A DNA stretch of 64,000 nucleotides, from the NCBI GenBank assembly GCA_018646195.1, contig JABGVH010000199.1:8619-72618 (forward strand), given 5' to 3'. Of this stretch, positions 1-64,000 are shown piece by piece (position 1 is the first letter of the stretch; every line of letters begins with the position of its first letter). This DNA is from Halobacteriovoraceae bacterium. GTDB taxonomy: Bacteria; Bdellovibrionota; Bacteriovoracia; Bacteriovoracales; Bacteriovoracaceae. The notes under the pieces are model-generated. The model worked only from the letters and a program-made list of their open reading frames with translations. It made no database searches and was not told where the DNA came from. The translations under genes and the position numbers were made by a program.

Positions 1-893
1 CCAATGCCTACTTTTATACCATCAACGCCGGCCTCAATTAAGTCCTCGCAGGCTTTCCCTGTCGCGACATTTCCGGCGACAATATCGACTTCTCCAAATT
101 CTTTTTTAAGCGTCTTAACCATTTCCATTACACCCGCGGAATGCCCATGGGCAGTGTCTACAATAATGGCATCTACTCCCGCTTCTGCTACCGCCTTGGC
201 CCTTTCAAGCTCTTTGCCTCCAACACCTATAGCGGCGGCCACACGCAGTCGCCCAAGCTTGTCTTTGTTGGAGTTAGGATAATCAATCGTTTTAAGAATA
301 TCTTTAATCGTAATTAAACCGCGAAGCTCTCCCTTCTTATTAGTAAGCAAAAGTTTTTCGATTCGATTACCGTGGAGTAGTTTTTTGGCATCCTCTAGAC
401 TCGTTCCCTCCGGGGCGGTCACTAATCGCTCTCCAGGAGTCATGACGTCTTTTACTTTGAGGCTATAGTCACTTTCGAATTGCATGTCTCGACTAGTTAG
501 AATTCCAACAAGCTTTTTATCAGCATCAACTACCGGCACACCTGTAATTTTCTTTCGAGAGGTCAGCTCGATAACTTCTTTGAGTAATGTATCAGGCTTC
601 ACGGTCACCGGATCGAGAACGATGCCTGCTTCGAATTTTTTAACTTTTCTGACTTCGTCGGCTTGAATCTCAGGGGGGATATTTTTGTGTATGACCCCAA
701 TTCCGCCCTCTTGGGCCATTACAATCGCCGCAGCACTCTCGGTAACCGTATCCATAGCAGCAGATACAATCGGAATACTAAGCGCGATATTGCGTGAAAA
801 TTGGGAATTAAGCTCGACATCGGCAGGTAATACCGAAGAATAGCCAGGCCTTAACAAGACATCATCGTAAGTCAGGGACGTCGGGAGGGACAT
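1..893 (-). CDS. guaB: IMP dehydrogenase (N-terminal part; the C-terminal end lies beyond the window start)
   Basis: Absent from the ORF track because it is open at the window edge. My minus-strand translation from the ATG at 893..891 reads [71 protein letters not shown]... It runs through a CBS-type stretch to ...[63 protein letters not shown] at position 1. Confidence 0.9.
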   Translation of the reverse strand, partial: [297 protein letters not shown]

Positions 894-977
894 GGAAGAA
901 CTCCTTTTGGCGCAATTATATGAAACGCGCCTATCTTTGGCAATTAGGAGTGTAAAAGGAGCATGCTTTTTTGGGGA

Positions 978-2210
978 TTAGTACTGAGTTTTGTAGTCTT
1001 GATCGTAGTTCTTAAGATCTTTGATAAGCTGATTGACCTCATTACTATGACGCATCTGCTTTTTGTACTGATCTACCAGGGAATTTTCAAAATCATCCTT
1101 GACCGGATGAATAGTGGGGGCCATACCACCAACGCTGGCCGGACCGCGTCCGACCTTCTTACTCTTTATAATCTGCCTAGAGGGCTTTGGAGTAGAAGTA
1201 GGCATCCTCTTGAGTCTATGAGGCGTCGCAGAAGCTTTTTTGCGAGGTGCCTTTTTTTGTACACCAAACACTTTAACTTTAACTTTAGAGCGTGAGCCAT
1301 AGGAGTGCTTCCAAACCTTTTTCACAGGTTTGGTCATTTTCTTCACTTTAGACTGATAGTAATCCAAGAGCTGGCTCTTTTTTTCTTGCCGCTCTTTCTT
1401 GTTCTCGCGGATATAAATAATTTTTCCGCCATCTACTACCTTCGAGGGGGTTTCAACTGATGTAGACCCGGTTGGCAGGGACTTCATAACAACCGCAGCA
1501 GGAACAGTGGTATCAATTCTCATTGAGGCGACACCACGGCTAGCAGCTACCGGCTTTTTGATTTTTACTTTGGGTTTCTCACCCATTGGGTAAACGCCAT
1601 TAAACAGCCCTGTTACTTTCTTAAAGGAGCCAAATCCAATAGGAGTTGGTCTACGGGGTGTACCTCTTTCGTACTCTTTGTGAACAAAGGAGAACTGTCC
1701 CCCGTCTACCGCGATTGGAGGGTGACCTTGAATCAGGTTTCCAAATTCAAATCGACCTTTTATCGCCAGCATCTGAGTTTTCCCACTCCCGCCATCGAAA
1801 GAAATGATGCCTTCACCTTTTTTGTATTTAGATACGGCATTTGCCGTTTGAACCATGTACTTATCGCTCTCGTTAAAAGATTGTAGCCATAGGTAACCAC
1901 GCTTCAATTCTAGAGTTTTATTGAGGAAGGCAATATGCCCTGAACCTGATAGATGAAATTTATGGTCGTAGTAGTCAGAGATAGAAACTTGCCCCCCCAT
2001 CTCGGTAAATACTTCCGCCATATCGTAGATATGGTCTCCCTTATGTAGCTTCTTGGTAGTCTTAGATTGGCTAATAAAAGCGTTTCCAATTACCGAGTTT
2101 ACAACCGCAACAGGAGAACGCCCCCAAAGCTGGGAGCTGAAAAGGAAGACTATTAATGTTACAAAAAATCTACTTTTTGTATTTTTGTACAATCTTTTCA
2201 TAATGGGCAC
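978..2210 (-). CDS. Secreted FecR-domain-like protein with a Lys/Arg/Pro-rich C-terminal tail
   Basis: 410-aa ORF with a signal peptide (FFVTLIVFLFSSQLWG). The N-terminal half (VVNSVIGNAFISQSK..KGDHIYDMAEVFTEMGGQVSISD) resembles the FecR-type fold, recalled from memory. The last ~200 aa are basic low-complexity sequence. Confidence 0.45.
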   Translation of the reverse strand: MPIMKRLYKNTKSRFFVTLIVFLFSSQLWGRSPVAVVNSVIGNAFISQSKTTKKLHKGDHIYDMAEVFTEMGGQVSISDYYDHKFHLSGSGHIAFLNKTLELKRGYLWLQSFNESDKYMVQTANAVSKYKKGEGIISFDGGSGKTQMLAIKGRFEFGNLIQGHPPIAVDGGQFSFVHKEYERGTPRRPTPIGFGSFKKVTGLFNGVYPMGEKPKVKIKKPVAASRGVASMRIDTTVPAAVVMKSLPTGSTSVETPSKVVDGGKIIYIRENKKERQEKKSQLLDYYQSKVKKMTKPVKKVWKHSYGSRSKVKVKVFGVQKKAPRKKASATPHRLKRMPTSTPKPSRQIIKSKKVGRGPASVGGMAPTIHPVKDDFENSLVDQYKKQMRHSNEVNQLIKDLKNYDQDYKTQY

Positions 2211-2895
2211 TCAAGATTTTCCACTCGTGGGTATTACGATATTTTTTTCTAAATTCTTCTACTGTATTAAAAAACTTATCTTCGTGTCCTAGCTTTAAAT
2301 GAGTTAAAGCATTCCAAAGCTTGGCTCCACGATAAAACTTAGAAGTAGGATATTCTGAAATAAGCTTGTCGAGATGGGCCAAGACCCACTCTGGATGCTC
2401 ACCAGATTCATAAGCTGCTATTCCGGCTTGAAATAGAAATTGGTCATCGATTTTCTTATGGCCCAAAAACTTAGTTGAAAAAGCCTGAAAGAATTGAGCC
2501 GACTTTTCAAAATGCTTTTGATCGAATTCTTTCTCTGCAATGGCAAGAACCTGTGAAGGCGTCCATTTATAGACATCGAATTTTACCAGGTCGTTTTGGG
2601 GTGTGACTGGCGCCACAGAAGCAATCGTCCTTTTAGGCGTGCTCCCCATCATTTTCTGGGTCGATTTAGAAAGCTTGATCTCCAAGTAATTATTCTTCGA
2701 TTTCAAAGCTTCGACGTCGTAGTGAAGACGACTAATCTCGGCCCTAAGCTCGCGATTCTCACTGGAAAGAGTTAAGGCTACATTCTCATACTTATTGATG
2801 ATGGAAGCCCGTTCTTCTACTTTTTCCATCATGTCACATGAGCAAAATGGAGCCAGTAGGCCTGTTAGCAATAGTAATTTCATAAGTTCATTCAT
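2170..2895 (-). CDS. Lipoprotein with a coiled-coil and a TPR-like C-terminus (CpoB/YbgF-like architecture)
   Basis: Lipoprotein-type leader (LLLTGLLAPFCSC), a coiled-coil segment (ENRELRAEISRLHYDVEALKSKNNYLEIKL), then helical repeats. The product assignment is tentative. Confidence 0.45.
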   Translation of the reverse strand: MNELMKLLLLTGLLAPFCSCDMMEKVEERASIINKYENVALTLSSENRELRAEISRLHYDVEALKSKNNYLEIKLSKSTQKMMGSTPKRTIASVAPVTPQNDLVKFDVYKWTPSQVLAIAEKEFDQKHFEKSAQFFQAFSTKFLGHKKIDDQFLFQAGIAAYESGEHPEWVLAHLDKLISEYPTSKFYRGAKLWNALTHLKLGHEDKFFNTVEEFRKKYRNTHEWKILSAHYEKIVQKYKK

Positions 2896-3109
2896 GGATT
2901 TATCCTAGTCCGTGTTCACAAACCCAAATCTTCGTTATATCTAATCGGACGTTTCTATAATTTATTTAGAAAAATAATTATATTGGTGGCTTAGCAGTTA
3001 ATGCCCACTTAAGTTACTGATTTTACTTTAATCGTGATGGGACAATTCTTGACTAAAAGGGACTGAAACCCTATCACCTAGTTCGAACTAAATAATTCCC
3101 TATATAAGG

Positions 3110-4054
3110 ATGGCCGGAATGGCGGATCAATATATCTTAGGTTTAGACATTGGCGGCACTAAAATTGAGGCCGCCCTCTTTACAGCGGATGTCACCACTG
3201 GCCCAATTTCCAGCAAAAGGATCGCCACCGAAAGAGAGCGCGGCTACCAGAATGTATTAGAACGGCTTTCCCAATTGATAATCGAACTCTTGGCCGAGAA
3301 TTCGATTGCCTGGCCCTCACTTAAGGCCATAGGCGTTGGGCTGCCCGGTACAGTGGACCCCCAAAAACAGGTAATGCTCAATGGGAACTCCCAAATTTTC
3401 ATAGGAAAGAGTTTTGCCAAAGACCTCAATCAGTATTTTGAGTCCCCTGTCGAAATTCTATGTAATAACGACGCCTCCTGTTTTGCCCTGGCCGAGGCCA
3501 AGCTTGGCGCCGGGCTCAAGTACCGTGAGCAGTTTGGAATTCCTCTCTCGCAGCAAATCTCGATAGGAATTATTTTGGGAACCGGCTGTGGCGGAGGCAT
3601 AATTTCTAACGGCAAAATTCTCAATGGCCAAAATGGCGGCGGCGGGGAAATCGGCCACTCGACGCTGATAAGCAACGGGCATTCGTGTTACTGCGGTAGA
3701 AAAGGCTGTGCTGAGCAGTATCTCTGTGGACCTGCACTAGAGAGAAGTTATGGCGAAAAAATAGCCGCGCGGGAACTCTTTGAAAGGGCCGGGGCCGGTG
3801 AGCAGAAGGCGATCGATTGCCTGCAGAGCTATCAGAAAAATTTAATCGAATTTCTTACTAATCTAACCAGTATTTTTGACCCCCACTTTTTTGTCCTTGG
3901 TGGCGGCCTATCTAAGCAAGCCCTTCTTTACCAATCGCTTGAAAAGGGACTACATGCCCAAACTTTTGTCCCGCAATCTAACCCTGTGGTTTATCAGCAT
4001 AAAGTCTCCGATTCAGCTGGAGTCATTGGCGCCGCCCTTTTAACGCTCCCCTAA
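3110..4054 (+). CDS. ROK family sugar kinase (glucokinase / N-acetylglucosamine kinase-like)
   Basis: ATP-binding start LGLDIGGTKIEAALF and the ROK zinc motif GHSCYCGRKGCAEQYLCG. 314 aa. Confidence 0.85.
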   Translation: MAGMADQYILGLDIGGTKIEAALFTADVTTGPISSKRIATERERGYQNVLERLSQLIIELLAENSIAWPSLKAIGVGLPGTVDPQKQVMLNGNSQIFIGKSFAKDLNQYFESPVEILCNNDASCFALAEAKLGAGLKYREQFGIPLSQQISIGIILGTGCGGGIISNGKILNGQNGGGGEIGHSTLISNGHSCYCGRKGCAEQYLCGPALERSYGEKIAARELFERAGAGEQKAIDCLQSYQKNLIEFLTNLTSIFDPHFFVLGGGLSKQALLYQSLEKGLHAQTFVPQSNPVVYQHKVSDSAGVIGAALLTLP

Positions 4055-4124
4055 TGTCATTTTATCGTCAATTGTGGCCCTAGTCCCTCTTGTACTGCTG
4101 ACTTCCCTCCGACAAGTAGGTACA

Positions 4125-6401
4125 ATGGCAACAATGTTTAATCATTTCTTAGCTCTATTTTTATTATTCGCATTGGCGATAACTCCGGTTTTTTCGGAGG
4201 ATGAGAACGACATTCCTATCCCCGAAGTACCGGTTGAATTTAGTGCCCAGCTTTACCGCTCCCCTTTTGGCAATACCTTCTTGGCCCTTCACTTTAAAAA
4301 TAAACCCCATTGGCATACCTATTGGAAAAACCCTGGCGATGCTGGTCTGCCCATCCAAGTAGATTTAATAAGAAATGGAAAACCATTACTACTTGAGGGA
4401 TTGACCTGGCCTTCGCCATCTCGCTTTATTGAAACAGGAAATATGTGGGCCTACGGATATCAAGGTAACTACAGCATTTTCTATAAAATTTCTAAAAAGG
4501 TTCTAAAGTCATTAGACGGAAGTCGTTTAGAGATAAAGTCAAAATGGCTGGTCTGCCGCCATGTATGTATTCCTGGAAAAGCAGAATTAAAGGGTAGCGT
4601 TTCAGGTGAAACCCTCGCCTTCGATCAAGACGGTCATTTCCAATTAACAGGCAATGAGCTGCAAGCTCGCCTCAAGGCACTGCCTTTTAAGTCTACCTGG
4701 CCGACCAACCTCGACCTTTTAATGGCCAAGGATAAAGAGAGCAATGGGCTTGTTCTCTATTACAATGTTACCGGAAGCTCTCCCAATAAAATGCTTAAGG
4801 GCAGGAATCTACTGACTCCCTTTGCTAAAGACCCTTTCAGTTTTAAACACGAATTTTTATACTCAGATAAGAATGGCAATATTTTTGCTAAGATGCCGAT
4901 GGATTGGGATGGTGAATACGAAGAACCCCCAATAGACCTGCCTAGTGACGGACGCTTTCAAAAACCCTATGTTCTCTCCTTTCTATACGCCAACCCTACC
5001 ACAGGTAAAGTAGAGTTGATTGAGAAGAAAATTGATCGTTTCCAGCTAGCGGCTGCAAAAAGAATGGAAAGCTTTTTCTCATTACTAAAGCCAATCTCTG
5101 ATATTCCCAAAGTAAAAACTGAAGCCAATGGCGAGGATTCGGCAATTATTGAAGAACCCACAGTCGGGACAACTTCTGATACTAAAAGTTTAATCTATTA
5201 TCTCTTCTTCGCTTTCTTAGGCGGACTGATTCTCAATATCATGCCCTGTGTACTGCCAATCATTTCAATTAAATTATTTGGGCTGCTAAAGATGCGCGAG
5301 GAAGATGGGCGATCAATATTAAAACATAACCTCTTCTATACGCTCGGGATCCTAACCACCTTTTTGGCACTAGCTTTTGTCATCTTAGGATTAAAAGCAG
5401 GCGGAGAATTTGTCGGTTGGGGCTTCCAGCTCCAGTCCCCTAAATTTGTCGCAGGCATGATTATTATTCTTTTAGTTTTTGCTCTCAATATGTTTGGGCT
5501 CTTTGAAATTATCACCCCTGGGGGTAGTAAGTTAGGAGGAGTTAAAATTAAAGAAGGTAATTCTGGGGATTTTTTCAACGGGGTCTTAGCGGTAATTCTC
5601 TCTACTCCCTGTAGTGCACCTTTCTTAGGAACTGCCTTAACCTTTGCATTTACCTCTAGTCCTATTTATATTCTTTTAACCTTCACTTTCATTGGGCTCG
5701 GTTTAGCTTTTCCATTTCTGATCACTGGAATTTTCCCCAATAGTATAAACTTCCTTCCTAAACCAGGCATGTGGATGGAAAAGCTGAAGAAATTTTTGGG
5801 ATTAACTTTGCTTTTAACAGTAGTTTGGCTACTGGATGTCTTTTCAGCGCAAGTTGATCAAAGCCTTCCTGTCTTGCAACTGCATACCACCATGTTATTA
5901 ATTTTCTTTATAATATACGGCCGGAAATATATCTCTAAAAAACTATCCTTCCTACTACCCTTTTCCTTAATCTCGTTGGCATTATTTGGACACCTCCTTT
6001 TTTCTCCCCTTAGCAGTACCGTAACTGGCGCTGAAACCCAATTGATAAAAGATAAGCAAAAGTTTGGGCTCAATTGGGAGGCCTGGTCCCCTGAGAAAAT
6101 GCAGGAGTTAAAGCAGACAGGTGAGCTGGTCTTTATCGACTTCACTGCTAAGTGGTGTTTCACTTGTAAAGTTAACGAACGACTAGTACTCGAAACAGAA
6201 GACTTTAAGAAGCTTGTTGAAACCTATGGCGTTCGTTTACTGCTGGCAGATTGGACTAAGCGAGATGCCACAATTGGAAATTATTTAAAATCGCAGGGGC
6301 TAGTAGGAGTTCCCGCCTATTTCATCATCACTAGGAATGGCGAAACTATCTCACTTGGCGAGACTATTTCAATAAAAGAGATTGAAAGTCACCTCCGCTA
6401 G
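4125..6401 (+). CDS. dsbD: Thiol:disulfide interchange protein DsbD-like (protein-disulfide reductase)
   Basis: N-terminal DsbD-type domain with WLVCRHVCIPG. Central multi-TM cytochrome-c-biogenesis-type domain (NIMPCVLPIISIKL, STPCSAPFLG). C-terminal thioredoxin with WCFTC. The ORF opens at 4074 (GTG), but the ATG at 4125 directly precedes the signal-like MATMFNHFLALFLLFALAITPVFS. Confidence 0.85.
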   Translation: MATMFNHFLALFLLFALAITPVFSEDENDIPIPEVPVEFSAQLYRSPFGNTFLALHFKNKPHWHTYWKNPGDAGLPIQVDLIRNGKPLLLEGLTWPSPSRFIETGNMWAYGYQGNYSIFYKISKKVLKSLDGSRLEIKSKWLVCRHVCIPGKAELKGSVSGETLAFDQDGHFQLTGNELQARLKALPFKSTWPTNLDLLMAKDKESNGLVLYYNVTGSSPNKMLKGRNLLTPFAKDPFSFKHEFLYSDKNGNIFAKMPMDWDGEYEEPPIDLPSDGRFQKPYVLSFLYANPTTGKVELIEKKIDRFQLAAAKRMESFFSLLKPISDIPKVKTEANGEDSAIIEEPTVGTTSDTKSLIYYLFFAFLGGLILNIMPCVLPIISIKLFGLLKMREEDGRSILKHNLFYTLGILTTFLALAFVILGLKAGGEFVGWGFQLQSPKFVAGMIIILLVFALNMFGLFEIITPGGSKLGGVKIKEGNSGDFFNGVLAVILSTPCSAPFLGTALTFAFTSSPIYILLTFTFIGLGLAFPFLITGIFPNSINFLPKPGMWMEKLKKFLGLTLLLTVVWLLDVFSAQVDQSLPVLQLHTTMLLIFFIIYGRKYISKKLSFLLPFSLISLALFGHLLFSPLSSTVTGAETQLIKDKQKFGLNWEAWSPEKMQELKQTGELVFIDFTAKWCFTCKVNERLVLETEDFKKLVETYGVRLLLADWTKRDATIGNYLKSQGLVGVPAYFIITRNGETISLGETISIKEIESHLR

Positions 6402-6602
6402 CCACTATTCCAGGCGCCACTAAGATTAAAGTAATTAGAAATCTAACCACATTTTAGAGACTTAGCCTTTTATACTCGAAGAAAATTCAAAATAGCTTAA
6501 AATCTTACTAAATGAATCGGTTACTGCTCCCGATGAGGTTGATAGGGGAATTCCCCGACTGCTGAGAAAGTGAGAGATGTGTTGAAAGTTAGAAAGTTGC
6601 TA

Positions 6603-9600
6603 ATGATTCATATTATGGCCCAATTCCTATTGCTAGGTTCGGCCCACGCCTTTCCCTCCTTCCCTTCCTTTATTACAAAATTTTTCCAGACAGATCTAGA
6701 GGAAGACCAGAAGCCAAAAGCGCTGCAACCCTGTGTCTATCAAAATGCCTCCTGGGTTTATAAGCTGGCCAATTACGCTCAAAAAAGTAGCTGTATGAAC
6801 TTAGAGCCAAAGCCCTACTGCCAATGTGTTGGCGTTCAAAAAGCATTTTACCTGTCAGCGGCTCAAGACAAAAAAATTGACCTCGCCCCCGAGCGGGCCT
6901 TGCAAGAATTGGCCTTTGTCTATAATCAAAAAACTCAAGACCAAGGGCGAAAAATAAAAATCAAAAATAGTCTGGCCTCATTGGTGGAGTTCCAAGCCGC
7001 CAATGGAATTCCAGTCGGCTGCTTAATAAAGGATGATAATCCAGATTTTGATCCTCAAACAAAACTCAATGAGCATGCAAAAGATTTAAATAGAAAGTAC
7101 ATTGAATTTCACAAAAAGCCTCGTAGCCCAGAAGAATATAAAAGTGATGAATATAAAGAGGAATTGAATGAAGTACTTTTCAACGCCGGTCCACTAAGAG
7201 AGTTCTACCAACAGCAAGAAACCTATAAATCAGTTGGGACCGAGAACTACAGTGAGGAACATAAGAATGACGCCCGGATTATTGCCGAACTTGCAAAGAG
7301 GGCCAATGCAGTCACTTTAGAATATAAAGAAGAAATTGCTGAAGGAGAATTCGTTCAGGCTGAGTTAGATAATATGATTGCTGATAAAATTGATAAATTT
7401 TTTACGGAAGATATATTTGATATTAATTCAATTAACCCTAGAAAGTCTTCATTTCTACACCTCCAAAATGTTTCAGGCGCTCAACAGCTTGGGAACTCTG
7501 CTCTCAGAGATCTTCTCAAGCATACTATGAGTAAATTTGGCAGTGACAAAGATTACAATGCTGAGGACTTTGAAAAATACATCCACGCTGAATTAATCAA
7601 ACCAGTTGCAGACAAAGATATAGAAATTAATACCATCCTAGGACAGTTGAATAGCAATATTTGTGACCGCCAAATAGCAGAGATAAAGGAGCTTATGCTT
7701 ATTGAAAGAAGCGATAGTGGCGAACTTTCGCTCCCTGCCTCAAATAATATCGACACCTCTATTGATTATATTAGAAAGCTATATTCCACCATTTCTTCTG
7801 ATGTTGAACCAGAAGTGAAGAAATTGGCCTATGACGAATTAGAGGAACTTAAAACTGTCTATTTTAAATCGTGGGAAGGGCGCTATCAATCTATAAATAA
7901 CGAAGGTGAGTTTTCAGCACTTAAGAAAAATCGTGAATTAGAACTTGGACTGGCCTTTTGTAAAAGTCGCCAAAGCTCGGAAGAATTTCCCGATATGTTT
8001 GAACGACTGGCCAAGAAACCAGCACTCTTTAGAAAATTTATGGAAATTCGATCAACTATCGGAGTCAAGCAAAGCAGAAGCCTCGAACTTACCAAGAAAG
8101 TTGGTGACCTCGAAAGTCTAATCAAAGATCACTCTCAAACCTTTAATCTCCAAATTGCTGGCCAATTAAAAATAGAAAAAGAAAGGACTCCTGGTCTTAC
8201 AGAAACACAGTACATAAAAAGAACACTAGATAAGATGGGCTGGAGACATAAAAGATTTCATGCAGAAATAGAGGGTAAAAAAAGGGCAAAAGATTTACTT
8301 ATAGCTCAAGTTACAAAGCTGAAAGACGAAATCAAATCGAGCGAAGAAAGTATGGTTGAGCTCTTTAAGGGCGTCATGACCGCCGAGGAAAGGGAAAAGA
8401 TTAGGCTCGAAGCCCAGTCCCAAAGTCCTCGCGCCGTCGATAAGACAATCGAAGAGATTGTTGGTGACCGCACCAACGGACTAGTTTATGAACAACGAAA
8501 CCTCACGATTAGTCCTGAAACACCTGCTGCAAAGACTACTAAAAAAACAGGTCCGACCATCTCTACCACCGTCCCCAATTATTCAATCTCAGTCAAATCC
8601 GAAAACGATTATCGCTATATTTCGATAGATCACGAGACAGGAAACGCAAAAGTGACTAGGATTAGTAACATTGAAATCGATACAGTAAAGCAAGAGACCG
8701 AAGTAATTCGAAAGACTGAGGGCTTTATAAAGAGAAATTTAGATTACTACTCACAAAAAGATTTAATAAACTTCAAGAGGTATAAGAAGGGCTATAGGAC
8801 TCGAGTCGATAAATTATTTACGAGAGTCGACAGAAAAACAGGTTTTAAGAAATCGGGAGACTTCACAAAGGCCTTAAGTAAAACAGACTTAAAAAATATT
8901 AGAGAAGTTTCTTCTGACAAAAAAATAAATAAATTGCAAAAAAAGGCTGCTAAGCCAGGAAGTGAAAAGCAAATCAGCAAAGAAGGCCTATTCACTGCAG
9001 AAGACCTTAGAAGTAGCAAAAAGAAGAAGGTAGCTAAACTAGAATCCAAGAAAAAAGATAAAATGCTCCTTCCTCAAGAAAAATTGGCCAAAGAGCAGGG
9101 TCTTATAGAAAAATTTATTCCAAAAGGGAAATTAGTTACTCCCCAGGTCCTTGAACAAAAACCAAATTTTGTACCAGTAGCTCCCCCGATTGTTAATCAG
9201 GACGATTTTGATGCTAAGAAAAAAGCACAAGACCAGAAAAATGCTGAGGCCATCTCGAAGCTTGAAAAAGAATTAGCTGATCGTAAGGCAGAGCTACAGG
9301 AATTAAGAAATGGTAAAACCAACAATTCCCTTGAAGAGAGTTCAACTGCAGAAGGCGAAGATCAGGGGGAAGAACTAATAAGTCAGAAGCAAGGTGAAGT
9401 TGAGCAAGTTGAAACTTTAATCGAAGAAGAGAAAGAGCGCCAGGCCATCACCTCACTTGCTCCCGCAGCAAATGAAAAATCAAAAGTAGGACAGGGTGAG
9501 GGCCAAAAAATAGGGGAATCAGGTGATCGCAAGCTTATCCCAACGACTGACTCTGGGCAGAGTACACTCAATGGAGCCACTAGAATCAATACCAATGACA

Positions 9601-10019
9601 ATTCTGTTTATGTCGATAACTCAACCCCTATTCAAGAAAATGCCTATACTGCTGCAGAGGGGCAGATTACAGACAATTATATAAATTATATAAATTCCCG
9701 GAGCCAGTCTCAGACCGATCTAATTCTAACAAGCACACCTCCAAGAGAAGGTGTTTCCAGGTTTATTCCACCCAGTTCAGTCAACGTTTTCAATAAAACC
9801 AGCCTGGAGTCCTATATTGGGAATTTAAAAGAGGCCAATCCTGGTCAAAGTTTTGCAATTCAGCTTGAGGATGGCCAGTTTCTGGTAGTAGAAGCTGAAT
9901 CAGCTGAAGACCTCGCGGAAAAAGCGAGGTTGTTGAAGCTAGAGCAGCAAAGAATCCAAATAGAACGCGCCAAAGTCAAAAAACTCAATCAGACAGTCCA
10001 AGAAGGGACGAAGCAGTAA
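6603..10019 (+). CDS. Large secreted coiled-coil protein, unknown function
   Basis: The ORF opens at 6570 (GTG). The ATG at 6603 gives the signal peptide MIHIMAQFLLLGSAHA. A Cys-containing head is followed by ~1,000 aa of Glu/Lys-rich sequence. No enzymatic motif recognised. Confidence 0.6.
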   Translation: MIHIMAQFLLLGSAHAFPSFPSFITKFFQTDLEEDQKPKALQPCVYQNASWVYKLANYAQKSSCMNLEPKPYCQCVGVQKAFYLSAAQDKKIDLAPERALQELAFVYNQKTQDQGRKIKIKNSLASLVEFQAANGIPVGCLIKDDNPDFDPQTKLNEHAKDLNRKYIEFHKKPRSPEEYKSDEYKEELNEVLFNAGPLREFYQQQETYKSVGTENYSEEHKNDARIIAELAKRANAVTLEYKEEIAEGEFVQAELDNMIADKIDKFFTEDIFDINSINPRKSSFLHLQNVSGAQQLGNSALRDLLKHTMSKFGSDKDYNAEDFEKYIHAELIKPVADKDIEINTILGQLNSNICDRQIAEIKELMLIERSDSGELSLPASNNIDTSIDYIRKLYSTISSDVEPEVKKLAYDELEELKTVYFKSWEGRYQSINNEGEFSALKKNRELELGLAFCKSRQSSEEFPDMFERLAKKPALFRKFMEIRSTIGVKQSRSLELTKKVGDLESLIKDHSQTFNLQIAGQLKIEKERTPGLTETQYIKRTLDKMGWRHKRFHAEIEGKKRAKDLLIAQVTKLKDEIKSSEESMVELFKGVMTAEEREKIRLEAQSQSPRAVDKTIEEIVGDRTNGLVYEQRNLTISPETPAAKTTKKTGPTISTTVPNYSISVKSENDYRYISIDHETGNAKVTRISNIEIDTVKQETEVIRKTEGFIKRNLDYYSQKDLINFKRYKKGYRTRVDKLFTRVDRKTGFKKSGDFTKALSKTDLKNIREVSSDKKINKLQKKAAKPGSEKQISKEGLFTAEDLRSSKKKKVAKLESKKKDKMLLPQEKLAKEQGLIEKFIPKGKLVTPQVLEQKPNFVPVAPPIVNQDDFDAKKKAQDQKNAEAISKLEKELADRKAELQELRNGKTNNSLEESSTAEGEDQGEELISQKQGEVEQVETLIEEEKERQAITSLAPAANEKSKVGQGEGQKIGESGDRKLIPTTDSGQSTLNGATRINTNDNSVYVDNSTPIQENAYTAAEGQITDNYINYINSRSQSQTDLILTSTPPREGVSRFIPPSSVNVFNKTSLESYIGNLKEANPGQSFAIQLEDGQFLVVEAESAEDLAEKARLLKLEQQRIQIERAKVKKLNQTVQEGTKQ

Positions 10020-10109
10020 TTTCCAGTAAAAAACCCCTATCTTATTGAATTACTACCCCAAATTGGCTATGAAATGACCATCTAAATTATTTTCTGGGAT
10101 GGCATTTAA

Positions 10110-13100
10110 ATGAAGAAATTAATCCGATTTTTTATCGACCGGTCCTTCCTAGTCAACCTCATATCCGCCTTCATTATTATTGTAGGAGCAGTCTCATTTC
10201 TAAACATGAAGAGAGACCTCATCCCCACTATGAAGTTCAATATCGTCAAAATTACCTCATTACTCAAAGGCGCCTCTGCTATCGAGATGGAGAAATTAGT
10301 AACTTTCCCTATTGAAGAAAACCTCGATGGCCTGGCGGGAATAGACAGTATTAAGTCCTCAACAGAAAATGGCCTTTCAAAAATTACTATTGAGTTTGAA
10401 TCCTCCCATGAAGAAATCGGAGAAAGCGTTGAGTTAATCCGCGCGAGGGTAAATGGTATAAGAAGTGACCTACCATCTGGAATGGAGCCAATAATCGTTG
10501 AACGAGTTTCTGTCGATTCATATGAATTCTTAGATATAAGCATAAACGGGATCTCTCCTGAAAACGACCATGACCGAAAATGGGTTCATGCCATAGAAGA
10601 TTCTTTTAAAAAAATAAGAGGCGTGGTCAAGATCAATTCATCAATGCCCGATCGTAAAATTTTCGTAGACTTCAAACTTGCGAAATTATCACGTTACGGT
10701 CTTTCTGTTGATGAAGTAAAAACAAAGATTTCTGGATATTTCTCATTCGATCCAGTTGGTTCCTTTTCAAAGAATGAAAAGACGGTATCAGTCGAGCTGC
10801 GACAAAATATTAGCTCTATAGAGTCAATTCGAAATTTGCCCATAAGCGGGAACGAATCCGGTTTCAAAGTCTCTTTGGCCGATGTCGCCAACGTTGAATA
10901 CCGTTTTCCTGAGAGAAAAAAAATTACTTTGTACGATGGCCACCAGACCGTTTCCTTTACTGTCTTTAAGGATATAAGTAGCGATGCAATCGTTTTACGG
11001 GATAAAGTTAAAAATTCTATAAATGAATTAATTAGAATTCTCCCCTCCCATATAGAAGTTAAAATTACAGGGGATGGCGCACACTTTATTGAAAAGCAAC
11101 TGAATGTGCTAAAAGTTAATGGCCTCGGAGGACTAGTAATCGTCATGATTAGTCTTTTTTTCCTCTTGGGCTTTAGAGTAGCAACGATGACTGCGGCAGG
11201 GATTCCCTTGGCCTACTTTGGAACATTTATCGTACTTAATACTCTTGGAATATCTATCGATTTAATCTCAGTGGTTGGGATGATTTTAGTAATTGGTATT
11301 TTGGTCGATGATGCAATTATTGTCACCGAAAATTATGTTTTAAATCTAGATGCTGGTCTCTCCCCAAAAGAAGCCGCAACCGAAGCAGCCTATAGTACAA
11401 TAAAGCCTGTGACAGGGACGGTTATAACCACCGCCGTTGCCTTTGCGCCAATTCTATTCATAAAAAGTAGTGCTAGCCAAGTTCTCTATTCCATACCCGT
11501 TGTAATTATAACTTCTTTAATCCTCAGTTGGTTTGAATCTTTTTTTATCCTACCAAATCATTTAGCACATTTTGTGAAAAGCCCGTCAAAACGGAGCGAT
11601 AATAATTTCTTTAGGAAGCTGAGGTTAAAATATGAAGCGGTATTAAAGAAGGCCATTAAGTGGAGATATATTGTTCTCATCCTTCTCGCTAGCACCTTAA
11701 TTGCTTCATTTGTTTTAACCGGAAGTATGAAAAAATCTTTTAATTTGAGTATAGGTTCGGAATACCTTCAAGTTTCAGTCGAATTAAAAGAAAGCGATTC
11801 CCTGGAAGAGAGTATTGAAAAGTTAAAACCTTTTCATGATTATTTAAACACGCTCCGTAGCAAGGATGTCACTTTCATTAGTAGTGAAATAGGAAGTGTC
11901 TTTATTAATAATGAATTTAGAACTGCCTATAGATTTGCAACCGCAAAGATTATGATTAATGAAGATCACCCTTCTCCTGCAAAATTTCGAGAGGAATTGA
12001 AGAATAAAATAAAAAATAAAATGGAGACTATTAAAACAAATGAATTCAAAAATATAACAATAGATACAAAGACCAAAGGAAAAGATGATCAAGATATTGT
12101 TTCTATTTTCGTATCCGGTGGTGACAAATTGAGTTTTGAAGATTTACAAGAAAAACTAAGAGTTCTGCTCAAGAAAGTGCCAAATGTTATTTCTCTTGGC
12201 GACGACTCAAGATTATTTCAAAGTTCTTGGCAATTCTTGGTAAACCTAGATGAATTATTACGTTATAATGTAACCGCTAAGTCATTGGCTCAACAATTGA
12301 GCGAATTATTTAGTCCTAAAGAACTCGCTACCTTTAGAAATAAAGGAGAGAATATAGAACTTTTCTCGCAATATAAACGTAAAAATGACATCTCATTTAA
12401 AGAACTTTCAAAAATTAAAATAATTACTCCCAAAGGAATAGCAATTCCAGTGACAAAACTTGGCAGCTGGAGTCAAACGAAGATATTAAAATCCATCAAA
12501 CATGAAAATTTGTTGAGAAAGTTTGTAATAAATATTAGATATGACAAAGAAAAAACAACCAAGATGGATGTGGCAAAAAATATTAAAGCGACACTTGCCC
12601 CAATTATAAAAGAATATCCCGCCTTTACCTTCACGGTTCTAGAAGCATCCGAGCAAGAGGAGAAGAGTAAGGCTTGGATAATATCAATTGCGATAATTTG
12701 TATTCTATTAATTCTTTTAGTTCTCGCGATATGTCTCAATTCTGTTATTTTACCTTTTATTGTTATGATCCCAATCCCATTTGGAATCATCGGGATCATT
12801 TTGGCCCTTTACCTACATGGATTAGAGATTGAGATAATGGCGATAATAGGCTTGATAGGAATGGCGGGTGTTGTTGTAAATGATAGTCTCATCATGGTTG
12901 ACTCCGTCAATAAGCAAACTCTTGACTCTCCAGAGCTAGAGGGTAACGAGGCCATATTGATTGGTTCTTCATTGAGATTTAGAGCGATAATATTAACAAC
13001 TGTGACGACCATGGGAGGAGTATTCCCAATGGCATACGGCATTGGCGGTGAATCAGGTTTTACGCAACCACTAGCATTTTCGATGGGCTGGGGTCTCTTA

Positions 13101-13202
13101 TTTGCGACTTTCTTAACTCTATTTGTTCTGCCAGCATTGCTTGCAATACTTAACGACTTAAAGAAACTTTTTCGGATTTTATTTATAAAAATGAATTTTT
13201 AA
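10110..13202 (+). CDS. RND efflux transporter permease (AcrB/AcrD/AcrF family)
   Basis: 1,030 aa with two large periplasmic loops and 12-TM-type layout. Motifs GILVDDAIIVTENY and AGVVVNDSLIMVDS. Confidence 0.9.
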   Translation: MKKLIRFFIDRSFLVNLISAFIIIVGAVSFLNMKRDLIPTMKFNIVKITSLLKGASAIEMEKLVTFPIEENLDGLAGIDSIKSSTENGLSKITIEFESSHEEIGESVELIRARVNGIRSDLPSGMEPIIVERVSVDSYEFLDISINGISPENDHDRKWVHAIEDSFKKIRGVVKINSSMPDRKIFVDFKLAKLSRYGLSVDEVKTKISGYFSFDPVGSFSKNEKTVSVELRQNISSIESIRNLPISGNESGFKVSLADVANVEYRFPERKKITLYDGHQTVSFTVFKDISSDAIVLRDKVKNSINELIRILPSHIEVKITGDGAHFIEKQLNVLKVNGLGGLVIVMISLFFLLGFRVATMTAAGIPLAYFGTFIVLNTLGISIDLISVVGMILVIGILVDDAIIVTENYVLNLDAGLSPKEAATEAAYSTIKPVTGTVITTAVAFAPILFIKSSASQVLYSIPVVIITSLILSWFESFFILPNHLAHFVKSPSKRSDNNFFRKLRLKYEAVLKKAIKWRYIVLILLASTLIASFVLTGSMKKSFNLSIGSEYLQVSVELKESDSLEESIEKLKPFHDYLNTLRSKDVTFISSEIGSVFINNEFRTAYRFATAKIMINEDHPSPAKFREELKNKIKNKMETIKTNEFKNITIDTKTKGKDDQDIVSIFVSGGDKLSFEDLQEKLRVLLKKVPNVISLGDDSRLFQSSWQFLVNLDELLRYNVTAKSLAQQLSELFSPKELATFRNKGENIELFSQYKRKNDISFKELSKIKIITPKGIAIPVTKLGSWSQTKILKSIKHENLLRKFVINIRYDKEKTTKMDVAKNIKATLAPIIKEYPAFTFTVLEASEQEEKSKAWIISIAIICILLILLVLAICLNSVILPFIVMIPIPFGIIGIILALYLHGLEIEIMAIIGLIGMAGVVVNDSLIMVDSVNKQTLDSPELEGNEAILIGSSLRFRAIILTTVTTMGGVFPMAYGIGGESGFTQPLAFSMGWGLLFATFLTLFVLPALLAILNDLKKLFRILFIKMNF

Positions 13203-13203
13203 A

Positions 13204-14235
13204 TTAATCACCAATCTCAAAACGCATAGGCGCATTCATAACCTGTCCAATTACATCCCGAGGATCTTTCTTCTCATACAACACAGTATAGAGGCCATTA
13301 AATATTCTTGCGCTGATCTCATATTTTTGCGAGATCAAATAGGCAGCTTTGGTAGTTTTATAACCCTCGACAACAGTTCTTTGCCCGTTGATAATTTCTT
13401 CTGCAGTTCGGCCTTTAGCTAGCTCAAGGCCAAAGGTCTTATTTCTAGACAGGTCGCCAGTTGTTGTCAGGATTAAATCCCCCATCCCCGACAGCCCATA
13501 AAAAGTTTCAGACCTGGCATTGTAAACGACACCAAATCGCAACATCTCAGAAATTCCTCTCGTAATCATTGCAGCACGCGTGTTGTAATTGAAACCAAGC
13601 CCCTCAATAATTCCTCCGGCAATCGCTAGTACATTTTTTAAAGCGCCTCCTAAAAGCACCCCTTTGATGTCATAGGATCCCATTGTTTTAAAATAGGGTG
13701 TCTCTAACATTTTTGCTACAGCAGTTAATGTTTGTCGAGAGCGGCCAGCAAGTGTCACAATAGTAATCTGCTCTTCCATTATTTCTTTGGCAAATGAAGG
13801 ACCTGATAAAAATACAAAATTGTCTTTAAAGAATGGAAAATATTCGAAGAACAAATCGTCTGAAAGCTCAAGTGTTTCGGGGTCAATACCTTTTGAGAGA
13901 GACACAAGAGGAATGCCTTTCTTAAAATAATTTTCAAATCGATCAAAATTATCTTTAAAAAAATGAGCGATGCCTGCTGTAGGAAGTCCACTGACTATTA
14001 AGTCTATTTTGCCATCCAGTAGTTGGTCGGCTTCCTCCCAGCTTAAAGCTGGAATGAGATTTTTTGCGATCGGAAGGCCAGGCAAGTAAACTTTATTTTC
14101 GCCTTCCTTGATACTATCGTAAACGTCTTGGGACCTAACTTTTAGGACTACTTTTTTAAAATTCTTGGCAAGTACTGAAGCAATAGAAGTCCCGAAGGCA
14201 CCAGCACCAATAACTAAAACTGAATCATACTTCAT
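13204..14235 (-). CDS. gpsA: NAD(P)H-dependent glycerol-3-phosphate dehydrogenase
   Basis: Rossmann start VLVIGAGAFGTSIASVLA. Motifs GALKNVLAIAGG and DLSRNKTFGLELAKG. Confidence 0.9.
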   Translation of the reverse strand: MKYDSVLVIGAGAFGTSIASVLAKNFKKVVLKVRSQDVYDSIKEGENKVYLPGLPIAKNLIPALSWEEADQLLDGKIDLIVSGLPTAGIAHFFKDNFDRFENYFKKGIPLVSLSKGIDPETLELSDDLFFEYFPFFKDNFVFLSGPSFAKEIMEEQITIVTLAGRSRQTLTAVAKMLETPYFKTMGSYDIKGVLLGGALKNVLAIAGGIIEGLGFNYNTRAAMITRGISEMLRFGVVYNARSETFYGLSGMGDLILTTTGDLSRNKTFGLELAKGRTAEEIINGQRTVVEGYKTTKAAYLISQKYEISARIFNGLYTVLYEKKDPRDVIGQVMNAPMRFEIGD

Positions 14236-14495
14236 AAGCTAATCACCCCTTCAATGCCTGCTACGCGGTGATATACCTCGATTATCGCATCTGACGTCTC
14301 GAAAGTTCCCGTCACGGTAAGACTGACGAAATTTCCATTTTTAGAAGGCTTTTCAACAATCTCAAAGCCTTTCATTTTGGCCTTCAATTCATCGCACTTG
14401 GGAAATTTTACAATAAATTTATATTTGTATTCACATGGAAAGGTATAACTATCTTCAAGAAGATTCTTCAAATTTTTGAACTGATCGTCAGTCAT
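14232..14495 (-). CDS. DUF493 / YbeD-like small protein
   Basis: 87 aa with a YTFPCEYKYKFIV-type motif. It overlaps both neighbours by 4 nt. Confidence 0.6.
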   Translation of the reverse strand: MTDDQFKNLKNLLEDSYTFPCEYKYKFIVKFPKCDELKAKMKGFEIVEKPSKNGNFVSLTVTGTFETSDAIIEVYHRVAGIEGVISL

Positions 14496-15046
14496 AATTC
14501 AAGCTCGGGAATTTCTGGTACAATTCCTTGGGCATAGCGGACCAAATCGATGACTTCTCGTGCACAACCATTTCCAGGCATTCTCTCCGAGACATAATCG
14601 ACACTTTCTTGAATTTCTAAACTTGCTATTGAAGTCGTAACAGAAAACCCTGCTGCCTTAAGAAGTGGCAAATCAAAAAACTCATCCCCCATATAGAGAA
14701 TTTCTTCAGGAGAATAACCCATATCTAAAATTTTCTTAAAGCCTTCTCGCTTATCTTCATTCCCTCTATAGACGAAGTCGACTGTCAGATTTTTTTCAAA
14801 ACGCTCAATGACACTTTGAGAATCTCCACCAGTAATAATTCCTACTTTGAGCCCGGCCTTCATTAAAATCTTAAATCCATAACCATCTAATGCATGAAAT
14901 GTTCGATTCCATTGCATCTCCTGCCCTTGATATTGCAGGTCCCCTGCGGTCAAAACTCCGTCCAGATCAAAGGCGCAGACTTTAATTTTGCAAAGTTTCT
15001 CTTTATAGTGCTCGGCAATTTTTCGAAAATCGGTTCCTCTTATCAT
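14492..15046 (-). CDS. kdsC: 3-deoxy-D-manno-octulosonate 8-phosphate phosphatase (HAD family)
   Basis: HAD motifs FDLDGVLT and MGDEFFDLPLLKAAG. 184 aa, immediately downstream of kdsA with a 4-nt overlap. Confidence 0.8.
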   Translation of the reverse strand: MIRGTDFRKIAEHYKEKLCKIKVCAFDLDGVLTAGDLQYQGQEMQWNRTFHALDGYGFKILMKAGLKVGIITGGDSQSVIERFEKNLTVDFVYRGNEDKREGFKKILDMGYSPEEILYMGDEFFDLPLLKAAGFSVTTSIASLEIQESVDYVSERMPGNGCAREVIDLVRYAQGIVPEIPELEL

Positions 15047-15843
15047 TGGATGGCCTCATAGATTTTAAGCAATTCTGAAACGGTATCTTTTATGCTGGAT
15101 AATGGAAGACATGTGCTTGCATCCGATAATGCTTTTTCTGGAGTCGGATGAGTTTCAATAAAAACACCGTCTGCTCCTGCTGCGACAGCTGCCCTGGCCA
15201 ATACAAGGACTTGTTCCCTTTTCCCACCAGTCGCGCTTCCTAAGCCACCCGGTCGCTGGACACAGTGAGTTGCATCGTGGACAGTCCGCACACCGAAACT
15301 TTTCATAATTTGAAAAGAGGCCATATCGACGACTAGATTATTATATCCAAATGAGCTACCTCGCTCAGTTAATAGGATCTGCTCTTTTGCTAAAAAATTG
15401 GCTGCTTTCTCAACGATGTTTCCGGTCTCTTCGGGAGAGAGAAACTGACCTTTCTTTATTTTTAAAATTCTATTATATTTTTTACAAGCCTCAGCCCCTG
15501 AAATAATCATGTCTGTCTGGCGGCATAAGAAAGCTGGCACCTGTAAAATATCTACACTCTCCGCTACTTTTTCCGCTTGTTCTGGGAAATGAAAATCGGT
15601 AAGAGTTTTTAAAGAGTATTTCTCTTTTACATTGTTTAAAATCGCGAGTCCTTTCTCAATCCCAGGTCCCCTATAGGAATTAATTGATGTCCTATTTGCT
15701 TTGTCGAAACTGCCTTTAAAAGTGAAGTTAACTTTTGAGGAAAATTCACTAAGGTCATTCTTTACTGTTTCTGCTATTTGAAAAGCCAACTCTTCGCTTT
15801 CAAGAACGCATGGCCCAATAAAAAGCTCTAATTTCTTTGTCAT
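15043..15843 (-). CDS. kdsA: 2-dehydro-3-deoxyphosphooctonate aldolase (Kdo8P synthase)
   Basis: Motifs LFIGPCVLES, KGSFDKANRTS and VHDATHCVQRPGG. 266 aa. Confidence 0.9.
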   Translation of the reverse strand: MTKKLELFIGPCVLESEELAFQIAETVKNDLSEFSSKVNFTFKGSFDKANRTSINSYRGPGIEKGLAILNNVKEKYSLKTLTDFHFPEQAEKVAESVDILQVPAFLCRQTDMIISGAEACKKYNRILKIKKGQFLSPEETGNIVEKAANFLAKEQILLTERGSSFGYNNLVVDMASFQIMKSFGVRTVHDATHCVQRPGGLGSATGGKREQVLVLARAAVAAGADGVFIETHPTPEKALSDASTCLPLSSIKDTVSELLKIYEAIQ

Positions 15844-15862
15844 TACATTTCCCTCAGGAGTA

Positions 15863-17500
15863 TTAATTTCCGCGTTTAATATTATCTGCTTCAGCTATAA
15901 AGTTGAAAAACATAGGATGTGGTTCATAAGGACGAGACTTAAACTCAGGGTGATACTGACATCCAATAAAGAAAGGGTGATTTTCTAGCTCGATCACTTC
16001 CACTAAGTTTAAATTTTTATTAGTTCCTGAAATAACCATTCCAGCCTCTTTAATATTTTCGAGGTATTTATTATTAACTTCAAGGCGATGACGGTGGCGC
16101 TCGCTTATCTCGCTTCTATCATAGATTTTATAGGCTAAGGTTCCCTTCTCAAGGTGGCAATCATAGGCACCAAGCCTCATGGTTCCCCCCTTGGCCCTAG
16201 TCTCACTTTGCCCTTCCATATAATGAACAACTGGGCTCCCTTTTTTTGAGAATTCTTCCGACGTTGCATCTTTAATCCCTGCTACTGAACGAGCAAATTC
16301 GACCAGTGCAAGTTGCATTCCGAGGCATATTCCAAAATAGGGAATATTTTTTTCTCTTGCATAGCGAACCGCATTTATTTTTCCTTCCGTTCCTCTTTCT
16401 CCAAACCCACCTGGAACCAAAATTCCTTGGACTTCCGATAAAAGTCCATCCATCTTTTCTTTGGATTCTAAATCTTCAGAATCTATAAATACAGGCTCTA
16501 ATTTTAATTGATTTGCTACAGCAGCATGTCGCAAGGCCTCATCAAGGGATTTGTAGGATTCAATCAGTTCGGTATACTTGCCGACGATTCCAATTTTGAC
16601 AGCCCTCAGAGGGTGATTAAAGTTATAAACCACTTTTTCTAGGTCTTCCATATTTGGTCGTGCTGTCCACATCCCCAATTGTTCGGTGATTTTTTCATCC
16701 AACCCTTGTTTGTGAAACTCAAGTGGTACTTTGTAAATTGAGTCGACATCAATAGAGCTATAAACATGATCCTTAGGAACATTACAAAACAAAGAAATTT
16801 TGTCTAAAATTCCCTCTTCGATCTCGCGATCGGAGCGGCAAATGATTATATTTGGGAACAACCCCATCGATCGCATTTCTTTTACTGAATGCTGAGCTGG
16901 TTTTGACTTTAATTCTCCTGCTGCATTTATATAGGGAAGCAGTACCAAATGTATGTAGAGAACATTTTCAGGCCCTACGTCTGCAGCAAATTGCCTTATC
17001 GACTCGACATAAGGAGTCGACTCAATATCACCAATTGTCCCCCCGATTTCGCCTATCAACAAATCGGCATCTTCGGCAGCCACTAAAATTCTACGTTTTA
17101 TTTCATTTGTAATATGTGGAACAACCTGAACCGTTTTACCTAGGTACTTACCTTCTCTTTCGTTCTCAATTACCTGCAAGTAGACCTGTCCAGTTGTAAA
17201 ATTTGAAGACTTGGAGAGAGTTAAACTTGTGAATCGTTCGTAATGTCCTAAGTCCAAGTCAGTTTCGGCTCCATCATCTGTTACGAAAACTTCTCCGTGC
17301 TGAGTGGGACTCATGGTACCTGGGTCGACATTAATATAAGGGTCCATTTTTAGCATATTTATTTTAATGCCTCTGCGTTCTAACAAAGCTGCAATACTAG
17401 CAGCTGCTAAACCTTTTCCTAGAGAGCTTGCCACTCCTCCAGTTACGAAGATGTACTTCTTAGTTCCCTTTTTACCTTTTTTCTGTGCTCCAGGATTCAA
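15863..17500 (-). CDS. pyrG: CTP synthase
   Basis: Motifs YIFVTGGVASSLGKG, glutaminase GICLGMQ and QYHPEF. 545 aa with a short Lys-rich N-terminal extension. Confidence 0.95.
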   Translation of the reverse strand: MNPGAQKKGKKGTKKYIFVTGGVASSLGKGLAAASIAALLERRGIKINMLKMDPYINVDPGTMSPTQHGEVFVTDDGAETDLDLGHYERFTSLTLSKSSNFTTGQVYLQVIENEREGKYLGKTVQVVPHITNEIKRRILVAAEDADLLIGEIGGTIGDIESTPYVESIRQFAADVGPENVLYIHLVLLPYINAAGELKSKPAQHSVKEMRSMGLFPNIIICRSDREIEEGILDKISLFCNVPKDHVYSSIDVDSIYKVPLEFHKQGLDEKITEQLGMWTARPNMEDLEKVVYNFNHPLRAVKIGIVGKYTELIESYKSLDEALRHAAVANQLKLEPVFIDSEDLESKEKMDGLLSEVQGILVPGGFGERGTEGKINAVRYAREKNIPYFGICLGMQLALVEFARSVAGIKDATSEEFSKKGSPVVHYMEGQSETRAKGGTMRLGAYDCHLEKGTLAYKIYDRSEISERHRHRLEVNNKYLENIKEAGMVISGTNKNLNLVEVIELENHPFFIGCQYHPEFKSRPYEPHPMFFNFIAEADNIKRGN

Positions 17501-18258
17501 TCTAAAACTCCTTCCACAACCGCCACATCTTCAGGCGTATCAACCCCAAATAGTTCGGTTTTAGTTTCATAGGCTCCAATTCTCATTCCCATTTCAAGGG
17601 CACGTAATTGCTCCAATTTTTCAATTTCTTCATAATACGATGCTTTGCTCTGACAAAATGCTACAAGTGCTTTCGGCAAAAAAGAGTAGACTCCGGCCTG
17701 AAAAAACCAATGCCCTTCAAATTTTTCACCAGAATTATCTCTGCTATATGGAATAGGTGCCCTCGAAAAATAATGGCACTCTCCAGTTTTCTCACTAAAA
17801 ATAGTTTTAACCTTATTCGGATCTGCGAAATGTTCGAAGCTCGACTCTCTTCGCAACATTGTACAAATATCAAAGTCCCTCTCTAGATGAAATTTTGCTA
17901 ATTCCAGGATTTCACTTCCTGGAAGCAAAGGCTCATCACCCTGAACATTTATAATTAAATCCCAATTCTCTTCCTTAAAAAACCGCTGGTAACCTAAATA
18001 AATGCGATCAGTTCCTGAGACAGTGTCATCATCAACTCGTCGAACCTCACCACCCATATCTTTTATATGGTCTTCGATTCGTGAATCATCTGTGAGTACG
18101 ACGGCCTTTATTTGAATAGAAGAGTCGGATATACTCTGAGCGTTTTGCAACACTCTGGAGATCATTGACTTTCCTTTTAGGGGTGCAAGAGGCTTGCCAG
18201 GGAACCTGGAACTTTCAAACCGAGCCGGAATGAGGACCAAAACCTTATATTCCTGCAT
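17497..18258 (-). CDS. kdsB: 3-deoxy-manno-octulosonate cytidylyltransferase (CMP-Kdo synthetase)
   Basis: Motifs LIPARFESSRFPGKPL and INVQGDEPL. 4-nt overlap with pyrG. Confidence 0.9.
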   Translation of the reverse strand: MQEYKVLVLIPARFESSRFPGKPLAPLKGKSMISRVLQNAQSISDSSIQIKAVVLTDDSRIEDHIKDMGGEVRRVDDDTVSGTDRIYLGYQRFFKEENWDLIINVQGDEPLLPGSEILELAKFHLERDFDICTMLRRESSFEHFADPNKVKTIFSEKTGECHYFSRAPIPYSRDNSGEKFEGHWFFQAGVYSFLPKALVAFCQSKASYYEEIEKLEQLRALEMGMRIGAYETKTELFGVDTPEDVAVVEGVLD

Positions 18259-18333
18259 GAACTGCCTCTCAAATTAATCAGGGTAAGTTTTACCACGAGC
18301 CCCTCTCAAAGAAAAGTTTGATAAAATGATTAC

Positions 18334-18687
18334 ATGACACGTTACGTATTTGGTTTTCTAATTCTTATTGGAGTACTCAGCACCTTAAATCTTGCACTGG
18401 GTCAGGACTATAAGAGCACTGTTGTCACGGATCCTAGTATAAGTAGGCGCTGTGAGGAGTTGCTATCTAAGAGGACCCGCAAGGTGGGCCATAAGCAAAA
18501 GATCCTGGCACTACTCATCCGCAATGAGCACCTCCAAAAAATTACCCCTCCTGCCCGTATTTCGGTCCTAAGGAAGTTAAAGAAAAACTTCCGTCATCTT
18601 AGGCACGAGCTAGAATTGACTCAAACTCAACTAGACCATCACGAAGAAAATATTATTCGGAAAGGCTGCCCAGGTATCGCCCTTTAA
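18334..18687 (+). CDS. Small secreted protein, unknown function
   Basis: 117 aa with a signal peptide (FGFLILIGVLSTLNLALG), a basic helical body and two Cys. No recognised domain. Confidence 0.4.
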   Translation: MTRYVFGFLILIGVLSTLNLALGQDYKSTVVTDPSISRRCEELLSKRTRKVGHKQKILALLIRNEHLQKITPPARISVLRKLKKNFRHLRHELELTQTQLDHHEENIIRKGCPGIAL

Positions 18688-18773
18688 ATTGCTACATTTA
18701 ACTTCACAGAGCGGATTGACTGTCTTACAATTTTACTCAGACAAAGAAATTACACACGGACTGAGAGTAATAT

Positions 18774-20276
18774 TTGCGCCCACCAATCCTATTGGCATTG
18801 ACCTTTCTTCTATCTGCGCCTATCTGGGCCCAGGATACGGTCAAAGCCGACCAAGCAAAATCAGATAATGAATTGATTCCCACCAGGGCGAAAGTTCCTG
18901 AGGCCCTTCTCAAAAATGGCTACGTTCAAAGAGTAGACAGCCTAACCTTCAAAGAAAAGGTAAAGGCAATTAGCTTAACGGATGTCATCGAAAAGGGAAT
19001 TAGGGCCAATTATACCGAGCAAGAACGAAAGCACGAAAAGGAAATTTTAGATATTGGTTGGGAAGATAGCTGGTCTGATTTTTGGATGCCTCAACTTACT
19101 CTGACCTTGAGTACTTCAGAGCAAAGAGTGGGAACCTTAAAAAAAGGTGGAATAGAAAATTCCAGAACAAGCGATGTCCCTGGAGGAGTCCTTGGACTCT
19201 CCATGGGTGATTATACCGTTTTTAACTGGGGAAAAGATTACCTTGCCTTTCTTAATACAAAAACCACTTACAATCGCTCCACTAAAAAGTTAAAAGAATT
19301 ACGAAGAGACTTAAAGCATGATTTAATTATAAAATATTTTGAAGTAGCGGCCTTCCAAGAAATTCAAACTCTACGAAAAGAGCAGCTAAGGCATTCCTCT
19401 TTTGTATATCGACTGAATCGAGAAAAAATAACCTTAAAAAAAATACGTAAACAGGACTATTACCAGGCGAGAGCAGAATACCTAAGAGCACAGACAGATT
19501 TTCATCAATCTAAAGTTGATGCCTCGGTGGTAGAAGAAGAATTAGCGGAACAGATCACAGATGCTCCGGGAACCAAATACTTATTGAGGGAAAGGCTAGT
19601 ATACCAACCGCTGAATACTACTATAGATGAATCGATGGCGATGGTTAGTAAAAGCAATACCATCGTTCTTGACGCCCTTTCTAGCCTGACTAATGCCAAA
19701 CGTAATTATGACTTAACTTTGAGAGAGAATCTTCCGCTCCCAAAATTTACCGTCAATCTTGGAGCCTACAACCATTCCTTTGGTCAAAATCAGCTTCAAA
19801 CTCGCTATGAAACTAATGCAGGTAGAGATATTGAACTCGTCGCGACGATAAATGCTAGTTGGACCATCACTGGCTCTGGCGGCTTTTTTAATGGCCGCAA
19901 AACTAGAAAAGCCTCTCTACAAAAAAGCTTGGCGCTTAAAAAGCTTCAAAATGCCACTCATGGCTCAAAGTCTGACATTCGTATCCATTATAGAAAAATA
20001 CGCCATCTACAAAACCAAATGACCATTTTGAGGGCGAGGACTTCTAATCTCCAAAAAACTTTCGACACAATCTTAGAAAATTACCTCAATAAGAGAGCTC
20101 GCTACAACGACTTTCACCATGCGCTTAACGAGAAAATTGACGTTGAAATCCTAATGGAACAAACAAAATTCTTACACGCGCGCGAAAAACTTTTATTAGC
20201 TAAAACCATAGGGATCGAAGACTTCCCAGGAGAAAATTTCGAAAAAATGGCGAAACCTCTGGATAAGGAAAAATAA
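18774..20276 (+). CDS. TolC-family outer membrane efflux protein
   Basis: TTG start and signal peptide (LTFLLSAPIWAQD). 500 aa with a two-fold repeated helical/beta layout typical of outer membrane efflux proteins. Family-level call from memory. Confidence 0.7.
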   Translation: MRPPILLALTFLLSAPIWAQDTVKADQAKSDNELIPTRAKVPEALLKNGYVQRVDSLTFKEKVKAISLTDVIEKGIRANYTEQERKHEKEILDIGWEDSWSDFWMPQLTLTLSTSEQRVGTLKKGGIENSRTSDVPGGVLGLSMGDYTVFNWGKDYLAFLNTKTTYNRSTKKLKELRRDLKHDLIIKYFEVAAFQEIQTLRKEQLRHSSFVYRLNREKITLKKIRKQDYYQARAEYLRAQTDFHQSKVDASVVEEELAEQITDAPGTKYLLRERLVYQPLNTTIDESMAMVSKSNTIVLDALSSLTNAKRNYDLTLRENLPLPKFTVNLGAYNHSFGQNQLQTRYETNAGRDIELVATINASWTITGSGGFFNGRKTRKASLQKSLALKKLQNATHGSKSDIRIHYRKIRHLQNQMTILRARTSNLQKTFDTILENYLNKRARYNDFHHALNEKIDVEILMEQTKFLHAREKLLLAKTIGIEDFPGENFEKMAKPLDKEK

Positions 20277-20277
20277 G

Positions 20278-21039
20278 ATGAAAGCGAGACAACTAATTCT
20301 TCTTTTCCTCCTCTTACTCATTCCTGCTCTTGGACAATCACAAGATTGGAAAAATGACGACGTCGATTCAAAAGACTTGGAAGCATTAAAAAATCCATGG
20401 GCCAAAGACATCAAAGATGAAAGCCTTCTAAAAGTTCGTGATGCCGACCGAGGTATTCTCTTTCAAGATTACAATACCCAATTCGACAGATACTTAGTGG
20501 CCGCGCATGGGCTGATTAATATGGACCTGCAAAATGCTGCTGACATGATTACTGCCGAGGCCACCTGGTCAAAAAAGTTTGACCTGGCCTGGATTCAGCT
20601 ATGGGGAAACCGTTCAACCGGGAAATTTAGAGAGTTCGGCCGCGTCAATTCCAATCTAACCACTGGAACCACCTTCACCAACGACGAAATATTAGAGGGG
20701 AATGCCACCGTCACTGGCATAGGAATCTCAATTGCTTATCGTACCTCATATGTCCGAAACCTCATTAAATCCGATAACTTATTCGAAACAATCTCTGTCG
20801 GAATTGGCCGCTACAATGCTGATGTGGAGCGCATAGATAAATCTTTTGCTGGTTGGGGCCTCAAAGCCGACTTCGGAATTCACAGAAGGACTTCTCAAAA
20901 AATACATTATGGTTTAAAAATGAGTTATAACTTGGCTGAGCTAAAACACTCACAAGAATTTGATACTCAAACTGGCAGTGCTCGATCCCTTTTAATGACC
21001 TGGATTGGGTTAGGATTTGAATTCGCCTTCTACTTTTAG
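20278..21039 (+). CDS. Putative outer-membrane beta-barrel protein
   Basis: Starts 1 nt after the TolC-like stop. It has a signal peptide and an alternating-strand pattern, and ends ...WIGLGFEFAFYF (aromatic C-terminus typical of OM barrels). Confidence 0.45.
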   Translation: MKARQLILLFLLLLIPALGQSQDWKNDDVDSKDLEALKNPWAKDIKDESLLKVRDADRGILFQDYNTQFDRYLVAAHGLINMDLQNAADMITAEATWSKKFDLAWIQLWGNRSTGKFREFGRVNSNLTTGTTFTNDEILEGNATVTGIGISIAYRTSYVRNLIKSDNLFETISVGIGRYNADVERIDKSFAGWGLKADFGIHRRTSQKIHYGLKMSYNLAELKHSQEFDTQTGSARSLLMTWIGLGFEFAFYF

Positions 21040-21064
21040 TCTGCCCTTCTTTTAAGGTATTCAC

Positions 21065-22381
21065 ATGATTTCACGCTATGACAAAGAAGAAATTTCTCGC
21101 ATCTGGAAAGATGAGAATAAATTTAATACTTACTTAAGGGCCGAACTTGCAATATTAGAGGCCATCGAAGGCGACAAGATACCTAAGGGGACTTGTCAAA
21201 AAATTCGAGAGGTCGCCGTTATCAATGCTCAGAGGATTGAGGAAATCGAGGCCATTACCCGGCATGATGTGATTGCTTTTTGTAGCTCAATCACAGAGAA
21301 CTTAGACCCTGAGGTTGGCAAGTATTTTCACTTTGGTGTCACTTCTTCTGACATAATCGATACGGCACTAACTCTGCAAATTAAAGAATCATTAGAATTA
21401 ATCCTCCCACAATTCAAAGAACTTCTAGTTAGTCTAAAAGCTCGCGCCGTCGAAATGAAAGATGTAATGGCGATGGGACGCTCTCATGGGATGTATGCTG
21501 AACCATTAAGCTTTGGCCAAAAACTGTTAGGGCACTATAACGAATTTTCTCGTCGCTATAAAGAGCTCCTAGAATTCTATGAAAATGAACTAACTATCCA
21601 ATTTTCAGGGGCAGTAGGAAACTATACCATCCTCACGCCTGAACAAGAACTACAAGCCGCCAACACCCTCGGAGTCAAAGTCGAGCCCCATTCGACCCAA
21701 GTTATTCCAAGAGACCGCATAGCCAAACTAGTGGGCATTAACGCATTAACCGGAGCAGCAATTGAAAGAATTGCCGTGGAGATCCGCCATCTTCATCGCT
21801 CAGAAGTTAATGAACTTCATGAAGGCTTCGCTAAAGGACAAAAAGGCTCCTCGACAATGCCGCATAAGAAAAATCCTATTTCGGGCGAGAATTTAACTGG
21901 AATGGCGCGAATGCTGCGCTCTCATAATTTGATCGCATTAGATAATATTGTACTTTGGCATGAAAGAGATATTTCGCATTCCTCTGCTGAGCGCTTTTAC
22001 CTTCCTGATAATTTCGGCATATTATTTTATGCCTTAGGAAGACTCAAAAACACAGTCGATAATTTAGCATTCCATAATGAGGTCATAGAGGACCGAGTAA
22101 ATCGTACTGCCACATACCTCTCTAGCTATTACCTTCATCATCTAATTCAAAAAACTGATTTTTCCAGAGATGATCTTTACAAAGTTGTTCAGGAGGCCGC
22201 GTTTTCCGGTGGCCAAAGTAATACTGCTGAAGATTTTCATAAAATACTTATGGGATTAATGGAGATTAAAGGAATTACGTTGGATTTACCCAAACCTGAC
22301 TTAGACGAAATAAAAAGAATTTTTACCAGCCAGGTTGATAACGTTTTTAAGCGCTCTTTAAAGGCTTATCCTTTAGACTAG
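21065..22381 (+). CDS. purB: Adenylosuccinate lyase
   Basis: Fumarate-lyase signature GSSTMPHKKNP and a PurB-type N-terminus MISRYDKEEISRIWKDENKF. 438 aa. Confidence 0.95.
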   Translation: MISRYDKEEISRIWKDENKFNTYLRAELAILEAIEGDKIPKGTCQKIREVAVINAQRIEEIEAITRHDVIAFCSSITENLDPEVGKYFHFGVTSSDIIDTALTLQIKESLELILPQFKELLVSLKARAVEMKDVMAMGRSHGMYAEPLSFGQKLLGHYNEFSRRYKELLEFYENELTIQFSGAVGNYTILTPEQELQAANTLGVKVEPHSTQVIPRDRIAKLVGINALTGAAIERIAVEIRHLHRSEVNELHEGFAKGQKGSSTMPHKKNPISGENLTGMARMLRSHNLIALDNIVLWHERDISHSSAERFYLPDNFGILFYALGRLKNTVDNLAFHNEVIEDRVNRTATYLSSYYLHHLIQKTDFSRDDLYKVVQEAAFSGGQSNTAEDFHKILMGLMEIKGITLDLPKPDLDEIKRIFTSQVDNVFKRSLKAYPLD

Positions 22382-22538
22382 TATTATTATCAAGAAAATG
22401 CAGCTCTTCGAGTTTACTCAGAGAGGTACGTAAATTCTCAATTGATTCAAGAGTCAGCTCCCCATGCTTTGTTAGCAGGTTCATATCAATACTTTGTTGG
22501 AAAATATCATTCGCAATTTTTCTCATCTCTTTCTTCAT
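22347..22538 (-). CDS. Small hypothetical protein (63 aa from the internal ATG)
   Basis: The ORF track gives 22347..22589. The ATG at 22538 is preceded by AGGAGG (22548..22543) at 4-nt spacing. The 3' end overlaps the purB end by 35 nt (convergent). Confidence 0.3.
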   Translation of the reverse strand: MKKEMRKIANDIFQQSIDMNLLTKHGELTLESIENLRTSLSKLEELHFLDNNTSLKDKPLKSA

Positions 22539-22764
22539 TCTTCCTCCTGAATCCAAATTAATGAGCCTCCTGCCCATCGGGTGATTCATTTTAAACTAAA
22601 CCAAAAAAACTTAAAAATATAATTATTCTATAGACCACATTCTTGACCCAAGTACTTTTTACCTCACAATTAAGTGACATAAGCCTAACTTACTGTTTTC
22701 CATTTAATGACATCTTAATGGTGGTCGCTAGGCATACTTAGAAATGTAGAAAGTAACAATCGGA

Positions 22765-22965
22765 GTGAAAATGAAACTACAAAATAAAACTAAAAACCAA
22801 TATGTCCTTTTCTTTATGGTGGCGGGTGTTATGTCGCTCGCCTCTTGTACAACTACCACTACTAAAATAGTCAACAAAACCAAGGAGGAAGGTTTATCAC
22901 AACAAACGTCTCAAAGTTTCAAGGTTCCTATGTTTTGGAAAAAGGAACTCGTCAACAAAACCTAA
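22765..22965 (+). CDS. Small lipoprotein, unknown function
   Basis: 66 aa with the lipobox MVAGVMSLASC followed by a Thr run. A hairpin plus T-run terminator follows. Confidence 0.4.
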   Translation: MKMKLQNKTKNQYVLFFMVAGVMSLASCTTTTTKIVNKTKEEGLSQQTSQSFKVPMFWKKELVNKT

Positions 22966-23004
22966 GAAAAGGCATACTCCGACGCATCTCCCTCATTCGT
23001 CCTA

Positions 23005-23030
23005 GGCCCCCTTAACAGGGGGTCTTTTTT
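23005..23030 (+). terminator. Rho-independent terminator candidate
   Basis: GGCCCCC (23005-23011), loop TTAACA, GGGGGTC (23018-23024), then TTTTTT (23025-23030). It sits between the convergent small lipoprotein gene and the manC-like stop at 23029. Confidence 0.5.
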
Positions 23031-24102
23031 ATACCAAATCTGAGTTTTGCTCTTTAAGTTGTGCAACAATTTTTTTAATATCTTGTGAACGGGATTTAGG
23101 CAGAACCACCACAGATTTACCATTTGAAACGACGATCAAGTCTTCAACTCCAATCAACGAAACATGCATTCCTGGAGCAAAGGCAATATTTCCACTAGCA
23201 TCTAATTGAAAGTGACCATTGTCTGCAACCCAGGTATTTCCATCTTCGGAAGGAAGAACCGACTCGAGAGCATCCCAGGAACCTATATCATTCCAATCAA
23301 ATTCAGCGGGAACCACCATTACCTTATTCGACTTTTCCATCACTGCATAATCAATACTCTCAGCAGGGATCTGATCATAAACTTCGGCAATCCGTTGATC
23401 ATTTCCATGAGCACTAACCAGAGAATTAAAATGAGTAAACATTTCGGGTGCATGCCCATTGAACTCTTCTTTTAAGGTTCCTATGGTACTTACAAACATT
23501 CCCGCATTCCAAAAATAATTCCCATCAGCAAGATAAGTTTCCGCAGTCACTTTGTCTGGTTTCTCTACAAATTGATTGACCTCAAATACGCCATCAGTAT
23601 TACCATCACCGGCCTTAATATAACCAAATCCTGTATGGGGACTTTCGGGGGTAATCCCTATAGTAACTATTTTGCCTTCACTTCTAGCAGCAGCGCTGGC
23701 CTTCTCTATTGTCTTTTGAAATCCTGAAGTATTTTTAATTACGTGGTCACTAGTTACAATACTGACTACATCCTCATCTCTTGCGCCCTCTGCAACAAGT
23801 GAAGCGAGAGCTAAAAGTATGCAGGGAGCCGTGTTACGACCAGCGGGTTCGAAAATAAAGTTTTTTGGATTAATTTCGCCTTCAGAACATTCTTTCGCCA
23901 AACTTTCTTGCATTTTAACGGTCACAATATAACGCTTATCAGTTCCAATCAAATCTCCAAAACGAGAAAGAGAGGCATGCAATAACGATTTTTCACTTAC
24001 AAGTGAAAGGTATTGCTTTGGTTTTTTTGAAGTGGACTCAGGCCAGAATCGAGTTCCCTGCCCACCGGCCATAACTAGACCATAGAGAGTATACTGGCTC
24101 AT
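23029..24102 (-). CDS. manC: Mannose-1-phosphate guanylyltransferase (GDP-mannose pyrophosphorylase, no isomerase domain)
   Basis: Nucleotidyltransferase motif GLVMAGGQGTRFWPESTSKKPKQYL, plus FVEKPD and WNAGMF motifs. 357 aa. Confidence 0.85.
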   Translation of the reverse strand: MSQYTLYGLVMAGGQGTRFWPESTSKKPKQYLSLVSEKSLLHASLSRFGDLIGTDKRYIVTVKMQESLAKECSEGEINPKNFIFEPAGRNTAPCILLALASLVAEGARDEDVVSIVTSDHVIKNTSGFQKTIEKASAAARSEGKIVTIGITPESPHTGFGYIKAGDGNTDGVFEVNQFVEKPDKVTAETYLADGNYFWNAGMFVSTIGTLKEEFNGHAPEMFTHFNSLVSAHGNDQRIAEVYDQIPAESIDYAVMEKSNKVMVVPAEFDWNDIGSWDALESVLPSEDGNTWVADNGHFQLDASGNIAFAPGMHVSLIGVEDLIVVSNGKSVVVLPKSRSQDIKKIVAQLKEQNSDLV

Positions 24103-24125
24103 ACCAGCTCCTTGTATTTTAAGAT

Positions 24126-24830
24126 TTAATCAAATTGAATAAAAACGTAGTCTTGTCCCATAAAGAGTTCTTTTTCTTTTAGCACATACTCTTTAGTTTC
24201 GGCCAGATTGGCAAAGACGCCTAAGCTAACTCGGTACCAGGTTCCACGGGACTTAACTTCGACTTCGTTAATTATTGGATTGTATCCCCTTATCTTAAAA
24301 GCTTTCGCAAACTCTTCTGCTTCGTTAAGGGTTCTATGAGATGAAAGTTGAATTGTGTATTTCCCGCTGTATTTATCACGTGTAGAGGAAGGCGGTGCAT
24401 TTTCGGGTGTTGATTCAGTGACTGGTATTACAATTTTCTTGGGATTTTCTATCTTGGCAACCGGCTCAATCGCCTTTGCCGGGATTATTTCATTTTTTTT
24501 TTGAGTCTCTGCCGCAGCTGCCGCTTCCTCTTGAGTAAATTCACGCTCAATTTTCTTTCTTAGGTTGTCGTGCATTTCCTGCTGAAGCTCTTGCGGAGTC
24601 TTTTCACCTGGACGATCTTCCTCCATTTGCTTATGTACTTTTTCTTCCTGGCCAGAAAGAAGGTCCACTTTTTCACGATCTTCAGTCGTGAAGCCTTCTC
24701 TTTGAAATGAAAATTTCTTGCCTACCTTAACACCAAACACAAAAGAGGTTGTGGCTATTAACAGCATAAAAAGGAAAATCAGAAAGACTTCCTTTTTGGC
24801 AAATACAAATAGTTTTGCTTTTTCGTCCAT
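24126..24830 (-). CDS. SPOR domain-containing membrane protein
   Basis: N-terminal TM segment, a Glu/Lys/Pro-rich linker, and a C-terminal SPOR-like module YTIQLSSHRTLNEAEEFAKAFKIRGYNPIINEVEVKSRGTWYRVSLGVFANLAETKE. Confidence 0.75.
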   Translation of the reverse strand: MDEKAKLFVFAKKEVFLIFLFMLLIATTSFVFGVKVGKKFSFQREGFTTEDREKVDLLSGQEEKVHKQMEEDRPGEKTPQELQQEMHDNLRKKIEREFTQEEAAAAAETQKKNEIIPAKAIEPVAKIENPKKIVIPVTESTPENAPPSSTRDKYSGKYTIQLSSHRTLNEAEEFAKAFKIRGYNPIINEVEVKSRGTWYRVSLGVFANLAETKEYVLKEKELFMGQDYVFIQFD

Positions 24831-24950
24831 ACAGTAATTTTAAGGGTATACGCGATTTGATGCAAAAGCTTTCTGGACCGAATTTAGTTCCTTAAAGGAC
24901 TTTTAATACCAGACGATATTCCTAACCTATTAAATAAGGGTTTATTTTCT

Positions 24951-24966
24951 TGGCATCATTCTGGCA
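24951..24966 (+). promoter_or_regulatory. Sigma-54 (-24/-12) type promoter candidate upstream of flp
   Basis: TGGCATCATTCTGGCA matches TGGCAC-N5-TTGCA with correct GG-to-GC spacing (G24952 to G24964 = 12 nt). It lies 39 nt upstream of the flp ATG. The SD GGAGG is at 24991-24995. Confidence 0.35.
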
Positions 24967-25004
24967 TCAATGCCCATCGTAGTTTCAATAGGAGGACTTC
25001 AAGC

Positions 25005-25187
25005 ATGCTAAAAGTAATTCGAGGAAAATTTAAGTCAGAGAAAGGCCAGGGTGTCATGGAATACATCATAATCTCAAGCTTAGTGGGAATATTTTGCCTG
25101 GTCGCAGTAAAGCAATTTGGAAATGTAGTTCAAAAACGTGTTTTAAATATGAAAGAGCAAATAGTTGAGAATATTCCAGTTAACTAA
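25005..25187 (+). CDS. flp: Flp-family type IVb pilin
   Basis: 60 aa. The leader ends at ...SEKG, followed by QGVM-EY and a hydrophobic helix (EYIIISSLVGIFCLVAV). This is the G-x4-EY Flp motif. A strong SD lies upstream. Confidence 0.7.
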   Translation: MLKVIRGKFKSEKGQGVMEYIIISSLVGIFCLVAVKQFGNVVQKRVLNMKEQIVENIPVN

Positions 25188-25483
25188 TGTCTATTATAAC
25201 TCAACTTGGATTCATCTCATTGGCGCTTTGGTGTGTTTTCCAAATTACTGAAAGCATTACCGATTCTCTTTGTAATCAAAAATTTTGGTCTAAATCCATA
25301 AGAACGCATCTCTCCTCTTTTCATGTCACGAAAAGAAAGAGGTTTCATTTTAAATCATGCAATAGACATGAAACATTAATCAGAAAAATAAATACTTTTC
25401 AGAGCAAAAGTACCTCCAAAAGTAAAAAATCATTTAGCATTTTTATTGCTACGAAAACGGGGCTTGATGCATATAAGAAGTGA
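25187..25483 (+). CDS. Small membrane protein, unknown function (Tad operon member)
   Basis: The ATG overlaps the flp stop (TAATG at 25185-25189). It has one hydrophobic segment (LGFISLALWCVF) and a basic tail. No family recognised. Confidence 0.35.
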   Translation: MSIITQLGFISLALWCVFQITESITDSLCNQKFWSKSIRTHLSSFHVTKRKRFHFKSCNRHETLIRKINTFQSKSTSKSKKSFSIFIATKTGLDAYKK

Positions 25484-26078
25484 AAGAGGTAGTATAACTT
25501 TCCTTGGACTATTATTCGCCTTATTCATAGTAAGCTCTACTTTGATCCACTTGTATACACTTTCACAACTACACATCAAAACACGAAATAAAATTAAGAT
25601 ATACCTATGTTTCAAAAGACAGATTAAATTAACAAAAAATTATCTAAGTAAGATGGGGAAACTAAATAAGCTAATCAGTTATTCCTACAAGGCATCTTTT
25701 ATTCCAGCCACGTCAGCAATTTCAAAAGTGACCCACAAGTCACTAATAATATCTCAGCGAATATTTCATGCATCAGTTTTGAAAAACATATCACTTCTAA
25801 AAGATTGTCCCTTTACTAGCCGAGTTAATCACCTTAGATCTTTGCCTTACCAACGTCGATTAGGAATATTTCTCAAACGACATTTAGATGGTACTGCGAA
25901 ACTGAGAACTCATAGATGGAAAATGAAAACAAGTCATTCAATACTCAATTTTTATCTTCAAGTAGATATGAAAGTAAAAAATCGATTTTCAAATTCTCTT
26001 TTCGCTACAAAAACAAAAGAAGTTCGGAAAAGGGTGAAGCCATACTTGAATGGATGGTCTGGATTTCATTTCTATTAA
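25446..26078 (+). CDS. TadE/TadG-like pseudopilin candidate
   Basis: The N-terminus MHIRSERGSITFLGLLFALFIVSS resembles the TadE-like leader plus hydrophobic helix. The likely start is the ATG at 25467. The rest is basic and unassignable. Confidence 0.4.
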   Translation: MLRKRGLMHIRSERGSITFLGLLFALFIVSSTLIHLYTLSQLHIKTRNKIKIYLCFKRQIKLTKNYLSKMGKLNKLISYSYKASFIPATSAISKVTHKSLIISQRIFHASVLKNISLLKDCPFTSRVNHLRSLPYQRRLGIFLKRHLDGTAKLRTHRWKMKTSHSILNFYLQVDMKVKNRFSNSLFATKTKEVRKRVKPYLNGWSGFHFY

Positions 26079-26179
26079 CTTTATTACTATTTAATTTAGA
26101 TATACATCAAAAATTTAAATCTAAGAGAGTTTCATTACAAAGGAGTTTTGAGCTTGAATGGGATAATATCAAGCCCTAA
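25916..26179 (+). CDS. Second TadE-like pseudopilin candidate
   Basis: Contains SSEKGEAILEWMVWISFLLTLLLF (TadE-type motif). It overlaps the previous ORF by 163 nt in another frame. No alternative ATG/GTG/TTG start lies closer to the motif. Confidence 0.3.
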   Translation: MENENKSFNTQFLSSSRYESKKSIFKFSFRYKNKRSSEKGEAILEWMVWISFLLTLLLFNLDIHQKFKSKRVSLQRSFELEWDNIKP

Positions 26180-26606
26180 AAAGGCAATCCAAATTTTAAA
26201 ATTACGATTCTCCCTAGCGATACTAATTAGCAACCTGTCATTGGCAATATTGCTGTGGCCGAGCAAACGGCCGCTAATCGTACAATCAAACCCAAAGAAA
26301 CTCAGACCTGGGCATAATTTAATTACCCTGCCTCTGAAAAACTTCGTCCCCTTTCAGACCGGTCAAAAAGAGGTAGCGGTAAGTCTATATAGTGATTCAA
26401 AAAAAATCATAGTCCCTAAAGCTTATGTCAAATCAAAGAAGATCTCTTCCAGCAATAATGAAAATATAATTTTTTTAGTAGAATTGCCTAGTAAGTACCT
26501 ATTAAAAATAATAGAGCTGAATTCAAAGTCATTATTTGCTTATCCACCGTCTAATATTTTAAAAACTAGCAAAAAAAGGAAATATAATTATGAATTTATA
26601 TTTTAA
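26148..26606 (+). CDS. Minimal CpaB/RcpC-like pilus assembly protein
   Basis: N-terminal TM segment (LAILISNLSLAILLW). The following pattern LITLPLKNFVPFQTGQKEVAVSLY...IIFLVELPSKYLLKIIELNSKSLFAYP resembles the RcpC C-terminal domain. An in-frame TTG at 26154 sits 8 nt after AGGAG. Confidence 0.4.
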   Translation: MSLNGIISSPKKAIQILKLRFSLAILISNLSLAILLWPSKRPLIVQSNPKKLRPGHNLITLPLKNFVPFQTGQKEVAVSLYSDSKKIIVPKAYVKSKKISSSNNENIIFLVELPSKYLLKIIELNSKSLFAYPPSNILKTSKKRKYNYEFIF

Positions 26607-26922
26607 CTTTTGGATTATACATTTTTTATTATTGGTTCTTTTGATTCAACCTATACATGGCCGAGAGGTTATATTGATCAATTTTGATCAGGATTCTTCT
26701 GAACCAAAGGCCCATAAAATACATCAGATCATTACGGAGAAACTTTCGATTCCAAAAGAGTTAGTCAAAACACAGAAAACAAAGGACCCCTGTGTTGAAC
26801 AAAGTCTTGTCTTCTTGCAAATATGTATCACAAACAAAGGACAGGTATATTATCCCGTAATTAAAAGGGCTGAACTAAAGCGGACATTTGCAGTTTTTTT
26901 GGAGGAAAGAAATGAAAATTAA
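26590..26922 (+). CDS. Small secreted protein, unknown function (Tad operon member)
   Basis: 110 aa with signal peptide MNLYFNFWIIHFLLLVLLIQPIHG and two Cys. It overlaps both neighbours. No family recognised. Confidence 0.35.
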   Translation: MNLYFNFWIIHFLLLVLLIQPIHGREVILINFDQDSSEPKAHKIHQIITEKLSIPKELVKTQKTKDPCVEQSLVFLQICITNKGQVYYPVIKRAELKRTFAVFLEERNEN

Positions 26923-28366
26923 AAAATTCTATTTCTCGTGGATCACAAACTTAGGAGTAGTTCCACGGTTTCTATCAGAAGCTTTTCTACGTTTACCAGC
27001 AGACTTTTTCTTATTGGCCCTGCGATTTTTTGTTACACGTGTATTTGAAACCATATCTAAACTCCTGAGAGATTTTAAAACTTTTAATAAGATCAAGTAT
27101 TTACCTATTTGGCTGCTTTCTGTCAATTGCGCGACAGCTGAAGTGCTAAGAAATCCGCAACATATTATAATCTCGAGAGGTGAGCACCGGGAAATCAGCG
27201 TCCCTAGACTGGAGAAATTCACTGTGGGGAATAATGACACGCTGTCCCATAAGCTTTTCAAAGTCCGCTCTATTCTTCTGATAAAAGGTAAAAAAATAGG
27301 TTACAGCGAAATTGTAATCTGGAAAAAGGGCTGAATTAAAGAAATTTATCGAGTCTATGTTCTCTCCAAAAAACAACACCTGAAACTACTTCATCTAGTT
27401 CAGGCACTCGAGGGACTAGGATTAAATACAGAACTCAAGGGTCCCCTGGTTCGAGTGTCTGGAGTGATAGCGAGCCTTCATGAGTATAAGTATATATTGC
27501 GCCTGAACAAAGAATGGAAAGACAAAATTCACTTCGAAGTTAGGCTTTCAAAAAAGCTTAGAAACCTAGTGATTGGCCGAGTTTATCATGCGATCCTCAG
27601 CGAGTTTATAGATGATATAGCCTGCCGAGCTGAAGGAATCAAAATTTTCTGCCATTATTCTGAATCTCAACCTCCTTCTCCATCAATTCGAAAACATCTT
27701 CAAAATTCATATGGCGTAAAATTTATATCTCTAAATAGAAATATTAAGTCAAAAAATTACAGATTACGTTTAAAATTAATACAAATTGAAAAACTAGATG
27801 GGGAAGAGATTTCTTTAGGCCTCGATCGACTATCGGGCTCATTAGATGAGCTTTTCAACTCTGGCGTAGAAGGAATAATTAGAAAAAATAAATTACTCTT
27901 AAGCCGTAGGCAAGTAAAAATTTCTACTTTGGCTGAACCACAATCTATCATGAGGTTGAATTCTCCTCTAGCAATTCAGGTTGGATCTCAAATCCCAATA
28001 AAGACTAAGAATGACCTTGCAGGCTTATCCACTACAGAATGGAAGTTTGTAGGTCTTAACATAAAAGTTATCGCAGAAAGGATTGGTGACAATTTTAAAA
28101 TAAAATATACTACTGAATTTTCACGGCCAGGAGAAGGAGGCTCTTTGACTGGCAGTAAAGAGATTTCAAGTGCAATAGTTCCATTAGGGAAAGCAGTCGA
28201 GCTCTTCCAGATAACATTTCAAACTAGTGGCGAAAATAACTCTAGACTTCCGTGGTTATCAAAGATCCCGCTGCTCGGAAAAATTTTTGAATCTAATTCT
28301 AAACAAGCAATATACAAGAATATAAGTGGTGTTGTTATTCTAGAGGATGTAAGTGAACCAATATAG
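26912..28366 (+). pseudogene. cpaC: CpaC/RcpA-type secretin interrupted by one in-frame TGA (27332-27334)
   Basis: ORFs 26888..27334 and 27455..28366 are in the same frame (567 nt apart), and nothing but one TGA separates them. Translation across it reads ...IGYSEIVIWKKG*IKEIYRVYVLSKKQHLKLL...VRVSGVIASLHEY. The upstream part matches the pilus N-terminal (T2SS-T3SS_pil_N type) domain. The downstream part carries the secretin signature LPWLSKIPLLGKIFESNSKQ. The ATG at 26912 follows GGAGGA at 5-nt spacing. Confidence 0.6.
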
Positions 28367-29489
28367 GAAATATTCAAATGAATTGAGAAGGCAAATAAAA
28401 CTATCGATGGATCAGGGAATTAATATTTCATTTGAGACAATCAAAGAAAAAATTACTTCTGTTCTCGATTTGTGGGGGCTGTCTGAGGATGAAGAATCCG
28501 ATTTATTTATTCTGTACTCAAAGCTTACGAACTGGAGCGCGCTAGAAAAATTTCTCGTAACCCCAGACCTAACTGAAGTTCTACTTCACTCATATTCATA
28601 TATACAAGTCGACACTTTTAGCTCTCATGGACTATTAAACTATGAAATAAGTTTTGAGAATGAGGAAGACTTACAACTTTCAATTGAAGTTTTTGCATTC
28701 AAAAATAGCCAATCTTGGAATAGCTTAGACCCATTCAAAAGTTTTTATTCCATTATTTTTAAAAGAAGTTTTAGGGTTACGTTAATACATGGATCATTGT
28801 GTTCAAATGGATCTCCCAAAATATTTTTTAGACGTACAAAAGAAGAGTTCCTTAGTATTGATTCTTTTACTAACACCATTGACCAGAAAAAATGGCTCGA
28901 GGAAAAAATTAGAAAGAAATCAAATATTATTATTAGTGGTGCTACAGGATCTGGAAAAACAACATTAATGAATTCCTTTATCCACAATATTAATATTGAA
29001 GAACACTTAATTTTATTAGAGGATGTACATGAATTTCCTGGTAAAGATCCACATATCTCTTGCCTTCTTAGCGGAAAAAAAACTCTCGTTGATTATTGCC
29101 ACTATGCACTTCGCATGCGCCCTGATCGCATTATGATTGGGGAGTTACGTGGAGCTGAGATCATTCCCTTTTTTCTTTCCATGAATACAGGGCACAAAGG
29201 GATGCTGACAACTCTTCATGCCAACTCTGCAAGTGACTCGATTGAGCGCCTGGGAACTCTATTCGCACTTTATAGTAAATCTAAAGATCTTCCTTACGAA
29301 AAGGTATTTTCTTTAATTTGCCAAAACCTTGATTACATAATTTTTATGGAAGAAAAGAGAATTGTTGAAGTAATTAAAATACTTGGAGCAGATGGCAATC
29401 GATCAATCTTTCAAAAAGTACCAGAGTTTAATTTGTTAGAAGATGGAGCTTTTCAAGCCATTCCCGACCTTCACTTAGGGGGACCTTGA
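28353..29489 (+). CDS. cpaF: CpaF/TadA-type pilus assembly ATPase (T2SSE family)
   Basis: Walker A ISGATGSGKTT, then LILLEDVHE, IMIGELRGAE and the His box NTGHKGMLTTLHANSA. 378 aa. Confidence 0.85.
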   Translation: MNQYRKYSNELRRQIKLSMDQGINISFETIKEKITSVLDLWGLSEDEESDLFILYSKLTNWSALEKFLVTPDLTEVLLHSYSYIQVDTFSSHGLLNYEISFENEEDLQLSIEVFAFKNSQSWNSLDPFKSFYSIIFKRSFRVTLIHGSLCSNGSPKIFFRRTKEEFLSIDSFTNTIDQKKWLEEKIRKKSNIIISGATGSGKTTLMNSFIHNINIEEHLILLEDVHEFPGKDPHISCLLSGKKTLVDYCHYALRMRPDRIMIGELRGAEIIPFFLSMNTGHKGMLTTLHANSASDSIERLGTLFALYSKSKDLPYEKVFSLICQNLDYIIFMEEKRIVEVIKILGADGNRSIFQKVPEFNLLEDGAFQAIPDLHLGGP

Positions 29490-30534
29490 ATTGAAGAAAG
29501 CAGTCCCCTTTGTTGAAGGCCTCAAGAGGTAAAGCTGCCTCGTCGATAGACCAGCCTATCAAGGTTAGGATTGAGTAATCTAATTCTTCTTTTATACTTA
29601 TCGCTCTTGGCCCCACATGCTTTGTCACACCTGGGCGAATGATCGTACCCCCAAGTTCAGGATTAAGCGAAGAACTAACAATAATCGGAATTCCATTTCT
29701 TCTAGCGGCTTCCATTGTTCGGGGAAAAAGTACCTTACTTCCACCTAGGGTGAGGGCGGTTGCTTCTTCGTAGCTAAGTTCAGGGATAATTTTAGTTTTG
29801 CTTAATTTTCTTGGATCGCCACTGGCGACACCAGGTATATCGCTCCATATTTGAATCTCTTCAGACCCTAAGGCCTCAGCAAATAAAGCGGCGCTGTAGT
29901 CTGACCCTTCCCTGCCGAGAGTCGTTGTATCTCCAACCTCGTTCGATCCAATAAATCCTTGGGTAACAATAATATTATTTTCCTGAATATATTTTGATAA
30001 ATATTTTTCTGATAAGCTACAAATATCCTTGATACAAGGATTGGCCTTACTCCATGAAGAATCAGTTTTTAATACTTGCCTGGCATCAAAATATATAACT
30101 TCTTTCTCAGGCCCCAGTTTTTCTTTGAGTACCTGATAAAAAAGGCGAGAAGAAAGACGTTCACCGATGCCATATAGTTGATCTAGTAACTTTAAATTTT
30201 CATCAGGAGTACGAATTAGGTCAGATAGAATCTGTTGCCCCTCTTCAATGACTTCCTTTAAAAAAAATTTAATCTCGCTGCCTCCGATTAACTCTCCGGC
30301 CATATCCAAGTGTTTTTCTTTAATAGAATCAAGAACTATTGAGGCGTGTTTATTCTTGCCGTTCAAAGCGCTGTTATAAATTTCTTCTAACTCATTGGTG
30401 GTATTATAAGTTGCACTGAGAATAACTAAATTTATTTCAGAATCAGCACTTACGATCTGGGCACATCTCTCCATGCTTTTGCAGTCTTTTACGCTGCTTC
30501 CGCCGAATTTCGCAACAATCTTCTTTGAGGACAT
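29428..30534 (-). CDS. lysC: Aspartate kinase (short, 368 aa)
   Basis: Motifs IVAKFGGSSVKD and GREGSDYSAALFAEALG. The start overlaps the ettA stop (TAATG on the minus strand). Confidence 0.85.
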   Translation of the reverse strand: MSSKKIVAKFGGSSVKDCKSMERCAQIVSADSEINLVILSATYNTTNELEEIYNSALNGKNKHASIVLDSIKEKHLDMAGELIGGSEIKFFLKEVIEEGQQILSDLIRTPDENLKLLDQLYGIGERLSSRLFYQVLKEKLGPEKEVIYFDARQVLKTDSSWSKANPCIKDICSLSEKYLSKYIQENNIIVTQGFIGSNEVGDTTTLGREGSDYSAALFAEALGSEEIQIWSDIPGVASGDPRKLSKTKIIPELSYEEATALTLGGSKVLFPRTMEAARRNGIPIIVSSSLNPELGGTIIRPGVTKHVGPRAISIKEELDYSILTLIGWSIDEAALPLEAFNKGDCFLQFKVPLSEGREWLEKLHLLTN

Positions 30535-32213
30535 TAAACTCTCGTTAGCTTTTTATAGGAAAACTTCTTCGGGTTGGCAGCATCGTCACCTAGCCTCTTC
30601 ATTTTATCTTCCTCGTATTCCGAGAAGTTTCCGTCAAACCAGCAAACTTCGCTATTACCTTCGAAGGCCAAGATATGTGTAGCAATGCGATCTAAAAAGA
30701 AACGATCATGGGAAATGATCACAGCACATCCAGCAAAATCGACAATAGCTTTTTCAAGCGCCTGAAGTGTATTTACATCCAAATCATTTGTTGGCTCATC
30801 TAACAGAAGGAGGTTACCTCCATCCTTAAGCATTGCTGCTAGGTGTACTCGGTTACGCTCTCCACCGGAAAGCTCTGAAACTTTCTTCTTCTGGGTATCT
30901 CCCGAGAAATTAAATTTTGAAATATAGGCCCTAGTATTAACTTCCCTATCTCCAAGTTTTATAAATTCTGTTCCGCCAGAAATAACATCTATTAATGTTT
31001 TATCACCATCTAAAATCCGTCCTTGGTCTACGTAAGCCAATTGAACAGATTTACCGACATTAAAATCACCTGAATCGACTTTCTCTTGCCCAGCAATCAT
31101 TTTAAATAAAGTTGTCTTACCTGCACCGTTGGGTCCAATGACCCCAACTATTCCACCAGCAGGAAGTTTAAAAGATAGGTTTTCATATAATAGCTTTTCA
31201 CCAAAGGCTTTCGAAATCCCATTGGCCTCCAGAACGAGATCTCCAAGTCTAGGACCAGAAGGAATAAACATCTCATTTATTTCCTGTCGATTTTCTTTTT
31301 GGAATTTTAGGCGCTCTTCATAATCTTTTATTCTTGCTTTAGATTTTGCATGGCGAGCCTTCGGAGCTGACCGAATCCACTCTAATTCTTCCTTCATCAT
31401 TTTTTGACGTTTAGATTCTTGCTTTTCTTCCTTCGCTAAACGTTGAGTTTTTGCTTCCAACCAATCGCTATAATTACCTTGAAAAGGAATCCCCATCCCA
31501 CGATCTAACTCAAGAATCCATCCCGCGACATTGTCTAAGAAATAGCGATCATGGGTAACAGCAATCACTGTTCCTTTATACTGTTGGAGATGACGCTCAA
31601 GCCACCAAACAGTTTCTGCATCGAGGTGGTTGGTAGGTTCATCTAATAAAAGAATATCTGGCTCTTGAAGAAGTAACCGACACATGGCCACACGTCTCTT
31701 CTCGCCACCGGATAAAGTTGAACATTTCTGATCATTGGGTGGGCAGTTTAACGCGGTCATAGCTAGGTCGAGTCGAGAATCGAGGTCCCACGCATTAGCA
31801 GCATCTAGTTTATCTTGTAACTTGGCCTGTTTCTCTAAGAGCTTATTCATTTCGTCATCACTCATAGGATCAGCAAATTTTGCATTAAGATCGTCAAAAT
31901 CTTTCAATAACTGAACTATCTCGGCACAGCCTTCTTCAACAACTTCTCTAACTGTTCTATCTTCATTTAATAAAGGCTCTTGTTCCAAGTATCCAACTGA
32001 ATAGCCTTTTGAAATTGTAGTTTCTCCCAAATGATCATTATCAAGACCGGCTAAAATCCGAAGAAGGGTAGACTTTCCTGAACCATTTAAACCAAGAACG
32101 CCGATTTTTGCCCCGTAAAAGTAGCTCAGGCTAATATCTTTCAGTACATGCTTTTGCTTATAAACTTTTCCAACTTTGTGCATTGAATAAATAATTTGCT
32201 TATCGTTACTCAT
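30534..32213 (-). CDS. ettA: Energy-dependent translational throttle protein EttA (ABC-F)
   Basis: The N-terminus IIYSMHKVGKVYKQKHVLKDISLSYFYGAKIGVLGLNGSGKSTLLRILAG is near-canonical EttA. Two ABC cassettes (LSGGEKRRVAMC, LSGGERNRVHLA). 559 aa. Confidence 0.92.
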   Translation of the reverse strand: MSNDKQIIYSMHKVGKVYKQKHVLKDISLSYFYGAKIGVLGLNGSGKSTLLRILAGLDNDHLGETTISKGYSVGYLEQEPLLNEDRTVREVVEEGCAEIVQLLKDFDDLNAKFADPMSDDEMNKLLEKQAKLQDKLDAANAWDLDSRLDLAMTALNCPPNDQKCSTLSGGEKRRVAMCRLLLQEPDILLLDEPTNHLDAETVWWLERHLQQYKGTVIAVTHDRYFLDNVAGWILELDRGMGIPFQGNYSDWLEAKTQRLAKEEKQESKRQKMMKEELEWIRSAPKARHAKSKARIKDYEERLKFQKENRQEINEMFIPSGPRLGDLVLEANGISKAFGEKLLYENLSFKLPAGGIVGVIGPNGAGKTTLFKMIAGQEKVDSGDFNVGKSVQLAYVDQGRILDGDKTLIDVISGGTEFIKLGDREVNTRAYISKFNFSGDTQKKKVSELSGGERNRVHLAAMLKDGGNLLLLDEPTNDLDVNTLQALEKAIVDFAGCAVIISHDRFFLDRIATHILAFEGNSEVCWFDGNFSEYEEDKMKRLGDDAANPKKFSYKKLTRV

Positions 32214-32273
32214 AGTCCCCTCTCAGGCCGTTTTAAAGTCATTTGGAAGCTAAAAGTAGTACAGCAGTAGCTC

Positions 32274-33134
32274 TTATTCAATTAAAAAGAGTTGGCCGAA
32301 GGAATATAAGAAATAAAGGTAACTACCTAGAAAAAAGAAGCTCAGACAGAAGAATTTTGATCCATTCAGGAGTTTGAGATAAAGCTCAAACCGTTCCTGC
32401 CATAAAAACTGAAGCTCAATTAAAATTTCATTTAGAAGTTCAGAAATTCCCCTGCCCTCATCCCGCCACCGTCGAAGTCCCGCTTCAAAACGCCACAGTA
32501 TTGGCTGACTCCAGCGAGTCTTACAAGTATGAATTTGTCGCATGTCGACATGGGCCAGTATTACTTCTTGGCTCAGGCTGACCTGAGAAAGACAGTGAAA
32601 GGTCATTAAATTTTTGTAAAGTAATGAAAAATTTTTAAATATCAGCGCTCTTATAAATTTATCCATTACCCAAAAAAATACAAACCCCACTCCTTGAATG
32701 AGAAATACCGACATAATTTTACCCGGCATTTCTCTTTCAACCATTTTTTGGCCAATATACATAAAAACCCAGGCAATTAAAAAAGCTAATATAAACTGGA
32801 AATAGCCCCCTACAATCGCTGCACTTAGCTTTTTCCTCCATCTTAGCTCGTGCTGTAAATCTTGCTTGAGACGGTTCAATGGAACCTTTAAGGGAGCACC
32901 AAGGTGCCGACCATGGGATAGCATTTCTTCTACCAGACTGGAGTAAAAACTAAACCTAGGTACTGCTCCCGCACCAGGGGAGCCTGATAAATATTCCACC
33001 AATTGCTCTCCTGGCTTGGCCATAAACCCTTTCTTATTTCTTAAAAGTAGCGGAAAGATTGGCGAGAAACACGCTTCAGGTAGCAAAAACGGGAGTCCTA
33101 AAAGAATAAAAAAGGCACTTATTTTCAGTTCCAT
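32274..33134 (-). CDS. Polytopic membrane protein with two T2SSF-like repeats (candidate TadB/TadC-type platform protein)
   Basis: The ORF track extends to 33395, but the first 87 codons are Cys/Arg-rich junk. The ATG at 33134 gives MELKISAFFILLGLPFLL. Two repeats resemble the T2SSF domain end: HGRHLGAPLKVPLNRLKQDLQHELRWRKKLSAAIVGGYFQFILAFLIAW and DEGRGISELLNEILIELQFLWQERFELYLKLLNGSKFFCLSFFFLGSYLYF. This is pattern recognition only. Confidence 0.4.
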   Translation of the reverse strand: MELKISAFFILLGLPFLLPEACFSPIFPLLLRNKKGFMAKPGEQLVEYLSGSPGAGAVPRFSFYSSLVEEMLSHGRHLGAPLKVPLNRLKQDLQHELRWRKKLSAAIVGGYFQFILAFLIAWVFMYIGQKMVEREMPGKIMSVFLIQGVGFVFFWVMDKFIRALIFKNFSLLYKNLMTFHCLSQVSLSQEVILAHVDMRQIHTCKTRWSQPILWRFEAGLRRWRDEGRGISELLNEILIELQFLWQERFELYLKLLNGSKFFCLSFFFLGSYLYFLYSFGQLFLIE

Positions 33135-33209
33135 AGTATGGATATAAGCAATACTCAAGCCATGTTGCGATGCATTTGACCTTCGGAAATTAGCGGACAA
33201 AGATGGTGT

Positions 33210-33503
33210 ATGAATACAACCACACCTGAATTTAACGCGACGCCAGTTGCACCTGTAAACCAAGATATAATGGGACCAGAAATTAAAATCAAGCACCTTG
33301 CAATTAAAATTAAAAAGCTCAACAAGCTTTGCAATCAACTTGACCCTTATCTGCCTATTCCGGAAGACACTCAAGCCGAACTTCGGGAGTTTCACATTAC
33401 AGATTTTTTTGACCCATTCACGATAACTAATAAACTTTTGGTTTTGCTAGAAGATTCCATTGAAGAGCTTCATAAATTAGAAGGTCACCCCGACACCAAA
33501 TGA
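33210..33503 (+). CDS. Small acidic hypothetical protein
   Basis: 97 aa. Its stop overlaps the start of the downstream methyltransferase gene (ATGA at 33500-33503), suggesting translational coupling. Confidence 0.35.
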   Translation: MNTTTPEFNATPVAPVNQDIMGPEIKIKHLAIKIKKLNKLCNQLDPYLPIPEDTQAELREFHITDFFDPFTITNKLLVLLEDSIEELHKLEGHPDTK

Positions 33504-34732
33504 GCGCGAAGCTGATTAGGGTTCCCCTACACCCAGACACCATAAAATATATTCGGAAGGGACACCCCTGGGTGACGCTCGATCGATTTAGCAAAGAATT
33601 TCCAAAAAAAGATTTAATGGTACTAGGGACCGGGAAAGCTGGAGAGCCAGTTGCCCTACTGCTAAATGATCCTAAACATAAAAATATTAAAGCGAGAGTA
33701 TGGAGCCTAAAGCAACCATTCAATGAGCAGGTCCACCTTTTTAAAACTACCCTTTTTGAGAGGCTTGAAAAAGCTTTCAATAAAAGGACTAAAATGAATT
33801 TACTTGAAGAACGCCAAAATTTTTATTTGGCGTTTGGTGAAGCGGATTTGTTACCCGGCTTGTTTATTCAATATTTAAATGATCACCTGCTGATTCAAGT
33901 CTATGCCGGTTTCTGGAGAAGAGTCGAAAAGGAACTTATGGAAGGTATTGCAAAGGCCTTCCACCAATTTCTTCCAGCAAATACTCCAAAGCATATTTGG
34001 ATTCAAGAGAGAAACTTAGATCAACGAATCAAGCTTCGCTCAGTTTTTTTACCTGGGAAAAAAGCCCCTAAGCCTGACCCGCATTTTCAGTTAGAAGAAT
34101 TCGGTATTCGTTATCAATTAAAATTAGGAGGTCAATATGACTTTGGTCTCTATACTGATATGGCCGCTCAAAGAAAAGTCCTCTCTCCCTATTTTAGTGA
34201 GGCAAAATCTGTATTAAACCTCTATGCCTATACCGGAGCCTATTCTCTTTTCGCTCTTTCTCAAAAATGTGAAAGAGTGGTGAGTATAGACCTCTCAGAA
34301 CACTATCTGAATTGGTTGGAAGAAAACCTGGAGTTAAATCCAGACCTCGAAAGAAAAAATCACCAAAGTATTCTTGGGCCAGTGGCAGAGGTTCTCGAAA
34401 GTAAAGTTAAGCACAAGAAAAAGTTTGATTTAATTATTTGTGATCCTCCTTCTGCTAGCCATGATGGTAAGCAGACTTTACGTGCTCTTCAGACCTACGA
34501 AAAAACAATGAAAAATATGGCAACATTACTTGAAGATGGCGGCAAGTTAGTTTGCTTTCTAAATACACATAGAGTTATTTGGAAGAAATTCCACGACCAG
34601 ATGGAAGAACTTGGAAAAAAGAACCAGCTTAAAATTGTTGATAAATTAAAACTCTCAGCTGATTGTCTAGGAAAGGGAGGGTTTCCAGAAGGAGATTACT
34701 TGAAAGGTTTAGTCTTCCAGAAAAATGTCTGA
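33500..34732 (+). CDS. Class I SAM-dependent rRNA methyltransferase, RlmI-like (PUA + MTase)
   Basis: Motifs IRKGHPWV, ARVWSL, NLYAYTGAYSLFAL, DLIICDPP and the C-terminal FPEGDYLKGLVFQ parallel E. coli RlmI motifs recalled from memory. Confidence 0.75.
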   Translation: MSAKLIRVPLHPDTIKYIRKGHPWVTLDRFSKEFPKKDLMVLGTGKAGEPVALLLNDPKHKNIKARVWSLKQPFNEQVHLFKTTLFERLEKAFNKRTKMNLLEERQNFYLAFGEADLLPGLFIQYLNDHLLIQVYAGFWRRVEKELMEGIAKAFHQFLPANTPKHIWIQERNLDQRIKLRSVFLPGKKAPKPDPHFQLEEFGIRYQLKLGGQYDFGLYTDMAAQRKVLSPYFSEAKSVLNLYAYTGAYSLFALSQKCERVVSIDLSEHYLNWLEENLELNPDLERKNHQSILGPVAEVLESKVKHKKKFDLIICDPPSASHDGKQTLRALQTYEKTMKNMATLLEDGGKLVCFLNTHRVIWKKFHDQMEELGKKNQLKIVDKLKLSADCLGKGGFPEGDYLKGLVFQKNV

Positions 34733-35630
34733 TCAAATTGTAAAAGTCCATCACCTCAATTGCGCAACTCTTTGTCCAGTTAGTCTAAAAAACATTATCA
34801 ATAATACATGTAAGGTGCTTTCAAAACTGCCTCTGCGGATTCCAAATATTTTAAAAGATATTGGTGGTAAAAATGTTCAGGAAGTAATTCACGAACACCT
34901 TGTCTGCCATTGTTTACTTATAGAAACTAAGAAAAAATTAATTCTAATGGACACTGGCCTCGGCAGGAAGGATGTTCAAAGCTCGGGTTCTAGACTCCCG
35001 ATAGAGTTTCTTAAAATAATTGGGCGCCCTCTTTTAAAGCTTGAAGAAACCGCATATCATCAGATTATTAAACTGGGCTATTCTCCAGATGACCTTACTG
35101 ATATTTTAGTGACACATTTAGATGTTGATCACGTAGGGGGACTCGCTGATTTCCCTCAAGCGACTGTACACTTGTTAGATGCAGAATTAGATTCGGCCAT
35201 TAACCCTAAAAGCTATATTCAAAAGCATCGCTACTTAGCAAAAATGTGGGACCATAATCCAAAATGGAAAACTTACAGAGCAAGTGGTGAAAAATGGAAT
35301 GACTTTTACTCAGTAAAAGAACTGGAGGGCCTCCCCACCGAGATTAAAATGATTCCCTTAAGAGGTCATACTCAGGGTCATTGTGGTTTAGTGATCGAAC
35401 ACCAAGGTAATTCATTATTTTTTACCGGTGATGCCTATATAAGTAAAAAACAACTCCAAGGTATTACGCCTTTCGAAGTCCTTCTCTTTAATAAACTAAT
35501 TCAGGAGGATATTAACTTATACCGAGAGAATCTTGAGAGAATTATTCAACTAAAAAATGAAGCATTACCCTCCCTTTCTATCTTTTGTTCCCACGATCCT
35601 GACGAATATCACCATTTATCCAACCCTTAA
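34725..35630 (+). CDS. MBL-fold metallo-hydrolase
   Basis: THLDVDHVGG (HxHxDH-type motif) and a downstream GHTQGH. It overlaps the upstream gene by 8 nt. Confidence 0.75.
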   Translation: MSDQIVKVHHLNCATLCPVSLKNIINNTCKVLSKLPLRIPNILKDIGGKNVQEVIHEHLVCHCLLIETKKKLILMDTGLGRKDVQSSGSRLPIEFLKIIGRPLLKLEETAYHQIIKLGYSPDDLTDILVTHLDVDHVGGLADFPQATVHLLDAELDSAINPKSYIQKHRYLAKMWDHNPKWKTYRASGEKWNDFYSVKELEGLPTEIKMIPLRGHTQGHCGLVIEHQGNSLFFTGDAYISKKQLQGITPFEVLLFNKLIQEDINLYRENLERIIQLKNEALPSLSIFCSHDPDEYHHLSNP

Positions 35631-35707
35631 CTGAAAATATTTCCTATTATTTTTATTAAAATTGCTCTAATCAATAATGTTATAATTAGGAGGCATTTTG
35701 GAGAGAG

Positions 35708-36967
35708 ATGAACAAGAAAAAAATACTCGTAATCGACGATGAACCAGAAATTCGTGAAGTAATTGCCGCTATACTGGAATCCTATTTTGACAGAGACATT
35801 TTGCTGGCAGCTTCCGGAAATGAAGCTATTGCTATATTAAAGGCCCAGCATCTAGAAATCAGCCTCGTTTTATGTGACTTTAGTATGCCTGATGGTAATG
35901 GTGCCACTGTCTATAATCATTTAAGAGAAACTAAATCCGATATTCCATATATCCTTTGCTCCAGTTATGAAATCGGAGAGATAAAAGAATTTGAGAACTT
36001 TAAGCAGACGAATCCCAAAAATGACTCTATTACCAAGCCGTTTAGCTCACAAATACTAGTCGATACTATAAGCAATGCCCTCTCTGATGAAAATCAAGAA
36101 GTACTAGAGCCGTATTGTCGAGTCAGGATTGATAAGTTCGAAGAATTTTGCAAAGACAACTTGATAAATGTCTATATAAAACTTAGCTCCAGTAAGTATA
36201 TAAAAATATTGAAAGAAAACGAAAAAAGGGCCCCTGGAGTCTTTCAGAAATATATAGATAAGAACGCTGAATATGTTTGGATTGAGAATGAAAAATATCA
36301 AGATGTTTCAGATGTTATTTTAGAAAAAATATTTAGTGCTTTAAACACTCCAAATGCCTCTCCTGAAGAAAAAATCGAATTAACGATCTCTGGAATTGAA
36401 GTTATTCAAGACTGTGTTAAGAATTTAGGAATTAGTCAGAAAACGATTGAGGCGATCGAGAAAGTAGTCGACTCGACAGAAAAGGCAATTAAAGAAACTG
36501 ACTCCCTTTCAGACCTTCTCGACTCTTTAAATAAAAAGAAAGGGTATCTCAAAGATCATGCTTTCCTTACCTCGTATGTCGCTTGTTCTATTGCCGAAGT
36601 CGTGGACATTAAAAATGAGAATCTCTGGGCAAATATCATAAAGGCCTCTATCTTTCATAATATTTCTCTTCCTACCAATGAAAAAGCAACAATTTTTGAT
36701 TTAAAATCGCCTCAGTACATAGCTCTCGAGCAAAAAGATCAGTTTCAAGTAAGAGAGCATATGCATAAGTCGGTGGAGCTAATTGGAGGTGAACAATTTT
36801 TCCCAAAAGAAGTGAGAAAAATGATTCTTAACCATCATGAGCAACCAGATGGTAGTGGGTACCCTAGCGGACTCAAGGAAAATGAAGTCACACCCTTAGA
36901 AGCGCTTTTTATATTAGCTGTAAATCTTTCCAATACCTTCATCATTAAAGGTGGGGATCAAACTTAA
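35708..36967 (+). CDS. Response regulator with a C-terminal HD-GYP-type domain (degenerate metal site)
   Basis: Receiver motifs ILVIDDEPEIREV and LVLCDFSMPDGNG. The C-terminus has HHEQPDGSGYPSGL, but the HD dyad reads HN (FHNISL). Confidence 0.8.
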   Translation: MNKKKILVIDDEPEIREVIAAILESYFDRDILLAASGNEAIAILKAQHLEISLVLCDFSMPDGNGATVYNHLRETKSDIPYILCSSYEIGEIKEFENFKQTNPKNDSITKPFSSQILVDTISNALSDENQEVLEPYCRVRIDKFEEFCKDNLINVYIKLSSSKYIKILKENEKRAPGVFQKYIDKNAEYVWIENEKYQDVSDVILEKIFSALNTPNASPEEKIELTISGIEVIQDCVKNLGISQKTIEAIEKVVDSTEKAIKETDSLSDLLDSLNKKKGYLKDHAFLTSYVACSIAEVVDIKNENLWANIIKASIFHNISLPTNEKATIFDLKSPQYIALEQKDQFQVREHMHKSVELIGGEQFFPKEVRKMILNHHEQPDGSGYPSGLKENEVTPLEALFILAVNLSNTFIIKGGDQT

Positions 36968-37075
36968 ATTTCTCTAGCTGTTCACGATTATCTAGATAGG
37001 TATTCAAAAGGAAATTATAAGGAGCCCTACCAAGGTTTTCTTAAGGCCTTTTTCAAACTGAAAGGCAAGGAAAAA

Positions 37076-37103
37076 GCCCCGCTATAGCAGGGCCTTTATT
37101 TTT
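37076..37103. terminator. Bidirectional Rho-independent terminator candidate
   Basis: GCCCCGC / loop TATA / GCAGGGC (one C-A mismatch). It is flanked by AAAAA upstream and CTTTATTTTT downstream, between convergent genes ending at 36967 and 37120. Confidence 0.4.
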
Positions 37104-37119
37104 GTAATTTAAATAATTC

Positions 37120-39672
37120 TTAGTAACCATCAACCCCAACATTCGCATCATATTCTAGGCCATAGCTATCGGCCATACGATGAGGCTCTGTCTTACGTGG
37201 CTTCTTGGTAGGATTTTTGGTGTTATAAGTATCATGCCTATCTTGTTGAGCACGACGAAAATTCAATCGATAATCCAAGTTGTTTTCATACTCATCTCCC
37301 ACGGCTGCATCAGGTAACATAAATTCTGAGAGGCGTTTGGTGTAACGGCTATCATTACAAGAAAATAGTGAAGGATAGTAATTAGGAGCATCTGATGGCT
37401 TACCGCCAGAAATAAAAAACATATTTCGAGATTGTGTCATCAGCAGGGTTCCGAGAACTTTTTGAATGTCGACAACTCTATCAAGATTCAATCCAGTGGC
37501 ATTTTTAAAACGGGTTAGGTCATCCATGTCTCCACCAGTTTTACTTTTATTGGCAGTAAGGGAATCTTGAAAGACAAATCCCTTCTGTTCTTTAAACCCA
37601 CAATTATCACTGGGCTTTAAGTTTTGAACCAACTCTGAAGTCATAAGGCTTGCAAAGATTGAAGGAAGAGAAGCTTTAACCTCAACTTTTAATTCTTTCT
37701 CGGCAGCCTTTTTGGCCTTAGTCAGATCTCCTGATTTTAAACCTTTTTCTTTTAATGCTGCTTTCTCGGCTTTACCAACCGTACCAAGCTCACTTTTGAA
37801 TTTTTTTACAAGATCAGTAATCTCTAATGCGGCATAGGCAAGCACAGTCATTTTAGCTTTTAACTCAGCTCCAAAAAGTGGCGTTGCAATACCTGCGACT
37901 GGCCTGGAAGCATTTCCTTTTGAATCTTTTTCGATAAATTGGTTAATCCCAGAAAGATAAGCAGGAAGTTTTTCATATTTAACTGCAGGCTCTGCTTGCT
38001 TAAGGTTTTTTACATTCCCATACTTATTGCTACCCAGAACAACTACTAAATTAATATCCTTAGTCTCTGAAGTAACAAGGTTTGTATAAGGATTTGAAAC
38101 TCTCTCGGCCATTACAACAAGATTTGCCATGGCATCAACTACAACCTTACCCATACCGTGCTTACCATCAGTTGGATCATTCTCTTCGTGATTTACTAGC
38201 TTTGCAGAATTCTCAGTGACCATCTTATAAAGATATTCATCAGTGAAAATACTATCGAGTCCCTTCTTGGCTATGTAATTGCGAGCAATCTTTAACTCTT
38301 CAAGAACTGACTTAGAGCCTGTTGGAGTCCAATCAGAGCCGAGAGCGATAGTTACTCCGGCCTTATGAGCTGAAAGTATATCTGCTGTTTCTCCATATAA
38401 AAGGAAATTTGAAAAAGGAGACCAGATTAGCCCCATGCCATTTTTGGCCATAAATTTAAAACCGCTCTTATCAACACCAACGGCGTGAACCAAGTTGAAA
38501 TTTTTCTTGGCCAATCCCATGTCCTGAAGAAGTTTAAATTCAAGCATATTATAAGGATCATTGCGACGTCCTTCACCTAGGTGAGCAATAATAGCGGCCT
38601 TCCTTGGGTGGCCAATATACTTAATCTTTCCAGCTATTCCAGAGTGAACAAATGAGAGGTAACGCTCAAACTTGGGATGAACATTTGTACACGCTGCCTT
38701 AAGCTTAGGTTTGCTTTTAATGACTTTAAGAACTTCACCATCAAGCATTTTTTCGCGTGTAAGGTTGTATTCAGCGTCCACTAAAGAAGTCTTATTCTTA
38801 GCATTTTTCTTCTTGGCATATTTTTTCTTAGCTGAATCAAGCTTCTTTGTAAGGGCTACCGTTGATTTCTCAAAAGCGGCTTCTATCTCAGGCTTCAAGC
38901 TAGGACATTTCCCAATAATCACTTTTTCAAGGGCCTCTGAAAAAGAATTCCCCTTTTTTACTAATGGAGATACTTCAGCGTGAATGAATCGAAAAGAATC
39001 GGGATATACAATATCTGTAGGAGCTGCAACATTCAGCTGAGGTACTACTGGTTCACCAGCAGCATCAACGCTATCATTTAAAAATCCATCACCACTTTCA
39101 ACATGAGAGATGGCAAATTCTTTAACGCAGGAACTAGGGCCTTGAAGATAAGTCGTCCCTAAAACCATCGCCTGAAGTTCAGACCAGCGAAAAGCGGCAC
39201 AATTAACAACTTTACCGTACTCGCCAATCCAAGGATTCATATTGAGGGAAACAGCAGAAGTATAACGATTCCACTTTCTCCACTCAAAGCGATTTCCAAA
39301 TTGTCCGTGGGCGGCGCCCCAAACGGTCAGACTATTCTGCTTAGTATGATTATGAAGATCAGATAGACCTGGATAAATAACATCAAACTTGCGACCAGTT
39401 TTTAAAACTACTACCGGAAGTTTGGCCGAAGCTTGAATTCCTTTTACCGCAGAAGCTGCAATCGGCTTAACTTCGCTAATGACACCTTTTAAAATTGTCA
39501 CTGAGGCCAAGTGAGATTTAGTATTTGTTTTACCTTTTAAATAACGGCCAGGTACTTTTCCAATTAGAATTTGGGATCCTAGACCTTTACTTTTAGTGGC
39601 GCCAAAAACGCCGAATGAACTGAGTAGCAAGCTTACGATAAGCAAAAGCTTGGTGGGGACACACGCTTTCAT
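37120..39672 (-). CDS. Secreted amidohydrolase-superfamily protein (ATZ/TRZ deaminase-like core with large insertions)
   Basis: Signal peptide MKACVPTKLLLIVSLLLSSFGVFGA. Core motifs in order: SDLHNHT (HxH), IIAHLGEG, NLVHAVG, WSPFSNFLLYG, ALGSDWTPTGS. 850 aa, against roughly 400-450 for typical family members. Confidence 0.7.
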   Translation of the reverse strand: MKACVPTKLLLIVSLLLSSFGVFGATKSKGLGSQILIGKVPGRYLKGKTNTKSHLASVTILKGVISEVKPIAASAVKGIQASAKLPVVVLKTGRKFDVIYPGLSDLHNHTKQNSLTVWGAAHGQFGNRFEWRKWNRYTSAVSLNMNPWIGEYGKVVNCAAFRWSELQAMVLGTTYLQGPSSCVKEFAISHVESGDGFLNDSVDAAGEPVVPQLNVAAPTDIVYPDSFRFIHAEVSPLVKKGNSFSEALEKVIIGKCPSLKPEIEAAFEKSTVALTKKLDSAKKKYAKKKNAKNKTSLVDAEYNLTREKMLDGEVLKVIKSKPKLKAACTNVHPKFERYLSFVHSGIAGKIKYIGHPRKAAIIAHLGEGRRNDPYNMLEFKLLQDMGLAKKNFNLVHAVGVDKSGFKFMAKNGMGLIWSPFSNFLLYGETADILSAHKAGVTIALGSDWTPTGSKSVLEELKIARNYIAKKGLDSIFTDEYLYKMVTENSAKLVNHEENDPTDGKHGMGKVVVDAMANLVVMAERVSNPYTNLVTSETKDINLVVVLGSNKYGNVKNLKQAEPAVKYEKLPAYLSGINQFIEKDSKGNASRPVAGIATPLFGAELKAKMTVLAYAALEITDLVKKFKSELGTVGKAEKAALKEKGLKSGDLTKAKKAAEKELKVEVKASLPSIFASLMTSELVQNLKPSDNCGFKEQKGFVFQDSLTANKSKTGGDMDDLTRFKNATGLNLDRVVDIQKVLGTLLMTQSRNMFFISGGKPSDAPNYYPSLFSCNDSRYTKRLSEFMLPDAAVGDEYENNLDYRLNFRRAQQDRHDTYNTKNPTKKPRKTEPHRMADSYGLEYDANVGVDGY

Positions 39673-39816
39673 TGTCTCTTCCTTATTAGGTTGTGGTTAA
39701 AATATTTTCATTTATAGGCTTACTTCGGGTCAGGAATGACGCGATACGGCAAAAGGAATCTATTGTAATATTTACCTGAAAATGAGGGTTTATAGCCGCC
39801 GATAAAGGATCAAGGA

Positions 39817-41115
39817 CTAGTCCTGGCAACCACCCTTTTTAATTTTGCCCTGAATTTTAGGGTAGAGTTCGGCAGTCGAATTATCGATAAAGTAGAAATC
39901 GACTAGGCTGTTGAATAACTTTGGATCGCCGATTTTGGCGTAGCTTTTTTTGAGTTGGTTGAGGTTGCCAAACCCTTGGCCGGCGGCTTCTTCGCTATGG
40001 GTTTGGTTCATTAATTGGTAGAGGGTTGGTTGGCCCTTTGCTTCGAGTTCGAGGTTAATTAATTGCCAGACTCTGGCCGAGCCCCAAGCGTAGATGGAAT
40101 AGCTATTTGAGACGTCACGATTGACGAAATTGTGGAGGTTGTGTTGGTCATCTTGGTAGGCTTTGGGGTTGCGTCCTGAAAATTTGAGGTAGCGCTCGAC
40201 CTCAGTTAAAAGATGGCAGCGTTGTTTGTTGAGCTCCCCTTGTAATTGTTGCAACTTTTCATAGGTCGAACGGTCCTTATCAAAACAGTCCTCGATGACG
40301 CCCAGGTTGCTGACAACTTTGAGCATTTTCTCTGTTTGGGAGACACTTGACTTTAACTTGGCATCTAAGTCGCGTTTGAATGTTTGGTCATAGGCCAAAA
40401 ACCAAGTTAGTCCGTGAGCATATTGATTATCGACTCGATAAAGGCCTCCAAGCTCGTGCAGGCGGTGAGTAAAAGTATTATAGTCCTCATCACTGTTTAG
40501 CATGACGAAGGGTGGTCGATGAAAACCTGAGGCTTTAATTCCGGCCTCAATTCCTTCACGATTATTAAGCGCCGAAACTATTACAGGGGATTCCATACTT
40601 TTTGTTTTACCTGGGAATTTCTTGCTGAGCAGTCCCATTACTCGCTTAACTGTGGTGGCGTCAGGATTACCCTCTTCGGTGTAAATTGTATAACTACTTT
40701 GAGGCCCAGATTTTTCATTTTTCTTTTGGTATTTCTTTTTATCGAGAACAATCATCCCATCGTTACCGGTAGGAACAATATGTTGCTTGGGAAAAGTTTT
40801 TTCAGGAATTACTTTAAACTTAACATTTTTTCCACGATACCAAATAGGAGGAGTAATAATGGAGACATGCTTGCCCTGAATCCCGCGACCACGGATATCA
40901 ATTTCATCACTATTTTTAGTATCGAAGGGAACTGGATTCATGGTCCAACCTTTTTCAAATGGAACCCAGGCCCCATCTTTAGTCCGACCAATTTGCCAAC
41001 TATTTTCAATCTTTCGAATTTCCCAACTAGAATTATCTGGAAAGGTGCGCTTCTCTATTGAATACACATTTGTACTGAGCAATATGAAGGCAAAAAATAG
41101 AGATAGGGATTTCAA
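39817..41115 (-). CDS. Secreted protein, unknown function
   Basis: 432 aa with signal peptide MKSLSLFFAFILLSTNVYS. No recognised motif. 4-nt overlap with the upstream ORF. Confidence 0.5.
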   Translation of the reverse strand: MKSLSLFFAFILLSTNVYSIEKRTFPDNSSWEIRKIENSWQIGRTKDGAWVPFEKGWTMNPVPFDTKNSDEIDIRGRGIQGKHVSIITPPIWYRGKNVKFKVIPEKTFPKQHIVPTGNDGMIVLDKKKYQKKNEKSGPQSSYTIYTEEGNPDATTVKRVMGLLSKKFPGKTKSMESPVIVSALNNREGIEAGIKASGFHRPPFVMLNSDEDYNTFTHRLHELGGLYRVDNQYAHGLTWFLAYDQTFKRDLDAKLKSSVSQTEKMLKVVSNLGVIEDCFDKDRSTYEKLQQLQGELNKQRCHLLTEVERYLKFSGRNPKAYQDDQHNLHNFVNRDVSNSYSIYAWGSARVWQLINLELEAKGQPTLYQLMNQTHSEEAAGQGFGNLNQLKKSYAKIGDPKLFNSLVDFYFIDNSTAELYPKIQGKIKKGGCQD

Positions 41116-41654
41116 AATTCGAGCTGTTTAGAGAGCTCGACGGGTTTATCATTCCAACAAGGTTTGACTCGATTGATTCCAACTTGTGAAAAATCGACTA
41201 TTACTACCTCTTTAATAGCACTTTTATCTTCAGTGAGATTAAAACTTAGTATTGTGGAAACTTTATCTTCGGCGCCGGAGGCCTTGTAAAACACGACCCG
41301 CTGGCCTTTGATTTTGCCACTTTTATATTTCTCTTCAATTGTTTTAGTACTTAGTCTTTCATCTCCAGAAAAAGATACCTTAAAGGATTTTTTTGCCGCA
41401 TAATTCATGCCCTGCCCTGGCTTAGCGTAGAGGGTGACTTCGAAAGCTTTTTTATCAACTTTAATTGATAGGTCACACTTTGAAGCTGAAAGAGCATCTT
41501 TCATTTCAAACTTGCCACTTGAAAGTGCAGCACTCAGATCCTTGAATGCCGCTACAGAGGCATCTGTTGGTGTTTTCTCTGTAATCCACTCATCTCCCGC
41601 AAAAAGGGAAAAAGGTACTAGTGAAATAAGAAACAAAAATAGTAGTTTATTCAT
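41112..41654 (-). CDS. Small secreted protein, unknown function
   Basis: The ORF track start is 41681. The ATG at 41654 gives the signal peptide MNKLLFLFLISLVPFSLFA. Beta-rich body with two Cys. Confidence 0.5.
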   Translation of the reverse strand: MNKLLFLFLISLVPFSLFAGDEWITEKTPTDASVAAFKDLSAALSSGKFEMKDALSASKCDLSIKVDKKAFEVTLYAKPGQGMNYAAKKSFKVSFSGDERLSTKTIEEKYKSGKIKGQRVVFYKASGAEDKVSTILSFNLTEDKSAIKEVVIVDFSQVGINRVKPCWNDKPVELSKQLEF

Positions 41655-41779
41655 AATAACTCTCTGGAGACTATGCTTCAAAATTCTTTTCGACTTTCAA
41701 TCGTTTCTCTTTAATTTATTTTAAATTTTCGCTAATTACACCTGATTAAGCAGCCGAAAGGTCTTGCGAGGGTATAGTT

Positions 41780-44700
41780 ATGTCAAAATGGATCTCCATT
41801 TTTCTTGTCTTATTTTTAACAGTAAACACAGTCGACGCCCAGATTCGGCGTGGTAAGTTAGGTCAACGTAGAACCAAAGACGATGCCGCAAAACCAGTGA
41901 ACTATAAAGACACAGAAGCAGAGGACGATGAAACCGGATGGTTCGGTTCTCTCTGGAATTTTGGTGTTAAGACACTTGGCATAGGAAGCGATGAAAAAGA
42001 AGCCACCGTGACAGTCACTTCGGTTAATACCGATTCCCGCCATTGTAATGTAAAGTCTGGGCATATTGAAAGATTCGTTACTGCTATTAATGAAGGTAAC
42101 TACGGCAAGGAATTGGCCGCGGCTGTTTTAAGAGAAAGCAGAAAAGACAAATGGATCGCCTGGGAAGTTGGGCTTCATTTCTGTCGTCTCGAATATGGAA
42201 TTCCAACCACTGGACAACCCGAGAAATTTAGAAGTCTCGATGATCGCTCAAAAATCGCCAGAGACGCCCGCTACCCGGCTGGACTGCAGCCACAATTAGA
42301 AGAAGGTTGGCCTGATGATCATCAAAAGGCGCTACATGGAGTAGGAGCGACTGGACAAGTTGGAGGCCACGGCTTTCAATCAAAGAATTGTAAAGTTTGC
42401 CATGAAAAACAATGGGAAGAGTGGCGCAGCTCGGCCCACGCCAGGGCCACCGTAGACCTTGGTTTTAATTTATTTGAAAAACAACTGAGAGAAAATAATT
42501 TAGCGACTCCTCACCAAGGTCTCGGCTTTGACGGCAGTGGTGTACCAACAACTCAGCTCTGTGGTGGCTGCCATATCGGAGTTGGTCAAGAAACAATTCT
42601 CGATGCCGGCCCAGTCCCCTTAGATAGTGACCGTTTTCTATCCCACGCAGTGAGTGAGGAAGAGGCCCAGGGTATTTCCTGTGTAACTTGCCATACAAAA
42701 TCGGGAATAGATAATACAGTCAACCTCAACCTTGGTTTAACTGGAGACGGGATTGGAAATGGTGCTAGTCTCCAAGACTTTGAACCGCATAATGTTATTG
42801 GTGCTGTTCTTTGGGGACCTTATCCTCAAGATGAAATAAATTCCCCCCATACTTCCAAGCAATGGGGCTTTGCAACTGAAACCAACCACGGGAAATCAGG
42901 AAAGGGTTGTAAGAAGAAATACGACAGCAGTGGCTTATGCCTCACCTGCCATGATGTTCGCCTTCCAACTGAAGATACCAAAGAGGGTCAGCCTTTTCAG
43001 CGACTAGAAAATTTAGCGACAGAATACGGACATTATAGAGAAGAAGGTGGAAAATTCACCTGCATAGAATGCCATATGACCCAAGATCCTAATTGTAAAC
43101 CCGGCGTCTTTTCTGCTCAACCACTCTCGTCTGTTGTATCTCAAACCGGATGCCGAACCAATCACCAATTCTTAGGCATTACAGTTCCTCTTCAAAAGCA
43201 CCGTGGTCGCTTTGAAGATATTGATTCAAAAGACCTCACTGAATTAGGTGGCCATCTCGGACGAGAACAACTCCGTGAATGCCTTTTGAGACAAGCGGCT
43301 ACCCTGGATGCTCCTAAAGAAGAACAACAAATTATTCAAAGAGACGGAGAAACTCTACTGGTTATTGAACCGACCGTTTCAAATACTGGAACCGGTCACG
43401 GAATTCCATCAGGATTTTCTCAAGAACGTGAAGTATGGTTAAAAATTGAAGTGACTGATGACGATGGTAACGTGGTTTACCGTTCAGGACAGACTTGGGG
43501 AGATATAAAAGGAAAAGAACGTGAAGAGTGGGCCAAGAAGCTTGGATTTTCTAGCGTTCAGGCCTTTAATAATGTCGTAGTAGACGAAGACCTCGCCCAC
43601 GAATTAGTAGTTCTCGATCCTGTTACCATGGAAGCACAACACCTTAGGGATAAAGAGAGAGAAAAAATTGGTGCCGAAAAATACGGTACCCCTAGCTTAG
43701 AAAAATTTAATAATGACCTTGCGGCCAATCGAATTCCCGGTAAAACTGTCATTAGTGCTACTGAATTTTTAAATAACGCCATGGACTCTCCCAATAGAGA
43801 AAGATTTGCCCGACGTTATGGTTTTGATAATTTCCAAGACCTTCAAAATAAAATGGAATTTGCAGAATACTTTATCCATGATCGGGATAACCTCGCAAGC
43901 CAAGATATATTATACCGAACTGGTACAATTCAGCACGGTCCAGATTTTCCAGAAAGAGATGGTCATAGCAAACATGTGAATGGACTTAGAATTTACACTA
44001 ACCAATTTATTCGCAATCGAAAAGATGGCGGAGAGGAACTAGTATTTGTTCCTGGACTTGCCAATCACATGAATAATGATGAATCACTAAAACCTTTTAA
44101 GACAGATAAAGCACGCTACGAAATCCCTGTTGATCCCAACTACCAGGGGAGTTACAAGGTCAAGGCCAGTCTTAATTACCGTGCCTATCCTCCGCATTTT
44201 TTCAGTATGCTGGTGGAAAGCGAAAGGCGAAGGGCCATTCGAGAAAGCCGAAATCCTATCGCAGGATCCAGGGAATATCAGAATGCCGTTAAGACAATCC
44301 AAATGGCAGATATAGAGTACGAAGTGAAAACTGATCCCTCAAAAATCAAGCTGGCGCAAAAATGTCAGGATGACTCCCTCAAAAAAGTAGTAGATCTTAC
44401 TAAGAGAAATAAATCACCTGAAGATATGCTGCTTCTCACCAGTTTTGCGAATACTCTATGTCAGCAACCAGAGAAGCCAGATGACGCTCAATTAAAATGC
44501 CTATCCAACTTCATATTAGGTAGGCATCTGTTAATTGGAAACAATGGTATTTTTGGTGACACCGACGTAGCAAACGACGCCAAAAAACAAGAAGAATACT
44601 TAAAATTAGTCCAGAGCGTCTGTATAAATGGTGATTATGCCAATCGACCAGGCGATCGCTGTATAAGCGATAATTACAAAAAATATGGCTTTCAGCCTAA

Positions 44701-44812
44701 ATACTTCTTTAATTGTAAAAACCAATTAGAGGGCGTCATTTTCTTTGTAGAAAATGCCTTAAAAGGTATAGACGAAATCCAGGAGTTACCTCCCTGTCCC
44801 AATAGGGAGTAA
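41780..44812 (+). CDS. Secreted multiheme c-type cytochrome (five CxxCH) with a ~580-aa heme-free C-terminal region
   Basis: Signal peptide MSKWISIFLVLFLTVNTVDA. Heme motifs CKVCH (42389-42403), CGGCH, CVTCH, CLTCH and CIECH (43061-43075). CKVCHEKQWEEWRSSAHA resembles the cytochrome c554/c552-type motif. The tail is Cys-rich. Confidence 0.7.
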   Translation: MSKWISIFLVLFLTVNTVDAQIRRGKLGQRRTKDDAAKPVNYKDTEAEDDETGWFGSLWNFGVKTLGIGSDEKEATVTVTSVNTDSRHCNVKSGHIERFVTAINEGNYGKELAAAVLRESRKDKWIAWEVGLHFCRLEYGIPTTGQPEKFRSLDDRSKIARDARYPAGLQPQLEEGWPDDHQKALHGVGATGQVGGHGFQSKNCKVCHEKQWEEWRSSAHARATVDLGFNLFEKQLRENNLATPHQGLGFDGSGVPTTQLCGGCHIGVGQETILDAGPVPLDSDRFLSHAVSEEEAQGISCVTCHTKSGIDNTVNLNLGLTGDGIGNGASLQDFEPHNVIGAVLWGPYPQDEINSPHTSKQWGFATETNHGKSGKGCKKKYDSSGLCLTCHDVRLPTEDTKEGQPFQRLENLATEYGHYREEGGKFTCIECHMTQDPNCKPGVFSAQPLSSVVSQTGCRTNHQFLGITVPLQKHRGRFEDIDSKDLTELGGHLGREQLRECLLRQAATLDAPKEEQQIIQRDGETLLVIEPTVSNTGTGHGIPSGFSQEREVWLKIEVTDDDGNVVYRSGQTWGDIKGKEREEWAKKLGFSSVQAFNNVVVDEDLAHELVVLDPVTMEAQHLRDKEREKIGAEKYGTPSLEKFNNDLAANRIPGKTVISATEFLNNAMDSPNRERFARRYGFDNFQDLQNKMEFAEYFIHDRDNLASQDILYRTGTIQHGPDFPERDGHSKHVNGLRIYTNQFIRNRKDGGEELVFVPGLANHMNNDESLKPFKTDKARYEIPVDPNYQGSYKVKASLNYRAYPPHFFSMLVESERRRAIRESRNPIAGSREYQNAVKTIQMADIEYEVKTDPSKIKLAQKCQDDSLKKVVDLTKRNKSPEDMLLLTSFANTLCQQPEKPDDAQLKCLSNFILGRHLLIGNNGIFGDTDVANDAKKQEEYLKLVQSVCINGDYANRPGDRCISDNYKKYGFQPKYFFNCKNQLEGVIFFVENALKGIDEIQELPPCPNRE

Positions 44813-44814
44813 GA

Positions 44815-45060
44815 CTAGACTTCCATAGGGATGGGAATAAAGTACTCAGTATTCATAATTTCCGGTCGGATATCGTCGCTTGCCTTTGCAATCAATTTTT
44901 CCCACTCTGGCGTTAAAAGGACTTCTTCCTCCCCATCGTCGAGGTAATAGGCTCCACTCTTAGAGAGCACTTTCCCAATCAAAAGCCCCCACTCTTCCTG
45001 ATCATTTGGTGGGATAAAAACTAATGCCAGTGGCAGACCTACTAATTCGCTGTATTTCAT
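44815..45060 (-). CDS. Small acidic hypothetical protein
   Basis: 81 aa, 9 nt downstream of pmbA on the same strand. No recognised motif. Confidence 0.4.
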   Translation of the reverse strand: MKYSELVGLPLALVFIPPNDQEEWGLLIGKVLSKSGAYYLDDGEEEVLLTPEWEKLIAKASDDIRPEIMNTEYFIPIPMEV

Positions 45061-45069
45061 ATCTCTCTC

Positions 45070-46362
45070 CTATTTTCCTGAAACGGTCCAGCCGCTTATC
45101 TGAACCCAAGGAATAAAGCCAGAGCCTGACTCATTTCTCTCACTGGAAATATCTGTAATATTTTTAAACCCTTCTACTAAGTTTCCCGACACCATCACTT
45201 CCTGAACAGGAAATTGAATTTTACCGTCTTCGATATAGTAACTATTCTTAGCGACACCAGAGAAGTCGCCATTACCACTAGGTCGACCTCCAGAAAAGCG
45301 ACAGAGCAGTAGCCCTTTCTTAACCGACTTAATCATCTCAGCTAGCTCTTTATTACCAGCGGAGACAAAAGGGCGATTAGCGTCGTTTCGGACATTTTCT
45401 AGTTTTGTCTTATTAGCGCCGTACTGGCTGAGGAGATAGGTATTAAGCTTTCCGTTCTCAATAATTTTGAGGTCCTCTGCACGGTACCCTCCACTGGTTA
45501 CGAAGTCGCGGTCAGCAAGTAGTTCACTAGTTGGATTTGAGGAAATGCTAAGAGACTCATGAGCTATCTGCTCTCCTACTTGATCTTTAAAGACGCTAGA
45601 ACCTGAGATCATGTAATAATCTCCAAGGTAGCTAAGATAAGACCCAAGAAAAGAGTCAAAGGCATTAGGAGTCACAATTACGTCACCGACAAATTTTCCT
45701 TCTAATGGCTTAAGAACTGTTTGTTCACCAGATTGCCTTAGCAAGGTATCAAACTGAGCGGTTTCAATCAGAGGCTTATCAAGATTTTTTAGAGATACTG
45801 AGTCATAATTAAACGAGGAGACATTTCCATCTTCTTTAGAAGTAAACATCGCCATAAAGTTATAGCTACCCTTTGTCTCTTTAAAATCAACTCCATTAGA
45901 ATTTAAGATATAAGAGGTGGTGCGGTTATAATCCACCATGCATCCCTCTAATATGGTTGTTGGATAGCGTTTTTTAGTTTCCTGTTGAAACTCAACCAGC
46001 CGTTGGTACATTTTATCAAGATCTGGGGAATCAACACCATAGCTGAACTCGGCTGCTTCTTGCATGGGAGAAATATCATGGGCATCGTCAGGCTGAGAAG
46101 CTTTCGCCAATTCCAAAACATCTTTGACGGCCTGATCAATCGAGTCTTTATCTGTTTTATTTATAGAGATATTACCTATGCAATTGCCTTTTATAACTTT
46201 TAGCCCCAATCCATTATTAAAGGTAGTTCTCAATAGGTTGATATTATCTGCTTCGAGATTTAGCTCATTTTTTTCTGAGCTTGTAAGAACGCATTTTGCC
46301 TTCTCTGCACCACTTTCCATTAAGGCCTTAAGTGCATACTGGGCTATTTCTTTCGCTTGCAT
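45070..46362 (-). CDS. pmbA: PmbA/TldE metalloprotease-family protein
   Basis: 430 aa of TldD/PmbA-family layout without HExxxH. It is paired 2 nt downstream of tldD. Confidence 0.8.
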   Translation of the reverse strand: MQAKEIAQYALKALMESGAEKAKCVLTSSEKNELNLEADNINLLRTTFNNGLGLKVIKGNCIGNISINKTDKDSIDQAVKDVLELAKASQPDDAHDISPMQEAAEFSYGVDSPDLDKMYQRLVEFQQETKKRYPTTILEGCMVDYNRTTSYILNSNGVDFKETKGSYNFMAMFTSKEDGNVSSFNYDSVSLKNLDKPLIETAQFDTLLRQSGEQTVLKPLEGKFVGDVIVTPNAFDSFLGSYLSYLGDYYMISGSSVFKDQVGEQIAHESLSISSNPTSELLADRDFVTSGGYRAEDLKIIENGKLNTYLLSQYGANKTKLENVRNDANRPFVSAGNKELAEMIKSVKKGLLLCRFSGGRPSGNGDFSGVAKNSYYIEDGKIQFPVQEVMVSGNLVEGFKNITDISSERNESGSGFIPWVQISGWTVSGK

Positions 46363-46364
46363 AA

Positions 46365-47744
46365 TTATCTCCCTCCAATATTTAATTTACATTTAATAGC
46401 AGGTCCACCCATGCCAACAGGGATGATCTGTTTTTTTCCACACATCCCGGCATTTCCCCAAGACATTTCATCGCTGACCATATCGACAGTTTTTAGGACA
46501 TCAAAGGCGACTCCTGAAATAGTGGTGTCTTTTATCGCCTTCCCTAGTTTTCCATTTTTAATTTCATATCCAAGAGGCACACCAAACATAAATTCTGAAG
46601 TTGAGTCGGCCTGACCATTACTGGGGCGGAGCATATAATATCCATCTTCTACGGAGGAGATCATTTCTTCTAGTTTTGATTTGCCGGGTAAAATTGCAGT
46701 ATTTCTCATTCTAATTAGTGGCTCATCTGAAAACTGATAGGCCCTGCCATGACCTGTGGCCTTGTGCCCAAAGTGTTTGGCTGACTCTTTATTATGCATA
46801 AAGTTTTTCAAAATCCCTTCTTCAATCAAAACGGTATCTTCAGCTGTCGTTCCCTCGTCATCCATGTAGACGGGAACCGGTAGTGTTTTACCATCGTAAG
46901 AATGGGCAAAATCGACCAGCGTAACGAGAGGTGAAGAAACTTCTTTGCCCAGCATTTCCCTGGCCACCGATCCACCGAGCACAATATCGGCTTCGACGGT
47001 ATGGCCAATAGCTTCATGGGCAAGAATTCCCGCGAGGTCCGAATCGAGTACAACAGTCTTCTCTCCCGCTTTAGCGTGAACCCCCTCGTTCTTTCTTATT
47101 AAATGTTCATGTAATTTATCTATTTCAGAATATAAGGCATCGGGAGTAGTGAAAATATCTTCAAACTGTCCTAACCCACCATAGAAATTATAAAGCTCAC
47201 AAGGACCGTCGTTTCCTTCGACACTCATTCGAATAACAATATTTGAGCGTGGGGTCATCGAATAATTTTCTGAGCCGTAGGATGTGAGGAGCCGTTTTTC
47301 CATATCCAAGTTGGCCAATATTACAGATCGGCTTTGAAGCTTTGGATATTTTTTAAAAATATAATCATCTAAGTCCTTGCAAAAATCGATATATTCTTTT
47401 TGCCCAAGACGAGACTTCTTAGTTGTTAAGTCAAAACTCTGAGTTCCTTTTAGCAGGTCAAAATCAATCTCTTGAGAATTTCCTTTATCTGCCATAAACT
47501 TTGCATTTCGAGCCGCGGACTTTAAAACCGCTTTAACAGATTCTGTGTTCCATTCTGGATTAGATGCAAATCCCCATAATCCTTTTTGGCAGACCCTAGC
47601 TCCAATACCGCTATTTGATGATTTGGTATTACTAGTAACATCTCCGTTTAATAAAGTTATGCGGGTGTCACGATTTTCTTGAACTCGAAGTTCTGTGTAG
47701 CCACTGAAGCTATTTTCAAATTCTTTTAAACTTGTAGGTAACAT
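46365..47744 (-). CDS. tldD: TldD metalloprotease
   Basis: HEAIGHTVEAD (HExxxH-type TldD motif). 459 aa, ending in a conserved Gly-rich C-terminus. Confidence 0.9.
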   Translation of the reverse strand: MLPTSLKEFENSFSGYTELRVQENRDTRITLLNGDVTSNTKSSNSGIGARVCQKGLWGFASNPEWNTESVKAVLKSAARNAKFMADKGNSQEIDFDLLKGTQSFDLTTKKSRLGQKEYIDFCKDLDDYIFKKYPKLQSRSVILANLDMEKRLLTSYGSENYSMTPRSNIVIRMSVEGNDGPCELYNFYGGLGQFEDIFTTPDALYSEIDKLHEHLIRKNEGVHAKAGEKTVVLDSDLAGILAHEAIGHTVEADIVLGGSVAREMLGKEVSSPLVTLVDFAHSYDGKTLPVPVYMDDEGTTAEDTVLIEEGILKNFMHNKESAKHFGHKATGHGRAYQFSDEPLIRMRNTAILPGKSKLEEMISSVEDGYYMLRPSNGQADSTSEFMFGVPLGYEIKNGKLGKAIKDTTISGVAFDVLKTVDMVSDEMSWGNAGMCGKKQIIPVGMGGPAIKCKLNIGGR

Positions 47745-47754
47745 AAAAACATCC

Positions 47755-48861
47755 TTATAGAGATTTCTTTAAAGCATTTAAACAAAGTTCAATATTTTTT
47801 TCGGAGCTACTTTGCCCCATTAATCCTATTCTCCAAATTTTTCCGGCCAATGGCCCAAGGCCGCCACCAATTTCTAGACTAAATTGGCTTAGAAGCTGGT
47901 TGCGAATTTTTAAATCATCAGCAGGATTCGGTATCGATACTGAATTTAATTGAGGAAGACGCTCCCCTTCTGGAACGATGTATTCTAAGCCAAGTTCTTC
48001 TAATCCGGCCCGTAGCTTGAGATGATTAACTTGGTGCCGATCCCATGAATTTTCAAGACCCTCTTCTTTCAGCATTAACAGTGACTCGTGAAGTGCGTAG
48101 AGAGAATTAACTGGCGCGGTGTGATGATAAGAGCGCTTTCCGTCGTCACTCCAATACGCCATAACCAGGCTTAAATCGAGAAACCACGAGCGGCACTTTT
48201 CTTTTCTACTTTTTATTTTTTCGATGGCCTTTTGATTAAATGTAACTGGAGATAAACCTGGAGGTGCGGAAAGGCATTTTTGAGTCCCCGAATAAACGGC
48301 ATCGAGCTGCCATTCATCGACAAGTAAGGGGTTACCTGCAAGTGAGGTAACGGCATCTACAATTGTCAGACAATTGAATTCACGGGAAATTTTTGCCAGA
48401 GTCTCGGCATCGCTAAGGGCACCGGTAGAAGTTTCTGCGTGAACGAAAGCAACGATTTTAGCTTTTGGATTTTTTTCCAACGCCTCTTCTAGCTTTATAG
48501 GGCTAACTGCTCTTCCCCAATCTGATTCAACTAAAATCCCTTTTCCTCCCGCTCTTTCAACATTCTCAAGCATCCGAGCGCCAAACACACCATTTTTACA
48601 AACGATAACTTCATCACCCGGTTCTACTAAATTGAGAAAACAAGCTTCCATCCCAGCTGAGCCAGGTGCAGAGATTGGGAAGGTTAAAGAATTTTTAGTT
48701 TGAAAGGCGTAGCGTAGTAATTCTTTTATTTCATCCATTAACTTGCAGAACTCGGGGTCAAGGTGGCCAATAGTTGGCCTGGCCATGGCCTCGAGAACTC
48801 GTTGGCTAATATCTGATGGACCAGGTCCTAAAAGTGTTCGCTGTGGGGGAATGAAACTCAT
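47755..48861 (-). CDS. Class V aminotransferase (alanine/serine-glyoxylate or ureidoglycine-glyoxylate aminotransferase-like)
   Basis: LLGPGPSDIS start and SGTQKCLSAPPGLSP (PLP-Lys region). 368 aa. Confidence 0.85.
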   Translation of the reverse strand: MSFIPPQRTLLGPGPSDISQRVLEAMARPTIGHLDPEFCKLMDEIKELLRYAFQTKNSLTFPISAPGSAGMEACFLNLVEPGDEVIVCKNGVFGARMLENVERAGGKGILVESDWGRAVSPIKLEEALEKNPKAKIVAFVHAETSTGALSDAETLAKISREFNCLTIVDAVTSLAGNPLLVDEWQLDAVYSGTQKCLSAPPGLSPVTFNQKAIEKIKSRKEKCRSWFLDLSLVMAYWSDDGKRSYHHTAPVNSLYALHESLLMLKEEGLENSWDRHQVNHLKLRAGLEELGLEYIVPEGERLPQLNSVSIPNPADDLKIRNQLLSQFSLEIGGGLGPLAGKIWRIGLMGQSSSEKNIELCLNALKKSL

Positions 48862-50153
48862 AGTTTTCTCCGTCCATGAACTATCTTGACGAAACTTCGA
48901 GTACGGAGTTCGTCCATTTTGAGCCCCGTTGCAAGAACTTCTTTTTCTGTAATAGCACCACTATTGAGGGCCTTTAAGAAGAAATTTAAGAGTCCTTGTC
49001 CGGTGGCGGCATCATCAAATACATCCCCTACTAACGTCGCTTTGGCGGCCTGCTCTATGAAGTTCTTAAGCCTAATTGTTGCTGCATCTAAGCTCTCAAG
49101 AAAGAAGGCGTAGAGCGCTCCGTAACGAACAGGTAATTGCGCTGGATGAAGATCCCAGCCTTGATAAAAAGCATGGCGAAGTGAATGCCGAATATGTTGA
49201 TAGCTTAGGCGCCAGGCAGCGTGGACAGAGTCACTGTCGCCAACTGGCATTACATTTGTTGCGCCATCAGAGAGCCAAAGACCAGTTCCACTAAAAGCAT
49301 TTTTCATCATATGCCTCGCAAAGTCGCAAGCGGGGTGGTCCATTGCTTGGAATTCAGCGGTAATATTATTTGAGGCAGTATAGTCATAGGTTCCAAAGTG
49401 GGCGGCAATACAGCGCCCTTTAGCCGCCTGTAAAAAATTAGGCATTGGGCAAACGCCTTCTGGAGACAATATCGATTGAGTGGTTTCAATCATAAACTCC
49501 ATTTTTAAAGCACCAGACTCTAGTTCTGTTTTTTGTTCCAATAATTCAAATGCATTCACAAGAGCACTTACTTGGGCCACATTTACAATTTTTGGTAAGG
49601 TAACTACGAAATTATCTGGTAGTTTACCACCAGATTGGCGAACCAAAGTAGTAACAAATAAGTCCAGAGTTCTGAAGGCCCTGCCCTGCAATTCCTCTGT
49701 TAAGGTTTTAATTCGGATTCCAATAAAAGGAGGTAATGTCCCTTGTTGCATTCCTTCATAGACATGGTTAGCTGCCTTGACGGCAGTTTCATCTTCTTCT
49801 TGGTCGGGGCGGTTTCCGAAGCCATCTTCAAAATCAATTCGGAAGTCTTCGAGGGCCTCTCTTTCAAGTTTTTCTTTAACACGCGCATAGACGGTGTCGG
49901 CCAGCTCTTCAGAGAAACCCAATGCTTTTTGAAAAGTTCTGGGATTGGGAGCGAATTCTTTAAAGGATTTAATAGCTAATTCGCTAATTTTCCCAGCGGT
50001 GTTAGATTTAAAAAGATGGGCCCCACCATATACAGTATGAACAGGCTGCCTTTTCTCGCTATCTCCAGGAAAAAATTCAAAAGTTCTTCTATTGGCCGTT
50101 GATAAATCATCTAAGGTCCCCTGCATATCTTCTTGAGTTAATGAAACTTTCAT
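48858..50153 (-). CDS. Uncharacterised malate synthase / HpcH-CitE-like (TIM-barrel) protein
   Basis: The ORF track start is 50189. The ATG at 50153 follows GAGGA (about 50161-50165) and sits 1 nt after the uraH stop. The motif FRIDFEDGFG recalls the acidic Mg site of the malate synthase/CitE/HpcH superfamily. This is a low-confidence assignment from memory. Confidence 0.45.
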   Translation of the reverse strand: MKVSLTQEDMQGTLDDLSTANRRTFEFFPGDSEKRQPVHTVYGGAHLFKSNTAGKISELAIKSFKEFAPNPRTFQKALGFSEELADTVYARVKEKLEREALEDFRIDFEDGFGNRPDQEEDETAVKAANHVYEGMQQGTLPPFIGIRIKTLTEELQGRAFRTLDLFVTTLVRQSGGKLPDNFVVTLPKIVNVAQVSALVNAFELLEQKTELESGALKMEFMIETTQSILSPEGVCPMPNFLQAAKGRCIAAHFGTYDYTASNNITAEFQAMDHPACDFARHMMKNAFSGTGLWLSDGATNVMPVGDSDSVHAAWRLSYQHIRHSLRHAFYQGWDLHPAQLPVRYGALYAFFLESLDAATIRLKNFIEQAAKATLVGDVFDDAATGQGLLNFFLKALNSGAITEKEVLATGLKMDELRTRSFVKIVHGRRKL

Positions 50154-50154
50154 T

Positions 50155-50496
50155 TTAACTTCCTCTATAAGTGCTGTATCCAAATCCACTAATTAGAAGT
50201 GGTACATGATAATGTTGAGTAGCGTCCTTGACCTCAAAAACGATATCTGCTGAAGGATAAAAGGTATCTCTTTTCTGAGCGGCAAAATAATTAGCAACTT
50301 TGAAACTGATTCTATAGGTACCGACTGCTATAGCATGTCCTTTTGGTATTAACTCAGGGACTCGACCATCATTATTAGTTTGGCCACCACTTAACTGCGA
50401 CCACTCATTTCCCTTTTTAATTTCAAGTAATACTTCTATACCAATTCCTGGTTTCCCCATCGCCGTATCGAGGACATGGGTTGTAATTCCACTCAT
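50155..50496 (-). CDS. uraH: 5-hydroxyisourate hydrolase (transthyretin-like)
   Basis: 113 aa. ITTHVLDTAMGKPG start and the C-terminal YSTYRGS signature. Confidence 0.9.
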   Translation of the reverse strand: MSGITTHVLDTAMGKPGIGIEVLLEIKKGNEWSQLSGGQTNNDGRVPELIPKGHAIAVGTYRISFKVANYFAAQKRDTFYPSADIVFEVKDATQHYHVPLLISGFGYSTYRGS

Positions 50497-50963
50497 AATT
50501 GTCTCTCCAATCTGATTTTTGTAATTTTTGCCTGCTCTCCTGCGGCAATTTTGATTTCGTCATCGCGACTATTATTCATTCGGTCTTTTAAAAGCGATAG
50601 CATCTCTAACGCTGACTTTCCTGAGGCGCAAACAATAAAAATAAAGCCATAACGCTCGAAATAACGATCATTGTACTCTTTAAGCTCTACTAAAATATCA
50701 TCAGTGGCGCGATCAACTCCCGATTGCTCAGAAGAGGCAATCGACTCTGTTTCTTTAAATTTTTCAGCTAGGCTTGAAACATCTCCAATACGAGGATGCC
50801 CCTCAAATGCCTGTAGCCAATCAGAGGGCTCAAGTTGCCACCATATTTCTTCCTGCTTTATTAAGAATTCAGTGTCACTACAATGCTGTAATTCGACAAA
50901 GACTCTCTCCAGCCATTTTGTCGAAACACAGCAAGTCTGTAGTACTTCCTTTTTAAATTTCAT
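50493..50963 (-). CDS. uraD: OHCU decarboxylase
   Basis: AFEGHPRIG motif. 156 aa, with 4-nt overlaps to both neighbours. Confidence 0.85.
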   Translation of the reverse strand: MKFKKEVLQTCCVSTKWLERVFVELQHCSDTEFLIKQEEIWWQLEPSDWLQAFEGHPRIGDVSSLAEKFKETESIASSEQSGVDRATDDILVELKEYNDRYFERYGFIFIVCASGKSALEMLSLLKDRMNNSRDDEIKIAAGEQAKITKIRLERQL

Positions 50964-51985
50964 TCAATATGGCCATAAGTTCTTAAACGGCTGACACCAC
51001 CGTCGGGAAAAATATTTAATCTTATATGTGTAACTGGTCCTAATTTATTAATCTCTTCAAATTCATGCTCTTTATCGGCCTCTAAGAAGGTTTCAGGAAT
51101 CAAAGTTCCCCAATTAAGATTTGGAGCATCGAGGCCATCATGCTGTTTTTCATCTAGGTTAACGGCTTCGAGAGAAAAGCGGTCGGGGAAATTCCCTTTA
51201 AAGTGAGCAGTATCAAGAACTACTTTTGCTATAGTCCCACGTTTGCCGAGGGCCAAAATAATCCAATCATTACCGGGAGTTCTTTTTCTTTTAGTTTCCC
51301 AACCATCTCCCATATTAACTCCCCTTCCAGGAGCATTTAAATTATCCATATGGGAAAAATACATATCTGAGCATATTAGCGGACGTCCACCGTTTTCAAC
51401 CGACACTAAATCATGCAATTGTGCCTTATCTTTTTTCTTCCAGTCGGTTTTAACTTCACCGTAAATGCGTAGACGGGCGACTCCACCATCTGGGTAGATA
51501 TGAAGACGGACATGACTCCATTCCTGTTTCGAGTCTATCTGGCTTAAGTGTTGTACCCCTGGCCCGAGAGAGATTTTTGGTAAGAGCTCTGTCCAATCCG
51601 TGTCATCGGCTGGCTTTTGCCCTTCTGTTAAGCAACAGGCTTCAAGCGATGCTTGCAGTGGTTGATTGCCCGTAAAGTGATTTGTATCTATATCAACCCC
51701 TTTAATAATTCCTCGCAGTCCTAATTTTAAATCAACATAGTCATGCCCCTCAGTTCGCTTACGTCGAGACTCCCAACCGTCCATCCACTTGCCATGATCG
51801 GTAAACTTATCTTCAATAAAAATCCCACGCCCTGGCTTGATCAAATTTTCTTTTTCAGCAAAGAAGTCATCAGTAGAAAAAAGAACTTTAGTTCCTAGTC
51901 TCTCTTCAGCAAGATTTACCCACTTTGAAGAAAAAGTATCATCGTGGTCCTGAGTAAAAGTCATCAGTTTCGTTTTCTTTGCCAT
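50960..51985 (-). CDS. alc: Allantoicase
   Basis: Two internal repeats with DGWESRRKR and DGWETKRKR, each ending with ...PDGGVARLR / PDGGVSRLR. Confidence 0.9.
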   Translation of the reverse strand: MAKKTKLMTFTQDHDDTFSSKWVNLAEERLGTKVLFSTDDFFAEKENLIKPGRGIFIEDKFTDHGKWMDGWESRRKRTEGHDYVDLKLGLRGIIKGVDIDTNHFTGNQPLQASLEACCLTEGQKPADDTDWTELLPKISLGPGVQHLSQIDSKQEWSHVRLHIYPDGGVARLRIYGEVKTDWKKKDKAQLHDLVSVENGGRPLICSDMYFSHMDNLNAPGRGVNMGDGWETKRKRTPGNDWIILALGKRGTIAKVVLDTAHFKGNFPDRFSLEAVNLDEKQHDGLDAPNLNWGTLIPETFLEADKEHEFEEINKLGPVTHIRLNIFPDGGVSRLRTYGHIE

Positions 51986-53325
51986 TACTTCCTCAGCAAC
52001 TTTTTTCCTGTAGCGACAGGGCCCGTAAATTGCCCCTTCTCTACAATTTTTTCCCCACGAAGATAGGTTGCATAGACGACCCCTTTTAGGCGCCGTCCTT
52101 CGTAGGGAGTTATTTTATTTTTAAATTGAATCATTTCAGCAGTGATAACAAAGTCTTCATTGGGATCCCAGATCACAAAGTCCGCATCATACCCAGCTTG
52201 GATCCGGCCCTTACTATCGCCAAGTCCAATAAATTCTGCAGTCCGTTGGCAGAGAAGTTTTGGTAGCTTGTTGAGATTAACGCCGTGTTGTTCGGCCTCT
52301 GTCCAAACTAGAGGTAGTGAAAATTGTAAGGAAGAGATTCCTCCCCAGGCCTCCCCGAAATCTCCCTGCTCTAGTTTTTTAAGGCCAGCAGTACAGGGGG
52401 AATGGTCTGAAACAATAAAGTCGAGACTGCCATCTTTAATTCCCTGCCAAAGCTTTTCACAATTCTCTTTCTCTCTTATCGGAGGACAACATTTAAAGAG
52501 GGTCTTTCCGTCTTCTATATTTTCACTATGAAAGGTCAGGTAATGGGGGCAAGTTTCTACCGTTAAGGGTAGCCCTTCTGATTTTGCCTCGTTAATTAAC
52601 TCGATTGCATCGGAGCTACTTAGGTGAACGATATGTGTGCGGCAATGGTTTTTCTTGCAAAGCTCTAACATCATTTGAATGGCATTATTTTCCCAAGAGC
52701 GAGGTCTTGAATCTAAGAAACTCTGATATTTTTTATCAATTTTCACATTTCCAGTCTTATCCTCAAGCTCTGCATGAATAAGATAAGGAAGTTGGTGGCG
52801 AGCAACGATGGGCATCGCCCTTTCTAAATCGGCCTTAGTCATTTCAGGAAACTCTGGAATTCCTGAATCAATGGTAAAACTCTTTACCCCAAGTACGCCG
52901 CTACCAAGTAACTCATCCAGAGAATCAATTGAATCCGGAACAACTCCACCCCAAAAGCCAGTATCGACCCAAAGCTTTCCATCAACTTCTCTAAGCTTGG
53001 TTTGAAAATTTTCTACCGTTGTCGTAACGGGTAGGCAATTTAGCGGCATATCGACTACCGTTGTTATACCACCTGCTGCAGCCGCCTTGGTTGCGGTTTC
53101 AAAACCTTCCCAATCTGTCCGCCCTGGTTCGTTAATATGAACATGGGTATCGACGATTCCAGGCATCACATAAAGGTCCGCAACTTGATCGATTTGTCCT
53201 GCATAATTTTCTGGAAGTTTTTCGACAAACTCTACAATTCGGCCTTCCTCGACCAGGATTGCACCCGGACGAAAAGCGTCATCTACATATATATTATTTC
53301 CGACAATGGCCTTCATAGAGCCCAA
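51985..53325 (-). CDS. allB: Allantoinase (cyclic amidohydrolase)
   Basis: Motifs PGIVDTHVHINEPGRTDWEGFETATKAAAAGGITTVVDMPLN and SDHSPC. 446 aa. Confidence 0.88.
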   Translation of the reverse strand: MGSMKAIVGNNIYVDDAFRPGAILVEEGRIVEFVEKLPENYAGQIDQVADLYVMPGIVDTHVHINEPGRTDWEGFETATKAAAAGGITTVVDMPLNCLPVTTTVENFQTKLREVDGKLWVDTGFWGGVVPDSIDSLDELLGSGVLGVKSFTIDSGIPEFPEMTKADLERAMPIVARHQLPYLIHAELEDKTGNVKIDKKYQSFLDSRPRSWENNAIQMMLELCKKNHCRTHIVHLSSSDAIELINEAKSEGLPLTVETCPHYLTFHSENIEDGKTLFKCCPPIREKENCEKLWQGIKDGSLDFIVSDHSPCTAGLKKLEQGDFGEAWGGISSLQFSLPLVWTEAEQHGVNLNKLPKLLCQRTAEFIGLGDSKGRIQAGYDADFVIWDPNEDFVITAEMIQFKNKITPYEGRRLKGVVYATYLRGEKIVEKGQFTGPVATGKKLLRK

Positions 53326-53387
53326 AAGAGTACCACCTGGCCCTCTTCTTAGCTAGTCTAGCGAGGCTTAGCGGTGCGTCTAAGACA

Positions 53388-54605
53388 TTAAGAATCGAGA
53401 TATTTTTTTAAAGAAAGTAAACCGTGTCCAAAGAAGAGCCCGTCCAGCGGCGCCATATGGAGAGGCGCCATATTTAGAAAGATTAGGCCTTTTAATAATT
53501 CAACTTTCTTGGCAGAATACTGGCCTTTTATAAATTGAGCATAGCGTTTTCTCAATGCATCTAGTTGAGGATGGTCTTCAACTTGATACTGAATGCGATT
53601 CTCCTCTAGATGATAGGAAAACTTCCCTTGTTTTATTTTATCAAAGGGGAGACTCATGCCCGCTGCAAGCTTGGCCAGGTCATAATAGAGGTCCCCACCC
53701 TCTAGGAAACCACCAAAATCTTCCCGCCAGTCAATTAAGGTGAAACCTGCTTTAGGATTGTAAATAATATTATCAAACTGAAGGTCACCATGAATGAAGT
53801 AAAAATCCTGAGTATTCAATTCCTTCCAGGGAATTTGATTCAAGATTTCCTCAACCGCGGGAACTTCAATTCCATTTACTACTAGCTTTCCTTCTGGCAG
53901 GCATTTTTTTGCTTTAAATTCGGAGACACGTTTGAGGGTTTTTTCTTGGTAAAAGATTTGGCAAAGTTCCTCTGCTTTTTTCTTTTCAAGAGGAACTTTT
54001 TCCCACAATTGCTCTTGGCAATAGGCTAAAAATTTATCGAAAACCGCTGGAGAAAGGTGATGATAGAGAGTTTCCCCCTGAACAAATTCATAAGAAAGTA
54101 AATTTTCTCCAGTCAGACTGCATAGAGGGAATAATGAAAGTTTTGACTGGGCCTTACGAAATCTATTTTTAGCCCGGGTTGGGTCCTCAAAATATTTAAT
54201 AACTAGATCTTGAAAAAGATAGGTTTTTTCTTCACCTTTTGAAAAAATATAAAACTCATCTTTAATTACAAGCTTTTGGTATTCATTAAAATCATTTATA
54301 TTTTTTCCGGCAAATTGGTTTGCTTTGATTACCCAATACTTGTCCCACTCTTCTTCAGCGATATCAACGAATTCAAAGCAATGCTGTGGGTAGGCCAGAG
54401 GTAAAAATGCTTTAAAAATAGTATCGCAATCACCAGTTACCACAATCTTCTGCGGGGGCAATTGGCCGAGCTGATTATCAACAATTGGTCTACCAGAAAT
54501 TGGCCAAAGACTTGAAGGCAAGTGACCATCGCGGGCCGGCTCATTAATTAATAAAATTTTCTCGGTTCTCTTTCCCATAGTTTTAAATGCATCATACCCT
54601 ATCAC
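53388..54605 (-). CDS. Phosphotransferase (APH/choline-kinase fold) with a degenerate nucleotidyltransferase-like N-terminus
   Basis: Kinase catalytic loop FIHGDLQFDNIIY and LIDWRED. The N-terminal ILLINEPARDGHLPSSLWPISGRPIV looks like a decayed sugar-nucleotidyltransferase motif. Confidence 0.6.
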   Translation of the reverse strand: MIGYDAFKTMGKRTEKILLINEPARDGHLPSSLWPISGRPIVDNQLGQLPPQKIVVTGDCDTIFKAFLPLAYPQHCFEFVDIAEEEWDKYWVIKANQFAGKNINDFNEYQKLVIKDEFYIFSKGEEKTYLFQDLVIKYFEDPTRAKNRFRKAQSKLSLFPLCSLTGENLLSYEFVQGETLYHHLSPAVFDKFLAYCQEQLWEKVPLEKKKAEELCQIFYQEKTLKRVSEFKAKKCLPEGKLVVNGIEVPAVEEILNQIPWKELNTQDFYFIHGDLQFDNIIYNPKAGFTLIDWREDFGGFLEGGDLYYDLAKLAAGMSLPFDKIKQGKFSYHLEENRIQYQVEDHPQLDALRKRYAQFIKGQYSAKKVELLKGLIFLNMAPLHMAPLDGLFFGHGLLSLKKYLDS

Positions 54606-54649
54606 TCGGCCCTGTTGAAGTTATTATTGCCGAGTGTTACCCTATTCCT

Positions 54650-55420
54650 ATGAAAGTTCTGGTGGCGATCCCCTGCTATAATTGTGAAAAACAAATCTCT
54701 CGCGTGCTAGCGGGATTCGACGAGACGCTTCTCTCGCAAATCGAGGAAGTCGTTTGTTTCGACAATGGTAGCAAAGACCAGACTCCCGAGGCGGCACTTC
54801 AGGCGATCCGAGATTATAAGCTGAGCAAGATTAAAGTAGTCGCCAATAATGACAACTATGGTCTTGGAGGCTCTCAAAAATTGGCCTTTTCTTATGCTCG
54901 CCAAAACAAAATGGATTACTTAGTTGTTTTGCATGGAGACAATCAGGCGGTTACTTCCGAACTTAAAAACTTCCTTGAGGCCGCCAGAAAGAAACCCGAA
55001 CTCGATGCGGTATTAGGTTCTCGCTTCATGCCTGGAAGTAAGAGAGAGGGATATTCTACCATTCGAGTCCTTGGAAACAATTTCTTTAATATATTGTACG
55101 GACTCTTTTGGTTTCGCTATTGCTGGGATATGGGCTCAGGGTTAAATATTTTTAAAGTCAGCGCGGTAGAAGAAGAAGATTTAGAGCTTTTTAATAACGG
55201 GTTTACTTTTAACATGGACTTGCTCCTGCACTTATTCTCTTCGAGCAAAAAAATAAAATACCTTCCGATAACCTGGATGGAACACGACCAAGTAAGCAAT
55301 GCTAGAAATTTATCAGTGGGGTTGCAAACTTTAAAAATTCTTTTTAAATGGCGCTTCTTTCCCTTTCTTAAAAAAAGGGAAATTTCAAAGCGGTCATTTA
55401 CAGAATTAGCTAATCTTTAA
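54650..55420 (+). CDS. Family 2 glycosyltransferase
   Basis: MKVLVAIPCYNCEKQISRVL start and DNGSKDQT. The ORF track start at 54587 would overlap the divergent kinase gene, so the ATG at 54650 is preferred. Confidence 0.8.
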   Translation: MKVLVAIPCYNCEKQISRVLAGFDETLLSQIEEVVCFDNGSKDQTPEAALQAIRDYKLSKIKVVANNDNYGLGGSQKLAFSYARQNKMDYLVVLHGDNQAVTSELKNFLEAARKKPELDAVLGSRFMPGSKREGYSTIRVLGNNFFNILYGLFWFRYCWDMGSGLNIFKVSAVEEEDLELFNNGFTFNMDLLLHLFSSSKKIKYLPITWMEHDQVSNARNLSVGLQTLKILFKWRFFPFLKKREISKRSFTELANL

Positions 55421-55937
55421 CGATTCGATCTCGCCACATGCGAATATCTTTTGCCAGATAATCATACTTCATATCATTAACTGTATAGGCAGAAAACTCG
55501 TAATCAGTTGAATGAGTAAGGCAGTGAGTTGGGCAGACTGTTGTACAGAGACCACAGTAACAGCAAAGGGCAGTATCGATAGTGTATTGCTGAAGATCCA
55601 AACGGATAGCAGTTCCATCTTTAGTTTTAATTTTTTCAGCTTCCTTATCTCTTCTTGTCGCCGCTATATAAATACAATCGACAGGACAAGCGGTAGCGCA
55701 TTGATAGCAAGAGATACAGTTTTCGACATCGTTAAATAATCTTGAACGAGAATTTTCGGGAAGTGGTTCTCTCACTTCAGGGTATTCGATCGTGACTGGC
55801 TTTTCAGCATACACGTAACGAATCGTGATACTTAGTCCCTTAAGAACTGTTGTAACTGAGGTCCAAACATTTTTAAACCAGCCGGTAAATGTTAGGGGTT
55901 TATCGTAGCGTTGTAGATTTTCCGTTTTGCTATTCAT
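55410..55937 (-). CDS. nuoI: NADH-quinone oxidoreductase subunit I (2x[4Fe-4S])
   Basis: CISCYQCATACP and CCYCGLCTTVCP ferredoxin motifs. NuoI-type N-terminus. 175 aa. Confidence 0.85.
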   Translation of the reverse strand: MNSKTENLQRYDKPLTFTGWFKNVWTSVTTVLKGLSITIRYVYAEKPVTIEYPEVREPLPENSRSRLFNDVENCISCYQCATACPVDCIYIAATRRDKEAEKIKTKDGTAIRLDLQQYTIDTALCCYCGLCTTVCPTHCLTHSTDYEFSAYTVNDMKYDYLAKDIRMWRDRIVKD

Positions 55938-57094
55938 TATCGATCCACCTCACCAAGAACAATATCTATGCTTCCGATGGAAGCTACAAAGTCTGCAATC
56001 ATTTGGCCTGGGGCCATATGAGACAACATCGCTGTATGAGTAAAACAAGAAGACTTTACTTTAAGGCGGTAAGGAATTTTTCCTCCGTCGGAGATAAGGT
56101 GGTAACCAAGTTCTCCTCGAGGACATTCTGTTCGCATATAAATCTCCCCAGCGGGGACCTTCACGATTTTAGAAACCTTGCCTTGAATAGGACCTTCTTC
56201 GATGCCTTCGAGGCATTGGCGAATAATTTTTAACGATTCATTCATTTCTTTCATTCTAACATAATATCGATCCCAACAATCTCCGAGCGTACCCATTTCA
56301 CCGGTTCCCACAATAGATTCAAAGTCGAGTTCTTGATAAATTCCGTAGGGGCGAGTCTTACGAAGATCCCAATCAACTCCAGAAGCTCTCAAGATCGGCC
56401 CTGTTGCACCATAACTATAGCAATCTTCAGCGGTCAAGACGCCAACATTTGCAGTCCTATCTCTAAAGATTTTATTCATTCCTACTAGGGTGTGATATTT
56501 CTCTAACTCTCCGTCCATCCGGTCGCAGAAAGCTGCAATTCTTCTCAAGTGATCATCGGTCATGTCATTCCAAACACCACCGAGCCAAATGTAATTATAG
56601 AGAAGACGGGCACCCGAAAGCTCTTCAAAAATTCGAAGAATAGTTTCTCTCTCTTGAAATGCGTAGAGAAAAGGTGAAAAAGCACCGAGGTCAATTGCAT
56701 AAGTTCCGTAGAACATTAAATGGGAGGCCACTCGTTGTAGCTCGGCTACCATTGTTCGAATGTACTGCGCCCTTCTAGGAACTTCGGTTCCCAACATTTT
56801 TTCTATAGTTAGACAGTATCCCCATTCCATACTCATCGCTGCTAAATAGTCCATGCGATCTACGAAAGGAATGATTCCTCGGTAATCTAAATGCTCGCAA
56901 TGCTTTTCCATGCAACGATGGAGGTAACCGAGATGTGGTGTCGCCTCTGCAATAATTTCGCTATCAGTTTTAATTTCTACTCGCAAAACACCGTGAGTAG
57001 CAGGATGCTGAGGTCCCATATTTAGCGTGAGAAGCTCTGACTTCAAATTCTCGCTTTGCATAGGAGTGGTATCTAAAGACTCATCGTGACTCAT
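55937..57094 (-). CDS. nuoD: NADH-quinone oxidoreductase subunit D
   Basis: LNMGPQHPATHGVLR start and the C-terminal IGSIDIVLGEVDR. It lacks the hydrogenase RxCGxC / DPCxxC cysteines. Confidence 0.95.
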   Translation of the reverse strand: MSHDESLDTTPMQSENLKSELLTLNMGPQHPATHGVLRVEIKTDSEIIAEATPHLGYLHRCMEKHCEHLDYRGIIPFVDRMDYLAAMSMEWGYCLTIEKMLGTEVPRRAQYIRTMVAELQRVASHLMFYGTYAIDLGAFSPFLYAFQERETILRIFEELSGARLLYNYIWLGGVWNDMTDDHLRRIAAFCDRMDGELEKYHTLVGMNKIFRDRTANVGVLTAEDCYSYGATGPILRASGVDWDLRKTRPYGIYQELDFESIVGTGEMGTLGDCWDRYYVRMKEMNESLKIIRQCLEGIEEGPIQGKVSKIVKVPAGEIYMRTECPRGELGYHLISDGGKIPYRLKVKSSCFTHTAMLSHMAPGQMIADFVASIGSIDIVLGEVDR

Positions 57095-57708
57095 TATTTT
57101 TCCCCCTTTGCTTCAACTTCTGCCGGAAACTCTGGCTTCTTCCAAGAGCCCGACCAAAGCTTAGGTTCTGCAGCTTCTTTTTTCTGGCGGTCGAAAAAAT
57201 AAAGGTCATCGGTATTAATTTTATTTTGAGGATTTACAAGCATATGCTTATATTTTTCCTGAACAACATAATCTTTTCTTAAAGGCCAACCTTCCCAATC
57301 GTCAGGACAAAGAATACGACGAAGGTCGGGGTTCCCGTTAAAACGAACACCAAACATATCGTAGGTTTCTCTCTCCAAAAAGCCAGCGGCCAGCCAAAGA
57401 TCACAGACAGAATCAATATCTAAAATGGCATCACTGGATGGTTTTGCCAGTTTTGTTTTAATTATCACTTCATGATTTTTGGTGAAGCTAGCAAGTATAT
57501 AGCTGATCTCAATTCGATCTTCAAAATCACAACCTGTGATCAATTGAAGAACATTGAACTCATAGGTCGATTCTTTTAGCGCTTTTAGTGCGGCATTAAT
57601 ATGTGCTGCTTCCACAAAAATAGGTTGGTCTCCGCACTCGACTTCTGCCGTAGTCGCATCACAACCATTTGCCTTTGAATTTAATAACGTGACAAGTTCA
57701 TTATGCAT
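57094..57708 (-). CDS. nuoC: NADH-quinone oxidoreductase subunit C
   Basis: [22 protein letters not shown] and WPLRKDY motifs. 204 aa. Confidence 0.85.
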
Positions 57709-58198
57709 TCTTCACCCACTTGTCTCTAAGCAATCTCTCATTTGCAATTTTCTTTTGCAAAGTCATCAATCCCTCAATCAAAGCTTCGGGACGTGGAGGA
57801 CAGCCAGGTACATAAACATCTACCGGAATAATTTCATCAACACCCTTGAGAACATGATAGCCATGCTGCCAGTAAGGTCCCCCTTTATTGGCACAAGATC
57901 CCATTGAGATAACATACTTAGGTTCCGGCATTTGAGCGTAAAGAGTTTCAATACGTGTCGCCATTTTTAAGGTAACGGTCCCAGCAACAATCATAAGATC
58001 AGCTCTTCTAGGAGTCGCCATAAAAGCGCCACAACCAAATCGTTCCAAGTCGTATTTAGAAGCTCCGGTTGCCATCATCTCAATAGCACAGCAAGCGAGC
58101 CCAAAAGTCATAGGCCAAAGTGAATTTTTACGACCCCAATTAAGGAAGTCGTCTAATTTTGCGAGGACAATGCCATCACCCATAAGAATCTCACTCAA
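57701..58198 (-). CDS. nuoB: NADH-quinone oxidoreductase subunit B (N2 cluster)
   Basis: Motifs [27 protein letters not shown] and [14 protein letters not shown] start at 58198; an alternative ATG is at 58183. Confidence 0.95.
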
Positions 58199-58226
58199 AG
58201 TTAAAAAAGTTTAGAAATGTACTCTA

Positions 58227-58255
58227 TTTTTACCTAGCAGTGGTTTTTAAGTCAA
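58227..58255 (-). promoter_or_regulatory. Sigma-70 type promoter candidate directly upstream of nuoB
   Basis: On the minus strand: TTGACT (58255..58250), a 17-nt spacer, then TAAAAA (58232..58227). It lies about 30 nt upstream of the nuoB start. Confidence 0.3.
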
Positions 58256-58288
58256 TGAAAAGAGGGCAATTATCAACGGGACTGGAGG

Positions 58289-59284
58289 CTAGGAAGCCGG
58301 GAAATTACGGCAGCGAGTCTTATAAGATTCAGAAAGATTGTAATAGAGATTTTCTCGAGCAGGACTTCGACCGGTGCCCTGAAGAACTTTGAGCTGTTGA
58401 CGCAATAGTCCAAGGCGCTTGTGGTCGTTTTGACAGGCCTTACCCATAATCACTTTATACTCTTTTATGGCCGCCAGAGGATAGGGAAGGCCGTAAGCAG
58501 AGGAGATAAACAATGCATCTGATGAACTTAGCCGTGGAAAATCACCTAAGGAAAGATCGAAACTTGTTAAGTTGCGTCTAAAGTGGCGGTAATGACGCCC
58601 TACTCGGTAAAATTGCTGAACTCCCCGTCTTTTAGAAAGCCGTCCAGTTGTGGGCTCTACTACTTTTAGGCAATTCGAATCCCTCTCTCTTTCAGAAGGA
58701 ATCAATTCGAAGAGAACTTTGCACTCGACCAAGTAGGCTTCCACTTCTCCACCTTTTCCCTCTACTGTAGAGGTTACAAAGCGCTTTAAATCAAAGGGTC
58801 CCTGGTAGGGATTAAAAGGCATACGATAAGAAAAATGCGTCAACTCGTGGGCCATATCTAAAAGAGCATCCTTTACATTCAGCCGGCGATTAATAAAAAC
58901 TTTAGAACGAGATTCGTAAATCACATTATCTGGTTGGCTAGGATAAAATTTACGAATTAGGGTTGTATCTGTGAGAGAACCTTCTCCCGCTAGTAAGACG
59001 TCTAAAAGTTGTTGTCCGCCTTTCATCGCCTTTTTCTCGGCTCGACGGAGTAGAACCTTACCGGTTTTCGATTTCTCTAAAAGAGTTATCAAGGCCTGCA
59101 CTGCCCCTCTTTCAGTATTGGCAAGCTTGAGCCAATTTTGTTTCAAAGTATAATTAATTTCGCGATGAATGATTCTTTTCTTAGCTTTAAATTTTCGGCT
59201 CACGCCTCTATTGTCACGGGCCTCTGCGCGGCCGAGAAAAAGTCCAAGAAGAAATAAAAATACAATGCCATTGCGTAAGTTCAT
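58289..59284 (-). CDS. Secreted HExxH-motif protein (putative zinc metallopeptidase), unknown family
   Basis: The ATG at 59284 gives the signal peptide MNLRNGIVFLFLLGLFLGRAEA. It carries a single MAHELTHF motif with a downstream GGEVEAY, and is Arg-rich. Confidence 0.5.
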   Translation of the reverse strand: MNLRNGIVFLFLLGLFLGRAEARDNRGVSRKFKAKKRIIHREINYTLKQNWLKLANTERGAVQALITLLEKSKTGKVLLRRAEKKAMKGGQQLLDVLLAGEGSLTDTTLIRKFYPSQPDNVIYESRSKVFINRRLNVKDALLDMAHELTHFSYRMPFNPYQGPFDLKRFVTSTVEGKGGEVEAYLVECKVLFELIPSERERDSNCLKVVEPTTGRLSKRRGVQQFYRVGRHYRHFRRNLTSFDLSLGDFPRLSSSDALFISSAYGLPYPLAAIKEYKVIMGKACQNDHKRLGLLRQQLKVLQGTGRSPARENLYYNLSESYKTRCRNFPAS

Positions 59285-59375
59285 CACTGAACTTATCGGC
59301 AATTCTTTGTCTAAACCTGTTTATTAACTAAGACTTAAGTCCCCTAGGCAATTGCTGCCGAGGGCGGCCATTAAT

Positions 59376-61112
59376 TTAGTTTAAAGAGCGAAAATTAACT
59401 ACTTGCTTCTTATTTTTCTGAACAGCAAGAGCGCCTAGGTCATAGCTTTTTGTATTGGCGCCTTCTTTAACTAATGCCTTTAATTTGTATTGTCCGACTG
59501 GCAAACTCAAGTGTAGTACTCGTAGGTCCCACGGAAGTGTTGACCAATAGCGAGTATCCGCCCTCTCTGAGGCCTCTATGGCCTTGGAAGTTCCAGTGTA
59601 CTGTAAGAGCGCTGCACTTTTTGCAAGGAACTCATTCTTGGACCTAAGCCCTTTATAAGTTAAGTACGCTGCGAAGATTCCTACAATATGCTTTGCCGCT
59701 AATCTGGCCCCAAGCCGTGTGTAACGAGTCGCCGAATTTTCAGCGACAGCTTCTTCGGCAATATCACCCATAGGATTAATTATCGGGATCACCTGAGACT
59801 GAACTAGTTTTCCATTTTTTCCCCAAACTTGCAGGATAGTTTTTGCTCTAGTTGCAGTATTCTTAATTTTTGGTAATTCAAAGCTGATAGAGGCATGGCG
59901 AGCAGCTACAGACGCCACTTGCACACCTACCGCTGCACCAACCGGGCTATAGCTTCGAGGTGGTGGAATTAAGCCTAGTTTATTAGCTGCAAAAGTAGTT
60001 AGAACAAAATGCCCTACTGCCGCCATTGCTGCAGTACTACTATTCTTGCTTTTCATGGCTTTATCGAGCCCATAATAATGTTTCTGTGGCACCTTAAGAG
60101 GGATCAAGCCTCTTTGAAAAACCACTGCCACATTCGAATATTTTTTACGCTCTTTCTTTAACCGCTTCAGGGTCTTCACTGAGGGCTTGTGAATCGAAAC
60201 CATATTTTTAAAATCTTTAGGACGAATATTTTGAGTCATACTTAAAATTTTATAATTTAAGAAGCTTATAAGACTTCTTGAGTAAGATGTTTTGTTGACA
60301 TATTTTCGAGCGACTGCATTTTTACCCATACCTGGCAATTTACTAAAATCTTTTTTAAATTTCTTTGAATTTGAATTGAAAGTTTTGTAGCCGTTGTAAT
60401 TTCTGAAAAGTAATTTTTTCGCATCTTTGTATAGCTGTAGCGCAATATTGAGATCATTTAGACTACCAATCATCTCATGTACATAGCCGCCGAAAACTTT
60501 TGACAGTAAGTCGTTCTTAAAAACCGAACGGCCACCTCGCTCATTTCTCAAGGTCGTCAAATACGAATCCCAGGCCATCACCTCGGCCCTGGCCGCCATT
60601 TGTTCCCGCCTAAGGTCATCCTTACTAAGCTTCTTTTCTGGAATTAGTTTGGCATCTTTTTTAGCAGGCGTGTACGCTTCATAGCTTCCTTTCTGATAAA
60701 TTAAAAGGTGGTTGAGTGCTAAATAAAAATGAATCATTGAGCGCTCATACTTCTCGCCATAAAAAACATCATAGCTATCGTTTGCAATTGCAGCGGCGGC
60801 TTTTTTGGACAGGCGGATAGTATAAAGCTTATCCGCCAATTCCTTAGCATCACCGAGGGCCATTACCGATTGATGGTAATTACCTGCGGCATGGTGAACC
60901 AACCCTTTTTCCATTAAGGCCAAGAGTTTTGAGTCTTGGTCTTTATAAATTTTAGCTTCATTTAAAACCTCTAAGCTTTGATTAAAATTACCAGAAGCAA
61001 AGTGACTTCTCAGTGCTAGGCGCTCTTTCCTACCAGCTGTTGAACAGCCGGTAAGAACGATCGAAATTAGTAAAATACTAAAATATTTTGAAAAAAGAGT
61101 TGAAGTTTCCAT
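59376..61112 (-). CDS. Lipoprotein with an N-terminal TPR-like region, unknown function
   Basis: Lipobox ISIVLTGC. 578 aa. TPR-like helices fill the first ~150 aa. The start overlaps the stop of the upstream LpoB-like gene by 1 nt. Confidence 0.55.
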   Translation of the reverse strand: METSTLFSKYFSILLISIVLTGCSTAGRKERLALRSHFASGNFNQSLEVLNEAKIYKDQDSKLLALMEKGLVHHAAGNYHQSVMALGDAKELADKLYTIRLSKKAAAAIANDSYDVFYGEKYERSMIHFYLALNHLLIYQKGSYEAYTPAKKDAKLIPEKKLSKDDLRREQMAARAEVMAWDSYLTTLRNERGGRSVFKNDLLSKVFGGYVHEMIGSLNDLNIALQLYKDAKKLLFRNYNGYKTFNSNSKKFKKDFSKLPGMGKNAVARKYVNKTSYSRSLISFLNYKILSMTQNIRPKDFKNMVSIHKPSVKTLKRLKKERKKYSNVAVVFQRGLIPLKVPQKHYYGLDKAMKSKNSSTAAMAAVGHFVLTTFAANKLGLIPPPRSYSPVGAAVGVQVASVAARHASISFELPKIKNTATRAKTILQVWGKNGKLVQSQVIPIINPMGDIAEEAVAENSATRYTRLGARLAAKHIVGIFAAYLTYKGLRSKNEFLAKSAALLQYTGTSKAIEASERADTRYWSTLPWDLRVLHLSLPVGQYKLKALVKEGANTKSYDLGALAVQKNKKQVVNFRSLN

Positions 61113-61726
61113 TACCAGCCAGCGCCACCTTTCTCGCTAAATTTATTTAGCTTAGTACGGACACGAAGAACTTCAGTCCCTTTGGAAAGGTTTGTCATAC
61201 GAATATTCACTGAATATTGCTTGATGGTTTTACCTTTTCGACTTCTCGGCTTCATGTAGATATTACCAAAAATCATAAGTTGGGCACCTGTTTGATTTCC
61301 AACTTTAGCGGCTGTTTTAGGATCCACCATACCATCGTGCTGATAGGTAATTTCTTTTAACATCTGCTCTCTTGCGGCAGCATCAACCAATACGAAATCT
61401 CCAGAGGCTGAAATTTCATTTAAGAATTCGTCGTTAATGTCGTTGATAGGAAAATAGGCTTCGGCAGTTAAGTTTTTAACCTCACCAATAAAGACAGTAG
61501 GTGATCCCCCATGTCCTCTTAGATAGCGTTTAAATCCTTTGTGATTGCCGATATGCTTAATGATATCTTTAACTACTCTTTCAGTGTCGCCAGAAACCCA
61601 CTTGTCGGTAACTTCCATTGCCGCTTCGTCAGATTCATCACCACTTTGTCGCTTTGCTTTGAACCCTCCACAGCTAGATACTGTGGCAAGAGTTAAAAGC
61701 AATAGCCAAATTTTTAAACTTTTCAT
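61112..61726 (-). CDS. LpoB-like lipoprotein (penicillin-binding protein activator LpoB family fold)
   Basis: The ATG at 61726 is preceded by GGAG. Lipobox LATVSSC. The core FIGEVKNLTAEAYFPINDINDEFLNEISASGDFVLVDAAAREQMLKE...GAQLMIFGNI parallels the E. coli LpoB pattern recalled from memory. Confidence 0.5.
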   Translation of the reverse strand: MKSLKIWLLLLTLATVSSCGGFKAKRQSGDESDEAAMEVTDKWVSGDTERVVKDIIKHIGNHKGFKRYLRGHGGSPTVFIGEVKNLTAEAYFPINDINDEFLNEISASGDFVLVDAAAREQMLKEITYQHDGMVDPKTAAKVGNQTGAQLMIFGNIYMKPRSRKGKTIKQYSVNIRMTNLSKGTEVLRVRTKLNKFSEKGGAGW

Positions 61727-61755
61727 TATTATCTCCATTTAAATTATTACGTTTT

Positions 61756-62451
61756 TTACAACTGCCCTTGCTTTGCTTTTACAAAATTCTTTGAGGCATC
61801 TTGTAAGGCATTTTTCACATTGGCCTTTGTTTCCGGATCATCAGCAGCATTGGCAACGTGGTTAGCAGCTTCATCTATAGCTCGTGTCAATCTCTCAGTA
61901 GGAACTCTTAGGAAGACAGCGCAAGTGAAGGCAGTGAAGTCTCTCTTCGCTCCCATTTTTTTCTTATACTTACGTTTTTCCCAATAAGTTTTTCGGACTG
62001 AAACACCATGCATAATGGCTTGGACTTTTTCTGCCAGAGTATTTGAAACAAACTGACGGAGACCTTTGGTCTGTGGATTATTCTCGTCTATTGCATTAGC
62101 ACCCTCTTCGGATGACGCTAGAGACTTGTCAATAAAAGTGGCAATTTCACCAGCAATATCGGCGCGGGCATTGGCCTTGGCTTGATTGCAACTCATTTTA
62201 CGACTTACACTTGGATCGGTTTCATAAGAGAAATAACGGTAAGTTCCAATATCTAGCTTTTTATTATTGGCCCAGACTTCTGCGTCTTCTACCCAGCCTG
62301 GTCTCATTGGAGATGAAGAATCTCTAACAAGATAATCTTTTTTGAGATCATCATGCTCTTTTTCTTCAAGGTCTCGTTGTTCTGTTGTTCGAACGCTACT
62401 GCATGAAACTCCAAAACCCAATAGCATTGTAATGACTAGTAACTTTTTCAT
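61756..62451 (-). CDS. LPP20-like lipoprotein
   Basis: Lipobox LLGFGVSC. CNQAKANARADIAGEIATFIDKSL resembles the LPP20-type helix. Confidence 0.45.
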   Translation of the reverse strand: MKKLLVITMLLGFGVSCSSVRTTEQRDLEEKEHDDLKKDYLVRDSSSPMRPGWVEDAEVWANNKKLDIGTYRYFSYETDPSVSRKMSCNQAKANARADIAGEIATFIDKSLASSEEGANAIDENNPQTKGLRQFVSNTLAEKVQAIMHGVSVRKTYWEKRKYKKKMGAKRDFTAFTCAVFLRVPTERLTRAIDEAANHVANAADDPETKANVKNALQDASKNFVKAKQGQL

Positions 62452-62489
62452 AATAGCTCCTTGACTTTAAAAAGTCAGAATAGACTTAG

Positions 62490-63497
62490 TTAGTCGATAT
62501 TTAACTCGTTTAAATGTTCTTTTATATAAACTTGAATTTCCGCCATGGCATTTGAATAAGCCTGACTTAATTTTCTTCCGCTATGCGAGACAGTAAAGTC
62601 GACAGCGCCAATTTTTGCTCCCTTAAGGCTAAGAGATTTTAGTTGAAGCATAAACTTGTAACGCTTAAATCCTTTAACATTAAAATATTGCTTTTCCTTG
62701 GCCAGCTTACCTTTAACGACATATTGATGTTTTTTATTCTTATTAGTAACAACTTTGAAATCGTTATCAAGTAATTGTCTTATTATTAAATGCCGAATTT
62801 CTGAGATACGTCCCAGCTCTTTAAAATCTACGAAGATGGTTATGCCAAGTTTTGCCTTTGCACGTTTTCTGGCCAAGATTTTTGCGAAGCTAATCTTATT
62901 TGGGTAGCTATTCCCGGCTAAGAATTCATGGCGTAAATTTAAATTTTGGCGAACTCTAAAAAGCTTGGTGGCCCTATACAAAGAGCTTCTTTTATCGTCT
63001 TTGTAATAACCAACTATCTGCTGGTCCATATCGTCCATTTCAGCTCGCAGACTTTTTGCCGCTACATTTCGATCCAAAACCGCCAATGCATAAATTGCGT
63101 CGCTATCTTCAAATTTATTGAGGATTTCTACGCCCTTTAAAACTTGACTGGCCTTTTCATTGATTTCATTTTTAACATCTTCGTTAAGAGTCCCTTGCAT
63201 TATGCCGTCTTCGTCTTGTTGGCCTTCCATTGTCGACACGACTTTAAACTTTGCTTCAATTTTTGTTTCGAATACTTTGGCCAAATTTTTACGGGCACTA
63301 GATTCGGCCACCATGCTGCCAGTTCCTTCGCCTACAGCACAGAACTGATGCTTATCGCAAAATTCGTAGGGTTCTGAAATCCAGATTGGTCGGCCCTTAG
63401 CATCTTTCTTAAGATTTTTAGCGCTGTTGCGGTTTTTTGAAATGCCACCACAGCTAGCAAGAACAAGGATAAGTAAAAATAATAGATGACGGTTCAT
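62490..63497 (-). CDS. LPP20-like lipoprotein (longer paralogue)
   Basis: Lipobox LILVLASC. CAVGEGTGSMVAESSARKNLAKVFETKIEAKF resembles the LPP20-type motif. 335 aa. Confidence 0.45.
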   Translation of the reverse strand: MNRHLLFLLILVLASCGGISKNRNSAKNLKKDAKGRPIWISEPYEFCDKHQFCAVGEGTGSMVAESSARKNLAKVFETKIEAKFKVVSTMEGQQDEDGIMQGTLNEDVKNEINEKASQVLKGVEILNKFEDSDAIYALAVLDRNVAAKSLRAEMDDMDQQIVGYYKDDKRSSLYRATKLFRVRQNLNLRHEFLAGNSYPNKISFAKILARKRAKAKLGITIFVDFKELGRISEIRHLIIRQLLDNDFKVVTNKNKKHQYVVKGKLAKEKQYFNVKGFKRYKFMLQLKSLSLKGAKIGAVDFTVSHSGRKLSQAYSNAMAEIQVYIKEHLNELNID

Positions 63498-63665
63498 ATT
63501 GTAGTCCTCCCTTGGCAGGGAAAAGGTTTAATGAAAATCCTAAACCATTTAATGGTATTTTCAACAGGAAAAGTAGGGGCGGCACGCTAAATAATTATTA
63601 TGCATACGGTTGTCACAAATAAGGTAGTTTTAGCCGAGAGATTCTTTCCCTCTTTACACTAGGTG

Positions 63666-63917
63666 TTAACTGCCCTCTTGAAAATGGTAAATATAAACCT
63701 TACCGCGGGACTCGACTACCACCTCCTCCAAGGAATACTGGCCTTTTTTACTCAGCGTTGGCGGCTTAACAAGCCCCGCCTGAAGTTTTAAAAGTAGCTG
63801 ATCGGCCTTATAACGCTGCTTAAAACGGATCAGATAGATGTGTTCTGGATCAACTTGGTGAGTGGCAATATAGAAATAATTCTCTCTTAAATCAGTATCA
63901 ATATAAAATGTTTCCAA
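63666..63917 (-). CDS. Small hypothetical protein
   Basis: 83-aa ORF with no recognised motif. Confidence 0.3.
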   Translation of the reverse strand: METFYIDTDLRENYFYIATHQVDPEHIYLIRFKQRYKADQLLLKLQAGLVKPPTLSKKGQYSLEEVVVESRGKVYIYHFQEGS

Positions 63918-64000
63918 AAAAATTTACCTGTCTCTTATTAAGGAATGACCACCCTTTTCCGATAAATCAATCATGGGCGTGAAGAAGTTAAATCCAGACA

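Follow-up and report, generated by a model that had tools for sequence, protein, structure and literature searches.

Does the run of eight chained ORFs at positions 24951-29489 of the 64-kb stretch of Halobacteriovoraceae DNA analysed here (the window) encode a pilus machine, and how does it relate to the Tad systems known from predatory bacteria? The sequence-only reading had described a compact Flp/Tad-like operon, and the eight ORFs were found in place, with the Flp, secretin and ATPase families supported. The locus is a genuine pilus gene cluster of the Flp/Tad type, compact and very diverged, with vertical inheritance in predatory Halobacteriovoraceae and Bacteriovoracaceae. Most plausibly (probability about 0.7), it encodes a lineage-specific compact type IVc (Tad/Flp-like) filament machine on the core chromosome of these families, separate from their canonical TAD (hit-type) locus. 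The features of the region are:

24951..24966, + strand: predicted sigma-54-type -24/-12 promoter element, TGGCATCATTCTGGCA, 39 nt upstream of the flp ATG
25005..25187, + strand: predicted Flp-type prepilin, 60 aa; G-x4-EY motif and hydrophobic helix read directly
25187..25483, + strand: 98-aa pilin-like protein; hydrophobic N-terminus, no prepilin leader, two Cys ~30 residues apart
25467..26078, + strand: 203-aa pseudopilin-like protein; leader MHIRSERG, then hydrophobic helix
25916..26179, + strand: 87-aa prepilin-like protein; Flp-type N-terminus, Glu at +5
26154..26606, + strand: 150-aa bitopic inner-membrane protein, candidate minimal RcpC/CpaB-type alignment protein (orthologues, fold match)
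26590..26922, + strand: 110-aa secreted protein; signal peptide ending IHG/REV, two conserved Cys, no lipobox
26912..28366, + strand: secretin ORF; Secretin domain and weak T2SS-T3SS_pil_N-like N domain
26929..27054, - strand: 41-aa very basic protein, MVSNTRVTKNRRANKKKSAGKRRKASDRNRGTTPKFVIHEK, conserved, antisense between orf110 and the secretin signal peptide
27332..27334, + strand: in-frame TGA in the secretin gene, nonsense SNP or assembly error
28353..29489, + strand: CpaF/TadA-type secretion ATPase, 378 aa from GTG 28353 (360 aa from ATG 28407)
32274..33134, - strand: 286-aa polytopic inner-membrane protein outside the operon, candidate divergent T2SSF (GspF/PilC/TadB-C-like) platform

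The eight-ORF description had passed over the sigma-54-type promoter, the small gene on the opposite strand, the secretin nonsense codon, and the platform-like gene nearby.

Gene order, conservation and promoter

The locus was compared with at least 16 independent loci from Bacteriovoracaceae/Halobacteriovoraceae MAGs. Every gene of the operon has orthologues there, and the order is kept: flp, a small ORF with a transmembrane segment, ORFs of ~200, ~87, ~150, and ~100 aa, secretin, and ATPase. The housekeeping flanks, with ADSL-ManC-SPOR at one end and AspK-ABC-F at the opposite end, recur together with this order. The small members are mostly family-less, as had been proposed: Pfam searches with 79 orthologues of the five small families returned only Flp_Fap, in four sequences, and NCBIfam gave no match for the window's own small proteins. 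Among the profiles proposed for checking the operon, those for the ATPase and the secretin matched clearly and that for Flp weakly, whereas TadE and CpaB/RcpC found nothing in Pfam or NCBIfam.

The predicted sigma-54-type promoter would drive flp and the downstream genes. In 7/16 orthologous loci the 130 nt before flp contain the strict -24/-12 pattern, against a background of 0.0035 per 130 nt (17 matches in 623 kb, both strands), an enrichment of ~120-fold. A sigma-70 consensus scan of the + strand from 24700 to the flp start yielded no site. The published TAD operon, in contrast, is FliA-dependent (PMC5430801).

Pilin and pilin-like proteins

The G-x4-EY motif noted for the Flp pilin is present (G/QGVMEY), and cleavage is predicted after G14 (EKG/QGVMEY), which would release a mature pilin of 46 aa. 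An Flp orthologue was found in every locus examined, with 41-69% identity among the first nine loci compared. Pfam lends the assignment weak support, the four Flp_Fap matches (best E 6.9e-5) being Flp orthologues and the window copy remaining unmatched; in NCBI the latter is a hypothetical protein (MBT3586142.1). In Streptomyces tad loci, the Flp family HMM also matches small ORFs that follow TadA/B/C.

The ATG of the 98-aa gene does overlap the flp stop, sharing one base with its TAA, and in 16/16 loci an ORF of 71-114 aa has its start at -3 to +8 nt relative to the flp stop. In these counterparts the N-terminal hydrophobic segment is kept and the Cys pair usually so, with similarity detectable only in close pairs (L021/L088, E 4e-13). 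Gene callers had called the counterpart in L167, L168, and L169, and in L002 and L007 the ORF is continuous, in frame, with the orf210 homologue (250-253 aa).

The ORF of the 203-aa protein is open from TTG 25446 (~203-210 aa, 25446/25467-26078); the start adopted here is the gene caller's choice on contig L086. Orthologues were retrieved by BLASTP (E 6e-26 to 4e-6), and the family HMM matched six loci absent from its building set (E 9e-14 to 2e-33). The protein has two conserved Cys and no Glu at +5, and its N-terminus is in register with those of Flp and orf87 (hhalign E 0.002 and 0.0002). The 87-aa protein has orthologues in all loci, and its predicted cleavage after G40 (SEKG/EAILEW) would give a ~47-aa mature product. 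The 5' part of its gene overlaps the 3' end of the 203-aa gene by 163 nt, an arrangement kept in 6/6 loci checked (118-175 nt, always in the -1 frame); codon periodicity of substitutions is absent in the overlap and present in the non-overlapping parts. Both proteins had been called TadE-like pseudopilins. Pfam TadE matched neither, with zero matches among 16 members of the 203-aa family, but [QE][KR]G motifs and hydrophobic N-termini in register with Flp make them pseudopilin candidates.

Envelope proteins and ATPase

The ORF of the 150-aa protein ends at 26606 and may start at 26148 or 26154 (150/152 aa), the TTG at 26154 agreeing with proteins called by ENA and JGI; orthologues occur in 14 loci. 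An N-terminal TM helix is followed by a ~95-aa periplasmic beta domain ending YE[IF]xF, which is the topology described for RcpC (PMC12307814). The earlier CpaB/RcpC-like call gained no HMM support, as Pfam RcpC and SAF matched nothing in the family. The AlphaFold2 model (medium confidence, pLDDT 75.6, built from 10 sequences), searched with Foldseek against 350,542 PDB chains, gave RcpC (9gzr_A/B) as its top two matches (E 0.017/0.028, probability 1.00/0.99), with low TM-scores of 0.35/0.34; the next match had E 0.54. Topology and fold match thus point to a candidate RcpC/CpaB-type alignment protein. The 110-aa protein has orthologues in all loci, belongs to no Pfam or NCBIfam family, and is listed in NCBI as a hypothetical protein (MBT3586143.1).

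The CpaF identity of the ATPase was confirmed: Pfam T2SSE scored 106 bits, and CpaF is the best sequence match in PDB, spanning the N- and the C-terminal domain (residues 57-356, 91 bits), while VirB11 matches in PDB cover the C-terminal domain only. Across 27 members of its clade, the residues of Walker A, of the His box, and at other motif positions do not vary. Identity to the window protein is 34-45% within this clade and about 30% for canonical CpaF.

Absent components and a candidate platform

The reported lack of a prepilin peptidase (TadV/CpaA), TadZ/CpaE, and adjacent TadB/TadC was borne out within the 64 kb, but that account left the T2SSF-like gene at 32274-33134 unmentioned. No ORF with an A24 peptidase motif was found in the window or in 15 related loci scanned, using a crude motif search that recovered, as a positive control, two genuine-looking peptidases in canonical tad loci. 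DsbD and AcrB are the window's only polytopic ORFs besides the 286-aa protein.

The 286-aa gene is placed 2.8-4 kb downstream, beyond ABC-F and on the other strand, in 12 loci and the L171-L174 population; it was not found in the examined stretches of L004/L005, L170, L009, L010, and L088. Pfam T2SSF gave E 0.002 for the protein itself and matched 12/105 members of its family (best 1.2e-6), and other families match at most two members; the family comprises 443 representative clusters. The AlphaFold2 model (pLDDT 91.5) has the arrangement TM-cyt-TM-TM-cyt-TM, and the two halves of the protein are in register (hhalign E 0.003). Foldseek found no match to the model in PDB, and hhalign against TadB/C from canonical loci gave probabilities of at most 1.4%. 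The TadB/C family collected was seeded by two ~300-aa ORFs that follow a canonical 457-aa CpaF in L013, a Bacteriovoracaceae MAG locus, and a canonical Tad set hence exists in Bacteriovoracaceae. The 286-aa conserved polytopic protein is a candidate weak T2SSF (platform) relative; the platform assignment is weakly suggested by sub-threshold T2SSF matches, and the closeness of the gene to the operon could reflect conserved chromosomal synteny only.

Proposed assembly and output

From here on we infer how the machine works step by step, including what each family-less protein does and which protein serves as the platform. A TadV-type peptidase from another part of the genome would cleave the Flp prepilin and the 203-aa and 87-aa prepilin-like proteins; together with the leaderless 98-aa pilin-like protein, these may prime or cap a thin filament of Flp. 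Assembly would be powered by the hexameric ATPase, short and CpaF-like, through an inner-membrane platform, either the T2SSF-like 286-aa protein 2.8 kb off or else TadB/C in trans. The 150-aa bitopic protein may form an RcpC-like periplasmic ring linking to the secretin, through which the filament would leave the cell, with the periplasmic 110-aa protein as a putative accessory.

Bdellovibrio Flp pilins are required for predation and not for adhesion, and three of the four flp genes are needed for predation, the non-TAD-associated flp4 among them (PMC5430801). By analogy with these pilins, the operon likely has a role in contact with or entry into prey. The same analogy would also suit a short pseudopilus or piston that serves in secretion or in killing prey on contact (as Myxococcus Kil does), or a machine for DNA uptake, in place of an adhesive pilus. 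This alternative, tentative and rather doubtful, draws on the four pilin-like genes combined with a minimal envelope set, on the predatory hosts, and on the Tad-like Kil pili of Myxococcus, which mediate prey killing (PMC12075869). However, the sequence does not separate adhesive, killing, secretion, and DNA-uptake outputs, no effector or DNA-translocation gene (such as ComEC) was found nearby, and the proposal concerns the output of the same machine, not its nature.

The secretin gene and its premature stop

The proposed type IVc filament machine would depend on a secretin whose family is clear (Pfam Secretin 38.3 bits, cut-off 27.5). A PDB sequence search matched the secretin domains of GspD and RcpA, and pil_N reached E 0.094 in the window protein and is weak in orthologues. 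The earlier CpaC-type call therefore stands for the family but not for one intact ORF, as the in-frame TGA splits a gene whose orthologues are single ORFs of 478-522 aa. Position 27333 is G in the window and C in an independent contig (L086; ENA ERZ4200995, 5140 bp, 99.94% identical, 3 differences), where TCA (Ser) gives an intact 492-aa secretin. Since one base separates the window from this allele, the event is either very recent or a sequencing/assembly error; the genetic code is standard, given that TGA terminates 11/52 long ORFs in the window. If the base is real, this secretin copy cannot export a filament.

It is unlikely that the whole operon copy is a decaying, non-functional remnant whose secretin was knocked out by the nonsense mutation, with relaxed selection behind both its low G+C and its missing family matches. 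Besides the TGA, such decay would account for the G+C deficit of the small genes (-0.079, the largest of the compared loci, the others ranging from -0.05 to +0.016) and for a secretin gene that has no canonical start once past the antisense gene, with which its first ~48 codons overlap; no in-frame ATG/GTG/TTG was found between 27054 and the signal-peptide-like segment at 27092-27139. Yet a canonical start is equally absent in L007 and L168, the nearly identical contig carries an intact allele one base away, all other ORFs are intact, and the ATPase keeps the motif residues invariant in its 27-sequence clade alignment. Loci with every gene intact likewise have small proteins without family matches.

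Relation to known systems

With Tad/type IVc systems (Aggregatibacter tad, Caulobacter cpa, Pseudomonas rcp-tad), the filament machine proposed here shares an Flp-type pilin (G/xxxxEY), extra prepilin-like proteins, a CpaF/TadA-type ATPase, an RcpA/CpaC-type secretin, and, upstream of the secretin with one gene between, the gene for a bitopic periplasmic protein with RcpC as best fold match. The order pilin, pseudopilins, RcpC-like protein, secretin, ATPase is also the same. In contrast to these systems, the operon lacks TadV/CpaA, TadZ/CpaE, TadD, TadG, and adjacent TadB/TadC; its ATPase is short at the N-terminus, lacking ~65-140 residues of CpaF; the RcpC-like protein has about half the usual size; Pfam TadE does not match the pseudopilin-like proteins; a leader peptide is missing from one pilin-like protein; a single ~290-aa protein containing two short repeats, its gene outside the operon, is the candidate platform; and an antisense small gene lies inside the cluster. 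The Kil system of Myxococcus xanthus is likewise a Tad-like apparatus in a bacterial predator; it comprises more genes, among them a peptidase and platform proteins of its own.

Relatives possess a separate canonical TAD locus with TadV, plus 'non-TAD-associated' flp genes (PMC5430801), and TadV is found in the TAD locus of Halobacteriovorax and Bacteriovorax (PMC5430801, PMC3526173). The non-TAD-associated BALO flp genes (flp3 bd3297, flp4 bd4000; three in H. marinus SJ) resemble the present flp in lying outside the canonical TAD locus. In HD100, flp3 (bd3297) is few gene numbers from bd3306 'pilQ' and bd3307 'cpaF' (PMC5430801, PMC3818213); compared by gene numbers only, this would match the layout flp, several small genes, secretin, ATPase. 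The HD100 flp3 is silent and dispensable.

The sequence-only reading had proposed the locus, should the genome be that of a related predator, as the natural counterpart candidate of the Bdellovibrio hit (host-interaction) locus; that it is this counterpart in Bacteriovoracia now appears very improbable. The TAD/hit loci (bd0108-bd0121; BMS0170-0184) and the operon are Flp/Tad-like clusters of predatory Bdellovibrionota, each with a secretin, an ATPase, and a pilin carrying GQG..EY (Bd0119 sequence, PMC5430801 supplement), but they differ in neighbours, gene content, and ATPase clade. In the published locus TadB (Bd0110) adjoins TadA (Bd0111), accompanied by RcpA, RcpC, and the RHS-like Bd0109, and the H. 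marinus SJ counterpart is BMS0170-0184 (orthologues BMS_0180-0182) with tadV (PMC5430801, PMC3526173). No such adjacency (TadB, RcpA, RcpC, Bd0109-like, TadV) is seen beside the TadA-type gene here: adjacent TadB, Bd0109-like protein, and TadV are all absent, the neighbours are SPOR/ManC and AspK/ABC-F, and the ATPase falls in a clade of its own, with ~30% identity to canonical CpaF.

Base composition and inheritance

The single-line G+C counts reported earlier are exact (16/60 at 25381, 19/60 at 26401, 31/60 at 3541), and the 25.2-27.1 kb part is indeed compositionally distinct, with a G+C of 0.326 at 25200-27100 against a window mean of 0.401 (sd 0.025). Three of 621 sliding 1.9-kb windows fall below 0.326, each overlapping the operon locus. 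Across related loci, genome G+C ranges from 0.28 to 0.56 and operon G+C tracks the host. As gene order and flanks stay constant in at least 16 loci over this range (28-56%), the module is old and vertically inherited and no island; low G+C as a sign of foreign origin was rejected on these grounds. That the locus is a recently acquired foreign island is hardly credible, even though it is the lowest-G+C stretch of the window (~3 sd under the mean), because it sits between identical housekeeping genes in at least 16 loci, follows the composition of each host genome, and has no tRNA gene within the 64-kb window and no integrase/transposase among the flanking proteins checked for family.

A conserved antisense gene

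Judged from its sequence conservation, the 41-aa reading frame is a conserved ninth gene on the opposite strand inside the cluster. The protein has no match in Pfam, NCBIfam, or PDB. Its start is ATG in 16/17 loci (ATT in L010), with a Shine-Dalgarno-like purine run upstream at the expected distance in 17/17. Mean pairwise identity is 0.60 for the antisense reading vs 0.50 for the sense reading, and wobble-only differences are 1323 synonymous and 69 non-synonymous in the antisense frame, as opposed to 1134 and 520 in the sense frame. The gene was called in L170 and L172, and in a longer form in L169; in three loci the protein carries a K/A/P-rich C-terminal tail.

Conservation and inheritance of the module

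The module exists and is conserved; it is a compact, strongly diverged variant of Tad-like systems, several genes of which are unannotated or belong to no family. All eight chained ORFs claimed by the sequence-only reading are present, from flp to the end of the ATPase gene at 29489, and its description of a compact Flp/Tad-like operon with family-less members is borne out by the conserved gene order and the missing Pfam and NCBIfam families. The flp gene is followed by ORFs of 98 aa (its ATG and the flp TAA share one base), ~203-210 aa, 87 aa, 150/152 aa and 110 aa, and then by the genes for a secretin and an ATPase. The start of the module reads as follows.

24951-24966, plus strand: sigma-54-type -24/-12 element, TGGCATCATTCTGGCA, TGGCAT-N5-TGGCA, fitting the consensus
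25005-25187, plus strand: flp, ORF read in the window

Only two of the proteins in the window copy are recognised by Pfam and NCBIfam, through the Secretin domain (38 bits) and T2SSE (106 bits); the models for the other proposed parts, Flp_Fap, TadE and RcpC, find no match there. This goes part of the way towards the refutation that the sequence-only reading had named, a lack of HMM support for the pilin, pseudopilin and CpaB calls. By BLASTP, each small protein has orthologues (E 6e-26 to 3e-3), and HMMs built from the first ten loci recover every family in six further loci, with E-values of 9e-14 to 2e-33 (200-aa family), 8e-11 to 5e-22 (150-aa family) and 1e-6 to 5e-28 (100-aa family). A concatenated profile of four small families found no match in a database of 5.8 billion proteins. 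In the NCBI record, flp and orf110 (the 110-aa gene) carry the consecutive locus tags HN509_14645 and HN509_14650, with window positions 25187-26606 between them, which suggests that the four intervening ORFs are not annotated there as proteins. Rfam and tRNA scans gave nothing relevant.

Around the members of the ATPase clade (related contigs L002-L012, L021, L087, L088 and L167-L174, and the window), a single architecture recurs with local exceptions. Adenylosuccinate lyase, ManC and a SPOR protein in opposite orientation form the upstream flank, the module itself runs flp, small TM ORF, ~200-aa, ~87-aa, ~150-aa and ~100-aa genes, secretin and ATPase, and the downstream flank consists of aspartate kinase, ABC-F, a ~290-aa membrane protein, a ~95-aa ORF and a SAM methyltransferase. 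The flanking genes are of the housekeeping type. The suspected compositional distinctness of the 25.2-27.1 kb part is confirmed by windowed G+C, which makes it the lowest-G+C 1.9-kb stretch in the window (0.326 vs 0.401 ± 0.025); the earlier hand counts were exact on recount. Across loci, operon G+C tracks that of the host from 0.28 to 0.56 and lies mostly slightly under that of the flanks, the largest deficit being that of the window. It follows from the comparison of loci that the module is ancient and vertically inherited and that its low G+C is no sign of import.

In 7 of the 16 orthologous loci, the 130 nt ahead of flp contain the strict -24/-12 pattern, for which the background is 0.0035 per 130 nt (~120-fold enrichment). 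A sigma-70 scan, at chance level overall, found no plus-strand site upstream of flp, and the terminator scan likewise gave chance-level results.

Pilin-like genes

The Flp pilin is directly readable from its G-x4-EY motif (EKG/QGVMEY), and the call holds: Pfam Flp_Fap matches four orthologues (best E 6.9e-5), with the window copy falling under the HMMER reporting level. The Flp family HMM also matches small ORFs in the Flp position downstream of TadA/B/C in two Streptomyces tad loci. For the two genes that had been read as TadE-like pseudopilins, the call is borne out in part. None of 32 members of the 203-aa and 87-aa families matches Pfam TadE. Both proteins have a prepilin-like N-terminus, and hhalign places these N-termini in register with that of Flp and with one another (E 0.024, 0.002 and 0.0002). 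The predicted prepilin site is SEKG/EAILEW, with Glu at +5, in the 87-aa protein and SERG/SITFL, without Glu at +5, in the 203-aa protein.

The 98-aa ORF has no detectable sequence relatives beyond close pairs. An ORF of 71-114 aa begins -3 to +8 nt from the flp stop in 16/16 loci, and the ORFs in this position share a leaderless hydrophobic N-terminus and usually two Cys ~30 residues apart. In two related loci (L002, L007) the 98-aa homologue continues in frame into the homologue of orf210, the ~200-aa gene. We take the 98-aa ORF as a real, fast-evolving and putatively pilin-like gene.

In each of six loci compared, the 3' end of the ~200-aa gene overlaps the 5' leader of the 87-aa gene by 118-175 nt, and the frame is -1 every time:

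25916-26078: overlap in the window
L002:7400-7574, L003:7525-7663, L004:7455-7572, L006:7183-7369, L007:7053-7224: overlap in related loci

The constant frame had raised the idea of a programmed frameshift from orf210 into orf87, which is unsupported: orf87 has its own prepilin site, and substitutions inside the overlap show no codon periodicity, so that neither frame looks constrained.

ATPase, secretin and putative alignment protein

The assignment of the last gene to the CpaF/TadA-type hexameric ATPases stands on its T2SSE score, on Caulobacter CpaF as best PDB match across the N- and C-terminal domains (residues 57-356), and on Walker A, His-box and other motif positions that are invariant within its clade. 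It differs from CpaF in that the N-terminal 65-140 residues of the latter are missing, and it scores below the cut-offs of the NCBIfam TadA and VirB11 models. Members of the clade comprise 330-390 aa and are 34-45% identical to the window ATPase, with canonical CpaF next at ~30%; the named ones come from MAGs labelled Halobacteriovoraceae, Bacteriovoracaceae, Bdellovibrionales or Oligoflexia.

The RcpA/CpaC-type secretin is recognised by its Secretin domain (Pfam 38.3 bits vs a cut-off of 27.5), while the N domain T2SS-T3SS_pil_N is marginal in the window (E 0.094) and weak in three orthologue populations. The CpaC-type call is thus upheld at the level of the domain, but in the window the ORF is interrupted by an in-frame TGA at 27332-27334 (G at 27333). 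An independent ENA contig (L086, ERZ4200995) is 99.94% identical over 5140 bp, with three differences from the window; it has C at 27333, giving TCA (Ser) and an intact 492-aa secretin, and the other two differences lie at 27059 (A/G) and 29101 (A/C). Reading of TGA as a sense codon or selenocysteine is ruled out, as TGA ends 11 of 52 long ORFs in the window and the sister contig has TCA. The TGA is either a nonsense mutation of very recent date or an error of assembly.

ENA and JGI both place the start of the 150-aa protein at TTG 26154. A single TM helix at its N-terminus is followed by a periplasmic domain rich in beta structure, a topology that fits the RcpC/CpaB alignment protein. RcpC is described as a dodecamer that is anchored in the inner membrane, lies in the periplasm and binds the secretin RcpA (PMC12307814). 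An AlphaFold2 model (pLDDT 75.6), built on an alignment of ten sequences including nine database proteins from exact look-up, was compared with 350,542 PDB chains by Foldseek. Its two best matches are RcpC chains of 9gzr (E 0.017/0.028, probability 1.00/0.99, TM 0.35/0.34), and the next match follows at E 0.54. The RcpC-like guess of the sequence-only reading gains plausibility at the fold level from this top match and the topology, but HMM support is lacking (Pfam RcpC/SAF matches none of 15 family members) and the TM-scores are low; the identity is credible on the predicted model, not proven. The 110-aa protein is predicted to be secreted, contains two conserved Cys and belongs to no family.

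An antisense gene beneath the secretin 5' end

All secretin ORFs have an apparent, highly conserved N-terminal extension in common (WIANLGVVPLFLLAAFLLAP). The same DNA is open on the opposite strand, in a frame whose wobble positions coincide with those of the sense frame:

26929-27054, minus strand: very basic 41-aa protein
L002:8514-8642, L004:8550-8672, L170:4541-4678 and 13 more loci: antisense gene of 40-45 aa

The antisense consensus is MVSRTxVTxNRRxxKxKxxGxKRKAxNRNKGTTPKFAIHxEK, in which the motif GTTPKFAIH lies no more than a few codons from the end of the reading. Mean pairwise identity amounts to 0.60 in the antisense frame vs 0.50 in the sense frame. The antisense start is ATG in 16/17 loci, preceded in 17/17 by a Shine-Dalgarno-like purine run, over which the sense residues vary and the nucleotides remain pyrimidine-rich. 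Wobble-only differences comprise 1323 synonymous and 69 non-synonymous changes (95% synonymous) in the antisense frame, and 1134 and 520 (69% synonymous) in the sense frame. Identity, start signals and wobble counts together indicate that the selected coding sequence is that of the putative 41-aa basic protein on the minus strand, whose composition keeps the sense frame open. A conserved signal-anchor as the meaning of the extension is thereby ruled out as a selected protein sequence.

Because the antisense gene lies under the secretin 5' end, the position of the secretin start is left ambiguous. Five loci carry CATG, which provides an ATG on both strands, and further loci offer plausible starts downstream. 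In the window and in related loci L007 and L168, the stretch ahead of the signal peptide contains no canonical start. The head-to-head position of the two genes suggests a regulatory link. By mean pairwise identity the 41-aa gene is the most conserved of the cluster, and its product has no Pfam, NCBIfam or PDB relative. A K/A/P-rich tail added in three loci hints at possible nucleic-acid binding. The gene represents a clean case of a conserved small protein concealed beneath a mis-extended ORF.

Missing Tad components and a candidate platform protein

The absence of a prepilin peptidase, TadZ/CpaE and adjacent TadB/TadC, as claimed earlier, is borne out among the ORFs scanned. The A24 motif GxGD[VM]K of TadV/CpaA peptidases occurs in no ORF of the 64-kb window or of 15 related loci, the pattern being a crude one that yielded two likely peptidases in a positive-control scan of canonical tad loci. 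No TadZ/CpaE ParA-like ATPase is found among the operon genes and the Pfam-scanned flanking ORFs. The ATPase gene is followed by a convergent aspartate kinase gene instead of TadB/TadC, and a T2SSF-like candidate lies on the other strand. Polytopic ORFs in the 64 kb are limited to DsbD, AcrB and this candidate:

32274-33134, minus strand: polytopic 286-aa protein, T2SSF-like candidate, 2.8 kb from the operon

The 286-aa gene has the same relative position in 12 loci and the L171-L174 population, and was not found near the operon in L004/L005 and L170. An exhaustive representative search, used in place of a word-index search that gave four matches, places 443 representative clusters in the family. 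The window protein scores 18.5 bits against Pfam T2SSF, below the cut-off of 25.2, and T2SSF is the sole recurrent Pfam match of the family (12 of 105 relatives at E≤0.01, best 1.2e-6). The model is all-helical (pLDDT 91.5) with the topology TM-cyt-TM-TM-cyt-TM, and the two halves align in register as an internal two-fold repeat (E 0.003). Comparison of the family with TadB/C collected from canonical loci was not significant (hhalign probability ≤1.4%), and Foldseek against PDB returned no fold match, only long-helix noise (BAR domains, TTYH). On balance, identification as a divergent GspF/PilC-like platform is slightly favoured.

Public gene callers shorten the 286-aa protein to 249 aa, whereby the first TM helix is lost. 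Between its gene and the SAM methyltransferase lies a 97-aa ORF (33210-33503, plus strand) without a Pfam family, with 37-57% identity by BLASTP in at least 10 loci. Elsewhere in the window, a 1149-aa ORF (6570-10019, plus strand) and ORFs of 431 and 188 aa (39817-41681, minus strand) have no Pfam match at E≤0.001.

Relation to the hit locus and possible role

In B. bacteriovorus, the hit/TAD operon spans bd0108-bd0119 and includes TadB (bd0110), TadA (bd0111), RcpA (bd0112) and RcpC (bd0113) beside the RHS-like Bd0109. The syntenic region of H. marinus SJ is BMS0170-0184, with BMS_0180-0182; TadV is part of the TAD loci of Halobacteriovorax and Bacteriovorax, and these genomes possess three 'non-TAD-associated' flp genes as well (PMC5430801, PMC3526173). 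The module had been proposed as the counterpart of the hit locus. Unlike that locus, it shows none of the TadA-TadB-RcpA-RcpC-Bd0109 adjacencies and is neighboured by SPOR/ManC and AspK/ABC-F; as its ATPase also falls into another clade, the proposal is not supported. The comparison was made by published descriptions (PMC5430801, PMC3526173, PMC3818213), orthology to the BMS and bd loci being taken from the literature. No cultivated Halobacteriovorax or Bdellovibrio appears among the matches listed from the genome and metagenome contig scans, where clade members are few. One Bacteriovoracaceae MAG (L013) encodes a canonical CpaF of 457 aa and, directly after it, two ORFs of ~300 aa, which served as seeds of the TadB/C family.

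Flp pilins are needed for Bdellovibrio predation, and BALO genomes have flp genes outside any tad locus (PMC5430801). Tentatively, and with a probability of about one in four, the module may be a self-contained, phylum-restricted minimal type IV filament machine dedicated to the 'non-TAD-associated' Flp pilins of predatory Bdellovibrionota. Such a machine would consist of four pilin-like proteins, one of which lacks a leader, together with a short CpaF, an RcpC of half the usual size and a single mini-platform with two repeats whose gene lies outside the operon; the antisense 41-aa protein would act as a new regulator or cofactor. As a second, conserved assembly module whose genes are mostly unannotated, it would supply the orphan BALO pilins with a machine, and its gene set would be close to the minimum for a diderm Tad-type system. 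A role in prey interaction would follow by analogy with the Bdellovibrio work, and the module offers concrete deletion targets for prey contact in marine predators.

The published layout of a non-TAD flp region in B. bacteriovorus HD100, where flp3 (bd3297) is numbered close to bd3306 'pilQ' and bd3307 'cpaF' (PMC5430801, PMC3818213), would match the module. In a Pseudobdellovibrionaceae MAG, a 415-aa secretin and a 399-aa short ATPase are encoded directly downstream of aspartate kinase (L032:7234-10792); with no flp or small genes detected at this locus, it may represent a reduced relative of the module in the Bdellovibrio lineage.

Follow-up and report, generated by a model that had tools for sequence, protein, structure and literature searches.

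The secretin gene of an accessory Flp-like pilus cluster is interrupted by a premature in-frame TGA at positions 27332-27334 (+ strand) of the window, by which we mean the whole 64,000-nucleotide stretch of DNA analysed here. We put at about 80% the probability that this is a recent single-base nonsense allele, which abolishes the secretin and is polymorphic among strains that are 99.9% identical. The stop lies between two open reading frames, 26888..27334 and 27455..28366, and the 120 nt separating them contain no further stop, the peptide across the site reading ...EIVIWKKG*IKEIYRVYVLSKK.... A preliminary description of this DNA had reported one secretin frame split in this way by a single TGA, and both the frame and the peptide are as it gave them.

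Comparison with relatives indicates that the two frames are parts of one gene. Homologues align as a single polypeptide over both flanking ORFs: of the 24 family genomes compared, 22 have one open frame that matches residues ~5-480 of the read-through query (E values 2e-48 to 8e-102). A search of 5.8 billion proteins gave 111 matches, nearly all of 380-530 aa and carrying PF13629, PF00263 or both, and 109 database proteins in the alignment of homologues span the stop site. Relatives were compared at the family level, this genome being the only one of its genus among species representatives; the named relatives are Bacteriovoracaceae and Halobacteriovorax. All 22 gene-carrying relatives of the family lack a stop within the real coding part of the secretin, and no relative encodes two separate proteins, the arrangement that the preliminary description had named as the case against an interrupted gene. 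In-frame stops were reported in four genomes (G003, G014, G015 and G019), and we rejected these as recurrent interruptions. Those of L009, L010 and G003 (on a 3,435,933-bp contig) all fall upstream of the real coding region, in a stretch antisense to a small gene that we call small41, and the translation of L005 (G019) shows no internal stop.

The closest sequences carry a sense codon at the site. Three contigs from other samples, fetched as the encoding contigs of protein cluster P0002, are 99.93-99.96% identical to the window at the nucleotide level over 5.1-10 kb: L013 (ERZ4200995), L014 (ERZ27237576) and L015 (ERZ4200959). All three have C at 27333, giving TCA (Ser), where the window has G, giving TGA, so that a comparison of the codon in sister strains, as the preliminary description had proposed, returns serine each time. 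P0002 is a 492-aa cluster at ~100% identity with members from ENA, NCBI and JGI; serine occupies the stop position in P0002, P0114 and P0115, and P0114, a JGI protein from a fourth sample, is the same as the window product save for this serine. Told apart by positions 27059 and 27315, at least three haplotype backgrounds carry the Ser codon. Since a sense codon is found on these several backgrounds, and distant homologues also have sense residues here, the stop is the derived state and the sense codon ancestral, with the stop absent from close and distant relatives alike and present in this strain. Neighbouring genes of the cluster have the same lengths as on the sister contigs, and the rest of the cluster is intact. 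Among the options that had been listed for the stop, a recent nonsense mutation is the one supported, given serine in sisters of 99.93-99.96% identity, the lack of other gene decay and the presence of the same TGA in a second assembly.

This second assembly bears on whether the G at 27333 is real. The source is a metagenome-assembled genome (3.82 Mb, 254 contigs, 41% GC, 94% complete), the sister contigs are of low coverage (3-5x by their record names), and the difference is a single base, with C in every other sampled haplotype, all of which would be compatible with a sequencing or consensus error that miscalled G in a strain truly encoding serine. The same G is nevertheless present in L016, a separately assembled contig of 1,596 bp from another ENA record (assembly ERZ4200957), which is 100% identical to window positions 25916-27511, TGA included. 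The 140-aa truncated product (P0113) is encoded on the genome's own 82.8-kb contig and, besides it, on two short contigs, one of which is L016. As one record has this region on a contig of 82.8 kb and the other on one of 1.6 kb, the two are different assemblies, and the recurrence of the TGA in L016 makes a one-off assembler artefact unlikely. From the contig sizes and the assembly record we infer that L016 is independent of the reads behind this genome. The ±10 kb compared also hold no other broken gene, and we judge an error at this base to be unlikely. When JGI metagenome contigs were scanned for exact patterns of the two alleles, neither was matched, in a collection where near-identical records may be masked.

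A real TGA could also be a recoded one. The preliminary description had raised stop-codon readthrough as a switch, and more broadly the codon could be read as selenocysteine, tryptophan or another residue. The frame stays open for 120 nt past the TGA, and all the sequence downstream of it is conserved in the intact sisters, which would suit programmed recoding, but an open and conserved downstream frame is equally expected from a very recent mutation. At the site itself, serine in the sisters and G, K, N or S in homologues occupy a variable turn, with no conserved Cys or Sec position. TGA behaves as an ordinary terminator in this genome: it ends 256 of the 1,690 ORFs of at least 300 aa, closes the gene at 33500-34732 and, as TGA-A, terminates the next gene, that of the adjacent ATPase. 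An alternative code with TGA as sense (tables 4 and 25) was ruled out on this usage. No SelA gene was found in the 94%-complete genome, and ARAGORN, run over the whole genome, detected neither tRNA-Sec nor a UCA-anticodon (suppressor) tRNA. The same run found only 33 tRNA genes and one tmRNA (tag AKSNDFAMPMAA); tRNA-Trp was absent, so the tRNA set is incomplete in this assembly. The 100 nt 3' of the stop fold no better than shuffled sequences (z 0.10), and Rfam gave no match over 24500-30000. Selenocysteine was ruled out on the combined lack of SelA, tRNA-Sec, a significant 3' fold and an Rfam match. As TGA is an ordinary terminator and neither the machinery nor an RNA structure was found, recoding is not supported, and we regard it, the proposed readthrough switch at this variable loop codon included, as very improbable. 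The allele is best read as an ordinary gene knockout, at most leaky, and not as a recoding signal.

To place the stop in the protein, we modelled the intact sister protein with AlphaFold (L013:2602-3870; 423 aa, counted from the signal-peptide-like stretch; 48-sequence alignment), at a mean pLDDT of 90.8. In the model, an N-terminal beta domain of seven strands (residues 22-90) is followed by two alpha/beta ring domains (~92-213) and a beta barrel (221-418), and the best 40 Foldseek matches against the PDB are all secretins (GspD, PulD, InvG, PilQ, RcpA 8odn and pIV), with E values down to 2e-18. In the window, PF00263 matches at ~27917-28306 with 36.5-37.8 bits against a cut-off of 27.5 (38.5 bits in a six-frame search of the genome). 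PF13629 (T2SS-T3SS_pil_N) reaches 11.6-12.9 bits against a cut-off of 23; it scores 34.5 bits in P0009, a homologue of 41% identity, and is present in most database relatives.

The stop corresponds to residue 80 of ~423 in the model, in the K-G-S turn that links strands 69-77 and 81-90 in the first beta domain, and the earlier placement of the stop inside the N-terminal domain thus holds, at a hairpin turn of a confidently modelled fold. The alignment column of the stop is variable (G in 71, K in 15, N in 5 and S in 3 of the 109 aligned homologues) and the next column is mainly gap. The flanking strands are strongly conserved, with W in 108 of the 109 and a nearly invariant Y-V-L-S-K. The 5' fragment (27095..27331, +) encodes the signal-peptide-like stretch KYLPIWLLSVNCATA and the N-terminal beta domain minus its last strand (strands within residues 22-77 of the model), while that last strand, the two ring domains and the secretin barrel are encoded by the remainder (27335..28366, +). 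With only six of the first domain's seven strands translated, the parts for ring formation and membrane insertion are all missing.

On this architecture, translation would halt at residue ~80 of the ~423-aa precursor, at the hairpin turn of the first periplasmic beta domain, and the fragment released would have neither ring domains nor the outer-membrane barrel, while products restarted downstream would be without a signal peptide. With such a fragment and such restarts there would be no channel, and the pilus would be unable to cross the outer membrane, a predicted loss of function. Basal UGA readthrough can yield some full-length protein, and ordinary leakiness of the codon would provide at most a trace of secretin here. 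A premature stop can also exert polarity on a downstream gene, and an effect of this kind on the ATPase gene is possible.

The restarts deserve a separate word, as the two halves could in principle act as the subunits of a split secretin, an N-terminal fragment with a C-terminal one started at GTG 27455 or GTG 27569. In the NCBI annotation there are two CDS, one of 140 aa and one of 265 aa that starts at GTG 27569, and GTG and TTG codons are in frame after the stop, with possible restarts at 27455, 27464, 27497 and 27569. The cut falls inside a beta sheet in the model, though, and the relatives keep the protein in one piece. As a signal peptide is missing from the downstream fragments and no good SD motif precedes 27455, C-terminal products could not be expected to reach the outer membrane, and a functional split secretin is hardly credible. 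The NCBI cluster of the C-terminal fragment (P0126) does not extend to the stop site.

The secretin belongs to a small cluster with the order Flp-type pilin, four small ORFs, small41 (in reverse), secretin and TadA/VirB11-like ATPase, an order that is kept in the family, and a convergent aspartokinase-like gene (PF00696) follows the ATPase. The pilin (25005..25187, +; 60 aa) was recognised by eye from a G/QGVMEY motif followed by a hydrophobic helix; it has a homologue in L008 and no Pfam match. Between pilin and secretin, the four small ORFs (25187..26922, +; 98, 203, 150 and 110 aa) match no Pfam or NCBIfam family, and the last three are syntenic in relatives by tblastn. The 360-aa secretion ATPase (28407..29489, +) is intact and syntenic in relatives, matching PF00437 (E 2.2e-30), TIGR02788 and TIGR03819. 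No CpaB/RcpC, TadB/C, TadZ, TadV or prepilin peptidase gene adjoins the cluster. A possible, very divergent platform (T2SSF-like) protein is encoded by a 373-codon ORF 4 kb downstream (32274..33395, -), where PF00482 gives a weak match (17.8 bits, E 0.007, below the cut-off) at 32754-32960 (-). Promoter and terminator scans were at chance level.

Three other secretins are present in the genome, namely that of a T2SS-like set on contig C138, a PilQ-like one on C238 (the PilB/T/C set being on C163) and a CpaC on C122. The last of these is part of a complete canonical Tad/hit-type locus (C122:5413-14423), all genes of which are open: TadV, Flp, two TadE-like proteins, CpaB, CpaC, a 724-aa CpaE-CpaF (TadZ-TadA) fusion, TadB and a YD-repeat protein. 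The hit/TAD region has been described with this layout in Bdellovibrio and Bacteriovorax (PMC3526173, PMC5430801), and because the locus lies intact on C122, the broken secretin belongs to an accessory cluster. The name Tad secretin, as first given to the broken gene, is apt in that the gene stands beside an Flp pilin and a TadA/VirB11-like ATPase, but it does not denote the canonical Tad/hit locus. In the same way, it is reasonable to expect a non-functional operon as long as this is limited to the accessory cluster, while the suggestion of a host-independence type of adaptation has no basis, the canonical locus being a separate and intact cluster. With the other pilus and secretion systems intact, the loss is probably tolerated.

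The protein resembles the RcpA/CpaC secretins of Tad (Flp, type IVc) pili, such as Pseudomonas aeruginosa RcpA (PDB 8odn), in its PF00263 barrel and ring domains, in the 'pilus formation N-terminal region' beta domain found in its homologues, and in its gene neighbourhood, with an Flp-type pilin and a TadA-like ATPase. It differs in that its sequence is only very weakly similar to RcpA (E 4e-4, over the barrel only) and GspD-type structures outrank RcpA in Foldseek. The cluster differs from Tad loci in that no CpaB/RcpC, TadB/C, TadZ or prepilin peptidase gene adjoins it, and elsewhere the genome has a canonical locus that includes a CpaC. A further likeness is to the TAD operon of Bdellovibrio and like organisms (bd0109-bd0119, with RcpA encoded by bd0112, in the hit-locus region), which is also Flp pilus machinery of a predatory bacterium. 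The Flp pilins of that operon are needed for predation in B. bacteriovorus (PMC5430801), and its synteny with Bacteriovorax marinus has been reported (PMC3526173). Its counterpart here, however, is the intact C122 cluster, and the broken gene is in the second, minimal one.

A natural precedent for the lesion is rcpA of Yersinia pestis, which carries an identical frameshift in all sequenced isolates and is thereby naturally inactivated (PMC1698947). In both cases a Tad secretin gene has been lost by a small mutation while remaining intact in close relatives. In Yersinia pestis the frameshift is fixed in the species and flp has also been lost, whereas here we see a nonsense substitution that is polymorphic at 99.9% identity in a cluster that is otherwise intact.

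Such a polymorphism might be maintained in wild predator populations, with loss of the accessory pilus repeatedly favoured in some niches, where it could allow escape from pilus-dependent phage or alter attachment to prey. On this view both alleles would co-exist in samples whose adjacent assembly accession numbers suggest a single study, and the variable sites at 27059, 27315 and 27333 would hint at selection on a surface machine. We consider maintenance of this kind unlikely. The observation of the stop is correct and, as biology, ordinary, and its significance is small: one natural strain of an uncultured predator in the Bacteriovoracaceae does without the outer-membrane channel of a pilus cluster that is conserved in its family, which suggests that this accessory cluster is dispensable, at least in the habitat of the strain. 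In databases the gene is better entered as a pseudogene allele than as two CDS, and the broken cluster should be kept apart from the canonical Tad/hit locus.

The more unusual item of this area is small41 rather than the stop. This gene (26929..27054, -) is divergent from the secretin, has an AGGAG SD motif 7 nt upstream and encodes a conserved polybasic product of 41 aa (MVSNTRVTKNRR...RNRGTTPKFVIHEK), which in the window reads MVSNTRVTKNRRANKKKSAGKRRKASDRNRGTTPKFVIHEK. We compared it across the window and loci L001-L012 and L021-L025. The ATG, an (A/G)GGAG SD motif 7-8 nt upstream and the stop are all kept in 12 of 12 family loci, and identity is 49-67% by tblastn across loci whose neighbouring genes show 25-45%. 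Of 81 genomes sampled from the phylum, 38 have a match, mostly as an open frame of 42-57 codons, and Halobacteriovorax marinus has the gene annotated. It always stands divergently beside this secretin-ATPase pair; in four other families it does so with no overlap with the secretin ORF, and it lies there immediately upstream of an ORF whose N-terminus looks, by eye, like that of metK (S-adenosylmethionine synthetase). No Pfam or NCBIfam family was matched. It is rarely annotated because gene callers favour the long antisense ORF.

This overlap affects the secretin gene model. On comparative grounds, the first ~55 codons of ORF 26888..27334 (to ~27054) appear to be the antisense frame of small41 and not secretin coding sequence, so that the ORF as initially drawn holds for its downstream part and is too long at its N-terminal end. 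The plus frame over small41 is closed by stops in L009, L010 and G003; elsewhere it is mostly open because small41 and the plus frame share third codon positions. For the same reason codon-position variability could not settle dual coding: positions 1 and 2 are about equally variable over small41 (0.273 vs 0.284), the third positions being common to both frames. Candidate secretin starts are ATG 26912 with a GGAGGA SD motif, TTG 27014 and a non-canonical codon near 27065-27092, and from 27014 to the hydrophobic core of the signal-peptide-like stretch there is no ATG, GTG or TTG. Many secretin models in databases (480-530 aa; P0003, P0004, P0006 and others) start with a Phe/Leu-rich stretch, 'W-I-A-N-L-G-V-V-P-L-F-L', which is the antisense translation of small41, and shorter calls (385-440 aa) begin downstream of it. 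The 480-530-aa secretin models are thus inflated, in many databases, by the open antisense frame of small41.

Two local concentrations of sequence differences were also seen among the sister contigs. Three of the nine variable sites in ~10 kb (27059, 27315 and 27333) are found in a 275-nt stretch at the secretin 5' end and the small41 leader, and are too few for a test of selection. L015 has seven differences from the window, four of which are clustered in 54 nt (window 29457-29510, L015:9594-9647), in the convergent overlap of the ends of the ATPase and aspartokinase-like genes; recombination, or an artefact of the L015 contig end ~400 nt away, could account for this patch.
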